Origin: Podarcis gaigeae
Taxonomy: Eukaryota
NCBI GenBank assembly: GCA_964106915.2
Contig: OZ066920.1
Reading direction: 5' to 3' (one strand)
DNA: 64,000 nucleotides
Numbering within the stretch: position 1 is the first letter of the stretch; each line of letters opens with the position of its first letter. The notes under the pieces are model-generated. The model was not told the origin of the DNA and made no database searches. It saw nothing but the letters and a program-made list of their open reading frames with translations. Below, piece after piece: positions 1 through 64,000 of the stretch. The translations under genes were made by a program, and so were the position numbers.

Positions 1-201
1 AATGAGTTTGGCTGCACTTGATCATGGTCTTGGTAAATTGAAATGTGCTGACGTATTACTGAGCAACAATGATTTCCAACCAAAGAATATTCCAGGGTTG
101 TATGCATTTACAACGGGAGCAAAATACAACCAGAGAATGAAAACTAGCATTGCTTCCCTTTGGTTAATGTAAATCAAACCTGGACAGTTACTTTCACAAT
201 A

Positions 202-426
202 CAGTGGTACCTCGGGTTAAGTACTTAATTCGTTCCAGAGGTCCGTTCTTAACCTGAAACTGTTCTTAACCTGAAGACCACTTTAGCTAATGGGGCCTCC
301 TGCTGCTGCTGCTCCGTAAGAGCACAATTTCTGTTCTCATCCTGAAGCAAAGTTCTTAACCTGAAGCACTATTTCTGGGTTAGCGGAGTCTGTAACCTGA
401 AGCGTATGTAACCTGAGGTACCACTG
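202..426. mobile_element. Tc1/mariner (Tigger-like) MITE, family A
   Basis: TIRs CAGTGGTACCTC...GAGGTACCACTG with TA on both sides; internal AACCTGAAG repeats; related copies at 42033 and 56836. Confidence 0.9.
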
Positions 427-896
427 TACAGTTGTTACAGACAGCCTCACTGAAGATGGGTGCTGGGTGACACTGCTAATATAATGGGTGCAATAATTAA
501 CACCCCCCCCATCATATTCACACAGCAGAGGTCAATAATTAATTGTTTGTACTACCTTTTATGTTTAACAGTCACAAAGGTATATTTCTGTGAAGACCCA
601 GTCCCTACCCAGAGGCTCAAAGTATGAGGAGGCACTACAGGGGGCAACCATTTTGCATGCATCCAATTGGTGCATGACCGCTGATGCAGATCCTTTTGGA
701 CCAGGAAAAGGGCAAACCAGGGACAGGCGTAATGAGGCGGGCTTATGCACACTCCACCAATGTGTGCAGGAGCCCAGAATGGAAGCCCTGTACTGTACAT
801 TTATTTAATTGCACTCTTTGAGGTTTTAACAAAACTTAATTTAAAACACACACTCTTTTCAGAGCAGCTTTTAAGCAGCACTCGTTTGAAACCAAG

Positions 897-1517
897 TGTC
901 CTGAAATCCTGGCCTACCTTGCAGCAAGTCAGTATGCCAAGTCTAAAATCCGAAGTCCAAGGGTCCAGAAACACAGTCCAGGGTCAATCCATGTAGAGTT
1001 GCAGACCAAGTCTGAAGCAGTCAGGATACAGTTCAGAGTCACACCCAAAGCACAGTACCCTAAGGGCCAGGAACATGGATCACTGATCAGACACAGACTC
1101 TCAGTTCTGCTTTAGCTTTTATACCTTCCATGCTGATTGCAGCATCTGGGCTTGGTGAGACATGTGACCCTCACCTGCTTCAAGCCTACTCCAGCTGAAG
1201 AAGAACACACGTTCTTCCAGAGCTAGCAAACCCCACCTGGCCAGCTAGGGAACTGAGCTGTGGGCCTTTGCCTGCCTCAGCCTCCTGGAGTGCCCCGTCT
1301 GCTGCTCCCAATACCTCAGAGTCTGCTGCATTCGTGGGGACAGGGCCCTCTCTGGTGATGTGTCCTGCTGCTCTGGTTTCTGTGCACTGACCGCCAATCC
1401 CTCCCCAACCTCCGTCGCCCTGTGAGTATTTCGTTCTCCATCCTCTGCTTCCTCAGTGTGTCCCAGTCCTGGCTCCAACCTTCTTCCTTCTCCCCATCAT
1501 CCTGCCAGTTCATGACA
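897..1517 (-). mobile_element. Solo LTR, probably Gypsy/Ty3
   Basis: TGTCCTGA...TCATGACA termini (TG..CA); 4-bp duplication CAAG at 893-896 and 1518-1521; TATAAAA on the minus strand near 1117-1123. Confidence 0.75.
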
Positions 1518-1983
1518 CAAGGTCTCAGAGGTAGACCTTTCCCACCTAGAATGGCTGTCAGTGATCTAGCCAAGAACAACCACTCAGCTCTTTCTAGGAC
1601 TTAACTTATCCACTGGGAATCCAAACCAGGTTTCCCTGCCTAGTACTAAAGACTTGGTCCCTTGCAAAGGCCAACAAAAAATCAGGAGTGTGTTGAACTA
1701 CCCTAATTCCCCATCAGAGGATCTCAATGATCAAGATGGAGCATGGGATCAGATCATCCTTAAGGTACTTTGGGCCCAGGTTGTTTGATTCAGCAGCTTC
1801 TGGAAGGATCCAGATTGGGCAAGGCTGGTATAGTGGATTCATTTTGTTGTATGAAGACTACGCAATGTGAACAGGCTCTGTCGTAAGTAGCCGCTTCCAG
1901 GTTTGTCATTTGCACATATCTGCTCACATGCCAGCCCAGCATAAGCCCCACTTAATTGTCCCATTCTTCCTAGCTGCCAGTCT

Positions 1984-3077
1984 ATAATAAATAATAATAA
2001 TAATAAATTTTATTTATATCCCGCCCTCCCCAGCCGAAGCCGGGCTCAGGGCGGCTAACAATAATCAAATAATCAAACAATCAAATAGTTACACATTCAA
2101 AATATTTCATTATAAAAATTAATTAAAATCAAATTAATGGCAACCGATTAAACAAGATTCTGTACAGGTTGCCAGAGGAGGGAGTCAGGCTGGTGGAACA
2201 ACTCTGTCTTGCAGGCCCTGCGGAAAGATGTCAGGTCCCGCAGGGCCCTAGTCTCTTGTGACAGAGCGTTCCACCAGATTGGAGCCGCAGCCAAGAAGGC
2301 CCTGGCTCTAGTTGAGGCCAGCCTAACCTCTCTGAGGCCTGGGACCTTGAGGGTATTATTATTTGCAGACCGTAGGTTTCTCTGTGGGGCATACCAAGAG
2401 AGGCGGTCCCGTAGGTACGAGGGTCCTAGGCCGTATAGGGCTTTAAAGGTTAAAACCAGCACCTTAAACCTAATCCTGTACTCCACCGGGAGCCAGTGCA
2501 GCTGGTATAGTACTGGATGAATGTGATCTCGCAGCGAAGACCCCATAAGGAGTCTCGCCTCAGCATTCTGCACCCGCTGGAGTTTCTGGGTCAGTCTCAA
2601 GGGCAGCCCCACGTAGAGCGAGTTACAATAGTCCAGTCTGGAGGTGACCGTCGCATGGATCACAGTGGCTAGGTCAGGGCGAGAGAGATAAGGGGCCAAC
2701 TGCTTAGCTTGGCGGAGATGAAAAAATGCCGCCTTTGTTATAGCTGTAATCTGCGCCTCCATAGAGAGGGAGGTATCGAAGATTACACCCAAACTCTTAA
2801 CGGATGGTGCTGGCACTAATTGCACCCCCGCAAGAGATGGGAGTTGCCCCCTCAATCCCATATTGTCCCGCCCCAGCCAGAGGACCTCTGTCTTCGAAGG
2901 ATTTAACTTCAACCGGCTCCCACGTAACCATCCAGCCACAGCTTCCAGACATCTCGCCAGTGTGTCTGGGGCCGAGTCAGGATGGCCATCCATCAACAGA
3001 TAGAGTTGGGTGTCATCAGCATACTGATGGCAGCCCAGCCCAAAACTCCGGACAAGCTGGGCGAGGGGGCGCATAAA
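1984..3077 (-). mobile_element. 5'-truncated L2-clade LINE (RT C-terminal half, 3'UTR, simple-repeat tail)
   Basis: ORF 2148..3158(-) contains HQYADDTQLY (RT YADD), SRLDYCNSL and LHWLPVEYRIRFK, typical of L2 ORF2; (TTA)n-type tail at 1984-2006; ORF codons above about 3078 look like read-through of flanking DNA. Confidence 0.93.
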
Positions 3078-6000
3078 GCTGCCCATTTCTCTTTCTCCTT
3101 CCTTTAGCTGTGGTTTCCTTAACAATGACTGACTTCTTTTCACTCTATTCAGCAGCATCTCAAAAATGAATTAAGAAGACTAACTTGCTATTTGCTTCCC
3201 AGAGGCATTGAGCAATGAAAATACTTGAACATAAACAGGACAATAGAGAGAATGCAGAGATGCTGTGTCACTGAGCTCTTTCTGAATAGAAGACATATTC
3301 CTATTTCATTTTGCAAGGCACTTCTTTGGGAGAGATTTATTTGTAGTGACATTAATCAAATGTAAAAAGCTAGGTGTAAGTAGCACAACTGGTAGTGCTA
3401 TGATCAGATATGGTTAGACCTGTGTTCATATAGTAGCATATATTTCTAAGTAGCAAGGGTTTTCCTCTTGCAATTATTCAATGGCATCAAAATTAGGCTT
3501 TGGGGAAACATTGTTTCAAGGTTCTGACCTTTTCAGTCAGTACTCAAGTGTATGTTTTCCATCTAAATCTTGTACAGCTGAGCCACTGACATTTCCAGTT
3601 TCTGCAGATCTAGATCTGGAAACAGCAGCCAGCAGAATCACAGAAGATATTGTGTGCCTTAGTTTTCATTAATTTGACAGCCTAAATAGGATTGTCGCTT
3701 AATATGCCTATCAAGTGTAGCTAAATAGCCCTGACACTTAAATTACAGAGCTGCATATCGTCTGCACAATGAATCAGGGAGGATTCAGAGATAGAGCATT
3801 CATATCATCCCAGGTTTGATTCCAGGTAAAAAGCGTCAAGTAGAAAATGATGTAAAATACCTTTGCCCATGTCACCAAAGAGCTGTTTCTAGTCACAGAA
3901 GATAATGCTGATCTGGACTGACAAATAGTCTGATATGGCAAGATGCAGCTCCCTATGTTCCTGAGAATCAGTTACTGTTTTGCAAAATATTTCTACTCTA
4001 TATGAATGATGAGAAAAAATTATGTTCAGTGTCCCCAATTGCAGAGGTGGAGTATACTAGTTTTCAGTGATGAGATGTGAAGCCTACTCAATGTCTCTGT
4101 GCCTCCATTGCTTGGTTGCTAGGCCAAGACCTTGAAGGGACTTCTATAACGTCTATAAAGAAGACAATTTTCTTTTCAAAGTGCTGAAATTACCAGGGAA
4201 GTCACACATGAGAATTCAGTCTGACTTTCATTTTACAGGAGCCTTTTCAGGGCCTGGACCTGGCAACATTATTCCCCAGTTTCTGGTATCCAAGTTTTCA
4301 TCTTCCGCCTTCTTGCTCTGTCATTGCCTTATGTACCCAACTTAACTGTGCACTCTGCAGATGAACGCCTCCTGCAGATAGCATTTTATCTGGAGGTCCA
4401 TTTCACACAATGTAGGAATCAGCCCTTAAGTGTTGTGGCATTAATGTGTGGCATGCACTGGGGAGAAAGGAATTTCATTTTTCTATTGATAGTTTATGCC
4501 AAGGATGTCTTCCTGAATAAACTTTCATGTATAAATGACAAATGCTCCCTCCTGCCCCTTAAGTATGGCTGAATCTTAAAAACAACAACAACTCAGATCT
4601 AAACAAAAATATACCACCACTCTATTCAAAATTGTGCAACTGTATTTATAAATAGAGCTGTAAAAAATCCACAGCATAATTGAATAATGACTACGCATAA
4701 ATGAGTCCCATTAACTTAATTGTAGTTTGCTGCAGGACTATTGAACCCGGTGGATTTACTTTTTAATTTGCATAGAATTTGTCTAGCCTTTGCATAATTA
4801 GAGAATAGGACAGGTTCTGTCACCATTGCAAAGGATGCTGATGACAGAAGAGTTTGTTTTTGTGAACACGTATCATTCCAAGTTTCGTTTAAGGCAGCCA
4901 AAGATAATCTTGAGACAGCTGGAAGAAAGACTTTGATTTGTTGCAGGTGGCTAGTGTGAGCTCTGTCTTATTACTAGCTCTTTGATTTGTACGACCTCAC
5001 CAGCATCTGTTTTATCAGTGAACATAGGAGATTGCTTAACTGAAGCAGGCAGTAGGTCCACCTTACCTAGTAAGTTTTCTCTGACAAATAGCAGCTCTAC
5101 AAGGTCTTAGGGCAGGGGTTTCTTCTGACCCCTTTAATCTGTGATCTGCTAATGGATGATTTATTTTTATTATTTTATTTTATTTTAAAGCACATTTATG
5201 CCACTCAATATTTCAAAAGTATCAAAGTGGTGTACAGTTTAAAACACATTATATCATTGAAGCATTTTTTAAAAAACCAAAACCTCAACTTAGAACCAGG
5301 AAAACAGCAATATAGAAACCTCTGAATATTTGCTGCACTGTCAGCTGGTATAAACCAGCTGTTTAACTTTGCCACAAGGATGGTGTTAATTCACAGAGCA
5401 AGTGGGACTGTAACAATGGAAGCCCCCTCCTGTCAAAGTGCCCCTGCTGTAACCTTCCAATGTGGACAGTGTGCTCTTTTCACGCTTCCTGCAGATCAAA
5501 ACATAGAAGCTGTTTCCCCTTCCCGCTGCCTCTTTCCTTTCCAGTACCGTACAAACAACAAAAGTGAGAAATGAGGGAAACAAACCTTTTAACCAAGGAA
5601 TCCCCTGGGGTTGAAGCAAGAAGGGAAACTGCTGTAAAAGATCCACATGCATGTTATAACCTAAATTAGATTATTTCATTGGAAACAACTCTTCTGCTAC
5701 CCCATAGATTCCTCTGTGAGAACCCAATTGTCCTTCAAAGGTGGAAATGTCATAATTCTGACACGCTTCTGTAAGCTTTCTGGTGTTTTATTCTGAGTGC
5801 CAAATTCGAAATTGCAAGTGTTAGATAACTCAGCAAGCCATCTGTAAGATGCAAACCATTTTACACACAGTATTTGTTTGCCTTGAATGCATGGAATGAA
5901 AGCACTGATCACATCACTGCAACTCATAAAATAAATAGATCAAGATGCCACATATTTGACCCTAAATGTCACAGTCCAGTGAGCCTTTCTATACAAAATA

Positions 6001-7980
6001 TGCTCAGCTGCAGCGCTGTCTATCAGATGGTTATGAAAAAACCCCTACAACTCAAAATCTGAGGCTAAGGTTGCATTCCTATGTAGTTACTGGGGTGCAA
6101 GGCCCAATGAACACTGTCAGCTTGACTAATATTACTGTACACTGAAAAAGTTAAAGGCGCTTTGTATATAATAACTTCTAGCCCTTAATTCCTTTTTCAT
6201 TTGATTTATGAATTCTCTATTACAAACATACAATAAGAACAGCTAAAACCAGTAAAAAAATAACAACTAAAGATAGAGTTTAAAGCTGTGCAAGAGGAAC
6301 CCCTAAGAAAGAGATCTAGGTAGAAGGAAGATCCAAGAGAGGAATCTGTGTTTAATGGTTTAGACCCAAGAGTTCTGCTCCCATACCATCTTGTCCGCTT
6401 CCTAAGATCAGAAGCAGATGTCCTCCTCTAGGGTTGACACCTTTGGTTGGGCAAGATAAAGGACAGGTTGGGGAGGAGTGGGGGAGGGGCTCTCTCAGGA
6501 CACCAAATCCCCGCCCCCTTGTATTTTATGCATTTTTATTGTGGTATTTCTTGTATTTTCAGCTATGATTTTATGGGAAGGTTTCATGATACATCAGGTC
6601 TTCTCCAAGATTGGAAAGAAAGCTCTGACCATGGAGAGAGGAAGCTCATGTCAGGTTTTAACTCCTTGAGGCAATTTCTGCAGCCCTGACCCTACAGAAA
6701 ACAGAGCTCTGACACTGGCAGGATGAAAAGAGGCCACAAGAAGGCTTGGATCTGAAGGAGCCAATGCCTGTGCAATCCTGAGGAGGAATTTTTACCAGCC
6801 TGGGATCTGGTGTAAATTTATTCCTTCCTGTTGTTTCCAAAGGGAGAGGAAAGTGTTTTTGTTTTGTTTTGTTTTTTAATGGGGAAAGGACAGAAGTGTG
6901 CAAGAGTGCTGCCCTGTCCTCATTTGCACCCTTCTGGCAAGAGCTGCTCTGAGTGCCATGGACACTAGGAGAGTGGGATTGAAGATGCTCACAGTGGCAT
7001 TGACTGGGGTATGCGCACTCAGCCCGCCATGGGGCTGGGGTGCACTGCCAGAGCACCCCTGCACACTGGCCAGCCAGCTTTGAGGGGTGCACTCACAGTG
7101 CCCTGCAAGCCCAGTATCACTTTGCAAGACTTGCAAAAACAGCGCTGGACTCACAGGGCACCACAAGATGTTGCGTCCTTCTCAGGCACCCTCCAGCTGG
7201 AGGGCAGCTGAGAAAGGCGCAATAGTTCACGACGCCCGACACCCTCCCCTTAAACTGCACCCAGGGCAATTGTCCCTCCAGCTCCCCCTCCCATGCTATG
7301 CCTCTAAATGTTCATATAAGTAAATGAATACATATGGGCTAAGTCTGATTTGCCATGAAATTGCATTGCACACTCATTCACTGCAAGCTGAAGTAGCTGT
7401 TGGGGAAACTTGAACTACTGGGTAGAGATTTTGGAGTTTCACATCTGCTTGATGGTTTATGATCACTTAGCACAGGGCTTAATAAAAGCCAGAGGTCCAT
7501 CTGAGAACTATGCAAAAGTAGTGATGAGGCAGCAGTGGGGTGGAAGGGAATTCTAGGAAACAGCAGGATGTGGAAATTAGAGAAATGACAATTGCAAATT
7601 TCAATGTAAACTGACCTGATCTACATCTAGCGATGGGAGAACATGCCGACTTTGGTTTCTCTTAATTACTCATGTGTCCAGTCTTAAGTCTGGTTCTCCA
7701 CATATTCACATCAGTTTGCAAATTCATGTCCATGAAAATTCATTGGCACCTTAGCGCATTCCCTGCCCCCCAATATATATACATTTTTAATGCAATTTTG
7801 CCTATTCTCCACATTTTTTCAAACCATTTTTCTCTCATATTATGTACTTCTGTATGATGATTTCACTAATACATGCATTTTTATGCACATTTTACCCCAA
7901 ATTAATACTGTATGTTTTACGAGGGAGGGAATCAATTGTGTGGCACCCCCCACCCCAACTCAGGGCAAACGTGTTCCTTT

Positions 7981-8733
7981 TTCTTATAGTAGACCAGTAT
8001 GAAGTAAGCAGGGACGCAGGTGGCGCTGTGGGTTAAAGCCTCAGCGCCTAGGACTTGCCGATCGAAAGGTCGGCGGTTCGAATCCCTGCGGCGGGGTGCG
8101 CTCCCGCTGCTCGGTCCCAGCGCCTGCCAACCTAGCAGTTCGAAAGCACCTCCGGGTGCAAGTAGATAAATAGGGACCGCTTACCAGCGGGAAGGTAAAC
8201 GGCGTTTCCGTGTGCGGCTCTGGCTCGCCAGATGCAGCTTTGTCACGCTGGCCACGTGACCCGGAAGTGTCTCCGGACAGCGCTGGCCCCTGGCCCCTTG
8301 AGTGAGATGGGCGCACAACCCCAGAGTCTGGCAAGACTGGCCCGTACGGGCAGGGGTACCTTTGCCTTTTATGAAGTAAGCAGCACATAAGCAGCACACA
8401 AAACACTACCAAACCATTCTACGTTCTAAATCTTAAATTAATAATCCAAAAATTGAGAAAGCAAGGTACAAGATCTGCTACAGAAGCCACAAACAGAAAA
8501 CTCATTCAAATTGTGTCCAAAAGGAAGATTCAGTCTTTAAAGTTCCTTTAGCCGGGCTCCTGTAGATATCAACAAAGGTAAGTTTGATCAAACGAAGTGT
8601 CGGCAATGTTACACTCAAGGGTTTTCTGTTTGTGGCTTCTATAGTAGATCTTGCACCTTGCTCTCTCAGTTTTTGGATTATTAATATAAGATTTAGAATG
8701 TGCTGCTTACTTCATATTGGTCTACTACAAGAA
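7981..8733. repeat. Foldback element with about 113-bp imperfect inverted arms; left arm interrupted by a SINE
   Basis: 7981-8010 plus 8383-8501 is the reverse complement of 8621-8733, apart from a few mismatches and a roughly 35-bp insertion; spacer about 120 bp. Confidence 0.85.
8011..8369 (+). mobile_element. Sauria SINE (Squam1-type), full length
   Basis: GGGACGCAGGTGGCGCTGTGGGTTAAA head, B-box GGTTCGAATCC, ACCTTT-type tail, TSD TATGAAGTAAGCA(G). Confidence 0.93.
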
Positions 8734-9649
8734 TTGGCAGCATAGGTTCATTTCCTCAGTACTGGTACTCACCTTTTATTCTTATGGCTTAATACTGCAA
8801 GATCCTTCACTTTCCAGCTCTGTTATGTTACAGAGTGTATCAACAAACATACAGGTTTAAGCGCCTGAACTGAACCATCTCACGGGCTGAAGCAATGCAT
8901 ATGCTAAGCATTAAAAGGAGCTACAGCTTCTTTTGGCAGAGTGGGGTTTTGTTGGATTAGGCTGCCCATGGTGTGAGAGGGGGTGGTAGAACCAAAGCCA
9001 TACAAACAACTTTTTGCCACTGTGTGCAAATGGAATCCAGCACTAAAGGGGAACTTTGGCTTGAAACAGGATGAAAGACTAAACCACTGGGGAGATGCAA
9101 TTGAGTGGCCTCTACTGTGTGGGTCTCTCCATTTGTGCACCTAGTCTCAGTTCAGCTAGCAAATGCCAGATGTGAAACAGCTTCCATTGCGCTGATATCT
9201 TCTTTGCTGAGGGCCCTGTCACATTAGCCTGTCTGAACAGTCTGCTGCTGGTGTTAATTCCATTGGACTTCCCAGAACGCATAAAAGCTAATAAACACAC
9301 CTACGCTATGTCAAAAGTAAAAGCAACATTAATCTGGCAAATAGAGGCTATATTTAGCCAAGTGCAATGTTCCTATATTCCCTCCTCCCTTCACACACAT
9401 ACTGGTCAGGCATTACAGAATATGTAGCTGAAGGGTTGTATTCAGCAGTGGCATTGTGTTTGTGCGGCAGAACTTGCCTTCCCACTCCTCATGCTCCCTC
9501 CCCAAATATGCTGTAGGTTAGGAGAATACTCAGAATGGATTTGGGAAAGATAGGGCAAATCAGAGGGAAGGAAAGTTCCATATTGTGTGTGCTGAAGTCC
9601 TTGCACAAATGGTATGACTACATTGGAATCGGGGTTAGTTTTTCTACTT

Positions 9650-9964
9650 GTCTAGATTCCAAATTATGGTTTGGACTGGACAACCTTCAAACAGCAGGTA
9701 TGTTCAAAGAGTGTGGAAGCTGCTTCTTCTGCTCTTCCTGCTTTGATTCTCTCCTGGGTTTGGGAGACAGTGGAGCAGGAGAAGGTGGCCCTTCACTTGA
9801 CTGCCTGCCTCTTCCTCCTCTTCCTCCAGCTCCGAAGCTTTTCTGCCTCTGATTTTTGCCTCCTGGCTGGTACAAGTCCCCACAAACCATTTCCCCCTCT
9901 CTTGAGTCAGACTTCAGCCTCCTTTCTTGGTGCACATTCATCAGTTTCCTTCCAGTCCCTGACA
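9650..9964 (-). mobile_element. Degenerate LTR-like remnant (left boundary uncertain)
   Basis: Minus strand starts TGTCAGGGACTGG and continues GA-rich, resembling the start of the 897-1517 LTR (TGTCATGAACTGG); no TSD found. Confidence 0.35.
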
Positions 9965-11527
9965 ATAATACTACATGCATTGCTACATGAGGAGCAGTTG
10001 GCTGCTGAACAGAAAGTACAAATCCGAGCATGAAAGTAACATAACTTGATTAAAGAGAGTTGGCATTGTGATATTAGACTAAAATCAAGAGTAACATTCT
10101 GGTATTTTATGGAAAACACGACCTAGTGATTTCTGGTCATGCATGTAGAATCTCAGAACCTATGTTTCTATGTTTGCTGCTAGCTATAAATAATGATCAC
10201 AAGTTACAAGGGTGTGTCTAGTAGTTCACAAAGGCAAACTCTGTACAAATTGCATAATTTCTTCTCCTCCCCCCCCTCCTCCTCCTCCTTCAATTTTTCA
10301 CTTACATAAAAGACTGAATAAGGAGCCCAGAACTTTGTCTCATTGGTTGCATATTATACACACAAACGTGCTCCGGGTAGACTATGGTGCAAGAATCAGT
10401 CCTAACATTTCTTTGCATAGCAATACTAGTAGTCAGATCTCCTTATAGAAACGTAGGTCTTTCTGATTTTACTTGCACATAAATAGGGAGCAAATGCATG
10501 GGCATTTACATGACTTTACTTAAAAATAATAGCTACATCTGTTTTAATGCTGTGATTTAGCTTACATTACAGCATCCTGAAAGCTACAACATAAAAAAAA
10601 TATAGCATGTCTTATGGGTATATTATTTTAATTTGCAATGAAATAATAAGAAGAAAAACTGCTAATTACAAGATACACACTGTTAGGACACCTTAGGGGT
10701 TAACTGTTGTTTTGTAATTAGCCCCAATTAAACACACATATCCTAAGCTATTTATTATAATTACATCCTGCTGTCTTGAGGTGCCCTCACAGATCTAGCC
10801 ACCAAGGGGTGTAATATAGATTGACAATTACTATATGCAGTGCTTTTTTTTTTCTAGGGAAAAAAATGTGCCAGTACTTACAGACTACAGTTCCCAAGGT
10901 TCTTTGGGGGAAATGCTTTAAATGTATAGTGTGTCCACAGCTGTATTGCATTTTTTAAATAGAAAACCCTACTAATTGTTTTTAAATTTACACCTGTACC
11001 ATTTTTTCCTCTGGTGATGCACAAATGGGCAACCTCATCACAGCAGTCCTAGAAATCAAAGCAGGGGTGTCTGTGTGAAGGAATATTTCGTATAAAACAT
11101 GCCTCCACAAATCACTGTACTTGGGACAGTTGGTAGGGATAGTGTGGAAACTGCTTGCCTGTGTGAATTTGCCTCCAGAGTCATATAAACTTGTGTTCAA
11201 TTAGCTTTCTGCAAAATCCTCAAACAGCACGACACTGCACACAACTTATTAGAGGTACCTGTCCTTGAGTGCAAAGGGGATTACTTTCAGATAAGTTGGT
11301 GTAAGATTGTAGAATTTTGTGTAATGTAAATGAGCTTGTTTGGTTTAGTTGCCTCTGAATCTGCTCCAAATAGTTTGAATTTTGAAGAAAGGGATAGATT
11401 ACACATACACACTAAATGAGAGGAGGGAGGTTAGTGAATTCTGTAGCAAAGTAAAACAAGCATTCATTGCATACTGGTCCCCTACACAAGGGAGAAGGTT
11501 TGTGTTTCTGCCCCTCCCTGGGGCCAT

Positions 11528-11701
11528 AGGAGTGCCATGGAGGCTTTGGGCCCCATAGTAAAATATTTGTGGTGGCCGGGCCCTCACAAAGTTGATGGGC
11601 ATTCCCATTCAAATGGTATGTGTGCATTGTGTCATGTGATCGATTATGTGGGGAGAGGCTTACCTGGGCCCCCACAATATTTTATTCAAGTTGGCACTCC
11701 T
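11528..11701. mobile_element. Short MITE, possibly PIF/Harbinger-like
   Basis: Inverted termini AGGAGTGCCA...TGGCACTCCT; internal GGGCCCC/AATATTT repeats. Confidence 0.45.
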
Positions 11702-12642
11702 GTCTGGGACTCTGCAGGGTTGATTGATGTTGTGGCTTTAGATGTAAAAACACAAGGGCCAGTAGGTGGCACTAGAGAAGTTAGAGGTTGCAACAAGGAA
11801 AATAAAGTTAGCTATGTTTTACCTCTCCCAACATGACTCTCTCTTAATCCTGCAGATTCCACCTTAATTAGTGATATATTTCTGTTGATTGGAAATGCAC
11901 GTGACCCGTCTTCATGTTATCTAGAAACAGTGGAGTCCACTTATCAAGAGAATAAGGCAGCAATCCTGTACACAGTTACCTGGGAGTAACCCCAGTTGAA
12001 CTAAAAGAGACTAGCTTTTGAGAAGACACATATAGCAGGATTGCACTATAAATCCCCCAATCTAACAGAGAGAGAGAGATTATTTAAACTATGAACTATT
12101 CATACTTCGAAGCACACCAGTTATTTTAAAATGAAATCGAGACTAACAAGTAGGATGCAGCTCAGATTGTTGAAGAATGGGCATAGTTTATACTTCTGAT
12201 GAAAAGGGAATGTTTTGTCTTGGAGATGGTTTATCTGATTCTATCTGGGAGCAAACTGCACATTATCCAGAAAAGAATGTGGTCCTCATGGCAGTTTTTT
12301 CTGATGAAAAGCATATTTTTGAGGGGCTGTTCTGGGCACCCCTCAGCCAAGGAAGGCATACATCCGATAGCTAATTATTTATTGACAAAAGTACACATAG
12401 CGGCTTCCATGGTGATGTGGATACACACACACAAACACACACACACTTCTAGCCTCTAGGCAGCTGTCCGTAGGTCTGTGCCTTGCAGAGCTGTTGTAGC
12501 AGCAGGGGAATCATGCTCCCCCCCCCCCAACCTGGAGCTTATGTGCCCTCATCTTACGGGGCACATGCACACAACCTGAGGCTCCACTGAAATGGATACT
12601 GTTGCTACTCTTCCCTCTTAAAGCCCCTCGCAAGTAAAGCAT

Positions 12643-12690
12643 GAAGAAGAAGAAGAAGAAGAAGAAGAAGAAGAAGAGGAGGAGGAGGAG
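12643..12690. repeat. (GAA)n(GGA)n microsatellite
   Basis: Direct reading. Confidence 0.95.
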
Positions 12691-13172
12691 TATGGGATAC
12701 TGCCAGTGCTATTTTTCTAGAAAAAGAGATGCAGGAACTCACCGTGAACACCTCCTTTGTTCTCTTATAATGGTAATGGGGCCCATTTGAGAGGTGCCAG
12801 AACCAAGTTCCGGTGAGTTCCAGGTGAAAACAAGCTGTGGACACTGCGCTGTCAGAACATCAGACATATGAACAGAGAGTTCTTAATGCTTCATTAAAAA
12901 CAGATCCTCATGGTATAAGTGGTATAAGTTTTCCTCTTATGCTAACTCAGTCAAACAGCCCACTAATCCCCTGTTCCACAGATAAACAGGTGGAAAGGCT
13001 TTACTGAGAACTGAATTGACTCACCCTTTTTAAAAATAATAATAATGTGATAGTTGAATGCTGTATTGTATTCTCAATTGCTTTCAAGTTTTCCTCCTCG
13101 TTGTATTTCTGCATGCATTTGTATTGGTTACACTTACCACTTTTATTGTGTTATATATATATATATATATAT

Positions 13173-13406
13173 GCTTTCGTAGATTTTCACGGGTACAGGA
13201 ATGCAGGTTTTGGTGTCCTCGGGTGTCTTCCCGTGTAAAAGTTGGGGTGTCTAGGCGACGTTTCGACGAGGTCTCACTCGTCATCTGTTCCAGTAACAAG
13301 AAGCCGAAAGCACCAGCCTGAAGATGACGAGTGAGACCTCGTCGAAACGTCGCCTAGACACCCCAACTTTTACACGGGAAGACACCCGAGGACACCAAAA
13401 CCTGCA
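13173..13406 (-). mobile_element. Miniature Penelope-like insertion: 3' tail and pLTR piece plus an inverted pLTR piece
   Basis: 13202-13286 and 13322-13406 are 85-bp inverted repeats; sequence matches the pLTR of the adjacent element; flanked by (TA)n. Confidence 0.9.
13311..13357 (+). ncRNA. Minimal type I hammerhead ribozyme motif (PLE pLTR)
   Basis: CTGAAGA-T-GACGAG(tgagac)CTCGTC-GAAAC-GTC: conserved core, 6-bp stem II, palindromic minimal stem III; stem I short. Confidence 0.8.
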
Positions 13407-13507
13407 TATATATATATATATATATATTTGCTTTCGTAGATTTTCACGGGTACAGGAATGCAGGTTTTGGTGTCCTCGGGTGTCTTCCCGTGTAAAAGTT
13501 GGGGTGT

Positions 13508-13554
13508 CTAGGCGACGTTTCGACGAGGTCTCACTCGTCATCTTCAGGCTGGTG
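13508..13554 (-). ncRNA. Minimal type I hammerhead ribozyme motif (sense to the PLE ORF)
   Basis: Reverse complement of the same core and stem II; overlaps the ORF stop codon. Confidence 0.8.
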
Positions 13555-14500
13555 CTTTCGGCTTCTTGTTACTGGAACAGAGCGGGATCTCAATGTTTGA
13601 GTTCCTATAAATACTGTAGAGGGGGTGTGGTGTCTAGCCTCCAATGTTCTGGGCAGAGAGGAAGTTCCTAGGCTAGTGTGCCTTTTCTTCTTTTGTTCCT
13701 TAATTACTTGAGAGATACCTTGAGTGATTTCTTGAGTGATATCCTGAGTACCACTTAGGTGGGTCATTAGGTGTGGATTAGTTGCTAAAGTCTTTGTGTC
13801 TTGACCTCTTGAACTTTGTGAAGAGTTTTCCTGAGAAGATGGCTGTATTGCACTTAGTTGTGCTTTGGCTTGGCTTCGTGTATAGGGGCGAGCTGTGGTT
13901 TTGTGGCTTGTGTCAGCCAGATCTGTGTAGGGATTGCAGGGGGGTGCAGCATCCGGAGGTGCCACCATGGATTGGCTACTGGATGGTGTCAGTAATTCAT
14001 CTGTGGAGAGGGTCTGGGTTTGGGTCTGGTGTGGTTGATTGGTGTTGGCGTTCTGTGTGCCTCTGGATCTGGTGTCAGTTTTTGTGGGGAGGGCTAATTT
14101 CCAGATGTCTGGCAAGCGGGATGTGTCGTCACGCTTGTTCATGTTGTGAGGGTGTTTCTCTATCTCGATGGCTTCCATGATTATTCTCTTGTGGTGATGT
14201 TCCGTGTTAAAGAGCAATTTGGAATCTGCAAAATTAATTTCGTGTCCTGTTTCTTTCATGTGTTGGAAAAGAGAGGAAGTTTTTTCTTCTTTTTTGACGG
14301 CATTCTTGTGTTCTGCGATACGTGCATTTATTCGTCTGTTTGTTTGTCCAATGTACGTGGCTGGGCAGACTTTGCAGGGTATTTCATAGATCCCTTGGTT
14401 TTCCAACTGGATTTTATCCTTGGGGTTTCTGAGGATATTGGCTATTTTTTGGTTGGTGCAAAAGGCTGTTTTGATATTGTGTTTATGGAGGATTTTGCTA
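13531..14500 (-). CDS. C-terminal part of a PLE ORF: GIY-YIG endonuclease plus low-complexity tail (RT lost by truncation)
   Basis: QGIYEIPCKVCPATYIGQTNRRINARIAEH...HMKETGH...EAIEIEKHPHNMNKRD has the PLE GIY-YIG signature with its Cys/His residues; uninterrupted for about 320 codons. Confidence 0.9.
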
Positions 14501-14724
14501 ATCCACACCTAATGACCCACCTAAGTGGTACTCAGGATATCACTCAAGAAATCACTCAAGGTATCTCTCAAGTAATTAAGGAACAAAAGAAGAAAAGGCA
14601 CACTAGCCTAGGAACTTCCTCTCTGCCCAGAACATTGGAGGCTAGACACCACACCCCCTCTACAGTATTTATAGGAACTCAAACATTGAGATCCCGCTCT
14701 GTTCCAGTAACAAGAAGCCGAAAG

Positions 14725-14771
14725 CACCAGCCTGAAGATGACGAGTGAGACCTCGTCGAAACGTCGCCTAG
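14725..14771 (+). ncRNA. Minimal type I hammerhead ribozyme motif (inverted pLTR)
   Basis: Same sequence as 13311-13357. Confidence 0.8.
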
Positions 14772-14816
14772 ACACCCCAACTTTTACACGGGAAGACACC
14801 CGAGGACACCAAAACC

Positions 14817-14855
<39 letters not shown>

Positions 14856-14894
14856 CAAGCTTTTAGGAGACAGTGGGGTGGGGTATGGTGGGGA

Positions 14895-15350
14895 GTTGTT
14901 GTTCGGATGCCTGAATATCGTCTTCCGAAGCAACTAATCTATTCCCATCTTAAGAATGGAAAGTGAAATACTAATGAGCAACAAAAGAGGCTCTCTAAGC
15001 AAATCTTTTAAAAACTGTAGTACAGTCGTACCTCAGAAGTCAAATGCCTTGCATTTTGAATGTTTTGGCTCCCGAACGCCACAAACCCAGAAGTGAGAGT
15101 TCTGGTATGCAAACGTACTTTGGAACCCGAATGTCCGACACGCATTCTGTGGGTTTCGATTGGCTGCAGGACCTTCCTGCAGCCAACCAGAAGCAAGCCA
15201 TGCCTTGGTTTCCAAATGTTTTGGAAGTCAAACAGATTTCTGGAACAGATTCCATTCGACTTCTGAGGTATGACTGTATAAGCACTGTTAACTGGAAAAC
15301 ACTGGCCAGCGAGCGCTCCAACTGGAGAACAGCCTTTTTACCAAAGGTGT
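14895..15350 (+). mobile_element. RTE-clade LINE fragment interrupted by a MITE
   Basis: RMPEYRLPKQLIYSHLKNGK and NWKTLASERSNWRTAF match the RTE at 58305-59140; the two halves flank the MITE at 15023-15276. Confidence 0.75.
15023..15276. mobile_element. Tigger-like MITE, family B
   Basis: TA-CAGTCGTACCTCAGAAGTC...GACTTCTGAGGTATGACTG-TA. Confidence 0.88.
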
Positions 15351-16189
15351 GCTGGTCCGTCCCTCACCTGCACAGTCCCTTCTTCCTCTGCCACATCCTG
15401 TGTTTCTCCCTCCATCTTACACTGCCCAGACTCTTCCTCCTCCCCCTGCTTTGGCTCCTGCCTTGCGGGTAGTGCCAAACCCCATAAATCACTGGCCTCC
15501 TCTCCTGGGTTGGTTCCCTGACCCCTTGCCTCCACCACACACACTTTAGAGCCCTGCCAGTCCCTGCCAGGGGCCCATTTTGAAAATAGATCTTGTATGG
15601 GGGAGAGGGGGATTAACCTTTTCCCCACCAGCCCTTTCCCCACTCCAAGTGGCCTCCACCCTACTTCCAGCAGCTTTTCTCCCTATATTGTTTCTAGCGT
15701 GTGCCTATCTACCTTTGGAAGACTGCCTAGGATGGAGGAGATAGAAGCAGGAAAACTGGCAATAGAGAAAGTTAGACACTGACCTTCTGCTACCAGGCTT
15801 CTGTACTCAGAATGGACCCTTCCTGAGTTGCTGTTTTATTTAGAAGAAAACAGCCATCACTGTGCTATCTGTGTAGTCCCATCATGCCACTGTTGCTGCA
15901 ACCCGTAGTCCTTCACATATTGCAGCTGGAAGTTCTGCACCAGGGAGCCTTTGCTACTGATGTAGGCTTCTTCCTAAGTGATGAAATTATGGATTTTTTG
16001 GAGGGGGGTCATAATCTGCCAACAATTTAGCAACCAGTTGATAATTTATGTAATCTGTTGTGGGGTTTTAGGATAAAGTCATCATGGTCAGATATGGAAG
16101 AACAATCCAGGTAATTTCAAAACCTTGTATTAGCTAATAATTTATGTCTGACCCCAAAAAGCTTGCAGTGACCTGATTTCATAATGGCA

Positions 16190-16192
<3 letters not shown>

Positions 16193-16232
<40 letters not shown>
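16193..16232. repeat. (AC)n microsatellite
   Basis: Direct reading. Confidence 0.95.
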
Positions 16233-16234
<2 letters not shown>

Positions 16235-17304
16235 TGATTCACTTGCTTCCTGGAAGACTTTGAGTAATTGTTAAAGTATGTGCCTTCCTGCTGTATCATT
16301 CTTCACATCTAGTCCTCCTTATATGCTTATGGCACTTCACTAATGGTTGCATGGTGATTTTCAAGCCTCTTTTATGGTGTACTTGTCAAAATGGTATGAA
16401 GAGAAGAATTATTGCAACTCTGTCTTTTGCGACTGTTACGTTAACCCAAGTGGAAATGTCAGGTGCTGCCATTTTGAATTACCATGGTTCACAGTTATTT
16501 CCATGGCCTATAGAACATGGCAGAACAGAATGGTTTCCAAAAACCCATTAGCTAATGTCTAGGTTGGCGACAGATTTGGCTGGTGGCATCTGTTTGGTGT
16601 CAGACCAAGTGAGACAAACGTAGAGCTTTCATAAGTTTCATTAGAGCTTTTCATAACATTCAATGAATCTTTTTCACATTGCTTTGTCTGCTAACACTTG
16701 TGCATCTACCACAGAACCCTTGTCCACCATTGCCTGGTACTACTAGCCAAGTGTGTTGTGCCTCACTGTGTCACAACACATCAACAAAGAGGTCCCCCTT
16801 GACCAGTACACCTAACTCTCCTGTGAATTGTGCATTGGAGAGGAAGATTGGTAGCAATGGGGAAACTATTGTTAAGTGGAGCTTCTCTTCAATGGCTGAT
16901 CTTCTCATTGAGGAACGCCTAAGAGATTTTTAAAGAAACCTCAGTGTTCCCTGGAACATAGTTTGAAAGCCACTGTCTTAAAGCACTTAACCACTGTGGA
17001 CAAGTGATGCTAATAGGAGTATCTGAATTTCCCACAGTTGTAAACACATAAAAGGGCTACATCGATCAGAACAATGTACATTTCATTTTAAAGTGGCTTT
17101 CTGTATTGCATTAACAACATAAAGAAATGATCTGTTGCATATAAAAATACTTCTTAGAAGAATATGGCTTGCAAAAATGCCCTGTCACTTAATTATATTC
17201 AGGAGCATCAGAAAGCAAAGCTGGAACAGTGCCACTAGTGTCCATGATACTAACAGAGGGCACTTAGAAGTCTGCACAAAAACAGTCTACATGGTTTCCA
17301 TCCA

Positions 17305-17425
17305 CCCATTTTATCCTCACAACAACCTTGTGCGGTGGGTTAGCCTGGATGAATAGAGAATGGCTCACATTCACCCAGTGAGATTCCTGATTGAATGGGG
17401 ATCTGAGCCTAGGTCTCCCCAGTGT
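17305..17425 (-). mobile_element. Degenerate MIR/CORE-like SINE fragment
   Basis: CCCATTTTATCCTCACAACAACCTTGTG...CACCCAGTGAG resembles the antisense of the SINE at 26314. Confidence 0.55.
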
Positions 17426-18735
17426 TAGAATAAATTATAAATGTAAGCATATATCAGAAAGACTGTCGGGGTTCAAGTGCTCAGCAGGTTTTTCAAATGT
17501 TACCCATTACTAAGGACAATTTTCTCTGTGTGTTCTGATAGCCACTTCATTCAGAGTTTTTTCTTCCAAATGAAAGTTTTACATTAAATTTAATCAAGCT
17601 CTTATAGCAATTTACAACTTAGAACAAGACCGACTGCATATTAATATTCTTTTCTTTAGAAGGATAGTTAAATGGCAGCCTTCTTTCTTTGATTATTTCA
17701 CACCCATTTTAAACACCTTTGTGTCTGTGAAAGGTATAAATGATTGTGTTGTATCAAGTCATAGTGTGCAAACTCAGCTTCCATTCCCTATTTGCAGAAT
17801 TACGGTAACTTTACTATGATAAAGTTAAATGACAGACATTCTGGATGTTATTTGAATGTGCCAGACACTGTAGAACATATTCTTTTTCTACTGTCCACTG
17901 TACAACCAGCTACTCAAACACATGTCATCCCCTTTTTTGGGTAGTTTAACATCACAGCACAATGAAAATTTCAGATTCTACCTGTCTGATATTAACCTGG
18001 AGATAACTGCAAGGGTAGCTGAGTTTTTGTCAATAGTATCTCTTAGAGTGGTGAATGGCATGGTTTAGCAGGAAGACACTCTAATGAAAATTTCTGTTAC
18101 TATATTTCTTATATGGCTGTTTCTTTGTATATATTTTAATTTTTTGTATATGGATGTTTTAAGATGGTCTATATCTGTAATGCCAAAGGAAGGGAGGGAG
18201 GGAGGGAGGGAGGGAGGGAGAAGGCAGATACGGGCTTGCTACTTTTTCCTAGCTGCCCAAGCAAATGCTATAGCACCCCTGCTGGTGCAGAGAGTGTCTG
18301 GGTCTGGTCACCTGGATGAGAAACCTCCTGGAAATAATAATGAAAGAAAGCTGGGCTATAAATGTCATGAATAAAATAAAGCCATGCTGAAGTTTCTTTG
18401 CTTCTGGCTGATGCTTTCTTTTTCCCTGACAATTTGTAATTGGGCTTTGGAGGCAAGACTCGCCCACTAAGAATGGAGCTGGATTAAAGAGATGAGATTA
18501 GGAAAGAGAAGAGTGTAATCAGGGTAATTGGCAATGCTTTCTCTAAATCTTAATACCAATCAAGCAGCATCAAGGCAGCATTGGGTTGAGGCCAAGCACA
18601 GTATCATAACTCTGCAAAAGACCAGCCTGGGTAAGATTTTTCTTTTGTCTTTTCTGCCATGGCTAATATGACAGCAGCCAACCTTCACATCTGCTTACTG
18701 TACCTTGCCTGATTTTGATACCATCCATTGTTATC

Positions 18736-18856
18736 GGGTTGTATCCATGTAAGTCATCCTCAGAGTAGACCCACTGAAATCAATAAACCAACAGTCCATT
18801 GATTTCAATTGGTCTGTTTCTTCTTCTTCTGAATATGACTTACTTGGATATCATCC
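18736..18856. repeat. Ancient palindromic MITE-like repeat (one of several; similar near 11960, 19140 and 36275)
   Basis: GTATCCATGTAAGTCAT...ATGACTTACTTGGATATC and TGAAATCAAT...ATTGATTTCA arms. Confidence 0.55.
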
Positions 18857-21800
18857 ACACCTTCTGCTGTTTATGCCTGTGAAAGCTGCTTATTTTTGTA
18901 AGGCCCCCAGAACTATTTGATGACGTTGCCCAAGTATTTCTGCTGAACCTGATGCCAACATTAGCTCAAGAGGGAAAGAACTGTGGCAACCCCTTCACTT
19001 GTTTTGGCTGAACTGTAGAAGGTTCTAGGAAAGCAATTGTAAATGTCAGACCAAAGCAATAATTTCATCAAGGCCCCATTTAAGATTTTCTTTCATGTTT
19101 GTTGTTGTTTCTTTGGAAAAAAATTTAAGACACCAAGGCTATAATTCTGTACTCATTTACCTTGGAGGAAGCTCTGTTGAACTCAATGAGACTTACTTTT
19201 GAATAGACATGTATAAGATTGTGCCTTAAAACAATTTCAGATGTTTCAGACAAAGGCATTTAAGGACACCTTGCATCCCTGTTGCCTTCCTGCCAATATT
19301 CTGATGCTCTATGGGAAGGCAAAAATAAAATGCTTGAAATCAGGCATCTTATAACTTGGGAATAGCCAGAGTCAGACATATTGCCTACCCAATGTGTTTA
19401 GCACACATCGCAGAAGCTGTTTCATGAAACAGGAAAATATGATCCCTATCCATTACTTGCAAGTTTTAATGATACAGCTTTTTTCACTTGAGTTAAATAC
19501 AAATTTTGATGTTTTAATGGGATAGCTTTCTTAGGTGTTTTAATTTGGATGTTTATAGTCTGATGTTTATGTAATTGGTTCTTATACTGGTAATTATACT
19601 GCTTAGAATCCTATTTTGGCATTAAGTGAGATATAAGTAAGTAAACAAGCAATCCTTCAATCACCAAGTTAAGTGCTATAAAATATTTTTTTAAGGACAA
19701 TAATTTTCAAAGGCATTTAACCTATGAAAAGCACTAGTGAATACTGAGTAGGATAAAATGAAGATTTGAATACACACACAGAGAGATGCATGTATTAATT
19801 AATTAATTAAAATGAGAAGATGTGTTTGCAATATGGACTTCAATTACAATTACTTTCTTGTTTTCTCTGTTAATAAGTTTGTTATTTGAATCTGTATATA
19901 ACTCTGACATGGAAGACATATGTTTCTGACAGCAGCAGATGATTTCTCGTGTGATGGAATAATTAAAATGAGTCACTTGCAGTTAAGTCCTGTCCTTGGG
20001 CAACACAATTGAATTGAAAATAACCAAGTTAACCCCTCCTGCCTGCCATTTTTGAGGATTTCATTACAGCTTGTGTTGTTGTATGCATGATCATTTCAAG
20101 CACTGTTGGTTGCGTATAATTATGCACTTTATACATACTGAAGGAACATTCATCAGCGACAAAGACATCGAGACGGTCAAAATTTGAAAAAAACATGTTA
20201 TATCTCAAATAACATCTCCAAGGAACCTAATCCTCAAAAGCTGGTGGTTCAGAGGTTCCTATGGGCCTGTTTGTTCTGTAGTTAAAAAGGGAGAAAGAAT
20301 CTGTAAGAGTCTAGCAGTGAATCCCAGTTTACATGTCTACTCAAAAGAAATAAGTCCCATTGGGTTCAATTCATCTGCAGTAGTTGAGAATACAGTCCTG
20401 TACATACTTACCTGGGAGTAACCATGCACAGGAATGTATTCAACTACTGCAGATGAGTTACACCACAGGAAAACAGAATGATGGTTATTTTTTCATGGGG
20501 CTTTTCATCCATCCCCTGCTTCAATCCTTCTTCCTTCCCCCTACATGGTAAAGATGCTGATCTGATACACAGGCCATGGTGTAAGTAGCTCTCAGGCTTC
20601 AGGGACTTTGCTTTCTACCCCCCCCCCCATCCCACCCCTCTGGCATTAGATACCCAGAACAAAGAGAAAGGAGTCTCTTACCAGCTAGAAATTTTAATGA
20701 TCACAGCGAGAGAACAAATAATGCATTCTTAGGAATGAAGGTGCTCCCAATTCAGGGTTCCACCCACTTCCTCCCTAGCCACCCACGTCATCTTGCAAAC
20801 TGATCTCGCAGCCACTATGCTTTCTGTGCTGCCACCTTATCTGCTCTTCTTGACCTTGGGCTGAGCAGATGCATGCATTCCAGTTTGTTAACTCTCTCTC
20901 TCCCAGTTCTTCTTCTCCTCCTAGCTGTTCCCCACACAGTACTTCCCAGCTTCTGCCTTCTGAATGTCCCTCTGCAAACCACTGTTCCAAATTTATACTG
21001 TCCTCCTGCTCCTGGGAAGATTCCTTCTCAGTGCAGCTCTCCTCAGCACGGTCCCTGGCAATAGCCATGCAACTTAGAGGCGCCACACTTTCTTGTCCTC
21101 TCAACCCCACCAAAGCAACAGCTTCAAAACTGTGTGCAATGAAAACCAGAGTATAGCTTTTGGAGAAGGAAAAAGTCACTCCGTCCTAGACCATGTCAAG
21201 GCATTCTTTGAATCCAAGATAATGGATTAGTGGCTCTCTTCTGGGAACATGACCAAAATTATTGAGGCCACTATCCGTGTTTTCCCATGCTAGTGCACCA
21301 AACAGAAATATAGGCTTGCAAATTGCCCATTATTCTGTGGTTCTGTGGTTTGGCCATAGTTAAAGGCTGTTTCCCAATATTAATCCTATTTGCGGAACTT
21401 TTATATGAAACTGTTGGCTCTGGATCAGCTAGGAACTTGAATTGGTAGTCAAGAATGATTGCTGTGATCGTCCTAGACATTTTCCAGCTTCGACATATGC
21501 AGGGACGGCCCACCCATGAGGAGAGGTGAGGCAACCATCTCCGGTGGCAGAATTAACGGGGGCAGCAGATCCATCCTCCAAGGAAGGCTTCATCTGCTGC
21601 TGCTGCTGCATTACTGTAGTGACAGCAAGGGCTGCAGTGCTGTCCTTGGAGGTCAGATCTGCTTCCTCCTCGGCAGCCCTCCTCCATGCCACCCCTACAG
21701 TGGTCCCTCAGTGAATAGGAGGCACAACTGGTCTCCTTCCATCCTAGGCAGGAAATGGCAGGGGCTGTCCTCTGGGGTCTTCATCTGATTGACATGATTC

Positions 21801-24800
21801 AGTGCAGGCCCCCTTTCCCCCTGGGGGAAAGATGTAGATATTCCCCCTGGTGTAGATATTCACTCATGCTTTCTTTCCTGGTGGGGTGGGGGCACCATTT
21901 TGTGGTTTGCCTCAGATGTCTTGGGTCAGCTCTGCCCATGTGGAATGTGGTGTTTTGTAGTAAAGGGGGTGGGAGAGCACTGAGAGGAATTACTGTGATG
22001 CAAATCCTGTAACTTAAATGGATAACTCTGGAATAACCATAAAATGCAAGAGCAATTGTGCTTGAGAGATAGGTCATGGGGATGGGGGAGAAATGCATTT
22101 CAGGTTGAATTTTATATTATTATTATTAGTATTTATGGCTTACAAATAACTTTTTTAAAGGCCATGTGCTACATCACTTATTGCAAAACCTTTGGCAGAG
22201 ACACACAGAGACACAGACAAACAAATAATGTGTACAGCAAACTAGAGAGTACAGAAAAACAGAGTGACATGAGACACTGTTGAGTCTCTGATTATACTTA
22301 TGAGGGGAATAATTGGCACTGTGGTTTGACTCAGAAGGAGGCAAAATTCATCCCAAATCATCCTGATTCACTTTGTTATTTGGCCCCAGAACAGACCAGT
22401 TTCGCATCTCTAGTATGTAGCCTTGCAGCCTTTTCTTCCAAGAATTTGTTTATATCAAAATAGCCAACAATGCTGCCCTCCGGATATTGTTGAACTACAA
22501 CTCCCATCAGCCCCAGCAAACACAACCAATGCACAGGACTGACATGAGTTGCAGTTCAACAACATCTGAAGAGAACTAGGTTGGATACCACTGGTCTATA
22601 AGATAATGCAGGATGCTCCTATACAACCTGAATTACCTGTGGTCACTAAGCTTTTGCTGGCAGAGCAAGGGGAGCCAGTTGGTTGCCTCTAGAGGTGAAC
22701 TACAACTCCCATCAGCACAGCCAGCATGGCCAATGGCTAGAGAAGTTTTGAGTTGCAGTCCAGCAACTTCTTGAAGGCACCATGCTGGCTATCCCTGATC
22801 TGGAGGGCACTAGGATGGAGAAGACTGACCTAGTAAAATGACAAGATATAATAGTTTCAAATCAATCAAGAAGTCATATCAGACACTATAAGGGGAATCA
22901 CAGGTTTTTTACCTGAAGGGAACCTGTGGTGGCTAAAGCCATTAAATCTGATAACACCATTTCAATATATAAGCATTAAAACAACAGTTATCACTATTTA
23001 TCATTTAATTACTGAGCTAGTTTAGATTAGGGCTAGTTTAGATTATGCTTCCCCTTTGATCTGATTTAGTGCAAGGAATTGGGGTGGGTCCATGTGCTCT
23101 GTCTGTACTATGAGCAGGAATCCATTCAGTATGATGGAGTCCTCACAATGGTCTATGATGAATGCCTGACAATGCTTTAGTCAGGCAAAAAGCACATCAA
23201 GAAAAGGTTTTAGGGTGGCGTGACCAATTCGGCCACACTGGGTGCTGGAGCTACAGTTGGCACTGCAACAATGACAGAGAACAGAGAGTAGGAGGCAAGG
23301 GGTGCCAAATTTTAGTGCCACACAGGAAGCCACAGAAATTTTAGAGCCCAAAGTCTGCCAATGGTCAGCCTAGAGCTGCAGAACTCCAAGCAAGTAATTT
23401 GTGTGGGGATCAGGGGAGAAGTATTGCCTGATCTGGCCCATTGAAAATTCTACAAAAAATAATCAGCATCCCACCTGATACAAACCTATCCCACCCCTCA
23501 CTCCTGTTACATCTTTAGGTTTCAGCTTATGAAAGAAACAAAACTGCTTGGAAACTGTCCCATTCAATTTGCTTCTGTGTTTGAAGTGTTTCACTTCAAA
23601 ATTTCTTTTAGCTGAAGCTGCTGCAAAGTAACCTCATAATTATCTCCATTTATCTTCCAGTGTTCTGGCAGATAAGGCAAATCCTTTCACTGACACATTG
23701 CACTAGCTTAGGAATTCCAGATAATTCGTAGCAACTGTAAATCACACTAAGATGAGAAGTGCGCTTCTTGTACACTTTTATGGGCCATGTCAAGGTCATG
23801 AATTTTCTGTAGTCTAGTCACCAGTCAGAGGTTAGAATCCTTTGGGCCAAACTGACATTTGCACAGACAGATACTTACTCCCGCATGTCTACAGGTTCCT
23901 GTTTTCATACCCGAAACGTGCTAAAATAACCTTTGGTTATCGGAAATTATATCCAGACACTGACTAATTTACAAGAATGTTTCTCCACTTTCCTTGTTCC
24001 TATCTAGGAATGTCTTGATATTCTACCAATGTTTTATGCAAATGCGTTGATTGTGAATGAACAATTTCTGAAAAAAGCGGTGAGTAACAAGAATTCAGCT
24101 CATGAGATTCAGTCAAGGAAGGGAGTCATAGCATAGGTGTGTCATCTCTGTGTGCATGTACACAGTGATCCCTCCCCAAATTTAGCAGTAAGCTGCATTA
24201 ATGAAAACCCCAAATTTTTACCTGTGTCCAGTTTCCCAAATTGTCCATCATTTTCTGAACTTTTTCTTGTACACAGTGCCACAGGTTTCTTATTGAATTG
24301 AGAGCAGAAATCTATGCTGCATTCTTTCACTAATGTTATGGGGGGAAATGTTTATTTAATCAGGGTGATGAGTTCATCAGTGCTTCAAGTACGAAGTTGA
24401 GTCTTTTCTCAGTATCAGACAAATTGATGGATATTATTTAAATAGGATCTCTCTCTCAAAATTCCCTTTTTGATGTTCACTCCATAGCAGAACTGGCATT
24501 TGTTTGCTTCTTTTCGACTGTTTAAGCATCTCCACAAAAAGGAAGCAGACAGAGTAAAACAAGTATTAAATCAGTCATGGCTCAGCAACATTTCACTGGA
24601 AAACAAAGAACATGCAGACATTCTACTGTGGGATCCCCCCCAACCAAATTGTCTGGTCATTAGTGGTCAATTGTTCTTTGCAGCCATATTCCATAGAAAG
24701 ATGAGGAAAATAAACATGAGGGGGAAAATAGAGGTTTTCCTGACAGGTTCGGTTTACTGAGTACATTAAAGAAACGTAATTCTAAAGACCAACTAAAACA

Positions 24801-26313
24801 ATGGAAAAATTCATAGGAAGTTGGATATAAACCACAGAGCAATGCAGTGCTTTCCAGATGATGAGGACTACAATTCCATTCAGTCTAGCATGACCAGTAC
24901 TTATGGGTGAGGGGAGTTGTAGTCCCAAACATAAGCTAAATCATGCTTAGGGTACAGTCACTGGAACTAAGGGGAATTAAGCTAGTCAAGACTAACTTAA
25001 ATTAATATGACCAAAACTGGATCTAGCCCAGGCTATATAAAGTTGAAGCAGGAAAGATCCTAAACTTGAAACTAGTGATGGCAACCTACTTAGGACATAG
25101 CATTAAGTTGGTCTCTCATACCTGAAAATGAGAAAGATACATCAATGTTTGCACAATTACACAAATACATTAAATCACAGATAAGAAAACATCATTTGGG
25201 TAGAATGTTGACCCATATGCAGTGGACCACTTGAACACACCTGAGTTTTATTAAGCTTGCAGCAAACTAGGGGATCACTGCCATCTGTTGGTAGATAATG
25301 AATGGAATATTGCATTACCTTCTCATCAATGCAGAGTTGTAGAAACTGTGGCATTTATCTGAGAGGCATAATGTGTCTGCATAACAGGGTATTCCTACCA
25401 CACTTGCATCATGTTCCCAAGCCTTGTTACTTGGAAGTCCCACTGAAATGTTTCTAAATGAACCTGGTTCTGATCAGGTTGAAAGTGTCCTTGACTATAT
25501 AGATCCACTCTCTTCCGCTAAACTGTTAGAGGAAGCACCCACAAGTAATTAGTGGATCTGGGCTGTAGCATCTTACTTGTAAGAGGGCAAAGCATCATGG
25601 CATGTAACAAATGATGGCAATTGTATATCACACAGATGTGATAGACAATGGCCTTGTTCACACATCACAGGTAACTATAGTTAATGGTTCATTTTGAACA
25701 TGCCAATATTGACCACTTGCCTGTTCCTCCTTTGCATTAGGAGCAAACAAACCACAGTCTCTGGATTAGCTCAGAGGCAGATTTAGGGCAGCACGACTGG
25801 CTTCCCCACACTGGGCACCAAACCGAGGGGCTGCGCAGCAGGGCATATTGAACTGAGCCGAATGGAAGGTGACAGATGGGCAGGGGGAATTTTGGCTTTA
25901 CACACTGAAATTTGAAAGACCAAAGTCTGCCCTTGCTTAGCATCACATCTCAATCAGAGATTATGTTTGTTTCACTCCCTAACAAGCTACAATCTTTTGC
26001 CATGGTTGTTCTTGGTTTACTGATCATGGTTCATCTCTGATTCAGATGGAATGCTAAGCAAGGAATCATTGGTTGGTTGTTTCCTGCCTACACTAGCAGG
26101 AGGAGACAAACAGCCAGAAGGACACAACAAAACATAAGGAGAGCCCTCCTAGAGCACACCAAAGACCCATCTAGTCCCTTGGACACATAGTGGCCAACTA
26201 GTTGCCTCTGGGAAGCCACAAGCAGTACCTGAGTGCAGCAGCAACTCTCCCCACTAACAACTCCCAGCATTCAGAAGCATACACTACCCCAGACAGTGAG
26301 GTAGAACATTAGA

Positions 26314-26538
26314 GAGCCACTCTGGTGTAGTGGTTAGAGTGTCAGACTAGGACCTGGGATACCTGGTTCGAATCCCCACTTGGCCATGAAGCTCACTGGG
26401 TGGTCTTGGACCAGTCACTTGCTCTGAGCCTGACCTGCCTCACAGGGTTCTTGCAGGGATGAAATGAGGAAGGGAAGAAACTTGTATTCCCACTTTGGGT
26501 GGGAAACAGTGATATACAACTGTGATAAATAAATAAAA
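26314..26538 (+). mobile_element. tRNA-derived MIR/CORE-like SINE
   Basis: A-box TGGTGTAGTGG, B-box GGTTCGAATCC, CCTCACAGGG core, (TAAA)n tail. Confidence 0.75.
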
Positions 26539-29500
26539 CACTAAAATAATAATACTAAGGCCATCTCCCCTCCACATTCCTTCTCTATAGGGCTTTGGTA
26601 AGCAGGAGTAGAAATTAGAAATTAAATGTGATTTGGGTATATATGACATAGCAGCAGCAGTAGATCCGAGTGTTAAACTCTAGTAGTTGTTTCCAAAGTG
26701 CCTTATAAACTTATTTCAGTTGGCAGTGGAAGGTTAAGGAACACAGGGCATCATGAAACCAGGAGACTTGTGAACCAGAAACTTTGCTTCCTATCCAGTA
26801 AAAACAAAATATGTAAATAATTTTGAAAATGCCAACTAGATATAGCTGAGGTTTTCTTTTCTTCCATAGGAACAAAAACATTTCATATGAAACAGAACTG
26901 TAACATTGTCCAAAACAGTACAGGATGTACTATGTACAAAACAAAAAACATATGGGATGTAATTGAACTGTTAAGCTTAATTGCACCCAACTTTAAAAAG
27001 TCTAGTTAAACAATAAATATTTTACTTACTAAACACAGTTTTTACTTTTTAGTGAACCAAATATATTTACTATTCTTTATCAATTAGCATGATTTCTATA
27101 CCACTTTCCACTTAAGCACCACAAGGCAGTGTGATGCATTTACATTTTATTGCAGAATAAATAAAACAGAAGACAGTGTAGCAGGCTGAAATAGGCATAA
27201 CAAGTTCTTACAATCAACTGGGATTGATGTCCAGCAAAGGCTTGGGAGAATAAATATGTTTTAAGCAGGTGTCAAAATGGCAACCATATCAGTGCCTGTC
27301 TTAGTTTAGAGGGGAGGTGATTCCAAGGGAAAAGGGTCATTACCCCAAAGGCTCTTCCCCTGGCTGCTGCCAAACGGATTTCTACAGGTTGCAGCGCTAG
27401 TTGTATAGGCTGAACAGTTCTCAGTGGTGCTTCTGTTTGCTCTGTCAGTCATATGGATGAAGAGGTGACCATCATAATTTTGTAAGCCGGAGAGCTTGTG
27501 GTGAATTGGATGAATGAATCCCCCCTTTTTTTCCCTTAACCCGCCCCCCCCCCCAACCCAGATCATATTGCAGCTTCAAGAGAAATTGTCCTCTTACTTA
27601 ACTCAATGCATCCAATTTTCTGTAATTGCCTGTAAAACCTATTTGCAATTATTGCAAATCTCCAGCAATTTAGAAAGGCTTACCACCCTGAACTTATCCA
27701 AACAGCATTCTGTTTACTGAAAGCAAAGATTTCAGCAAGTGCCCCACTCTTGGTACTTAACTTCCCTGAGGGGTAATACTCTATTCTCCCAATTTCAACC
27801 CTTCATTTATTTCTTGTTCTGAAGCCATCACTGGCTCACCTGAAGGATACTGTTATGAGATAAGCTTTAAGGGTAAATTCTGACCAAATCCAAAGCAATT
27901 ATCCATATTCTAATCTAGAAAAGCCTGTATTTTATCATGGTGTTGCACCTGATAAAACACTAAATACAGATAAATAATGATTTGAGAGTATTTGCTTTGC
28001 TCAAAAGACAGTGGGAGAAGAGAATTATCGGGGAGTGTGGTCAGAACTGCAAACAGAAAGCTGCAGACATACAACTACTATGCAATGGGAGCTGCATTGA
28101 ATGCGATTTGACTGAAAGGATGGCATTGAAAATGATTTATCTGAAGAAAAGGATTGGCCCTACCATGCAGCAGGATTTTTAAAACAATCACCATCTATTT
28201 ATATTTCACATAATGTCAGGGCAGTCTTTAAGTAGTAGAATGAAGCAACCTGTTTAAGGGTGCTACCGTTGGGGAGGGGAACGTTAATAGTTAATAGTGG
28301 GCATTTGCTCCACTTCAGGCAGCAAAATGCCTTGTGCAGTTACTTCCTGAATGCATGCAAACTGGTGGAATGGGTATAAAATTCACTTTGCTCTTGACAA
28401 TAGAGTCTCTGGGGTTCCTAAACTCAGCACCCTCATTTCCCCCCATTAAGGTGAATGTCGGGTTTTATGGTATTCTCCCATGGAAGTCAAGGGAGCTGCA
28501 ATAAGGCATCCCTGAGATGGGGGCAAGGTCTGTCCCTGCCCAAAATGGCCCCAGGGCCTTGGATGCCAGGGTCCCTGCTCAAATTGGAAATGCTTTTCTT
28601 TAAAGGTTCTTAGCGGTTCCCAGGATTGCATCTCTGCATTGCAAGATGTTAGTCAAGATGACCCTTTGGGTTCCTCCCATCTCTAAAATTATGCAATTCT
28701 GTACTTTGGAAGGGGGAGAGTAATAACTTGGAAGGAATTTGTATTGACTGCTCTTGTAATTTTAATGGGCAAATAGAAAAGAGAGCTCTCCTTCTCTCTC
28801 TGGTCTTCCCCCTCCAGTTCTGCCACCGTGTCTGATTTACAGCAAGTGATTTACGATGACTGTGGCTATGTGCTTTACTTATTTCCTAACTAAATTGCAG
28901 TGTCAATTGGTGGGATTAGGCATCTGTGTCTTCTCTGCTCTTTCAGAGGCTTTTGCTGTGAAGCTCACCCTGGGATTCTTTTTGAGCAGATTAATGGAGT
29001 AGCCCTTTGTGGCTACTGCCAGATAGGGCCTGCAGACTGGGGCTGAGAATAGGATTTCAACTCATCAAAACTGTCTGGGATTAGGAAAACAGCCTCCTTC
29101 TCCCAGGTGCTGTCTGTGTGTCATTTTTTGAAATACAGGCCGAAAACACATGCCCAAACACTCTAAGCAGAGATAAGGCTTTGCACAATAACAGAAAATA
29201 AATCTCTAAAACCTCTTAGACCCTTGGTCCTGCTTTTTTAAAAAAAGAAAATAGGAAAAGGTATTTAAAGTGGAGGCTTACATTTTATACTGTTCTTAGC
29301 CAGTTCTTAGCATTATATGACGGGCTGCGACTGCAACCTTGCTTGTTGTTTTTGGACTCATCTAGAATAGTTTTTGCACCCAGCACTTAGTGTACTGTCC
29401 TCATCGCATTGGCTTGGCATGGAAGTATTATGGGAACAAGATAAGAGATGTAATTCCTGTCTAAATGATAAGAAAAAGGTCATTGTATCAAATTTGACAT

Positions 29501-29859
29501 GGGAAGGGGGCGATTTTTTTGGAACACATAATTATGTGCTTATCACAAAAAAACTAAAAATCCATTAAACAAAGTGCATGGTAGTAAAAATTAGGAAGCA
29601 TAATTTATAAGCTGTTGATTTAGTTTGTAGTGGGCCTGGGGTGAAAGCCATTTACTCCATTGATTTTACTATTTGGTAAAAGAGTCCTCCCCACAACCCA
29701 AAATGGGGTTGGGGATGCTTTCAAATGGAAAGGAACAGAGAAGGTCCATACAGAAAACAGCTCCTTTTTGGATTATGTATATAGTAACATCCCCGGTGCA
29801 CCTGAATGCATGTGATCCATAAATGACACCCGTCATTCATGCCCTAGCCGCACTGAAAT

Positions 29860-30270
29860 TTGATCTTTGTAATGAACTCTTCTTGGAACTGCCCTTGAAG
29901 ACAATTCAGAAACTTCATCTGGTTCATAATTTCGCTGCTGCTTGGCACCTGCAGATTAGATAATATTATCCATGTGTGAAGCCATATTCACAGACACATA
30001 TTTGCATTCAGCCTCAATTCAAAGTACTGGTGCTGAACTTTAAAGCCTAATCCAAGGAACAGTGATGTGTCCCTGTCTGTCTCTCTTTCTGTGTATGTGC
30101 ATGAACCACTCCATCTAAAGTGGAATCCATTGAAACAGATGTGAGTGATTTTATCCACAAAGTGCCTTGCAAATAAGTCACAGCAAGCCTCTGAAGGTTC
30201 CAGCAAACCATCCCAGGGCTTAGCATATAATAAGCTCTTTATCACCCAGGAAATCTCTGCAGGCAAAGAC
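29860..30270. mobile_element. Old L2 fragments in both orientations
   Basis: Plus strand LELPLKTIQKLHLVHN; minus strand CCDLFARHFVDKITHI; both resemble L2 ORF2. Confidence 0.5.
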
Positions 30271-33270
30271 TAAGCAGACACAATAGCTTTGTGCTCAAAT
30301 AAGACATGTGGGCAGAAAGTGCATATGGGGTGGGGGGCACGCACCACCTCCACTGTCCCTGTGAGCCCCTCAATTTCTTGTGTTGAGTGGGAAGTTCTTA
30401 AAGGGGAGTCTAAGTGCTTTCAGCATAACGTGCTTAGAATCCTCCATGCAACTGGGAAGGTTCTCCACTGCAGGAAGGTAAGTTCATACATGAAGAACCA
30501 CACGTTTGACCTTCCCATCCAACATGAGGCAGTTGGGTTGGAGCAGTGGGAATGGTGATGTTGGGGGCACAGCTGGTGAGCACATTCTCATGCCTCCTCC
30601 ACACGGTATGCTCACACTTGCTCTTTGATCACATGAACAGTGCTATAGATGTCTTTGTCACCATGCACACCATACATATCAACCACATTTCAAGCCCATG
30701 GCTTTCTCCAAAGAATCCTGGGAACCATGGTTTATTAAGGGTGCAGGGAATTGTAGTTCTTTGAGGATTCTTTGAGGGAAGCCATGCGCTTAAAAGGTAT
30801 GGAGCGGCTGTGACAGTATTCCTTCAAGTGTGATCTAACCTGCAGTTGGAGTCAGACCGAGTCTTCAGACTGAGTCTTCCTTCAATAACATCTTGTATGG
30901 CAAACCTAGAGCTTTGCAGCCCCTAAACTCTCTAGGAAGAAAACAGTCCCTAGTTTGTGGTGGCAAAAAATCTGGGAGTGATTATATTTACATTGTGTCA
31001 TTTTCTCAGTTGAGCAGTGTCATGAATAATAGCTGACCATGCCGATATAAAATTTCCGGAGGACAGTCAGGGAACTATCTACTCCCTCTGGATAGACTGT
31101 TTACTCCAGCACCAGTACATTTCCACAGCTGGTGTTTGAAGCCAAGTATGCATGACATTAGCCACAATTCTGTGGTGTCTTGAGAAATATCCCTCTCTGA
31201 TGTGCTTTCCCTCAAACAGCTCCATCCAACTTGAACTCATAAGCCATGGTTAAGCTGAGGTGTGTACATTTCAGACAGCCATTGCACATTGAACTGGGGT
31301 TTGGTGTGGAGAAACAAATCAGGTGAAGACATTCCTGATGTTTGCACGGCAACATAAGAATACCACTTGAAACTCAGCAGGGAGAAGTGAGTTTCAGAGA
31401 CTGCTCATGTGTACATTGCCTGAATATACTGTATGAAAGCAGGTTTAGAGAGACAGGTAACATGGAAGAATCTACCACTTCCAATTATTTACTTTACTTA
31501 TTTAGATGGACAAGCAATTTATATTCTGCCTTTCTAATGCCTGCTGTTGTTAATGATTAAATTTATATTGTGATCTTTCACCAAAGGGCAGCAAACTTGT
31601 CAATACTAAAATGATACAGTTAAAACTTCTCACAGCAGTGAAAGACAACCTTCTAGAAACAGTGCATAACTATGATAGGTAACAGTGTTCTTAAACAGTA
31701 GTGTTTATCTTTCTAACCGAAGTTTCAAAGCCTCTTCTCCAGCATCCAGCACTTTTGATGGAAACCAGGTGTGTTCCCTGACTGAAGACCCACAGCCTAT
31801 TCCCCAGCTGCAGTAGAAATGCACCCTCTCCACTTTACCTCTACTGGGAAGGGTGAGATAAGAAGCTCCCTCTAGCATGGTAGAGTCTGGCCCTCTTATT
31901 ATGACAAAATAAAATCCTCATGCAGGCATCAGATTTAAGTTAAATCACGAGAGAAGGGGCAGTGGGGGCAAGTGAAAGCGCTCTCCTTTACCCCATTGCC
32001 ATTGAATTTGTGGAAGGCAATTGTCTGCTGCCTCATATTTTTCCTAATGGTAGGCTGGCCTTGTTTTGTGTATCCATGAGGTTCCCTGCTTGTTTTAGAC
32101 CCCCTTCTGTTCCAGGGTTCTTAAATGTTTGGGTGACCTCCACAGATACAAAAGGCTTTCAATGTGGATCTTTCACCCTGGCTTTTGACACTTGAGATAT
32201 CTATTTTTAGTACCTACCTTGCCCTTGTAATTTTAGGTTGTTTCAAACTTTTTTTAGTATAGTGTAGTGTAATATTGTGTTCTAATATTAATATTTTAAT
32301 TGTTGTAACTTGCCCTGGAATCTTTGGGTGAATAATAATAATTACAATATTTATTGTAATTACAGAGATTATCCTCAACATCCCTTTGCATCATTCTTTA
32401 GCCTGTGTGAAGTCGGTCCAGATACAGGACATGGATGGACTGTGTAAGAAGACGTTTTGGAAAATCTTGACAGATCATGACACAGCAACACTGAGGAGGA
32501 AGTGGTGTCTAGAGTATGCAAATGTTGAATCTGCAGAATGTTGCAATGCCTTTTTAACATCCCTAATAATAAAATGGATGCATATGCCTTCAATTTGCAA
32601 TCTTCAAAGACTGTGAAACCAATGTACTTATATGGAAGAAGCTCCTATTGGGATGTAGAGACTTTTGAAGAAACATGTATTGGATTAAGCTGCACAGTGC
32701 TTTGACAAGTTTCAAATTAGCTTTTTTATCCCTCTAGATTGCACAGGCCATATGCCACAGCAAATAGTTTTGCACATTGAAAAGTGGGTCAGGAAACTCA
32801 GCTCTAAATTATTATTGTCTGGGGCATTTATCTTTGATATTTTTTCAATGGGGACATATTTCCCCAACCCAGGTTGCATTTGCTTTTGATTAGGAATGAG
32901 TTCATACCTTCACTTTCCATACCTTCCAGGCATCGCTCAGTGCCTTTAGTATTCCCGTAATTATTAAATCCTTTCTGGCAGCTTTATTAGGCTTTATCTG
33001 TTCAACTACATCTATGACTTTTGATGGTTCTATTAGGTTTGTCCTCCACCACCCTCTTTCTTTCTTTCTGCATCTTAGTTTATTGTTTGCAGTTTTTGTC
33101 ACTTGCTGAAGTCCCATACTTCAATGATTTTAAAATATATACCCCACCTTTTAAATCAATATGGTAAGGTGAGATACCAAATTATGCATTTAAAAGCAAT
33201 AATCCAGATTTGATCAACAGTCCTATGATATTCCACTTATTGTAGTGTGAGCTACAGCTTCTAGATCTTG

Positions 33271-33272
<2 letters not shown>

Positions 33273-33327
<55 letters not shown>

Positions 33328-33377
33328 CTTCCCTCCCTCCCTCCCTCCCTCCACCCCCCCTCTCTCTCACACACACA
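33273..33377. repeat. Compound (CT)n/(CCCT)n/(CA)n microsatellite
   Basis: Direct reading. Confidence 0.95.
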
Positions 33378-34001
33378 AAGAGGAATTTGCAAGTAAAACA
33401 CCTTTTATGTGATCCTGGTAACATTAAAGATGAGCTCTATCTAGATTATCACACTGCCGTTGTGAAAATTAATTAGATATCAGAACTTTGCCACTGGAAG
33501 AGCATCCCACATTACCAGTCTTCTCAATTTAATTTCTCATTTGCAAAATCACATTTTCTATTAACACAGAAACAGCTTTATATTTTATCTTCACTGTAGC
33601 CAACTGAGGCAGGCACCATTGTTCCTTTTTTATACACAAGAAATTGAGGTTGGAGGTGGTCATTTGCCAATAGTTATCCAGCAAATCACCGTGATGACTC
33701 AGGATTTGAAACTGAGTCTTCCATTTCCAAGACTGATAGGTGGGTTTTCAGTTGCTCGATATGCTTAGTCAAGACAGTCTGTGTTCCTGTTGTTTCATTG
33801 GAGCTAGAAGTAAGCTGAGTTAGCCAACCCTTCAGCGACATCCTGTACATGTGGATAGAAACATTCTTGCCTGTGTGTCACAATTTTCTTTGGTGCGAGC
33901 ATAACACTGCATGACTGACAGCATTTAAAAGATCACATTGATGCACTCACTTTTATGGAATTTATAGAATTCAATTCAACGGGAAAGTGGGCTAGCTTTA
34001 T

Positions 34002-34133
34002 NNNNNNNNNNNNNNNNNNNNNNNNNNNNNNNNNNNNNNNNNNNNNNNNNNNNNNNNNNNNNNNNNNNNNNNNNNNNNNNNNNNNNNNNNNNNNNNNNNN
34101 NNNNNNNNNNNNNNNNNNNNNNNNNNNNNNNNN
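34002..34133. other. Assembly gap (132 N)
   Basis: Run of N. Confidence 1.
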
Positions 34134-34173
34134 GTGTAGCCAGCAGAAATACATAATATACTTTAGGACAGTA

Positions 34174-34310
34174 GGATAGCTCAGTTGCTAAAAGCATGAG
34201 GCTCTTAATCTTAGGGTCCCACATTGAGCCCCACATTGGGGAAAAGATTCCTGCATTACAGGGGTTTGGACCCTCATGTTCCCTTCCAAGTCTACAATTC
34301 TATGATTCTA
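34174..34310 (+). mobile_element. tRNA-head SINE with CR1-type 3' tail
   Basis: GGATAGCTCAGTTG...CTCTTAATCTTAGGGTC (tRNA-Lys-like) followed by CCCTTCCAA...ATTCTATGATTCTA, the CR1 terminus. Confidence 0.75.
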
Positions 34311-34937
34311 ATACACAGGATACACACGTACACTTTTCTTTCTTTCTGAAGCTTTCACTGGTTGATGTAAATTGATCTGCAGCAGGGATGGTTGTCCCAG
34401 GAACACAGGATGCTGCCTTATACCGCATAAGACAAGTGGTGGTTCAGTATAGTAGCTGGATCAGTATTGTCTACACTGAGTGGAAACAGCTCCCCAGGAC
34501 TTCAGATAGCCCTCTCTCCCACTCCTACCTGGAGGTGCTGGGGATTGAACTGCAGACATACTGCATGCAAAGTAGATGCTCTACCACAGAGCTACAGCTC
34601 TCCCTGTATGTTGTGAAACTGAGTGAGGCTGATCCTAAAAGGTGGCGTCACTCAGCCTCACCACATGGCTTGTCTTTTTATCCTTCAGGTTTTTAAGGCA
34701 GGGGTTGGGAACCTTTCACAGCTGTGTTCCCTTGTAAGCAATCTTTGGGAGCTGCTGGTAGTACAAGCTGATACATTTTTCTATGTACCAGATTTGCACA
34801 AAAGAGCAGTAAAAAAAATGTGTGGGTGCTACCCCAAGCAAGGACACCTATAAGTCAATTGTGGGTGTGCATGCAGGTATTTGTTTACTTGTGTGTATGC
34901 ACCTTTCATATGTGAAATGCAAGGTTTTCCCCCAATA

Positions 34938-35450
34938 ATTTTTTTATTAAAGTTTGAAAGAAAATATATAAAGGTTACTATCCAATATCTTTTTATCAAA
35001 GATAAAAGAAGCTGATCTAAATAAAAGCACAAACCAAAAGGAGGAAAAGAAAAGAAAAGGTGAGAAAAAGGAAGAGGGGGAAAAGGAAAGGAAGAAAAGA
35101 AGAAAATGTGAACTTCTGATTCTTCATCTGTCACCTACATATAGAAAATTATTCAAAAGATCCACTCCAAGATAACACCCAACAATTTCGCTTACTATAA
35201 ACCAATATTTTATTCAATCCTCAAACCCAGATATCATAGGTTCATTTTCTTTTTCTTTGCAAAAAGTCTATAAGGAGTTTCCAATCTTTACTAAATATTA
35301 ACAATGATTTATCACTGATTAAGCAAGTCACCTTTGCCATCTCAGCTAAGTCCAATAATTGTAACAATCATTCCTCTACAAGTTTTTCAATATAGCAAAT
35401 TTGCACCAATGAGCAATGATGTTAAAAATCCAGGCAATCATTTGAAATTA
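34938..35450 (-). mobile_element. L1-clade LINE 3' fragment
   Basis: Minus strand LLDLAEMAKVTCLISDKSLLIFSKDWKLLIDFL resembles non-mammalian L1 ORF2 C-termini; AATAAA and A-rich end near 34940. Confidence 0.6.
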
Positions 35451-38400
35451 TTGGCACGAGAGGCTGCTTCTTCATTTCCTTTCTGCTTTCCTTTTCTTGC
35501 CTCCTGTACTTGCATGGGCACATTTTATTTTTTGCTTTTAATACAGTTGCTTTGTGGAACTGCCATTCTGCACAAAAAGTGGTTTTAATTATAAAGATAA
35601 AGCAACTGGTGGGAAAGGATGCAGTGCACAAAAATGCCGTATCTAGCAGGTGGTGCAGTCAGTAAAGCAGCACTACGCTTTTTTTGGGGGGGGGGGGGAG
35701 CGACCACACAATGTGCTTCAGTACATCCACTGTCATGTAATGTGCAATTTTATATCAGACTTTCTCCCCTTACTGGATTATCTGTGAGGGGGGTGGGAGG
35801 TAAGTGGGAGGTACCACTGAGGAAGAAGACACCATGTGTAAATAATACACATTTAAAGAGAATAGTGACCTAAGCAGCTTCAACGTCACATCAAACTCCA
35901 GTCTGGATGAGGCCTTCCTCTAAAATGTGGGATCATTCACATTACCGTAAATTCCTCTTGGAGAAAAATGAGATGGAGGTGCGTTGGGACTATGTATATA
36001 CTAAATATCAGCTTTCTAACACTTCTACCAAAAGTATCCTGACATTGTTGATACCCCTAGTAGCGAATGATTTTGCTCAGATAGATGTCATGTTTCAGAG
36101 GGATACAGATCAATGTTTCCGTAGCCCCATTTTCAAAAAAACATTCTCCCACACATCCAATAAGCTGCTGGGAAAATGTGGTAGAACCTGCAAGAGCCAA
36201 AAAGAGGAGGAAGAGGGATGGGGAAAGTGGGGGAAGGGGAGGACAAAGGAGCACATCTTAAAGCTCACTCCCTAAGAATAAGTCCCATTGCATTTAATGA
36301 GAATTATTTCGGAGTAGGCTTGGATCTTTTTGGACCACAACCCCATTCGTTTTTTGATTTCATTAAAAACTTTGTCCCAGTGCTCTCTTGCAGCAGTAAA
36401 CACTATGGTGGGAAAGTGACTCTTTCTCTTATTTTCAAAGCAGGGCCGTGTCAAAACAATTGATTCTGTGCATAAAAAAACATTTTCTTGTTTTTATTTT
36501 GCAGACATTTTAAATTATATTCAAAGCCCATTGACTTTGGTGGGTTTAAAATGCTTTCCTTGGACTGAGGCCATTCTGCTTCCCTTACACCAGCATGGTT
36601 GATTGAATGAATTATTGTGAGGGTGTCATAAGATATTTTATTGTCACTTCACACTATACATTTAAAGTGCATTCTAAATAAATCCCTGTCCTACAAAGAA
36701 TCATGGGAACTGTAGTTTTGGGTGCTGGAAGTTGTAGTCCTGTGAAGGATAAACTACATCTCCCACTATTCTTTTTTTTGTGGGGGGTGCGGGGTGGTGG
36801 TGGGGAGTGTACTTTGAATAAATGGTGTGTCTGCATTCTGCAGCCATAGATAAAACTTTGAATAGTGAACAATTTTTTTGTTCTCCCTTTTGATGCTAAC
36901 TTTACTGTGTCGTCCCCCCCCCTTCTCCCAGATCAACTCACGGTTAGTTTTGAGCAGTTTATACACAACCTGTCCTTTGAAATGAAGAAGGTCTTTCACT
37001 CTCAATTCAGTTTCTAGGAGGAAAAATACTTTTCCTGCTGCGTGTCTCACCCACCCACTCCGGTCACCCCCCCCCCCCAATACGTCAATGCTAGGGAATC
37101 CCACTAACCTAAGAAAGCAAAGCGCTCGGATATATGAGCTCTGAGCATCCTCTAATCTGGGCGACAATCTCATTTCACAAGTAGCGGAGGGGAGTCATCT
37201 CCATGAGTTTGAACCTGCGTCCTCAGGGGAGGAAAAAAAGTGGGGAGGAGGAAGTTTGTCAGGAAAAGGAGGGAGGGGGGAGACCCTCGTTGAGCCGAAT
37301 AAGAATGATTAAGAGAAGACTTCGTTGCCTTCCACCCACCTAAAGTCGATAGCACTCCAGCGGACTGGCTGAGGCGGAACTATATAAGCCAGGTGTATGG
37401 CAGCCAATTCCGACGGCTGCGACGCGACGCCCAGGACGCAGTTTTTACGGATCGCAGACCAGCCTCCAAGCGGGGAAGTCGCGGGACCGAAGAGGCAACT
37501 TTGGCACGGTAAAGTCCTTTCCTCGCCCCTGAAAAGACTCACGACAGGCTTTAGGCAGGTCTCTCAACTTTGTTGTGAATGGACGGGGGCCCCTTGAGTA
37601 TTACTGAGGGTTTACTGGGTTTACTAGGGTCTACTAGTATATTTCTGCTTGAAATGAATCAGGGTGCCCTCGGGGGTGGGAGGTATGAAGGAGCAGTGAA
37701 ATCGCTTCCCAGGCGATGCACCTGCCAAGGAGGAAGGTGAATGGAAGAAGTTTGCATTTGTGCAGACGCTACGACCACCGGGTGGGTGGGTGTTTCTGTG
37801 TCCCCCCCCCCCGTTAGATTCCCCCCCCCAAAGACAACACTGGGTGAAAGGGAGTTGGAAGAGACAGAACCCAAAGAAGTGGGTTTGTGAATAACTGAAT
37901 TAATATTCTCCCTCCCTTAATCCTAATTGTTCGCTATATTTGGAGAGCTTACTTAGGGGGATAAAGTACCGAGCTTGGGAGCCCGAGTCCCTTCGTGGTC
38001 GGGTTTCCAATCTCTTCTCTCTTTTTCCGAGGGGGTCTAAAACATGGGTGTCCTCGGGAAGGTAGCCCAGGGCCCCACTCAGCAGAATGGGCAGGGCTGG
38101 ATTTAAAGCGGTAGAGGTATGGGTGGGTGTAGGCGTAAGACCACCCAAATCAGAGCTTGAAGAAAAACCCCACCCTATAAAGACAGATTACGAATCCAAA
38201 TACAGTATTGTAGTTGCCGTCGATTATAGAGGCGGAGGGATATTAAACCTGCAATTTTGCGAACACTTCGACCAAGCCCCATTTTATTCCCTAGGGTTTA
38301 TTTTCGAGTAGACAAGCATAGGATTACACTGGGGGGTGGGGTGGGGGGAAGGAACGACCAAGGAATTTTCCGGAAGGGCTAAATTTTTTTTGAGAATATA

Positions 38401-39583
38401 GTATTTCGCGATGCAAAATATTTTAGCTGTGTTTGAGGGAGAAAGAAAGAGAGACTTTGGATTCTGAATATAATTTTGGGTTAAGGGTGTAATTTCTTAA
38501 TAGGTTTGAACAGAGATGCTTAAAAATCGAAGTCAGGTTGCTGCTTCCAAGTCCTGGAGTTAGATTTTGAACAGTACCTCGGACGAATCCTCCATGTCCT
38601 GGGTGCCCATTCTAGAAAAGATGTCAAATTACAAATCCTTTCAAATTGCCATATTCCATGGTGGGGGAAATCAATAAACTGGGGTAAAAAACCCAGGCGT
38701 TGTGCAGTGTTGAAAACAATCAAACAAATAACTAGCCCGCCCCATAGAATCACTTTCGAGGTGCGCGCAACGTTGGTGCAACGGCGCGCCCCGGAGCGAG
38801 ATAACCCGAGCAATGTGTGTGTGGAGTCCCATATTTGATCACAGACCTAAAGATCCGGGTAAGAAATAAGCAGATACTCCTACAAATTCATTCACAAATT
38901 CTCCTTCGGGAGAGGGGAGTCGGGAGGAGCCCCCCGCACCCTACTTGGCGCCCCCCGGCTCCGAGTGAAAACTCGTTCGTCGAGCGCTTTAAAGCCCCAG
39001 GAGCGCTTGGGAAAGAAAGCCAGGCAAATCCCGCCTAAAGCCCCGCGGATCGCGAAATGCGTGGCCTGCTTAATGCCCTCCTCATAATCCGTGTCTATAA
39101 ATGTGCCCTAAAGGGCTCCGGGGTCTAGAAGGGAAGCCGCGGCGGCGGCCTGATGGTGGGCGGGGTCGCGGCGGCGGCGGGACCAGCCCCAAGAGCCCCT
39201 CCCTCCTCCTCCCGCTCCGCCTGGTGTTCCTTCTCCTCCTCCCTTCACACGCCGGGCACAGACCCGAGCGCGAAGCGAGCGTCCGGGCTGGCAACTGGCG
39301 AGGCCCCCGCTGGGACTATTAGCGGAGCGCGCGCCCGGGGAGCTGGCCTGACACCCCTCGCAGCGGCCAAGCCGAGAGGAGAGAGGGCTCCAGCCTCTGG
39401 GAAGCAGCCGCCGCGCGGACGCCCTACTTTCTCTCCCCGGCGCGGCAACCGCGACACGTGCCTTTGGCGCGCCCGCAAGCAGCTGCGACCAACCCGCCGC
39501 CCAGAGCGGCCTCGCGCTCGCGGGGCTCGGCGTGTCGTCCCTCCGCTCGAGCCCCAGGCTGCGCGGCCAGTGCCAGCCCCACG

Positions 39584-39634
39584 ATGAGGCGGGAGCTGAG
39601 GGCGGGAAGGGGCAGCAGCAGCAGCAGGAGCTAA
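39584..39634 (+). other. Upstream ORF (16 aa, MRRELRAGRGSSSSRS) in the presumed 5'UTR
   Basis: cccacgATGa (A at -3); stops at TAA 54 nt before the main ATG. Confidence 0.5.
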
Positions 39635-39688
39635 CCGCCGAGCGCTGCCTCCGCCGCCTCGCTCTCTTTCCCCTCAGGAGGCCGAGAG

Positions 39689-40094
39689 ATGCAAGGGGCC
39701 AAGCCATGCCGCCGCCGCTACCACGCGCTGCCTGCCCTCCTCTTCTTCCTGCTCTTCACCTCAGGACGGGCGCCCAGAGCCGAGGGCGCCGCCGCCGCCA
39801 AGAACAAGACCCGGGACCTCCAGAGCCCGGCGGCGGCGGACAGGAAGGCGCTGCTGGAACTCTTGCTCAGAGCCCTCCGCGAGAGGGGCAGCGGCCACAG
39901 CCGCCCTCAGCACCAGGCGCCTTTTCACCCCTTGGGGGCGGAACGGGTCATCGCTCGGCGCTACACGACCGGCGGCGCCCTTTACTCCTCCGCCTCGGTG
40001 GATCGAGAAGCCAGAGTGATCTCGTCGTCGTCGTCCTCCAGGGAGCGAGCGGGCGCGCAGGCACCCAGGTTCTTCACCTCTTCCCGGCATTCAG
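39689..40094 (+). CDS. ALKAL1: ALK and LTK ligand 1 (augmentor-beta, FAM150A), coding exon 1
   Basis: Signal peptide MQGAKP...LPALLFFLLFTSG (human ALKAL1 from memory: MRPLKPGAPLPALFLL); DRKALLELLLRALRE helix resembles other ALKAL N-termini; phase-1 donor TCAG|GTAAGC gives SRHS|E, matching the ALKAL1 SRSA|EIFPRD junction. The diagnostic AUG-domain exons were not found in the window. Confidence 0.8.
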
Positions 40095-42032
40095 GTAAGC
40101 GGAGAACAGCCTAACCCCTAACGGGTCTCGCCCTTCCTGCCCCATCGCAGCTTGGGTCAGAGCTCCTTTGCAGGGGGCAGGGGAAAGAACACGGCTGCCG
40201 CTGTCCATGTGCAAAGCGCCACCCCCTCCCTCAACCCAGTTCCTACCTGGGACTGAGATCTCAAGGCTTGGATTCCAGGTAAGCTTGAATGAGCCTCCGC
40301 CTTCCCTTGCTGATGCGCGCCTCCTCAACGCGATGGTGCTACCTTCTGCTTTCCCCATCCCTAGTAGTTTCGCATAGTAAAGGAGAAGGCTTTAAAACAG
40401 GACCATCCCTGCTCACCGCTCTTACATTGATGCAGCGGGCATCGTTTGAACTCAGGACAGAAGGTTTACCCTCTGGTTTACTTTGACCTAATGACTTCGA
40501 AATGACTTTATTGAAAACAGTGCTACTTTTAACTTTACTTCCAGATGACTGTTAGAAATAGGATGCGGTTGGTAAACAGCCAGGCTGACTTGGTGCTTCC
40601 CAAACATATTGCAAGTGGTAGCTGGGTTTTAGGCCATTTTAAAATGCAAATCAACCTGTTGATTTGCTTACTGTCACTCATGGTTTCAGTGTTGCTGCTC
40701 CAGCTGTTCTGACAAGCCTTATTTCTCTGGCTGGCTCTCCACAGCTCTGGTTTTGTTGTGTCTAGTACAGAGCGTGGTGCTTGATCCTCGGCAGATCTCC
40801 CTAACTTTCTCTGCCTTGTCCTGAAAAGTTCCAGGGTATGCAAGGTTCATTCACTTTCAGGCTCTCCAAGTGCTTATTGAACTGTTAATTGGTACAGGTC
40901 TTCTGAGGCTAAAACCTCAAGGCACCAGCCTTCCAGCTTTATGTACATAGCAGCCGGAGTTCCAGGAGAGTCTGCTGTTGTCTTTCGTTGTGGAGGCAAA
41001 TAGACCCCAAAGAAATCCTTTTTGCAATCTTAAAGGGAGAAACAACACTGGCTCTTGGCATTTCTGTTCTCTGTGTTCCCTGGCAGGAGGCACCCATCTC
41101 CTCTCCTGCACTGAATTAGTTTTTTTAAGGTGGAGATTTCTTTCATGTGTTCTCAGATCACAACCTGGCCCCTGGCATTTATTACTCCCATTTTGCTTCT
41201 GGCTCCACATTGATCAAGATAAAAAAATGCATCTGTTGTTTAGAAAGTGTGTTACTCTTTTTAACACCGAGAAAGAGGCAAAGCCTTCCTAAACAACTAT
41301 AGTTAACATTTTTAAGGGCAAAACACAGTTTACACAACCCACCACATTCCTGGATTTTTAGACAGAGGAAGTGATTAAGTAAGTACTTAGTTTTAGTAGT
41401 GACTTTTGTCAAACTTTTCCATCTTGATAATTTCTTTTCTCTTTTAGTGCCTAAGTGGCTGGAAGTGGAGAGTGATGGTTTGCAAATAAGAGGCACAATG
41501 CACAGAATGCTAGGTCTACCCAAGTCCCACTAAAATACATCAAATGAAGGCAGTGGATTTGATCCAACAGACGGCTTGTGTAAACTGAAGGAGCTCCTGC
41601 TCACCAGACAAGGCTGTCCTTATTTTTGCTGGTCCTCCTCCAGCTGTGACCACCCCATGTCTCATATCACACCATTCCTAAGGGTCTTTGGATGTCAGGA
41701 TCAGGAGGCTGCAATGAGATGGAGGCAACAAACTCCATCTGGAGTTCATAGGACCCAGCATAGAATGATTTATGCGATTTTTTTGCTTCAGTTCTGACTC
41801 ATCGGAACTTACATGAGCCTGTCTTTGGATTGTACCCGAAGACAATAGTTATTTTCTTTCCCAAGAGCTGCATCTACACGAGGACAAATCTGTGTGAGTT
41901 CAGTTGTACATTGTATAGTCGTCAATGCATAACTGATATATCTGGTCTGTACAATGCCTTTGGGAAGTTTTCTGTCAGATGCAAGCAAGTAAGCCACTCA
42001 ATCTGCACTGTAGGCAAGGTGCTTTGGCAGTA

Positions 42033-42252
42033 CAGTGGTACCTTGGGTTACAGACGCTTCAGGTTACAGACTCCGCTAACCCAGAAATAGTGCTTCAGGT
42101 TAAGAACTTTGCTTCAGGATGAGAACAGAAATCGTGCTGCGGCGGCACAGCAGCAGCGGGAGGCCCCATTAGCTAAAGTGGTGCTTCAGGTTAAGAAGAG
42201 TTTCAAGTTAAGAATGGACCTCCAGAACGAATCAAGCTCTTAACCCAAGGTA
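42033..42252. mobile_element. Tigger-like MITE family A, reverse orientation
   Basis: Approximate reverse complement of 202-426; right TIR truncated. Confidence 0.85.
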
Positions 42253-44803
42253 GAGGTGCAGCCACGGATGTAAATTAAAAAAATGGATGCACATTTTAAT
42301 TACATATACTTATTCCACCTTTTTTTTCATTGCTAAAGGCTAATTTAATTATTGTTAAATTTCCATTTATGTTCAACAGCTACAGAAGAGTTTATTTTTA
42401 AGTGATATAAAACTCATTAAAGTTTTTCTTTTCTGGAGATAAACTATAGAGAAAGCTAACGCAACTTACACTTTCATGGCCTTATGCAGTTTACACAAAG
42501 ATGGCTGAATTTGTATATTTTGCTAATACAGGGAAATATTTAAAAATCTCATGATATTCTAAGATACCATGCTCAGAAAAGCACATTTCCTTTCCCAGTA
42601 AGTCCAAGGCCCTCTGACATCGCTTTTACCATTATGCTTGTTATGAAGCTGCTACTCAAGAGCCACAGCATTCAAGTACAATTTGACAAATGTTAAGTAA
42701 GTTTAGTCATAAATTACCACTATCATCTGGTAGAATATTTTCTGCAAACATACACACAATCAATATCACAGAAATGGTTACGTCCAAATATGAAATTTTA
42801 TATAACAACCTATCATTGAAGGAATGCTCAGTTTCAATTGCCAATAAATTGCTTTTTCGTTTTACTTATTCCACATTTTTAGTTGATTACATATTATCTA
42901 CACTGTGTTCCTTTTAGTTTGTCCTTTTTCTGATATAATATCAGGAAGATAGTAACAGACATAATCAGCTCATTGAGCTAAATTAGCATAAACATGGCAT
43001 GAAGAAACTATGGATTTTGACAATTATTTGTGAGTTATTACAATTGAAATTAAAAGCCATTGTTTTTAAACAACTTCCATTATTTTCTATGTGAAGATTT
43101 CAGGCTACAATGAGAAATTACAACATTTGGCCATTGATTAAGAACAATTCATTAGATCGTTGGGCTTTCTAGAAATTTTCTCCATGGAAAACACAATACA
43201 TTATGGTAATCTGTCCTTTTATGAAACAACAAAAAGACTTTAAAAATATTTATTTGCTGTGGACTCGGCTTCTGCTGCTGATTGAGTTTGGAGCCCTTCT
43301 GAATTCTTGCTGGAGCAGTCAGTTCAACTACCATTTTCCTTTATCCTCATGTCTGCCAAAATGCCAGGAATACAGTCAGTGCAGTCTATGTTCTAAGTGG
43401 AGTTAGGATCTGATAACCAAAGAGAGAACCTTATGGACAATTATCATGGCAGTCTGAATAGCATAAAAGTAGTTTTCAGTCCATTGGTACCATATTTCAA
43501 GAAAGCAAATTCAGGTATTAATATTTTATCCTAACATGGTTGGTGGAAGGGCACAATGCCCCCCCCAAGATGTCAAATTCCATAAAATAACACAGAGGTG
43601 GATTTAGGGGCACATGACTGATTTCCTCGCACTGGGTGCAGAGCTTAGGGGCACCACAACTATTATGTAGAATGGAAAGGGGGAGGTGGGGGGGATTTTG
43701 GCTTTTCACAGGGCATTGCTCAAATTTGAGGTCCCAAGGTCTGCCACTGGTTAACATATCTTAAAGTGATCACATTTTCACAGAGTAGTATCCAGTCTTG
43801 CAGCCCGCTGCACCCTGGTGCAAACTAGAATTTCTGAGGATCCTCCGGAGCAAATTTAGAGGGGGCATAGGAGGCTGCAGAGTGGAGGGGAAACTGCTGA
43901 GAATTGCCACTCTGGCTTTTTCTGCTGACAAATAAATTCCATTTGCAGACAGACAACATTGGACACCACCTATATGTACAGTATTACACTGGGTTTCTAA
44001 TTTCATTCCATTTAACTTTAGAATTGTTCTGGAATGTTTACTGATCTCATGCTTTTATCTTCAAATAGCACACGTTCAACCTTTTTTGTTTTTGTTTTTT
44101 AAATAAAGGACTACTTGGATATATAGTGTGTACTAGAAAAGCCTTCAGTAAAAGATTGTGAGTGGCATAAATCTGAAACCACTATTTTATTCTTTAATCA
44201 AAGTTTATATTGGAGCAGCTAAATGAACTCCTGTAATGTGACCTTTTCATGTACATCAGGGGCTCCCCTTCAGGTGGTCCATGGCATGTCTTTGGATTTG
44301 TGGCTGAAGGCCACAAGTGGTGCATCCATTGCATCCATCTGTACAGTATTGATCTTTAATTGTATTTTTATTGCTTTTATTTCTTTTCTTTTATTGCAGT
44401 TTGAGTTCCACAGAATTCAAAGAAGCAATAAAAATAAAATAAAATGCCACAATTTTGTTTGCTCATTGACCTCTCAGCTCCACCTTTCTAATTGGTCCTA
44501 TGCATGAAACAGGTAGCATACCCGAGGAAGCTACAGCAGAGGTCCTGGATTTCAGTTTTCTACATATCAACCTAAATTTTGGTTCTAGAACCACATTTTA
44601 TTTGTTCCTGTCAGTGATGTTGACATGTGGAATGACTGCTGATGCCTCCCTAGCTTTATCTGCCAACCTATCTAGTTGAAGTATGATATCTGTTACCTTC
44701 ATGCCTGGCATGCAGGAACATCATTGTGCCATCTCCATAGCCATGACAAATCCAACTGTCTGTTTCCATTATAATCAGATCACTCACTATCAGTAGAACC
44801 TGG

Positions 44804-44896
44804 TTACAGATAGGTAGCCGTGTTGGTCTGCCATAGTCAAAACAAAAAAATTCCTTCCGGTAGCACTTTAAAGACCGACTAAGTTAGTTCTAAGTT
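44804..44896 (-). mobile_element. 3'-terminal fragment of a Neptune-type PLE
   Basis: Near-identical to 55112-55200; flanked by 12-bp duplication AGTAGAACCTGG (44792-44803, 44897-44908). Confidence 0.75.
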
Positions 44897-45514
44897 AGTA
44901 GAACCTGGGTCCCTGGTGGTGGATTCCTGGCACAAGAGGATAGTTGTTTGTTCCCTCATGAATAGTTCCTCTCTGATTCTCATTCTCTGTGACAATAGAG
45001 TCCATGGTAGTGAAATGCTTTTGGCATGTCTTTAAAGACCCCATCCACAAACTTCTCTGCCTCTCTGTTTCTCCAGGTTGACGACTTTGGTCTTAAGGGA
45101 TCAAACTTGTTCCCTGAGAGGCAAGAATTCATTGCACTAATTACACTCTCAAGGCTTCTGTCCAGCAGGTACATGTGCCATTTTGTGCAACACACGTGAT
45201 ACAATGGCTTTTTGTTGTTCACTTGGGAATTTGTAATATTACATTTTTAATTGTAATATTAAAATGGGAAAGAGTGGACTGTCTGTACCGGTCTCCTCAC
45301 CCTGTTGCTAAACTCACACAGGTGTCCAGTTTGCTTGTTTGTTTTTCTTTGATACTTTTTCTCAGTGGGTTTGAGGCATTTTCTCATCGGGGGTTTCCTC
45401 TCCTGCAGTTTATCTTGCTTGCATGATTCCTTGCTCCTCTGCCCCACCCGCTTGTATGACATACCTTATCGACAATATGCAACAAAATCCTTTGTTTTCG
45501 AAAACAATGAAGAA

Positions 45515-45665
45515 TTTTGTGGTACTTTAAAGACTAGCACATCTGGTATGAGATAACCTGGTATGGATGGGAGTGCAATTCATCATATGCAACACTTCAT
45601 CACAGATCTGATGAAGTAGACTCTCGTTTATGAAATCTAATGCTACAACAAATCTGTTAGTCTGT
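45515..45665 (+). mobile_element. Degenerate PLE pLTR with decayed hammerhead
   Basis: CTGATGA-AGTAGAC..GTTTAT-GAAA at 45608-45635; AAATCTGTTAGTCT is roughly inverted to AGACTAGCACATCT at the left end. Confidence 0.5.
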
Positions 45666-47704
45666 AACTGTATATAGTTGGTGGACTTACTATGCCATAG
45701 TTCATTGCCCATTCCTGCCAACATGGATTCTAGCAAGCGTAGTATTTTTCATCCTCTTTATTCATTGACCAGAAGGTTTTTTAAAAACAAAAACAAAAAG
45801 TTCTTTTCACAGTAAGTTGAAGACATTTCCATTCCAAAGCAACAAAGCCTTCTTGGTGTGCTTGGTTGATATTTCTGTCTCTGGATGGAACTGCCTTCAG
45901 TTCACTCTGATAAGCTATCTCATTTGCCACATTTCCTGTAAAAATAGTGGGCCCATGCATGATCAGAGGTCTCGACTGCACAGAGCTGAAAACTTGGGGA
46001 AAGCCCTCTGCATTTGCAGAAATGCTTGGCTGCCATATCCTTCCCATCCCATCACCCCTCATAAGTTTGGGGAAAATATAGTAAAGGAGATGGTGATAGA
46101 AATTGGCAGATGAAAGAGCTGGTGGGTCTTGTCATGCACTGGAGAATTTTTATCATAAGCTGAATACTTTTCTAAGCATTCTCAAGGCTTGGGGAAAACC
46201 CAAACCAATTCTGAATTGATTGAAATGATTAATTGCATGTGGATGCCCCACCAATGAAGTATTAAGTTTTATGTATTAAGTACAATTACGTATAAGAATT
46301 GCAAAGCATGGTGTATTCTGAAGTTTGCTATTCTGTGAGTGTATAGTTATACTTCTTAGATTCCTTAGTTACTCTTTATTTTCCCTGATGACTCTCTTAA
46401 ATTAATAGCCCTAAAACCACAGAGGTGGTTTCTACTTGATAAAAAATGTGAGAAGGTAATCACATGTTTTAGAAAAAGGAGCACAAATGTATATTCTTTT
46501 GATGCTTGAATCACAGCACCTGTTGTTTTTCTTGAATTCCCATAGTATGAGTCTTATTAAATAGTGATTGAGTTGCTTCTTGCTTTGATTTCCCCTTACT
46601 ATGACTGAGACCTAATTTATTTGCCCTACTTTTATAATGTCAGTTTCGAACTGTGGGGCTGACATGCTATCCCTCATTTCACTGGCAAACATCCCAGTCC
46701 AGCAAAATATACTACAAGCAAGCATAGCAGATACTAATTGGAGTAATGGCTTCAAACTAAATCTCTCACAGTTCAGTTCCTAAATAAGCAACTGACCCAA
46801 TATGTGTAGGTTTCTTGCTGATAGAAGGTTTTAAATTGAGAGAAAACATAACATTTTTCATCATTTGCTATGCTGGACAGTGGTTTGCATAAATAAATGC
46901 CTCAGTCATCCTTTATTTCTCTTGCCTTTCTGACTCTGCTCTAACTTCGTTTGTTGTTATTTTTGCCTCCTCTGTGTCTCATATCCTCAGGGGTAGCTTG
47001 GGGGGCATGGGAAGCTGCAGTGAGTTGGGGAAACAGCAAAAAAAATGGGAGCCCCACCTTGCACAAGCAGAAATGCTTAGTGCTTACTCAAAGCCACCAC
47101 TGGATACAACCCAATAATAGTAGTCTTAATAATAATATGAAACATTTGGACCATAAGGTCCGTTGCTCAAATTACAAGGGAACCAGAAGGAGCTTGGGTC
47201 ACTTACTTTTGTGGAGACTTCCTTAGTTACCGTTCACTATTTATGGGGTGGGTGGTTGATGATTTGATTAACATTGGAATAAGCAATAACCACTGAGTGC
47301 AAATGCACTTGCACTGGATACTAGAGTCTCAAGGCAGAGAAAATGAAACAGATGCAGAACAAAGTGTTATTAAATGTCACATACAATTTTGGACACTGGG
47401 TGCCAGTGACTACATCAAAAGATACAGTGATAACAGGGGGGTGGAAATAGATTCAGGTAGTAATATTTGCCTTTGAAACGGGAGATATAATCAGAGCAGC
47501 AGCCAGATATGCATTCATGGATTGCACTCCCTCACTTGGATTTGATGCAAAGGAAAAACAGGTATTGGAGTCATAGATTCTGATGATCCCATACTTCACT
47601 CTCCCTCTGCCCCATTGGTTTCATGTAGATGAGAGGTGGGTAATCATTTGGCTACATGAGCAAGATCCTTATCAAGATCTGCCTCCTAGGTCAAATTTGA
47701 TATG

Positions 47705-47930
47705 TGTATAGTGTCTTTCTGGCATCTGTATCGGGGGGACAAGGGAGGAGTGTACCTTTGGGGGTGAAGTCAAACTGTTGGAAGGTTGAAGTGCCTGCTG
47801 TGGCTGTAGAGACTGATACGGAAAAGACATGTTTTGTTGCTGGTGGGGCAGATGAAGGCATCTGGTTGTGCTGCTACAGATGCCCCATGGTATTTCTTGA
47901 CTCTGCACTCTTCCCAGTGGTCATACACGG
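47705..47930 (-). mobile_element. RTE-clade LINE 3' end
   Basis: FICPTSNKTCLFRISLYSHSRH is a degenerate RTE C-terminal Cys/His motif, followed by a short 3'UTR. Confidence 0.6.
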
Positions 47931-48613
47931 TGGTTTGCAAGCCTCCCTGCACTGCCATTTAAAGCTTTCAGTTGCAAAGGCTTAAAAAGGAAGTGGAAGG
48001 AACCAAAGTCTTCCCATGCTTCCATTTCAGGCCTCCAGAATCAGGAACTCATAGGGAGTGGAGAAACTTGTAGAATACTTTAAAATAGCCCCTATGCTCT
48101 CATTTGATCCTCCAGAGGCTCAAACAGGAGTATAGGGGCTTCATTACTTTGTGGAAGCCTCTTTAAAGCATCTGTCACATGCACGGTGCTTCAAAGGGTG
48201 CATTTGCACAGGGCTTTTATCCTCGCTCAGTGGATGACAGCCTGTGCAGGATTAAATCCTATCCTTCTGCCCATCATCTGATGGGCAGGGTGGCATGGGT
48301 TCAGGAAAAAGGTCTCACAAGCCCAATTGGATCCACTGGTGAGCCAAGACTGGCCCATGGGCTAGAGGTTCTCAACCTCAATGTACATGTTAAAAGGCAT
48401 GGGGGACAAAATTGAAGCTAAAAAGTCTACTCTCATGGAAAGGATGAAAAAATTGATTATTACTACCACCACCATCACCACTGTTACTGCTACTATTAAT
48501 TGCTTATACCCCTCCCACCCAATTGGGATGCCCCAGCTGCTCTGGGCAGCTTCCAACATAAGATAAGCACAGTGAGACATCAGACATTACAAACTTCCTA
48601 ATACAGGGAGTAA

Positions 48614-48968
48614 GGGAAACAGGTGGCATTGTGGGTTAAACCACAGAGCCTAGGACTTGCCAATCAGAAGGTTGACTGTTCGAATCCCCGCGACGGGGTG
48701 AGCTCCCATTGCTCGGTCCCAGCTCCTGTCAACCTAGCAGTTCAAAAGCACCTCAGAGTGCAAGTAGATAAATAGATACCGCTCTGGCGGGAAGGTAAAC
48801 AGTGTTTCCATGCGCTGCTCTGGTTCCCCAGAAGCGGCTTGGTCATGCTGGCCACATGACCCGGAAGCTGTACGCCAGCTCCCTCGGCCAATAAAGCGAG
48901 ATGAGGGCTGCAACCCCAGAGTTGGCCACGACTGGACCTGGTCGGGGTCCCTTTACCTTTTACCTTTA
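48614..48968 (+). mobile_element. Sauria SINE
   Basis: Homologous to 8011-8369; (ACCTTT)n tail; TSD CCTAATACAG(G/C)GAGTAAG. Confidence 0.92.
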
Positions 48969-50979
48969 CCTAATACAGCGAGTAAGTAACCTGGGGGGAA
49001 GTACAATAAAACCTGGTGGGAAATAGAGATGTGCTTTGGATATGGATGAATTCCAAGCCAAGGCAGGGTGCTTCTGAGAGATTTTGAGTTTGTCTGAGAT
49101 GAAGTAGGATGTGTGCAAAGCTGCATAAGTCAAAGCAGGGACCCTTGAAATGCCCTGTTGTGCCTCAGCAAGCCATACATAAAAAGCAATTAGTAAATGT
49201 CTCCAAGCTTACCATATAAGGGAAAGACCAAGCTATTGCGGGAGGAGGGAAAGGAAGCAGCTTTGCAAAATTAAAAGACTTGCTCTAGCTTAAGAAAAAT
49301 TACAGGATCAAGAAGGTGGAATTAGCTTGTAATCAGAGGGAATGATTTTGCCCACTCCAGAATCACCTATACAGCCTGCCTAGCACAAAAGCCCTGGGTC
49401 TTATCTGTCTGCAGTTTGGTAAGTGTCTTACTCTAGGGTATCTCTCCCTATCTCTTCAATTTTCAGCCCACAAAATACTATGGAACTTTGTGATATTTCT
49501 ATTTATTCAATTCTATCCTAAAATATTTTATCCAATTCTATCCTAAAATAAAAATATCCTATGGGAATTTTCTTTTTTTAAAAATTAAAAAATTAAATGT
49601 GCCGAGCACAGATATCCCTACACTCATTTGTCCATAATTTGGTAAGCTTTATCTGGGTGGGTGAAAATATAAGAGCTTGACATTGCTATTGAATTCTGGA
49701 CAAAGTTACAGATATTCTTGGATTTGCCAATAGTGAATGGAGGTGGGTGTAGAGAAAAATGAAGTAGACATAGACTGAACTTGAGTCAAAATCAAGCGGC
49801 TAACAAAACACCACAGGTCAAGGTGGACTGTTTCCCAACACACCAATGTGAGATCTGAATTTTGTGATCAGTGTGTAGCCCATGGACAAATAATTTTGAA
49901 GGGCAAGGTATGCTTTTTACAATACATGGAAATTAATTAGACCCAATCAATATGTAGGGAAATAAGTGATGGGCCGATGAACAATTTCATACCAGATTTG
50001 TGGTTGAACAGAGGCCTTTGCTATTGAACATTTGCTTTCAGGTCATCAGTTTGAATAAATCTATCTTAGAAGAAGGCCTATGAACAAACTGTTGAATGAG
50101 CAAAATCAAAACATTGATTTTACTCAGTGCTTTAGATATGAACAAACATGTAAGAGTGACAGGCCTCTCTGCCTTAAGGCATTTTAATCTGATTAAGAGA
50201 ATGGAAGTAAACAAAGAATAGAAAATGATCAAATAGAATAAGGGTTGTATCAGCACGAGGCCACCCTTATGTTTTTGGTGACTGTATCTAGTGATGTATC
50301 TTTATCAGTGATGGCATTCTTGCAACACGTTCAATTAAGTTTGGAATGAAATAAGCAACAATGTAGATGATTGTGTTAGAAAGCTTTCTAGAAAAGGAAT
50401 AATATAGGGATGGACTTAAGGGACTAAATTATTTTGAGAGGATGATAAATACCTGGTTTAAATGTACAGCAACATGTTATTAAGCAGAGCTACACATGAG
50501 ACATGTGCCTGTGTAATCCATTCCCACACTGCCTATACCCTTCTCTCCATGCCATGATTTAAGACTTGTTCAGATAATAAGTAATGCCCTTCTGTTATGA
50601 CCAAACTGGGCCAATTAGAAACTGACACCAGCTCATGTTTTCAAAGACTGGTTTGATCTGAACCTGGCAACCATGGTTCCCAGTTTAGATGTCAAAAGAA
50701 ACTATGGTTACTCACACCAGCAATCACCATGGGTTATGAAGTTGGCTTGTTTAGAATAACCGTAGTTTGAGATAATCCATTATCTTATATATGATGAAAC
50801 AACAAGGGAAAGTCAAAAGCATTTGAACTTTTATTATTTGCTGGGTGAGAAGAGGACAGGGAAGCACTCATGTAATGCCAAACCATGACTTAGTGTTATA
50901 TCTGAACATTAGCATTATGTCTAAATTGGGCCACCGTACTTTTTTGGTGTCATTGTATCTGGGTATTTCCATGACTAGT

Positions 50980-51321
50980 AAAGGTAAAGGTAAAGGGACC
51001 CCTGACCATTAGGTCCAGTCATGGCCGACTCTAGGGTTGCAGCCCTCATCTCACTTTATTGGCCGAGGGAGCCGGCGTACAGCTTACGGGTCATGTGGCC
51101 AGCATGACTAAGCCGCTTCTGGTGAACCAGAGCAGCGCACGGAAACGCCGTTTACCTTCCCGCCGGAGCGGTACCTATTTATCTACTTGCACTTTGACGT
51201 GCTTTCAAACTGCTAGGTTGGCAGGAGCAGGGACCGAGCAACGGGAGCTCACCCCGTCGTGGGGATTCGAACCATCAACCTTCTGATCGGCAAGTCCTAG
51301 GCTCTGTGGTTTAACCCACAG
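50980..51321 (-). mobile_element. Sauria SINE, slightly 5'-truncated
   Basis: (AAAGGT)n tail; GGATTCGAACC (B-box antisense); TSD TGACTAGT. Confidence 0.92.
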
Positions 51322-52589
51322 TGACTAGTGCAGTGTAAATGCATAGGAAAAATGCAAAAAGTGGATAGCAAAAACAAAGACCTATGTAGTTTTATGGAAG
51401 TGTAGGTTCAAAGTTGAGACCACAGAAATAGACATAGAACAATAAAAATATTTCATTTTTAGGGTTAGTTTTTTGTTTTAGTCATGTCTTGCAATTTTTA
51501 AATAGTGGGTGAGTCCTAAGCATTTAGAGCAAAAGCAAAACAAATAAAAACTGTTTAGTGTTCATACTAGATGGTTATTAATCAATATGCTCCTAGAACA
51601 AAGGACTTTTATGAAAAAGCTGTCCCCCCCCTCCTTTGGAAGGAAAGGTGGGATGTAAATTGAATTAATAATTTTGGGCAGTAGTCAACTAAGTTTGAAC
51701 CATTAGAATGAAGGAAAATGTCTAAGCCCATTAATTTCAATGGGTCTATTCTGAGTAAAAGTTAGTGGTTTTGAAATGTGACAAAATGCATATTTTTCTC
51801 ATGTCATAGCAAAAAAGTAAAAGGAAAAATAATAATAAAATAGCAACAACTATAATACGGATATGTAAACTGTGGATGTCATCCTGGGAACTTTGAAAAA
51901 GGTTTGTATCACTTTACTAAATCAGATTTCTGAATTGGAAACATTTATTTGTAGACCAGGGGTCACCAACCTTTTTGGACCAGTGAATGCTTGGTCTTTA
52001 GCTCTGGCACAGCAGAAGACATACGTGAACCTCTTAACAATGTTTTTACAATCGCCTTCTTGGGGATTGGGAGGGCAGGACTTTAACACCCACCTACACC
52101 TATTGTGTAGTAGTATTTGCAGAAAATCACCTATAAGGGACTACCTAATCGTAGACAAAACCATCACAGGAAAGATGCATCCTAGTTGCTAGGGGAAAAG
52201 GAAGGGCAAAGTGGAGATTCTAAGCACTAGAAAATAAGACAGATTCAGGAAAAGTGCACTAAAAGGGAGGGGAAAGCATAGGGCCCTGGGGATTACTGTT
52301 GCCTGGTGTCCAAACAACTAACTTTTCATTTACGGCTCTGACTTCACGTACTGGCTAAGAACACTAACAAGCAGAAGCAGCAAGTCTAGTTCATTTCACA
52401 GAAATTGCTTAGAAGGGTACCTGTAAATTGTTCTCCATGACTTTCCTTCAAGGAGGGCTAGAGACTTGCTTTCTCTTTTAAAGTTCAGAGTCCTTTCTGG
52501 GATGACAATGATGGTTTTCATGAGTGCAGTGAATGTCACTGGATTGGTGACTCCTGATGCATACATTTTCTGGCTGCTTCCCTTCGTAT

Positions 52590-53418
52590 TGCGTGGACAG
52601 GCAGAGTCCCCAGATCCCGCGCGGTCCCCCCGTCATGTGGAATAACGACTCAAGACAACGTGCTATGGGATTAAATTGGCCACAACTTTATTAAATTTCA
52701 AATGTGGGTAGACCTTGGCTCAGGCATTGGGCGTTCTCCCTCCCCAGTCCCCAGCCAGGGACCTAGGGAGCATCAGGGTTATCCAGTGTGTGTGTGGGGG
52801 GGGATGGGCCGGCTCTGGAGAACATATGTTCAAGCAGAGATAACCGCCCCCGTTACGCCGCCGCCGCAGGGGAGAGCAATGACGACCTTTCGGCGTACGG
52901 TCAAAGCCTCCCTTCAGAAAACCCCTTTAACGGGGAACCCTGGTATTGCCGCCGCAAAGAGGAAGATGGACAAAAGGATTCCGCCCAAGGCCTGATACCG
53001 CCAAAGTTGTGACGTTTTGCTACGGGAAAGGCGAAACCTGCCAATGCAGGGAAATTCCTTTCCGGCCCTTTAACAGTGACCTTAACGTAGCAGCGCCCGC
53101 ATACCTGTGAAGAAAAGTTAACCTGCAAAACCTGTGAAGAAAAGTTAACCTGCAAAATAAGACATTAACTGAGGGTGGGTAGGGTGGGAGAAGCTCTGGA
53201 GCCAAGTGAGGATTCCCAGGTAAGATCCTCCCTCTATTGTGTGGGCAGGTAATCCCTCCCCTACCTGGCCTGGTCTCCTTGGCAACTCTTCCCCCAGGTG
53301 GGATTGGACAACTGACTGAGGTAGGTGGAGACCTCCAGGTATCCCACCTGAGGGAAGGCAAAGCCAAGCCTATGCTGTTGGAGCTACTCCAGATCTAGGG
53401 GCTGCAGGCGTCCACGCA
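52590..53418 (-). mobile_element. Young LTR, probably a 3' LTR with a short internal stub to about 53465
   Basis: Perfect 9-bp terminal IR TGCGTGGAC...GTCCACGCA; AATAAA on the minus strand near 52687-52692; CpG-rich; purine-rich AAAACGGGGGG just 5' on the minus strand; no TSD. Confidence 0.65.
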
Positions 53419-53739
53419 AAGGGCGCCCCCCGTTTTAAGCGGGGAGCGGTCATTCCTGCCCAGTGATCCTCAGAGATGGAGTACACAGTCAGCTCAGGTT
53501 TTACATCTGTTCCTAAACCACTAACCACAGTGAAGGATTTTTTTTTTAAAATGTACCTCCACATGGAGAATTTCTGGTAGATGCAAAATAGCATGCTGGG
53601 GGGAAGGGTTCTATCGTAGCCTATCTTTCTAAATGATGGTATATACAGGGAGTTCAGACATTCAGTCCCTCGCCTTCATCCCTATTGTATCACAAACTGG
53701 TTCATAAGTGCAAATCAATGCTTTCTAATGCAGATAGGC

Positions 53740-54019
53740 CAGGGGTCTGCAACCCACGACTCCGGAGCCGCATGTGGCTCTTTTATACCTTTGCCGCGAC
53801 TCCGGGGCGGATACTAGCGAGGGGAGGAGGCGCATTGTGCTCCCCGACACTCCCCACTGTGGCGGGCGCTGTACTGGCTGTGACGTCGCATGGGGGCGGT
53901 GCGTGCGTTAGTCACGCACCGTCCCGACGTCACCTTCCCGCCCGTTGCGGCTCCCAGGTTTTTTTTCTTCGGAAACGGGTCCAAGTGGCTCTTTTTGTCT
54001 TAAAGGTTGCAGACCCCTG
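53740..54019. mobile_element. hAT (Charlie-like) MITE, 280 bp
   Basis: Perfect 15-bp TIR CAGGGGTCTGCAACC; perfect 8-bp TSD AGATAGGC. Confidence 0.95.
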
Positions 54020-54106
54020 AGATAGGCTTTAAGGAACTCTTTGATATTTTTAACCACAGAAGTGCAGCTGTAATCCCTCCTAATTTATTCTATAGTGCTA
54101 TGAACA

Positions 54107-54150
54107 ATTATTATTATTATTATTATTATTGTTGTTATTGTTATTATTAT
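54107..54150. repeat. (TTA)n/(TTG)n microsatellite
   Basis: Direct reading. Confidence 0.9.
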
Positions 54151-55111
54151 ATGTAAACAGCTTTAATAATAATATCAGTGGGTATTATAATATATGCTCA
54201 TAGTTTGAGCATATTCACTGTTACCAACCAAGCCTGCATGACCTCCGGATCATATATTACACATATACACACATATCACTGTGGAGTTGATATTTCAAGG
54301 TTTTAGGCTGCTAACTAGAGCATGTCACATGGAAGCAGAGCCATAATTTTATTACTAGGGACAATTAACAAAAACCCACTGAGTCTCAATTTGGATTCAA
54401 AGGTTGAAACACACTTCAAAAGAGAGAAGTATAAGTTTCCTCCATTTCATAGTGCTCAAGAATCTGGAGTCAGTTCTGTATGTCTGGTACAGTGAATCAT
54501 GAATCCCCGAATGTAAGACACAGTCTACCTTTCTGTGCTTGCAAACTGTGTGTCAATCAGAATTTCTTAGTTTCTTATAGCTATGATTGGGGGGTGGGAA
54601 AGGAGGTACCAAATGGCAAGCCTTTGTAGGTCATCCTCAAGACATGCACAGCTCGCATGGGCTACTCTGAAGAGTCCTCAAAATATAACTTTAGAAACTA
54701 ACAAGTTTGCCTAAAGTGAGAACACAGTTCTGAATCTTGTTTACCTGTATGAAAACAACACAGAAGGTGTTCTACACATAGAGAGCAGCAAGATGGAAAA
54801 TGCAATGGGGAGAAAGAAAGAAAGTAAGAAGAACAAATAGCAGACAATGTGTATGTTGTACCAGGGGAAATGAAGTAATGGAGGGATAAAAGAAACATTT
54901 AAATCAGTTTGAATAATCGATTAAAATTAACAGCTAAACATTGGATAGAGCAAAGCTGCAATCATATACATACTTGCATAGAATTCAGGTGACTTCTCAG
55001 TAAACACGCATAGGATTGTGATGGGTGTGGACTGTTTCACCACCGCAGTAGGATAATATAAAGGGGAATGGAAAGCTGGAGATATTAGCTTAAGGTTAAC
55101 ATATATAAACA

Positions 55112-55243
55112 GTTACAGATAGGTAGCCGTGTTGGTCTGCCATAGTCAAAACAAAAAAAATTCCTTCCAGTAGCACCTTAAAGACCAACTAAATTAGTTC
55201 CTGGTATGAGCTTTCATGTGCATGCACACTTCTTCAGATACCA
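55112..55243 (-). mobile_element. Neptune-type PLE terminal fragment
   Basis: Same terminus as 44804-44896, extended through a hammerhead motif. Confidence 0.8.
55202..55243 (-). ncRNA. Minimal type I hammerhead ribozyme motif
   Basis: Minus strand TGGTAT-CTGAAGA-A-GTGTGCATGCACAT-GAAA-GC-TC-ATACCA: perfect 6-bp stem I, core, stem II, palindromic stem III. Confidence 0.85.
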
Positions 55244-56835
55244 AACTTGGATCATTGGCTGAAACTTGGTTGGTAACAGTGAATATGCTCAAATTTGGAT
55301 CATTGGCTGAAACTTGGATCATTGGTTGATGTACCCAAAGTGCTATCTATATTGACTGGTGGCAGCTTTGAAAGCTCTTTCTCAGCCTTGCTGTCTGAAA
55401 TACGGATAACTCTAGAAGCTTGGACTTTCTGAATGGAAAACTTTCACTCAGCTAGTCAGCTACAGCCCCTGAAGAAACGTGTGTGGATGTTTTCGCCCTG
55501 GATTGGTGCAGTGAGGAAAAGAGGAAGTAAAGACAGAATTTTGATAAATGGCAGCATAGAACATGATCATCAAAACAACAAGATTCCAGAAAAGGAATTT
55601 GGTTGAACGGGACTGCACAATGTCTGGCTGAAAGGCATGCTTTTGATACTTAGCCAGGCAAAGGAATGAATGTACACTGATGTGGACCATTTATTCTTAG
55701 AAATATTCATTACTAATTTGAGTAACAATTGCTTGCCAATGGAAAAGTATCTCTGCTGTGTTGTTAATAATATTTAGGGCTACAGTTTCCACTGCTGCCT
55801 GTCAAATATTTTCAAAGGCATCACGTAGGCACAATCCAACACGGACTCAGTCAAGAGGCTTCAGGATAATTATATGTAGGATGCTAAATATGTTCATTAG
55901 GCTTGAACTGAAAGCATATGTGGTACTTTTTGCAAACACTTCTTATGTTTAGGGTTTCAAGACAACAACCCTAAAGAGACAGGCATTCAGAATAAAGACA
56001 GTGTGAGGGGAAATTGTCTTAGGTTGCCCTAAGTGCATCCTGGGATCTTTTTTGGAGGGAGGGGTTGTTTAAATAGCAGGCAATTTTTATTTTTATGTGC
56101 CAATTGGGGAAAGCATTTAGAAACTTGACCCTGTGACCATTCATCCCTCCTGCCAAAGAAATATCAGTCATGTGCCTCCCCTCCTACTGCAAGGTCTTTT
56201 ATTCCGCCTTTCAGGAAACAATAGTATTATGCATTTTCAAACTCCCTGAATACCTAAATGCTAATCGTTCACTGAAGTTTGTACTACTAAAAAGTGTTGT
56301 GAATGTCAGCTTAACTTGATTTCTAACTTAAGCTTCCTATCATGTGTGACTGTTCTACAACCCCCCACATATGGATTACTTCATGGCTTAGGGCTGTAAT
56401 TATCTGCTTGAGCCTCCAGCTGCTTGTCCCACAATCAAGCAAATTAAATCATTACAAATCCAATATACCTTACTATGCTGATCCTACTAAGTTGCTGAGA
56501 ACCTATATAAAGCATTGTGCAATCCTACACAATCTTGTTCTCATCTTAAGTGGTGTCTCTATATTCCCAAATGTTTTACAAAACAATAAAATATTTCTCT
56601 AACAGTAACATTTATTTCAGAGTAATGTTGTTCAAAAGACCAAATAGCCATTATACAAATGTTTGTAGCCATCAAACAAATGGCTTTTTCCATTCTTTTA
56701 ATCAAGCAATGTGCTTCAGAATATAACATCTTCAAAATATATATTTAATATTAAGTAGCACATTTGTAGAATATGGTAAAACTCATGGTGTACAATTGAC
56801 TGAGAAATGCTGCTGAGAAAGTCCAAATGAAATTA

Positions 56836-57072
56836 CAGTGGTACCTCAGGTTAAGAACTTAATTCGTTCTGGAGGTCCATTCTTAACCTGAAACTGTTTT
56901 AACCTGGGGTACCACTTTGCCTAATGGGGCCTCCCGCTGCCGCCGTCCTGCCACCATGTGATTTCTGTCCTCATGCTGAAGCAAAGTTCTTAACCCGAGG
57001 TACTATTTCTGGGTTAGTGGAGTCTGTAACATGAAGCGTCTGTAAGATGAAGTGTCTGTAATAGGAGTACTG
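56836..57072. mobile_element. Tigger-like MITE family A
   Basis: TA-CAGTGGTACCTCAGGTTAAG; homologous to 202-426; right TIR degenerate. Confidence 0.85.
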
Positions 57073-58131
57073 CAAAGATTTTAGGCTTAGTCTTCCAAGT
57101 TCTGCACTTGCACAAGTTCCAAGAAAAATGAGGAAAGATTGGATAAATGCCTAGGGTCTCTTATGTTGTGGAAGTGATCTTGACACAATGAACTGCTGCT
57201 AGCTTCTGCTGCTTGCTGAATGGAAGCTGCTGGCCCTGACTTGTAGAAACCTGTAGGAGGACCAGAATGATTTGACCCATCCTATAACCTCTAATGGTTA
57301 TTTTGTTGAATGTTTTTGAAACCTGGGTCAAATGACCTGGTAGAATTTATTCTGCTGGATGTGGGTGTTCATATGTTCTCTTGTTTTGCCTTTTTAACTT
57401 ATTAGAGGCAGTATAACACTAAAAACAGAAGCCAATTCTGTTCTGCCTCCACACTGCTACATATTTGCCTCCTGTCTAGGAATGGACTGAAGTGTTTATT
57501 CCAAATTTGTCACCCCATTCGGAAGGCAGTTAATTCCAGGTAGCCGTTTCAGAGGCTGTGGTTTTGCACCCAAAATAGTTTTTTGGAGGAAGGGCTTACC
57601 ATAGCAGTGAAAGCATGAATTCACTCTCCCCCTTTTTTCTTTTCTTTCTTCATGGCCCCTCTTCTCCCTTGAAGTTTGGTATTTACCCCCAAATGCCCCT
57701 TAAAAATATGGCAAAAGACTGAAACGAAAGTTTGAGGACCTGATTCTGCTGTAGACAGAAACAGGCAGCAAGACTCTATCTTTGTTTTTATCCTTGAAAC
57801 ATTCTGGCACCAACTGCTTCCCTCACCACCTGGTCCGGCCCCCAAAATAATTAACACAATCAAGGAACAGGCATGTTTTTAGTACAGTATGTCTCACTAT
57901 CCTTTCATTAAAATTCGTTTAAGGGAGCTTTCAAGTAGATCCTTCCTATTGTAAGGACATTCTCTGAAATGTTTGGCTTAAAGAATTCAAACAGTTTACA
58001 AATGTTCGTAGGTGGTTCTGCATGAACATTGTACAGTTCGGATAGTAAAGTGTTTGCGATCTTTATGGCTTCATCACTGTCTAATATTTCTACAAGATAC
58101 AGTAGAAAGATACAGTACCATATCCTAACCT

Positions 58132-58280
58132 GGATAGCTCAGTTGGTTAGAGTGTGATGCTGATAATACCAAGGTTGCAGGTTTGAACCCTTTATGGGAC
58201 AGCTGCATATTCCTGCATTGCAGGGGGTTGGGCTAGATGATCCTCAGGGTCACTTCCAACTCTACAATTCCATGATTCTA
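58132..58280 (+). mobile_element. tRNA-head SINE with CR1-type tail
   Basis: TAGCTCAGTTGGTTAGAG...GCTGATAA...GCAGGTTTGAACCC (tRNA-Ile-like) followed by TTCCAACTCTACAATTCCATGATTCTA. Confidence 0.78.
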
Positions 58281-58304
58281 GCAATCCTACACATGCTTGT
58301 TTGA

Positions 58305-59140
58305 AATCATTCAGTCAGGATTATACCAGACTGAGTGTGTTTTGTGTGTAGTGTGCTTTCTTCTTTGGCGATCACTTGTAGCTGAGTAAGATTGTCTTCC
58401 ATAAACACAGTTTTAACAATGAGTCCGCAAGTGACTGTGGAGGCCAATTCTGGATCCGCATGTCCTTCCACAGTGGGGACATTGGTTTCCGGGTGGGAAT
58501 TGATCATGGTGAGGGTTTGCCTAGCGTACTTTCCTCTTAGCGTGTTTCTCCCTTTCGTCCTGAGTTTAAGCGTTTTCAAAGCCCAGTATACTTTTTGTAA
58601 GGGCTGTTCTCCAACTGGAGCGCTTGCAGGCCAGTGTTTCCCAGTTGTCGGTGTTTATACTACATTTTTAAAGACTTGCCTTGAGAGAGTCTTTGAACCT
58701 CTTTTGTTGACCACCAGCATTACGCTTTCCATTTTAAAATTTGTAATAGAGTAGTTGCTTTGGAAGCTGATAATCAGGTACCCACACAACATGACCAGTT
58801 CAACAGAGTTGGTGTTGAAGAATGATTGCTTCGACACTGGTGATCTTTGCTTCTTCCACTACAATGGCATCAGTTTGTCTGTCTTCCCAAGTGATGTGTA
58901 ATTTTTTTCGGAGACACCGTTGATGGAATCTTTCGAGGAGTTGGAGATGGCATTTATACGTTTCATAAGCATGCAGTAAGGTTGGTAAACTTTGTAAACA
59001 AACTTTGTAAACAAGGATTTTGGTTTCCCTGCCAATGTCCTGGTCCTCAAATACTCTGCACTTCAGTCGGGAGAAAGCTGCACTCACAGAGCTCAGGCGA
59101 TGCTGGATTTCGGCATCAATGTTGGCCCTTGTGGAAAGTG
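58305..59140 (-). mobile_element. 5'-truncated, frameshifted RTE-clade LINE
   Basis: AAFSRLKCRVF...ERFHQRCLRK...TWEDR, then GHVVWVPDYQLPKQLL and C-terminal CPHCGRTCGSRIGLHSHLRTH. Confidence 0.88.
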
Positions 59141-59581
59141 TCGTGTTCAGCGCTGCTGCTAAAGCACAATAACATTTTTAATTTTACAATGAATAAAAAA
59201 TAACTATTTTTTTTGTTCCACAATTAAACCACTAACTCTTTTATTGCCACATTTTTTAAATTATCTTTCCCCCCCTTATAAATTGCTTTAGTGGTGGTGT
59301 TCTCTTGTATGACATTTTACTGTTATGAAATGCAATGATGTCAGACTCTTTTTGTGGGATCTTTGTAAATCTTAGCTGGATCTGGGCCACAATACACCCT
59401 GCCAGTGTATGTCATATTACAAGAACTCATGACAGAGAAGTACTTGAAGGACTAAACCGGCAGCTGCCTATATTGATGGATCATATTTCTCCTGAGAAAT
59501 AGTGAGCTTTTCGTAATAATGGATTTCTGCATGTAAACATAGCATTAAATTTTCTGGATATTAACTTGTGATCAGTAACCA

Positions 59582-59799
59582 CAGTGGTACCTCTGGTTGC
59601 AGACACAATTCATTCCGGGGTGCCGTGCACACCCCAAAAAGTCTGTAACCAGAGCGGCGCTTCTGCGCATGGGCGAAGCGCGCAGAACGCTTCTGTGTGT
59701 GTGCGTGCGGTAAAACCCGGAAGTAAACACTTCTGGGTTTGCCATGTTCTTAACCCGAAAAAACACAACACGAAGCATTTGCAAGAAGAGGTATGACTG
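59582..59799. mobile_element. Tigger-like MITE
   Basis: CAGTGGTACCTCT...AGAGGTATGACTG-TA. Confidence 0.8.
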
Positions 59800-61490
59800 T
59801 ATTGCTTTTCAGATTTGTTTCTGTTAAATGGGTTCAAGATAAATACAAGAGCCATAGTTTAATGGAAACTTGACACCAATGACACCAATGCACTCCCACT
59901 ACCCAGGAAAACAGTGTGTCTCTTTTGCCACCCTCTCTGGCATTGTCACTTGGGGACCCTGGAGCAGGCAGCTGACTTAGGGTGTCATGAAAGGGCAGCA
60001 AACAATCAGTTACTACATTTTTACTGCTGAGCCAGGGATTGGAGGGGAGGGGCTTTCTTTATCCAGCACCAAAATAACTTGGCTGGCTCTGGCTTCCACC
60101 TCACCTTGACTAGAATGGGAGGCACTATTTCCCGCTCTTTCTCAGGAAATCAAATATTTTGGTCCAGCCCTGTCTTATTCACATCTGCTGTTCAAGCTTA
60201 GCAAGAAAAGGCTAAAATTTCAGAACAAGATTTATTAATTAATTGAAATATTTTTGAACGTAAGTGTCAAAGAAAACGGATATTGCATTTTAATCATTTT
60301 TTACTGTTGCAGGCTGAAAAATGTGTACTCCATTACTGTTTTACTGTGCTTAAGAATAGTGGGAAATATTTCTACTAGGACTAGCAAAGATCTGTCACCT
60401 TAGTTTATATCAATATATAAATGCTGTCAAGTCCCCATCATTATTTTGGCATCCCATCTTTCAAAACCTGTTTGTCAAATTTTTGTGTTCTGAAAAAGCA
60501 CAGCTCACTGCTTTCAACCATCCTTACTATTCCCATATATTACCTCTTTTCTTAACTCCTCTCTATAAATCCTGTGAAATGCTTTACCCCAGCTTCGTTT
60601 TTCCCCATTTTCTATCCTTTCCCCATCTACGGGTTTCCTCTTTTACTTTTTTCAGGATGTGCAAACTCATTTGAGAGGTATTCAAAATCGTTACGATAGT
60701 TTAGAGAAGTTTTGAGCTTTGAAAATAAACATTGAGACTGACTTATAAGGCTTCTGGTTTCAGGCTTTCCAGACAGTCAGGCATCACTTTTTTTCCTCCC
60801 CGCCTTTCTTTTTTAAATACAGCTTCAAATGTTATACAATGACTTTAAGGGGAAAGATCTGAAACTCAAGGATAGTGCAAGACATACACAAGTGCCTTAG
60901 GGGGGCACATGCAGCTCATTAGCTTTGTGCTGTTCATTCCAGGTTTCTTAAATTTAAGAACAGCAGGCGTGCGTCTGTATTGGTGAGAAATTCAGCTTAC
61001 TGTGTGGTTGTCGGTCCTCAGTGTTTGTGAAATTTAACCATGGTGCATGTCATAGAACACTAACCACATAGTGTGTTAAATAATGGATGGCTGTTTTTCA
61101 TGGAGAACAGATGAGTTTTGGAGTTTTACTTATAAAATAAGCATGAACTTTGGAACTTTTAGTTCAATTGGTATGAAATTTGAGGCGTTGAAAATGTGGT
61201 GGTGTGTGGCATATGTAGAAATTCCAAAGTTTTTTGTATTGACTATTGGGTGTATCAGAAAATAATAAGGATCACTGTATTTTGAAATTAAGATTGTAAC
61301 ATGAGGACTGCCCTCTGTTTGATATTCCTCAAGCGTCCTTAAGCCTATGTGAGTCTGCATACTGGTATTAAATTTGATTGATGGTTTGGATTATACCTAT
61401 ACCCTTCAGAAGCATCTTGAATCCAGCCTGCTAGCAAAATTACTATTCTGGCACTGATAAGCTAATTGACACATGATGTAACAAAACTTA

Positions 61491-61690
61491 TTAGTTTTTC
61501 TTTAACCCACAAGAGATGGCATTGAACTTCTTGATAAACCATAACTCAGCTGTTTCATGTTCTTTTCGAGTTTCTCTTTCCAGAATGACCACTTTATGAT
61601 CAGTTTCAGAATATCCTGGGAGGTAGAAATGTTCTCCCACTGGTTTATAGATACTGCCATTTCTGATGTCTAATATCTGTCTTAAAGGCA
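61491..61690 (-). mobile_element. Decayed Neptune-type PLE endonuclease C-terminus
   Basis: DIRNGSIYKPVGEHFYLPGYS...KVVILE...ETAELWFIKKF...GL matches the end of reptile Neptune GIY-YIG domains as I recall them. Confidence 0.7.
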
Positions 61691-64000
61691 CCCTACTTGT
61701 TGCTCTGTTGCTTTCAGGGGTCCAGTTATGTTTTCAAGGTACATTGAGGGAGAGAAATTACATTTCCATAGAATCAGCAGTGTGTTGTTAGTTACAAAAT
61801 GTAATTTCTTCTCCCTGGTCCCATGCTGACACCCACGTACACCAGCACTTCCATTGTGAGCTCAGTTCCCCTGTTATTTGTGTCACTGATGATAAAAACT
61901 GAGTGCCGCATGGGAGGTACAGGCCTTCCAGAGTACCTTAGTTGTGGATGTTAGCGTACCTTTGTGGAAACTGGAAGACTCTAATAGGTAGATGTCAATT
62001 TTCCATAATATTTCTCCTATCTTTCAAGAGAGAAAAGGGGATCCTTGATCCCTTATTTCTCTGCTTGATCACTGAGGTCTTTGAGTGCATCACGGTTAGT
62101 GATCCCTCTCAGCTCAGATGTATGGCTTGTATCTACTAGTACCTGTGTATTCAGTATTGTAGGCCCAGTCTTATGGAACTCCTGCTGAGGGGTCATAGGC
62201 ACCAAAGACCCGTTTATTCCAGCAGGTTTTTAAAATTGAATTCTGATTTTGCTGTTTTAGTTCACTTTTAGTTTCATTGATTTGAGTCTTATGTACATCA
62301 GTTAGAGATGACTGTGATTAAGTAGTATGCAAATAAGTAAGCAAGCAAGCAAGCAAGCAAGCTGTATAGACCAACGAAGGTGTGGCCTTATGGCTTTCTG
62401 ACAATTCTCCATTGCAAAGGTGTTGCTCATCTGGTGATCTCTCAAGGATGCATCTTGTTATTCTAAGGATCTGTGGTTTAAAAAAGTCATGTTCATTGAA
62501 ATTTCTGAAAAACTGATTCATAAAATACGTGCCACCAGGGGTAATGTGGACCCCTCTAGCTTTGCTTGCATAGGGACGTTTGTGATTTATATAACCAAAT
62601 CTCATGGTTAGCACATTCCCACTAAACATGAGCTTATTTGGCTACATTCATGGTTATTCGGTTATGTTTGGTACAAATGTGAACCTTGTATTCCACTATG
62701 GAATGTATTTTACGCCACAAATTCATTTCTTTTTAAAAGCTTTCTATGATTATTATTTTATTATCTCTTAATTTTATTCTTCCTGCTTTTATAGCTGTTT
62801 TTATTATTACTTTTAGCTTGATGTTTTGTTTGTTTGAATAAAAAATTAACTTTCATTTACATTTTCGCCCCCTTGAAATTTCAAAAAGCCTAAAGAGCCT
62901 CATGAGCAAAATAGAGGAACATAGTTATTCTCTTCTGAAATGTCATGCCTTGAACATATAGATTATTGATAGACCTGTGATGATCTCAAGCAAACATACT
63001 TCCACATATTTTGAACAATGAAGCAGAAGAAAATAGCCATTCTCTTTTAATTCAGCAAGTTCTTTCTTCTGCTAAGGTTCTGGATCACACAGTATTGCTC
63101 TTCTGATTTAGCTTGTTGCATGGAAAGGAGTTAGTGTACACCAGCCACACATACCAATGCGGAAGATGGAACATTTGAATGTCATCTACGCATGTAAAAT
63201 CTAACATGTGTAGGCTAAAATGATATGGGTTGATTTTACATCATGTGCACTGCATGACATTAGCTTATTCAGGTTGAATTTTGTATGCACAACAAACTGA
63301 TTATCTATGCATGTGCACTAAAAGTGAAGACCGAACAACACAATCTGATTTTTTATTAAAGTGACAAAATTATAGTGCCATAAGACCTGAGGGAAGAAAT
63401 AGTTAAGATTGACTAAAAATGAGTCCACCAGGTTTACCTAATTCCTTCACCATAGTTCCAGTAAATTCAAATGTTTTATGGAATTTCACTCTTTTGAATG
63501 ACCATATGTGCAAAGTAGTATTTATTTTTAGGATTTTCAGAATACTAATTTGCAACAGGTCTCTTAGAAGCTCTTTGCTCCTCCTTGCCACAATGTATAC
63601 CCTGGATATAACATAGACAAGGCTCAGTGGATACTTGCTTATGTGCCACTAATGATATGTGGGTAGTGTCACTAGCAAAGATGGTGGTAAAGTTCGTCAT
63701 CCTCAGGCTCAAAAACAACACTTGCCTCAATGAGAGATGAGTACCTGCTGTTACTGAATTCTTCTTTGGCTCAGAGAAGATCAGCAGGGCAAAAACCCAC
63801 TCGCCTTGGCCAGTGTAGGCCTCTAAAAAGGGGCCACTGAGGGAGGACTTTTAGGCTAGATCCTAAGCCTATTCAGCTCATTTACTGCATGTGACCTGGC
63901 ATCCTAGCATAGAACATTATTTAAAAGACTTGTTTTTCCTCTGTCAGGTTTAGCCAGAACAGCAGCAGCAGCCCTACTGATAAATGGGGTTTGGATCTTG

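Follow-up and report, generated by a model that had tools for sequence, protein, structure and literature searches.

How two copies of a Penelope-like element (PLE) came to lie within one (TA)n microsatellite, each with an inverted copy of its pLTR ending at the same base, is the question raised by positions 13152-14851 of the 64-kb stretch of DNA analyzed here (the window). Our results show that the locus is genuine: it is a tidy, very recent case of an element of known type inserting in a known way. We consider it likely that two separate, very recent insertions of one active, Poseidon-type wall-lizard PLE family entered the same pre-existing (TA)n microsatellite. The evidence for this reading comes from the layout of the locus, the two outer ends of the units, their inner junctions, and the corresponding sites in other squamates.

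Layout of the locus

Reading of the window sequence showed three (TA)n tracts bracketing two PLE units of 234 bp and 1391 bp. The features of the locus and its flanks are as follows, in plus-strand coordinates.

12745-13139: single-copy left flank, found on one 633-nt contig of organism B together with the right flank
13152-13172: (TA)n tract 1, 21 nt, T(AT)10; borders the small unit on the left
13173-13406, sense is minus: small unit, 234 bp
13173-13201, minus: small-unit tail, 29 nt, reverse complement on the plus strand; terminates the sense copy on its 3' side, 112 nt into the next ORF
13202-13286, minus: small-unit sense 3' pLTR piece (arm), with its 5' truncation inside the hammerhead core
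13284-13286: small-unit TCT microhomology, at the inner junction
13287-13321: segment between the small-unit arms, 35 nt
13322-13406, plus: small-unit second arm, complementary to 13202-13286
13284-13406, plus: small-unit inverted pLTR copy, ~123 nt; tail-less end ...CCTGCA, 83 nt into the ORF
13318-13348, plus: intact hammerhead-like core in the small-unit inverted copy (motif)
13407-13427: (TA)n tract 2, 21 nt, followed by TT to 13429; spacer between the units
13430-14820, sense is minus: large unit, 1391 bp
13430-13458, minus: large-unit tail, 29 nt, reverse complement on the plus strand; identical to the small-unit tail
13459-13781, minus: large-unit sense pLTR (arm), 323 nt
13517-13547, minus: hammerhead-like core in the large-unit sense pLTR (motif)
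13541, minus: ATG of the next ORF in the large-unit sense pLTR, inside the hammerhead-like core
13782-14497, minus: large-unit middle, 716 nt
13531-14508, minus: C-terminal PLE protein frame, GIY-YIG with CCHH, then a long low-complexity C-terminus; stop inside the hammerhead core
14498-14502: large-unit inversion junction, ATTAG (sense), shared by the sense body and the inverted arm at its inner end
14498-14820, plus: large-unit inverted pLTR copy (arm), 323 nt; tail-less end ...CCTGCA
14732-14762, plus: hammerhead-like core in the large-unit inverted copy (motif)
14821-14851: (TA)n tract 3, 31 nt; right flank of the large unit
14876-15050: single-copy right flank, likewise on the 633-nt organism-B contig

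Within each unit the arms were 100% complementary over 85 nt (small unit) and 323 nt (large unit), or over 86 nt and 324 nt when the ambiguous A/T at the TA border is counted, and the sequence common to both units was 100% identical. Both inverted arms ended in ...AAAACCTGCA, abutted (TA)n, and carried no tail. Two extra bases lie between the tail and the TA run of the large unit (TT on the plus strand, AA on the sense strand), and the small unit has none there. The preliminary description of this locus had given the alternation of TA tracts and units, the shared 29-nt tail, arms of 85 and 323 bp with no mismatches, a common tail-less end base for both inverted copies, and a TCT microhomology in the small unit; the layout and tail were confirmed to the base, and the remaining points were each recovered by our measurements, the TCT lying at the inner junction.

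Across the 64-kb window, (TA) runs of at least six units occurred at tracts 1-3 only, so the association of the units with TA is far beyond chance. Sequence comparison found no further copies of the PLE family in the window besides the two units, and a Penelope junction at 54204-55328 had no sequence in common with the family.

Identity of the element

Both units are 5'-truncated PLEs, each of which joins a tailed sense 3' part to an inverted copy of the 3' end. The large-unit frame aligned to the Pfam GIY-YIG model over residues 39-84 (E = 2.7e-4), with a score of 21.6 bits that just missed the cut-off of 22.6, and the C..C..H..H (CCHH) residues could be read from the sequence of the endonuclease region. 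Related proteins with RVT_1, HTH_animal, and GIY-YIG domains were found in lizards, snakes, and beetles; among these relatives, P0002 carries PF01541, and P0005, P0007, and P0014 carry PF00078 and PF26215. For protein P0006, no contig location was found. Together, the GIY-YIG match, the CCHH residues, and the related PLE proteins bear out the Penelope-like identity that had been assigned to the units from the start. We also considered whether the units could be a DNA transposon that has terminal inverted repeats and targets TA, but a tail on one side only, PLE coding sequence, and a series of 5' truncations ruled this out.

Because of the 5' truncation, the RT part is missing from both units. 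A Logan contig of the same family (L001), which is 99.9% identical over 1045 nt, reaches 366 nt further than the large unit, into the RT-EN linker. P0001 has a single cysteine and no CxxC in the 84 residues upstream of GIY (GIYEIPC), and the lack of a CX2-5CxxC linker upstream of GIY-YIG fits the Penelope/Poseidon clade as opposed to Neptune or Nematis. The protein layout was colinear with that of Poseidon_Ac_1p in a by-eye comparison with the printed PAc protein. Judging from these protein sequences, the family is probably a Poseidon-type PLE, an assignment that we hold as part of the best explanation as a whole. As far as the literature shows, the family has not previously been described in wall lizards, and in this respect it may be modestly new.

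Two fixed outer ends at TA targets

Taking the first base of the ATG as the origin, the units end at +83 without a tail and at +112 with one. The same two ends recurred at loci outside the window. In L001, the sense 3' end is tail-less and stops against (TA)n at the same base as the inverted arms. A family ~80% identical to that of the window was present at two loci in the agamid Phrynocephalus forsythii: in one of them (L002) the inverted arms are ~470 nt long and both carry a tail ending at the homologous base, and in the other (L003) a tail-less sense 3' end stops at the corresponding base. A plain 5'-truncated copy from the snake Ahaetulla prasina (L004) likewise ends without a tail at the homologous base. 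Counting the window and L001-L004, six tail-less and five tailed ends all fell at two homologous positions, and 11 of 11 outer ends in these four squamates abutted TA runs, a tally that is small and comes from loci reached through protein matches. Run X15 added 21 contigs showing the tail-less junction, in which (AT)n immediately precedes 13458. The preference for TA that had been attributed to the family is therefore upheld.

These comparisons show that there are two discrete ends and that either type can occur on either arm. The tail-less end is thus not confined to inverted arms. The preliminary description had read the shared end base as a special start for second-strand or template-switch synthesis. 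In that form the reading is not supported, since an inverted arm of L002 carries the tail and the same base terminates the sense 3' ends of L001, L003, and L004. Indeed, since that base ends sense copies without an inverted arm, it behaves as a reverse-transcription start site on sense RNA. A close parallel is offered by PAc (Poseidon_Ac of Anolis carolinensis), in which the ORF starts at hammerhead stem II in the pLTR and two internal reverse-transcription start sites have been mapped, with the tail at ~nt 85-119 between them (Frangieh et al., 2024; PMC11167929). By analogy, we take the tail-less base of the lizard family to be the proximal of two alternative reverse-transcription start sites. 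That lacertids, agamids, and a colubrid snake all retain this PLE lineage with its two start sites may be modestly new.

Preference for simple AT-rich or (TA)n targets is known among PLEs (PMC8557442, PMC3846280). Naiad and Neptune have a strong (TA)n bias, which hides target-site duplications and has tentatively been credited to the CX2-5CxxC linker upstream of GIY-YIG (PMC8557442). The lizard family resembles Naiad and Neptune in its strong (TA)n bias but differs in that the CxxC linker is absent from P0001; thus, the linker is not needed for TA targeting in this lineage. Strict (TA)n targeting would accordingly appear to exist in a Poseidon-type lineage that has no CxxC linker and is common to lacertids, agamids, and snakes, and this combination may be modestly new.

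Hammerhead-like core and RNA folding

The hammerhead-like core consists of CTGAAGA, T, a 6-bp stem II, and GAAAC-GTC, and is present at the locus in three intact copies and one truncated copy. The ATG of the next ORF lies where hammerhead stem II begins. The core is conserved in the agamid and snake copies, and stem II is paired throughout with one compensatory change, a pattern that is not significant with four distinct sequences. Stem I is just 2 bp long, and stem III requires a partner molecule. The Rfam hammerhead models gave no match at E <= 1 over 2.2 kb or at E <= 10 over 111 nt. Rfam matches to microRNA, snoRNA, and snRNA in the region were judged spurious, those to microRNA being due to the long hairpins. 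The RNA fold around the +83 site was no more stable than shuffled sequences (z = -0.8), and an AC-rich stem-loop like that of PAc is therefore not demonstrated for the lizard family. No element end with an ATG-bearing hammerhead core was found in L005 (Erythrolamprus), and a word search returned no matches to the short ORF beginning in the hammerhead.

Age and abundance of the insertions

In organism B, a close relative, a single 633-nt contig carries both flanks, separated by 63 nt instead of the 1736 bp of the window, and differs from the window at 5 of 570 letters. This contig is the orthologous empty site, and its presence in a close relative indicates that the insertions are recent. After the unique flank letters are subtracted, ~27 nt remain at the empty site by length arithmetic, not from the letters themselves, and these are presumably the TA tract. 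In organism A (Logan contigs from low-coverage short reads), flank contigs stop in the TA runs. In organism-A runs X15 and X1, no alternative letter reached 10% within the element, so the locus carries the majority sequence. Organism D showed its own fixed differences. Summed word depth in the element exceeded that of the unique flank by three to four orders of magnitude, and although this figure is not a copy number, it indicates that the family is very abundant. The complete identity of the two units, the near identity to L001, the majority sequence in the reads, and the empty site in a close relative all support the very recent origin that had been proposed.

Inner junctions and a model for insertion

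The outer ends of the units are fixed while their inner junctions vary, as the preliminary description had stated. At the small-unit inner junction there is a 3-nt microhomology, TCT. At that of the large unit there is a 5-nt microhomology, ATTAG, for which L001 served as reference: it shows the sense body of the large unit running to 14502, so that ATTAG is shared with the inner end of the inverted arm. By our own estimate, random joining is expected to give a microhomology of at least 3 nt ~5% of the time and of at least 5 nt ~0.5% of the time. Contigs from run X15 contained other copies with other inner junctions (13284>14615, 13267>13320, and 13629>14665).

These end products point to priming from both sides of the target, and the purified PAc protein both cleaves and extends the two strands of AT-rich DNA (PMC11167929). 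We suggest that the units arose by target-primed reverse transcription from both sides of a cut target. Each strand of the TA tract would be nicked, and the resulting 3' ends would prime cDNA on the element RNA; priming could take place at either internal start site, i.e., 83 nt into the ORF, giving no tail, or 112 nt into it, giving the 29-nt tail. The two cDNAs would then converge over variable distances and be joined by microhomology, TCT in the small unit and ATTAG in the large. A unit made in this way is predicted to have outer ends that are fixed, an inversion point that varies, and a tail on the side where the distal start site was used. Since both cDNAs begin at 3' start sites, they would overlap and form true inverted repeats, and overlapping cDNAs of this kind imply two RNA templates. 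By analogy, such a two-template scheme would sit well with the predicted PAc dimer.

The twin priming that Ostertag and Kazazian reportedly proposed for L1 in 2001 is similar, in that both strands of a staggered break are said to prime cDNA and the products to be joined by microhomology, giving an inversion. In L1, the second primer anneals inside the same RNA, and the inverted and direct parts are neighboring segments. The PLE scheme is unlike this one, since both of its cDNAs would start at the 3' start sites and overlap to give true inverted repeats.

For the locus as a whole, we favor two events rather than one, with the second insertion entering the TA tract that flanked the first. Such a double landing may reflect a strong preference for TA tracts, or a tail or pLTR already in place may additionally attract the endonuclease. 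A family that numbers thousands of copies, in a genome with few TA tracts, can be expected to hit some of them twice; the D. virilis enzyme is reported to recognize a resident tail, and, by analogy, such recognition would make double hits more frequent still. At 21 nt each, tracts 1 and 2 are equal in length and may thus be the two copies of a 21-nt target-site duplication, which would arise if the tract next to the first unit was duplicated in full by the second insertion; we therefore infer a target duplication of ~21 bp. The layout is repeated in the agamid, where L003 reads in order as a large unit, (TA)71, a 104-bp fold-back unit, and (TA)54, i.e., the same tandem arrangement in one TA tract, with TA tracts of 101, 142, and 108 nt. 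Logan contigs from other parts of the genome contained further tandem units with short TA runs between them (14173>13458 and 14274>13458).

A more specific form of the model can be put forward only tentatively, and we regard it as rather doubtful. A symmetric, probably dimeric PLE particle might nick both strands of (TA)n about two helical turns (~21 bp) apart and extend two convergent cDNAs on two RNA templates, with arrays and longer TA microsatellites as the result and with no need for a CxxC linker. If this were true, the squamate-wide lineage, through TA-tract duplication together with attraction by resident copies, would build multi-unit arrays and would make TA microsatellites more numerous and longer, with the long tracts of L003 as examples.

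Alternative explanations

Both units might have been laid down, together with the middle TA run, in a single compound insertion that used several RNA templates with template jumps. Their same orientation, zero divergence, and common absence from organism B agree with such an event; complex tandem and inverted PLE insertions are known (PMC8557442), and L003 has the same composite layout. Nevertheless, a template jump has no TA template to copy, and the middle tract is a full 21-nt TA run of the length of tract 1, as predicted by a second insertion with target duplication. Each unit, moreover, is a complete two-ended product with its own microhomology junction, and the abundance of the family relative to TA tracts leads one to expect double hits in any case. 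We therefore consider a single compound event unlikely. Formally, the small unit also equals the large unit minus 1154 bp (13544-14697), and it could be a deletion derivative if unequal exchange involving TA tracts had doubled the large unit and a TA flank in tandem and 13544-14697 had then been lost via TCT, a route with which the equal length of tracts 1 and 2 is compatible. This route would require two rare rearrangements and the loss of TT beside one tail, all without any substitution, and the fact that only the large-unit tail has an adjoining TT argues against it. As the contigs show, the genome abounds in other small fold-back units with many different junctions, and one occurs in L003; hence, independent retrotransposition is the simpler explanation, and a deletion derivative is very improbable.

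The inverted arms themselves could have another origin under the self-priming or antisense-template model of Arkhipova et al. (2013), which was proposed for head-to-head pLTRs with junction palindromes (PMC3846280) and in which the cDNA folds back or switches and the arm end corresponds to the 5' end of an antisense RNA. One X15 contig (joint 13241>13368) is indeed a perfect palindrome. At the locus, however, neither junction is palindromic, since the inverted arm is shorter than the sense part and the sequences that meet at each junction are non-complementary, and the same end base is found in plain sense copies that have no inverted arm (L001, L003, and L004). There seems little chance, therefore, that this model accounts for the units. 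Finally, mis-assembly of a very high-copy repeat could have placed the small unit beside the large one: the abundance of the family is extreme, assemblers are known to have trouble with the inverted and tandem structures of PLEs (PMC8557442), and no organism-A contig spans the locus (Logan short-read contigs). Yet the small unit has a unique inversion junction and copies no part of the large unit's layout, the entire 1.7-kb structure is well inside one long read, the organism-A flank contigs enter the TA tracts as the assembly predicts, and the same layout is present in an independent genome (L003), making an artefact extremely unlikely. Two separate insertions into one (TA)n microsatellite thus remain our preferred reading.

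Relation to described elements

The inverted 5' copy, the one-sided tail, the AT/TA preference, and the origin of the tail from two start sites are already known (PMC8557442, PMC3846280, PMC11167929). PLEs have been described as showing 5' truncation, an inverted 5'-truncated copy, and a one-sided tail of 30-40 bp, and as causing assembly trouble (PMC8557442, PMC3846280). The present units share with those insertions the 5' truncation, the adjacent inverted 5'-truncated copy, the optional 30-40 bp tail, and the junction microhomology, and differ from them in nothing essential; the perfect identity of the arms and the two units per tract make this an unusually clean example. Similarities to PAc extend to the ORF start at stem II in the pLTR, AT-rich targets, GIY-YIG with CCHH and no upstream CxxC linker, two ends ~30 nt apart with the tail between them (near +85 and +119 in PAc, +83 and +112 in the lizard family), and very homogeneous, young copies. 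Nevertheless, the two are different families whose pLTR and ORF-start sequences cannot be aligned by eye. The reported target of PAc is ATT-containing AT-rich DNA, whereas the lizard family is strictly confined to (TA)n microsatellites, and the lizard ORF, in contrast to that of PAc, runs through the whole pLTR to a stop inside the hammerhead core.

The locus reveals no new kind of element and no new mechanism. Its value is as a clean in vivo footprint in which two discrete reverse-transcription start sites, the use of both DNA strands, and joining by microhomology can be read, as in the integration model that in vitro work on the Anolis PLE yielded in 2024. For annotation, it accounts for many of the short hairpins with hammerhead motifs in lizard genomes as ordinary PLE by-products. 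In keeping with a wall-lizard source, family sequence has also entered a gene model of Podarcis muralis, which contains an exonised pLTR 92% identical to the family.

Reading frame, pLTR and hammerhead core

In the window, the reading frame of the Penelope-like element (PLE) remains open across the entire pLTR and ends at a TGA within the hammerhead core, where this stop codon and the ATG that opens the following ORF share bases (ATGACGAGTGA). The sites in the window are:

13531-13547, minus strand: part of the hammerhead core in which the PLE frame ends
13318-13348, plus strand: further hammerhead-core site
14732-14762, plus strand: further hammerhead-core site

The agamid protein P0002 retains some of the long C-terminal extension of the PLE protein.

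Fold-back units and other inversions

At the related locus of the agamid Phrynocephalus forsythii (L003), the sense half of the 104-bp fold-back unit (L003:5706-5809) starts GCCAAAAC, precisely at the point where hammerhead cleavage is predicted (GTC|G). This start is possibly the footprint of a ribozyme-cleaved RNA template, although it is a single case (n=1) that chance could explain. The TA tracts flanking the PLE units at this locus are very long:

L003:3718-3818: TA tract, 101 nt
L003:5564-5705: TA tract, 142 nt
L003:5810-5917: TA tract, 108 nt

One of the three continues into (GA)n. Such long tracts could either be hot targets or have been extended by repeated insertions.

A different kind of 5' inversion was found in the same-family contig L001, the 5' end of which (L001:1-38) opens with 30 nt of RT-coding sequence in inverted orientation, the source of which lies just upstream in full-length relatives, an arrangement resembling classic twin priming or snap-back. 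In one contig of short-read run X15, window position 13241 is joined to 13368, forming a perfect palindrome with no spacer, and some copies of the family may thus be exact fold-backs.

Related proteins and surroundings

PLE-derived protein segments occur in four squamate gene models, probably as a result of chimeric annotation or of exonised insertions:

P0006: Podarcis muralis, TSNAX
P0007: Ahaetulla prasina, P2RY1
P0012: Pseudonaja textilis, ACOT12
P0021: Erythrolamprus reginae, olfactory receptor

The position of the segment was read in P0006 only, where it forms the C-terminus. Beetle proteins (P0009 and P0015-P0019; Leptinotarsa, Pyrocoelia, and Harmonia) share 48-61% identity with the lizard endonuclease region, on par with some squamate families, a closeness for which either horizontal transfer or a slow rate of evolution could account.

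Other very high-copy repeats border the single-copy flanks, at window 12700-12786 and 15049-15300. Inverted ends of 26 nt (15021-15046 and 15253-15278) mark the right-hand repeat, of which each of the four runs contains many variant copies. Elsewhere in the window, positions 34002-34133 are a run of 132 N.

Follow-up and report, generated by a model that had tools for sequence, protein, structure and literature searches.

Why should a short stretch of the Podarcis gaigeae genome carry hammerhead ribozyme motifs on both strands, and would RNA made from it be cut by them? An earlier note on this DNA, a stretch of 64,000 nucleotides that we call the window, had counted three intact motifs and a truncated fourth, and had proposed that two of them pair in cis to release an RNA antisense to an endonuclease. 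The motifs proved to be real. In our joint reading, which we hold to be highly probable, the locus consists of two recent, dead, 5'-truncated Penelope/Poseidon insertions that copied the hammerheads passively, and the motifs are most likely inert.

One hammerhead core in four copies

A descriptor scan of the whole window (64 kb) found an identical minimal type I core in three copies and a truncated fourth, distributed over both strands. Core 1 lies at 13318-13351 on the plus strand (CUGA from 13318, cut after 13351), core 2 at 13514-13547 on the minus strand, in the element's own sense orientation (CUGA from 13547, cut after 13514), and core 3 at 14732-14765 on the plus strand (CUGA from 14732, cut after 14765). 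The plus-strand cut sites predicted earlier, 13351 and 14765, and their spacing of 1414 nt are exact; the start coordinates given with them need adjusting, as 13311 and 14725 precede the CUGA by 7 nt and 13508 marks the lower boundary of the minus-strand copy. All three copies read CUGAAGA-U-GACGAG/CUCGUC (a 6-bp stem II)-GAAAC-GUC. The fourth, on the minus strand near 13250-13286, reads ...GGAACAGAUGA... at the junction 13284-13286 and has lost its CUGA at the inversion, just as the earlier note had it. By chance, 0.03 such cores would be expected per 64-kb window (100 first-order Markov windows, stem II of at least 6 bp). Since the repeats of the element end in which all four cores sit are 100% identical, we have a single motif that two insertions copied, not independent occurrences.

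The three copies have the CUGANGA and GAAA core, an NUH cut site, stem II and the palindromic positions 15.2-16.2 of minimal hammerheads, and their identification as the minimal type I hammerheads of PLE pseudo-LTRs (pLTRs) with a palindromic stem III holds. Stem III is an ACGU palindrome without a loop. The word 'intact' applies to the core, stem II and the palindrome, but not to stem I, for which the best solution in our folding computation is 2 bp at -2.0 kcal/mol. The minimal hammerheads described in PMC4209133 likewise have no loop III, a palindromic 15.2-16.2, an extra base between 9 and 10.1, a G10.1-C11.1 pair, a long stem II and opposite-strand pairs within a few hundred bases; their stem I usually has 4-5 bp, and the 2 bp seen here recall the D. 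virilis variant of the same report. Opposite-strand minimal hammerheads 100-700 bp apart, with low dimer activity and a circle hypothesis, were described there in 2014.

A search with the Rfam hammerhead covariance models, which the earlier note had proposed as a check, came back without a match, both at the gathering score and at E up to 10 (0 of the 25 matches listed). This lowers only the claim to Rfam membership. Rfam miRNA-family matches at the locus reflect hairpins only. Folds of the tail stem-loop and of the monomer were no better than those of shuffles (z -0.32 and -1.21), and no hammerhead variants were found among those listed in four sequencing runs. Elsewhere in the window, at 45608-45639 on the plus strand, there is a second, unrelated and apparently decayed hammerhead-like core that folds no better than shuffles and is possibly an old PLE remnant.

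Two inverted units in a TA microsatellite

What are the repeats that hold the cores? The region 13152-14851 contains two element units side by side in a (TA)n tract, remnants of which flank and separate them: 21 nt on the left (13152-13172), a spacer of 22 nt (13406-13427) and 32 nt on the right (14820-14851). We number offsets along the element from the A of its ATG inside the hammerhead, which is +1, the preceding base being 0. Unit B (13173-13407) joins a tailed arm on the minus strand (13173-13286, offsets -1 to +112), which carries the hammerhead without CUGA, to an inverted tail-less arm on the plus strand (13284-13407, offsets -39 to +84); the two meet head to head at 13284-13286, where a TCT microhomology of 3 nt is common to both arms. 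Unit A (13428-14821) has a tailed arm on the minus strand (13428-14499, offsets about -957 to +114), a 5'-truncated body with the GIY-YIG endonuclease, the pLTR and the tail but no RT, and an inverted tail-less arm of 324 nt on the plus strand (14498-14821, offsets -239 to +84) that is 100% complementary to 13458-13781; the microhomology at its junction is at least AG and up to ATTAG. The 30-nt PLE 'tail', as defined in PMC11167929 and PMC8557442, is present on one arm only (13428-13457 on the minus strand, offsets +85 to +114). In all, the locus contains direct repeats of 144 and 135 nt and inverted repeats of 324, 124 and 86 nt, each 99-100% identical.

The outer ends of the units follow a pattern: both tail-less arms end at +84, and the tails end at +112 in unit B and +114 in unit A. 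In unit A the tailed arm covers the tail-less arm's entire range of offsets. In unit B the tail-less arm extends 38 nt further upstream than the tailed arm, which has 28 nt extra at the tail. All four arms cross the hammerhead cut site at +28.

An inverted 5'-truncated copy and a one-sided tail of 30-40 nt are typical of PLEs (PMC8557442, Craig et al. 2021; PMC3846280, Arkhipova et al. 2013), and each unit, with its tailed arm and inverted tail-less arm, has the textbook PLE layout. The insertions described in these two reports resemble ours in the inverted 5'-truncated copy at the 5' end, the 30-nt tail at one end, the microhomology junction and the microsatellite target that hides any TSD; nothing essential differs from what is described there, and the two units of the window share one TA tract. 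PLEs tend to insert adjacent to one another, according to the review PMC6765202. The pLTR with hammerhead and ORF start, the optional 30-40-nt tail and the inverted 5' copy by which a PLE is recognized are all present, the start-codon frame with weak support. The hammerhead cluster is ordinary end-piece debris of a known retroelement type.

But could the hammerheads mark a non-LTR retrozyme instead? Retrozymes also carry type I hammerheads derived from PLE pLTRs (bioRxiv 10.64898/2026.07.22.740005; see also PMC7229834). They are described in the former report as non-coding head-to-tail tandem units, each with a complete hammerhead, whereas the same-strand motifs of the window lie on separate fragments that are inverted, and they do not enclose a repeat unit. 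Of the 1414-nt interval that they bound, only 144 nt are directly repeated, and the interval holds the endonuclease ORF and inverted arms. Because there are no tandem units, we rejected this assignment.

The endonuclease identifies a Penelope/Poseidon element

The minus strand of unit A carries a 325-codon frame with a GIY-YIG domain. This C-terminal part of the ORF (13531-14502) comprises the endonuclease region with its CCHH motif (14020-14502) and a 184-codon extension through the pLTR. The first 161 residues of the frame are 97% identical to the Podarcis muralis protein P0002. The Pfam GIY-YIG match has an E-value of 2.7e-4 and 21.6 bits, slightly below the cut-off of 22.6, and the two Cys and two His of the CCHH motif are invariant across 13 aligned relatives. 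In P0002, an RT (RVT_1, E 4e-16) precedes the GIY-YIG domain; in the window it has been truncated away. The 130 aa preceding the GIY motif of P0002 contain no CxxC, which occurs in the linker of 1 of the 62 relatives scored. Absence of the linker zinc finger CX2-5CxxC together with presence of the CCHH motif is given in PMC8557442 as the mark of Penelope/Poseidon that separates this clade from Neptune and Nematis. Judged by these sequence characters, the element is an EN+ PLE of the Penelope/Poseidon clade and a new member of it. Our literature search, which had incomplete coverage, found no matching description of Penelope in Podarcis.

P0002 is 47% identical over 563 aa to the Anolis protein P0217, the N-terminus of which, compared by eye, is in agreement with the PAc RNA shown in Fig. 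S1 of PMC11167929. PAc, a Poseidon element of Anolis carolinensis, is the best point of reference for the locus: as described in that report, it shares the C-terminal GIY-YIG domain, the ORF start at stem II of the hammerhead and the AT-rich target (PMC11167929, Frangieh et al. 2024). The cut lies 26 nt after the start in PAc and at +28 here, and the tail ends at +112 to +116 here, compared with 111-118 in PAc. PAc is nevertheless a separate family, and the window has only truncated copies without RT. Further differences are that the window ORF runs across the whole pLTR and stops in the hammerhead, whereas PAc is described with an ORF-pLTR junction, and that the frame of the start codon relative to the GAAACGUC core is not the same in the two elements.

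The 97% match within Podarcis had made us consider horizontal transfer. We dropped this because the host gene ALKAL1 is equally 97% identical to P. muralis. Three snake gene models named P2Y purinoceptor 1, acyl-CoA thioesterase 12 and olfactory receptor 10A7-like (P0004, P0010 and P0015) contain pieces of this PLE family and are likely annotation artefacts or exonised fragments.

A young insertion of a high-copy family

How old are the insertions, and how common is the element? We compared the window with all contigs of 4 of the 24 listed sequencing runs. The run search listed no RNA run that carries the locus, a result that does not bear on its expression. A contig of run X4, from another organism, has 63 letters between 13139 and 14876, compared with 1736 in the window. 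As 36 of these letters are unique flank, about 27 nt are left for the TA tract. To judge by this one contig, the related species has an empty site, which would make the insertions young. In run X1, depth sums to 222,000-601,000 over the element bins, compared with about 90 in the unique flank; these sums do not give a copy number, but they mark the family as high-copy. In 21 X1 contigs the element stops at +84 and (AT)n follows; at most two of these may come from this locus. Strand inversions account for 12 of the 17 element-internal joints listed in X1, each with its own breakpoint pair; none of the 24 arm ends of these inversions falls at the cut site, and four fall between -8 and +1, where the hammerhead has its 5' edge. 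No contig among those listed spans the junctions of this locus itself, the left-flank contigs of X1 and X3 stopping at 13139.

A contig of run X16 (contig 14; another organism and another copy) differs in a revealing way: 13 of its 14 listed differences, between 14238 and 14436, are A>G. They fall at all codon positions, and a 5' G is depleted (1 of 11, compared with 12 of 20; p=0.008). We read this as the signature of ADAR A-to-I editing on the strand antisense to the ORF, the run being guessed to be RNA and having no matched DNA. Penelope has been described as a massively edited LINE-type repeat in lizard (PMC5625713) and as massively edited in X. tropicalis too (PMC10636886).

The (TA)n microsatellite that received the insertions lies upstream of ALKAL1, at a distance of about 25 kb. 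A coding exon of this gene was placed at about 39695-40114 on the plus strand, in a GC-rich island. Among 149 stop-free plus-strand frames of at least 52 aa in positions 1-39000, none had a Pfam match that would indicate a host exon near the insertion; this count leaves out 146 frames of the minus strand. Two other high-copy repeats flank the insertion, as judged by depth and loose ends, at 12700-12830 and 15020-15340, and there is a 26-nt inverted repeat at 15021/15253. A 340-codon frame at 2148-3170 on the minus strand looks by eye like what we take to be the 3' part of a LINE reverse transcriptase. The window also contains a gap of 132 N at 34002-34133 and a tRNA-like match of 35.5 bits at 34530-34601 on the minus strand, probably a SINE head.

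How the inverted units may have formed

The arm ends suggest a route by which one insertion could leave hammerheads on both strands. The element's RT-endonuclease would cut both strands of an AT-rich target, here the (TA)n tract, and each target end would prime a cDNA with uncleaved element RNA as template. One cDNA would begin where the tail ends (+112 to +116), its partner where the tail begins (+84 to +86). Both would stop early, and a microhomology of 2-5 nt would join them head to head, so that each unit has a tailed arm and an inverted arm that lacks the tail. For PAc, RT is reported to start on either side of the tail, at two internal sites of which one lies at 111-118; cutting and extension take place on both target strands, and AT-rich DNA is preferred (PMC11167929). 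Uncleaved RNA is the main substrate of PAc, and its cleavage requires protein (PMC11167929). Since all four arms cross the +28 cut, the templates at our locus would likewise have been uncleaved, as for PAc in vitro. Taken on its own, two-site priming is somewhat favored in our estimation. No matching description of twin priming in PLEs was found in the literature, our coverage of which is incomplete.

Alternatively, the same element with the same inert motifs may have acquired its inverted arms when a single intermediate primed itself or folded back, a route put forward for rotifer PLEs on the strength of palindromes found at inverted junctions (PMC3846280). This explanation competes with the formation step only, not with the identity of the element. 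Unit A fits it, its tail-less arm being nested in the span of the tailed arm, and one X1 joint, at +44/+45, is a near-perfect palindrome. Unit B does not fit unless there was a further deletion: its tail-less arm reaches 38 nt further upstream, which would mean that neither arm was simply copied from the other by fold-back. The pattern of unit B could also result from an asymmetric deletion that followed insertion. A further point against fold-back is that the two outer ends correspond to the two positions at which RT was measured to start in PAc (PMC11167929). We regard a fold-back origin as unlikely, if still a serious candidate, and prefer two-site priming.

An open frame through the pLTR

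The putative start codon of the element (13539-13541 on the minus strand, an ATG preceded by GAAG) lies at the start of stem II inside the hammerhead, a placement like that in PAc. Its frame is open to the end of the tail and ends in RENLRKQI. This peptide is weakly similar to a motif picked post hoc, ESL..I..LYG, which 12 of 267 relatives have at the N-terminus (2.5 bits; E 0.019, three frames considered). Pairwise alignment of the N-terminal peptide with P0217 was not significant, 1629 of 5000 shuffles scoring as well, and there was no alignment with P0025, which begins downstream.

At the other end, the frame behind the endonuclease stays open for 184 codons across the whole pLTR (within 13531-14105 on the minus strand) and stops at a TGA (13533-13531) in the loop of stem II, which makes an 11-nt overlap with the start codon of the unit that follows. 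Such openness survived in 2 of 5000 dinucleotide shuffles, and the other two frames have 11 and 10 stops. A P[ED][ED] signature within the last residues occurs in 4 of the 223 relatives that span the endonuclease end: in the identical P0001, in P0005 and P0007 in exactly this register, and in P0185. In the first set of 163 relatives, 0.03 matches in the exact register would be expected. P0217 and most relatives are without this stop signature. Among the extension variants seen, all 10 change the amino acid and none is nonsense, and identity to P0002 is 104/118 in the extension and 128/132 in the endonuclease; we count these two findings, and the lack of the signature in P0217, against a constrained protein tail. 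A search for hammerheads at the ORF ends of relatives at the DNA level gave five distant metagenome loci that were uninformative and none in viral contigs.

These features would allow the whole repeat unit of the autonomous element to be coding, with the hammerhead as a translation switch: the ORF would run from the ribozyme AUG to a UGA 11 nt into the next unit and so be longer than one unit. We consider this reading, switch and extended ORF together, improbable. For a stop codon inside a hammerhead, no matching description was found in the literature covered, which includes passages from PMC13725137 and excludes Repbase/Dfam and most subscription papers.

In the post-endonuclease tails of Poseidon-type relatives (P0001-P0279), TRS occurs in 30 of 170 tails (2.2 expected) and [YH]xLR[SP] in 10 of 170 (0.5 expected); the tail in the window has PYTRS. 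Both motifs resemble what we take to be the nucleosome acidic-patch anchors of viral proteins. A literature search of incomplete coverage yielded no matching description of acidic-patch motifs in retrotransposons.

Would the motifs cleave RNA from this locus?

RNA read across either strand is predicted to fold most likely into perfect duplexes of 86-324 bp, in which the cores are buried and which would suit ADAR editing or RNA silencing. These folding energies come from equilibrium models without proteins; the cleavage of PAc is described as protein-assisted (PMC11167929).

The better of the two cleavage models involves motif 3 only. Antisense RNA that starts behind the TATAAATA box (13606-13613 on the plus strand, antisense to the element, with a mirror copy at 14666-14673) would run through the endonuclease and be cut at 14765 with the help of an element protein or of a partner RNA from another copy. 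The box is a putative TATA match, and opposite promoter motifs in pLTRs have been proposed before (PMC3846280). RNA from 13635 lacks the complement of motif 3; in its MFE structure stem II forms, and an open core costs 2.8 kcal/mol. The strand that bears the editing signature in the X16 contig is antisense to the ORF, and PAc cleaves as a protein-assisted ribozyme (PMC11167929). However, a TATA match is not itself a promoter and no start site was seen; stem I has 2 bp, RNA from behind the box holds no second motif, and two isolated motifs co-fold via CAGCCUG into an inactive pair rather than an active dimer. We therefore judge this model very unlikely.

The model of the earlier note, in which motifs 1 and 3 of one plus-strand transcript form a double hammerhead and release a 1414-nt, possibly circular RNA antisense to the endonuclease, fares worse still. 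The same strand supplies two identical copies of the core, each with the ACGU palindrome, the topology is nested and can be written, and dimers of minimal hammerheads are reported to cleave weakly in vitro (PMC4209133; review PMC6765202). However, both plus-strand copies are by-products of two separate inversions, each with a perfect complement in the same transcript. Relative to the foldbacks, the cis dimer costs +127 kcal/mol in read-through RNA, +72 kcal/mol in RNA that starts at 13290, just before the first motif, and still +24 kcal/mol with the antisense pLTR removed in silico. Motif 1 is buried once made, its stem II having a pairing probability of 0.0 at nascent 3' ends 13360, 13410 and 13600, and in a shorter RNA only one of the two motifs can be free. 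The excised piece would itself be a 268-bp hairpin and is not a unit length of the element. The arrangement is missing from the contig of the related organism and hence young, and in PAc, RNA-seq gave no reads starting or ending at the cut site (PMC11167929). Because of the cost of +72 to +127 kcal/mol against perfect foldbacks, the 2-bp stem I and the editing signature in an RNA-type contig, the excision model is unsupported, and we give it almost no credence.

Equally implausible is that the four copies arose from collapsed or mis-joined repeats in the assembly: the arms are identical throughout (100%), assemblers are known to have difficulty with structures of this kind (PMC8557442) and none of the contigs listed spans the locus, but the units differ in their junctions and tail ends (+112 and +114) and have microhomology, they obey the rules of the family, contigs of a DNA-type run have like inversion joints, and there is no N nearby.

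What the locus means

The locus itself is of little importance, being typical debris of a high-copy retroelement. It does illustrate two points of PLE biology well. Both units have one end at each of the two positions homologous to the RT start sites of PAc, in opposite orientation, and a two-primer origin of the inverted pLTR thereby becomes testable by a genome census. The reading of the hammerhead as a translation switch, if true, would mean that cleavage at +28 yields a unit-length RNA without the start codon at its 5' end, and that the full ORF is regained only in uncut tandem RNA or after circularisation. If the overlap of stop and start inside the hammerhead were general and selected, it would give the PLE hammerhead a function in the control of translation.

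Follow-up and report, generated by a model that had tools for sequence, protein, structure and literature searches.

How did 29 nucleotides come to stand, as an exact reverse complement, about 1 kb from their counterpart and beside the truncated end of a retroelement fragment? We addressed this question with sequence tests within the 64,000-nt stretch of DNA analysed here (the window), together with simulated and shuffled sequences and published papers. GC content ranges from 38 to 59% across the window, a scaffold gap of 132 N lies at 34002–34133, and the contents include decayed RT fragments and one GIY-YIG-bearing element. The DNA is eukaryotic, and its repeats resemble those of a squamate reptile, probably a lizard. 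Further landmarks are a GC-rich island with long open frames at 38000–40100, which is probably a promoter with a first exon; a perfect 27-bp tandem duplication within a GC-rich repeat-like segment (53103–53157); an imperfect palindrome of ~350 bp adjoining a SINE copy (8370–8716); and three copies of a ~220-bp MITE-like element with inverted ends (200–429, 42030–42252 and 56834–57053).

The inverted pair and its donor

An earlier note on this DNA had reported an exact inverted 29-mer, and our analysis confirmed it as a unique pair in the window, far beyond chance. Positions 54204–54232 are the exact reverse complement of 55265–55293, the exact match is not extendable, and 1,032 nt separate the two arms. 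With up to three mismatches allowed, the 29-mer occurs twice in 64,000 bases, while any such match was found in 0 of 100 shuffles. The longest exact inverted match in each of 100 Markov-3 simulated windows was 15–22 nt, and the analytic expectation for exact 29-nt inverted pairs in 64 kb is 1.4e-8. Among the exact repeats of at least 16 nt, listed with low-complexity rows excluded, the 29-mer is the sole inverted pair longer than 20 nt outside longer repeat alignments.

A perfect inverted pair at a spacing of 1.1 kb could represent the terminal inverted repeats of a 1.1-kb DNA transposon or MITE, and the earlier note had itself raised a multi-copy element of this kind as a competing account. 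Locally, this account fails, with no target-site duplication (TSD) and no further copies in the 64-kb window. Across the 16 trims of the arms that were scanned, no flanking duplication was seen at trims −3 to +6, and those at 7–11 gave just 2–4-nt matches inside the hairpin described below. Neither the 29-mer nor the interior has a further copy in 64 kb, and the right arm is embedded in a direct-repeat patchwork with microhomologies, all of which makes a transposon origin extremely unlikely.

The two arms differ in status. Because the ends of the 29-mer coincide with the ends of a foreign core lying between two direct blocks, 55265–55293 is identified as the recipient and 54204–54232 (plus strand) as the donor. 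The reverse polarity, in which the copy at 55265 is native and that at 54204 derived, for example as the tail of an old SINE, was tried and rejected: the context of the 29-mer is unlike either in-window SINE tail (null fractions 0.12–0.79), and adding the 29-mer raised the SINE alignment score merely from 60.7 to 62.2. As a separate observation, a ~280-bp segment between exact 15-bp inverted repeats (53740–54019), probably a small non-autonomous DNA transposon, ends 185 nt left of the donor.

A patchwork of direct and inverted copies

The anatomy of the junction was observed directly. Along the plus strand, the element (to 55241–55243) is followed by a 27-nt block (55243–55269), a 21-nt core (55270–55290) and the block again (55291–55317), with the scar beginning 0–1 nt from the element end. 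The repeated block, 27–28 bp long at 55242/3–55269 and 55290/1–55317 with one mismatch, brackets the foreign core, which sequence comparison places, inverted, at 54207–54227. The first block is a direct copy of the right-flank block 55291–55317, would represent the first copying round and ends in a 5-nt priming microhomology (55265–55269). Positions 55291–55306 hold the return join and a second unit, and a third unit at 55307–55325 marks the start of the right flank and runs into ordinary flank. Both returns to the right flank land on the same position. A tandem of 19-bp period is also present in the scar.

Three copies of a repeat unit had been described around the 29-mer, and the 12-nt core of this unit was indeed found in three exact copies at 55247, 55295 and 55314, all inside 80 nt; in the control, three scattered matches at one mismatch arose in 4 of 100 shuffles. 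The arrangement is better described as a pair of 27–28-bp blocks plus the tandem of 19-bp period. A greedy source parse fits one or two pre-existing 19-bp units alike, with chance 8-mers confounding the parse.

The 29-mer consists of the core and its overlaps with the block, CTTGG on the left (54228–54232, plus strand, in the donor) and AAA on the right. Of the two microhomologies originally claimed, CTTGG stands as stated, while AAA holds for the present sequence and was probably longer before a change at 55294. This T is the single discordant base of the second unit: a C stands at the matching position in copy 1 (55246), in copy 3 (55313) and, read as the complement, in the continuation of the donor (54203), and the base after 55294 also agrees with the donor. 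Because one substitution or misincorporation at 55294 explains three mismatches, the right microhomology was probably AAACT (5 nt) originally, and the inverted match would then have been 31 nt long, reaching 54202. Overlaps of 5 nt on both sides of a 21-nt core are available at 2 of 127,454 window sites, the donor being one, and overlaps of 5 nt on the left and 3 nt on the right at seven.

An assembly or library artefact, such as a chimeric read or an amplification chimera, is hardly credible as the source of this pattern. Amplification is known to produce inverted local chimeras, and the window does contain the 132-N gap, but the out-and-back double switch, the private substitution at 55294 and a position exactly beside the element end look germline.

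The inserted bases thus map exactly to nearby DNA, beyond chance; the patchwork is short (a 21-nt inverted core, a 27-nt direct block and a 19-bp tandem); and microhomology is found at both the priming and the resolving joins (5 nt on the left; 3 nt on the right, or 5 if 55294 was C), as in a TMEJ-type templated insertion. A template immediately flanking the break is true of the direct copies; the inverted core derives from a site 879 nt from the element's left end. With its two direct blocks and one inverted donor, the junction supports the proposal of a templated, microhomology-flanked insertion built by repeated priming on the flank and on DNA ~1 kb away, and we consider it very probable that the scar is a microhomology-primed, multi-switch templated insertion.

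At its distal end the donor overlaps a perfect 9-bp hairpin with a 5-nt loop (54192–54214, plus strand), and the copied stretch ends within this loop. Non-microsatellite hairpins of such kind number 10 in 64 kb, and a full arm is found in 0.6% of 31-nt segments, a coincidence that was noticed post hoc; the hairpin folds modestly better than shuffles (z −1.85, with 7 of 200 as good). If the hairpin re-formed, it would displace 9 nt of the nascent end, which may be why that end was released.

The same hairpin could be a fragile site in a different scenario, in which 54233–55111 was flipped during insertion and a staggered break at 54204–54232 left the 29-mer behind as an inverted duplication. 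Target-site inversions accompany some L1 insertions, as passages of PMC11702581 describe, and an inversion removes the need for a 1-kb reach. It requires, however, an extra clean junction at 54232/54233 without a reciprocal duplication, and the window yielded no homology that bridges either of the alternative junctions; we judge such an inversion improbable.

The adjoining element and its target site

The scar lies against a short, 5′-truncated, non-coding retroelement fragment of ~130 bp (55112–55243, minus strand; 3′ end at ~55112–55113, 5′ end at 55241–55243), which is probably derived from a Penelope-like element (PLE). This label is given because of a minimal hammerhead motif, rather than an ORF or a consensus match. 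The type I motif at 55200–55245 (minus strand) comprises helix I, a CUGANGA-H core, helix II, GAAA, a palindromic 15.2–16.2 and UC, and was compared with the minimal hammerhead consensus of metazoan PLEs as presented in parts of PMC4209133. A strict descriptor, corresponding to the minimal type I hammerhead in the pseudo-LTR of PLEs, matched only here in the window and in 0 of 200 simulated windows; a relaxed core gave five matches in the window, three of them inside the GIY-YIG element at 13.2–14.8 kb, an internal positive control. Position 11.1 is U in place of the usual C, which is compatible with CpG decay, and the helices are present in the computed fold (z −1.07). The fragment gave no Rfam hammerhead match at the gathering threshold or at E<10, which is expected because the motif is minimal.

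Consistent with a PLE, the fragment also belongs to a set of interspersed copies with a common 3′ end and variable 5′ truncation, represented here by two members: 55112–55200 and 44803–44890 are identical in 84 of 89 aligned columns and share one end (55112/44803), while their opposite ends differ. The fragment may possibly be a non-autonomous derivative (a retrozyme monomer) instead. The window contains no longer copy of it, and four sequence motifs used to look for other copies of the family were not found in the paper texts searched; element motifs had no match in one GTDB scan, a single 21-nt chance match to a bacterial contig in another, and none among plasmids. The earlier placement of the scar at the 5′ end of a truncated PLE fragment thus holds, for a fragment that is probably a PLE: its hammerhead is on the minus strand, the element RNA corresponds to that strand, and the scar stands at the 5′ end. 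Bases 55242–55243 extend helix I to six Watson-Crick pairs and may be element-derived, in which case the first join would have 0–2 nt of microhomology.

Two further loci in the window were recorded as related elements. A Penelope/Poseidon-type element at 13152–14851 carries a GIY-YIG remnant (Pfam E 2.7e-4, below the cut-off) and three hammerhead cores, and its nested inverted 5′-truncated copies and (AT)n ends are known PLE architecture. A probable older, decayed relative of the element family lies in head-to-head arrangement at 45490–45690 by a weak alignment, with a hammerhead core at 45608 (plus strand) and a 9-bp inverted repeat (45594–45617) where the halves meet.

The sister copy of the fragment lies within 44792–44908 (minus strand) and is flanked by a 12-bp TSD (44792–44803 and 44897–44908). 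Its 5′ join contains a direct re-copy of a 10-nt stretch of the element's own end, with an 11-bp period (44879–44899), overlapping the TSD by 3 nt; 1.2% of window positions have a short duplication of this sort no more than 10 nt away. In the sister copy we note one more templated 5′ junction of this family. Around the fragment at 55112–55243, the scan detected no TSD, and because the sister copy has one of 12 bp, the integration of the 55.1-kb copy would have been aberrant. The triplicated unit was tried as the missing TSD and rejected, since the left flank does not end in the unit and the only match, of 5–6 nt, falls inside the donor-derived core.

To the right of the scar, the flank (55307–55470, minus strand) passes from the third unit into a probable old, decayed tRNA-derived SINE, with weak nhmmer matches (E 0.03–0.9) to the in-window SINE copies at 34392–34606 and 3790–3971. 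Its score exceeded that of all 500 shuffles, yet two unrelated real windows of 2,514 match or beat it, besides four over the 3.8-kb copy. The tRNA-derived label rests on an Rfam tRNA match. A SINE 3′ tail went undetected on either side of the insertion, with none of five candidate segments beating random in 10 comparisons. Copies of tRNA-derived SINEs of differing age are seen at 34392–34606, 3790–3971, 55307–55470 and 5020–5126, the last two being weak. We would guess that the in-window SINE is perhaps Squam2. An identity with Squam3 was rejected, as the published Squam3 consensus, compared by eye from a part of PMC7983390 (supplement 1), differs.

Alternatively, the templated scar could stem from the repair of an unrelated double-strand break after insertion, in which the element lost its 5′ part and its right-hand TSD; a single deletion would then account for the absence of both the TSD and the SINE tail. 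Deletion with templated insertion is a standard Pol theta outcome (passages of PMC12426944), and such a break would leave the same adjacency and, about half the time, the same strand geometry. Against it, young PLE-like DNA makes up ~3% of the window (~1.9 of 64 kb), yet the sole scar of its kind adjoins such DNA. The element moreover stops at the 5′ arm of helix I of the hammerhead, the point at which the older remnant at 45.6 kb seems to begin too, on weak evidence; the strand geometry is that expected of the cDNA strand; and the 5′ join of the sister copy also has a re-copied 10-nt stretch. We therefore regard a later break as rather unlikely, if worth serious consideration, and favour, with some reserve, the reading that the scar was made as the 5′ end of the PLE-like insertion was attached to the opposite side of the break in the target.

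A model for the junction and its precedents

From the arrangement of the pieces we infer an order of steps, a link to integration and a set of candidate enzymes. The minus-strand element RNA would template a first-strand cDNA by which the left flank's plus strand grows from ~55111 to ~55241–55243. The cDNA 3′ end would anneal near the tip of the right end, copy 27 nt (55243–55269) and release, after which its terminal CTTGG would turn back in cis and pair at 54228–54232, ~880 nt left of the insertion point, with left-flank plus strand that resection had made single-stranded. This fold-back would copy 21–26 nt in inverted orientation, halting in the loop of the 9-bp hairpin, and the new end would re-anneal to the same right-flank tip through AAACT, completing the join. 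The 19-bp tandem unit may have pre-existed or may reflect one further slip in the same episode, and the TSD would have been lost during the aberrant joining.

The strand geometry is consistent with this order. After 5′ resection, the left side would offer a single-stranded plus strand and the right side a single-stranded minus strand, so that a plus-strand 3′ end would copy the right side directly (in trans) and the left side inverted (in cis). Direct copies from the right flank together with an inverted one from the left thus fit extension of the plus strand, the cDNA strand, whereas minus-strand extension predicts the opposite geometry, given standard resection polarity.

For the polymerase within the integration scenario, the sequence features offer three candidates. 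Pol theta-type end joining is the most likely of them, though it falls short of an even chance; the element's own RT is possible but less likely, and a Pol delta/MMBIR-type fold-back is somewhat less likely again.

Pol theta templated insertions, as described in passages of PMC12426944 and PMC2895639, are generally shorter than 25 bp and occasionally longer, and are patchwork products of iterative priming copied from the flank. Like products of TMEJ/SD-MMEJ, the scar combines short 21-nt and 27-nt segments from nearby DNA in a direct and inverted patchwork with microhomology joins; it differs from them in that one template lies at ~0.9–1 kb instead of directly beside the break, and in that one of the break ends would be a retroelement cDNA. 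Among truncated somatic L1s, 22 of 3,598 carry templated insertions, with the template typically ≤15 bp from the site (portions of 10.1101/2024.08.27.596794), and an experimental L1 set includes three templated insertions (PMC11702581, in part). In both the L1 junctions and the present one, near-site genomic DNA is copied into the junction of a 5′-truncated retroelement, and dissociation and re-pairing of the cDNA has been proposed for L1. The L1 cases differ in being somatic or from cell culture, with templates typically within 15 bp, whereas here a fixed, presumably germline PLE-like copy shows at least three switches.

R2 (PRINT) insertions have snap-back 5′ junctions that prime on the cDNA or on nearby DNA (sections of PMC11371274). 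The scar resembles these in that a cDNA 3′ end would prime extra inverted, DNA-templated synthesis before the 5′ join; it differs in that R2 snaps back mostly onto the cDNA and less often onto nearby rDNA, whereas the template here is flank 1 kb upstream and the inverted piece stands between direct copies. A 2025 paper in Science reportedly concerns the repair pathways of R2 insertions.

Among PLEs themselves, 5′ ends often carry inverted truncated copies of the element (parts of PMC8557442). The scar is like these ends in being rearranged by re-priming, and the GIY-YIG element at 13152–14851 shows the known pattern; the inverted piece here, however, is host flank DNA rather than element. According to a passage of PMC11167929, the steps of PLE integration that follow first-strand synthesis have yet to be validated. 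No report of templated host-DNA inserts at PLE junctions was found in the literature searched, most subscription papers lying outside its reach; in the portion consulted, the PLE paper PMC11167929 applies the same phrase to RNA-templated products.

In yeast, Pol delta fold-back yields inverted inserts of 5–34 bp through intramolecular microhomology on a resected end, with a 41-nt loop (excerpts of PMC11724301). The inverted insert here would likewise be primed by intramolecular microhomology, but its loop would be ~1 kb instead of 41 nt, and its second end is joined by microhomology. Compared with published templates, which are flanking or within 15 bp, a donor at 0.9–1 kb is atypical.

Template switching at a replication fork (FoSTeS/MMBIR-like) would involve no break at the element, a nascent strand having copied briefly from the opposite strand at a distance of 1 kb before switching back. 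A distance of 1 kb is within replication-fork range. Pol delta fold-back or MMBIR can also yield microhomology-primed inverted templated insertions (excerpts of PMC11724301), but fork switching leaves the adjacency to the element end and the lost TSD unexplained, and we hold it to be very improbable.

Within the preferred reading, in which the scar arose as the insertion's 5′ end was joined, a more specific proposal is that the element's telomerase-related RT runs off its RNA at the hammerhead and realigns its 3′ end repeatedly on short DNA templates. The templates would be the same register of the target tip and the element's own strand 1 kb back, and such telomerase-like iterative re-priming would be a family-wide route of 5′ attachment in a squamate PLE clade. 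Re-copied sequence is seen at the 5′ join of both young copies in the window, and perhaps at the older remnant at 45.5–45.7 kb, compared with 22 of 3,598 somatic L1s. We consider the proposal unlikely, both in its mechanism and in its family-wide extent.

The locus is a clear single example (n=1) of a known kind of repair scar and not a new system; it is a neutral scar without a function of its own. It has two mildly unusual features, the 1-kb donor and the PLE context. A single locus changes little, given that joins patched from templates are already on record both for Pol theta repair and for the 5′ ends of L1 and R2. It is of use as a lead on the completion of PLE insertions: judged by the strand polarity of the pieces, ~0.9 kb on the primer side would have been single-stranded while the element integrated, which is a prediction that can be counted genome-wide at the family's 5′ junctions. 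If the re-priming by the element's RT were true, thousands of natural records of how the second half of PLE integration proceeds would be present in lizard genomes.
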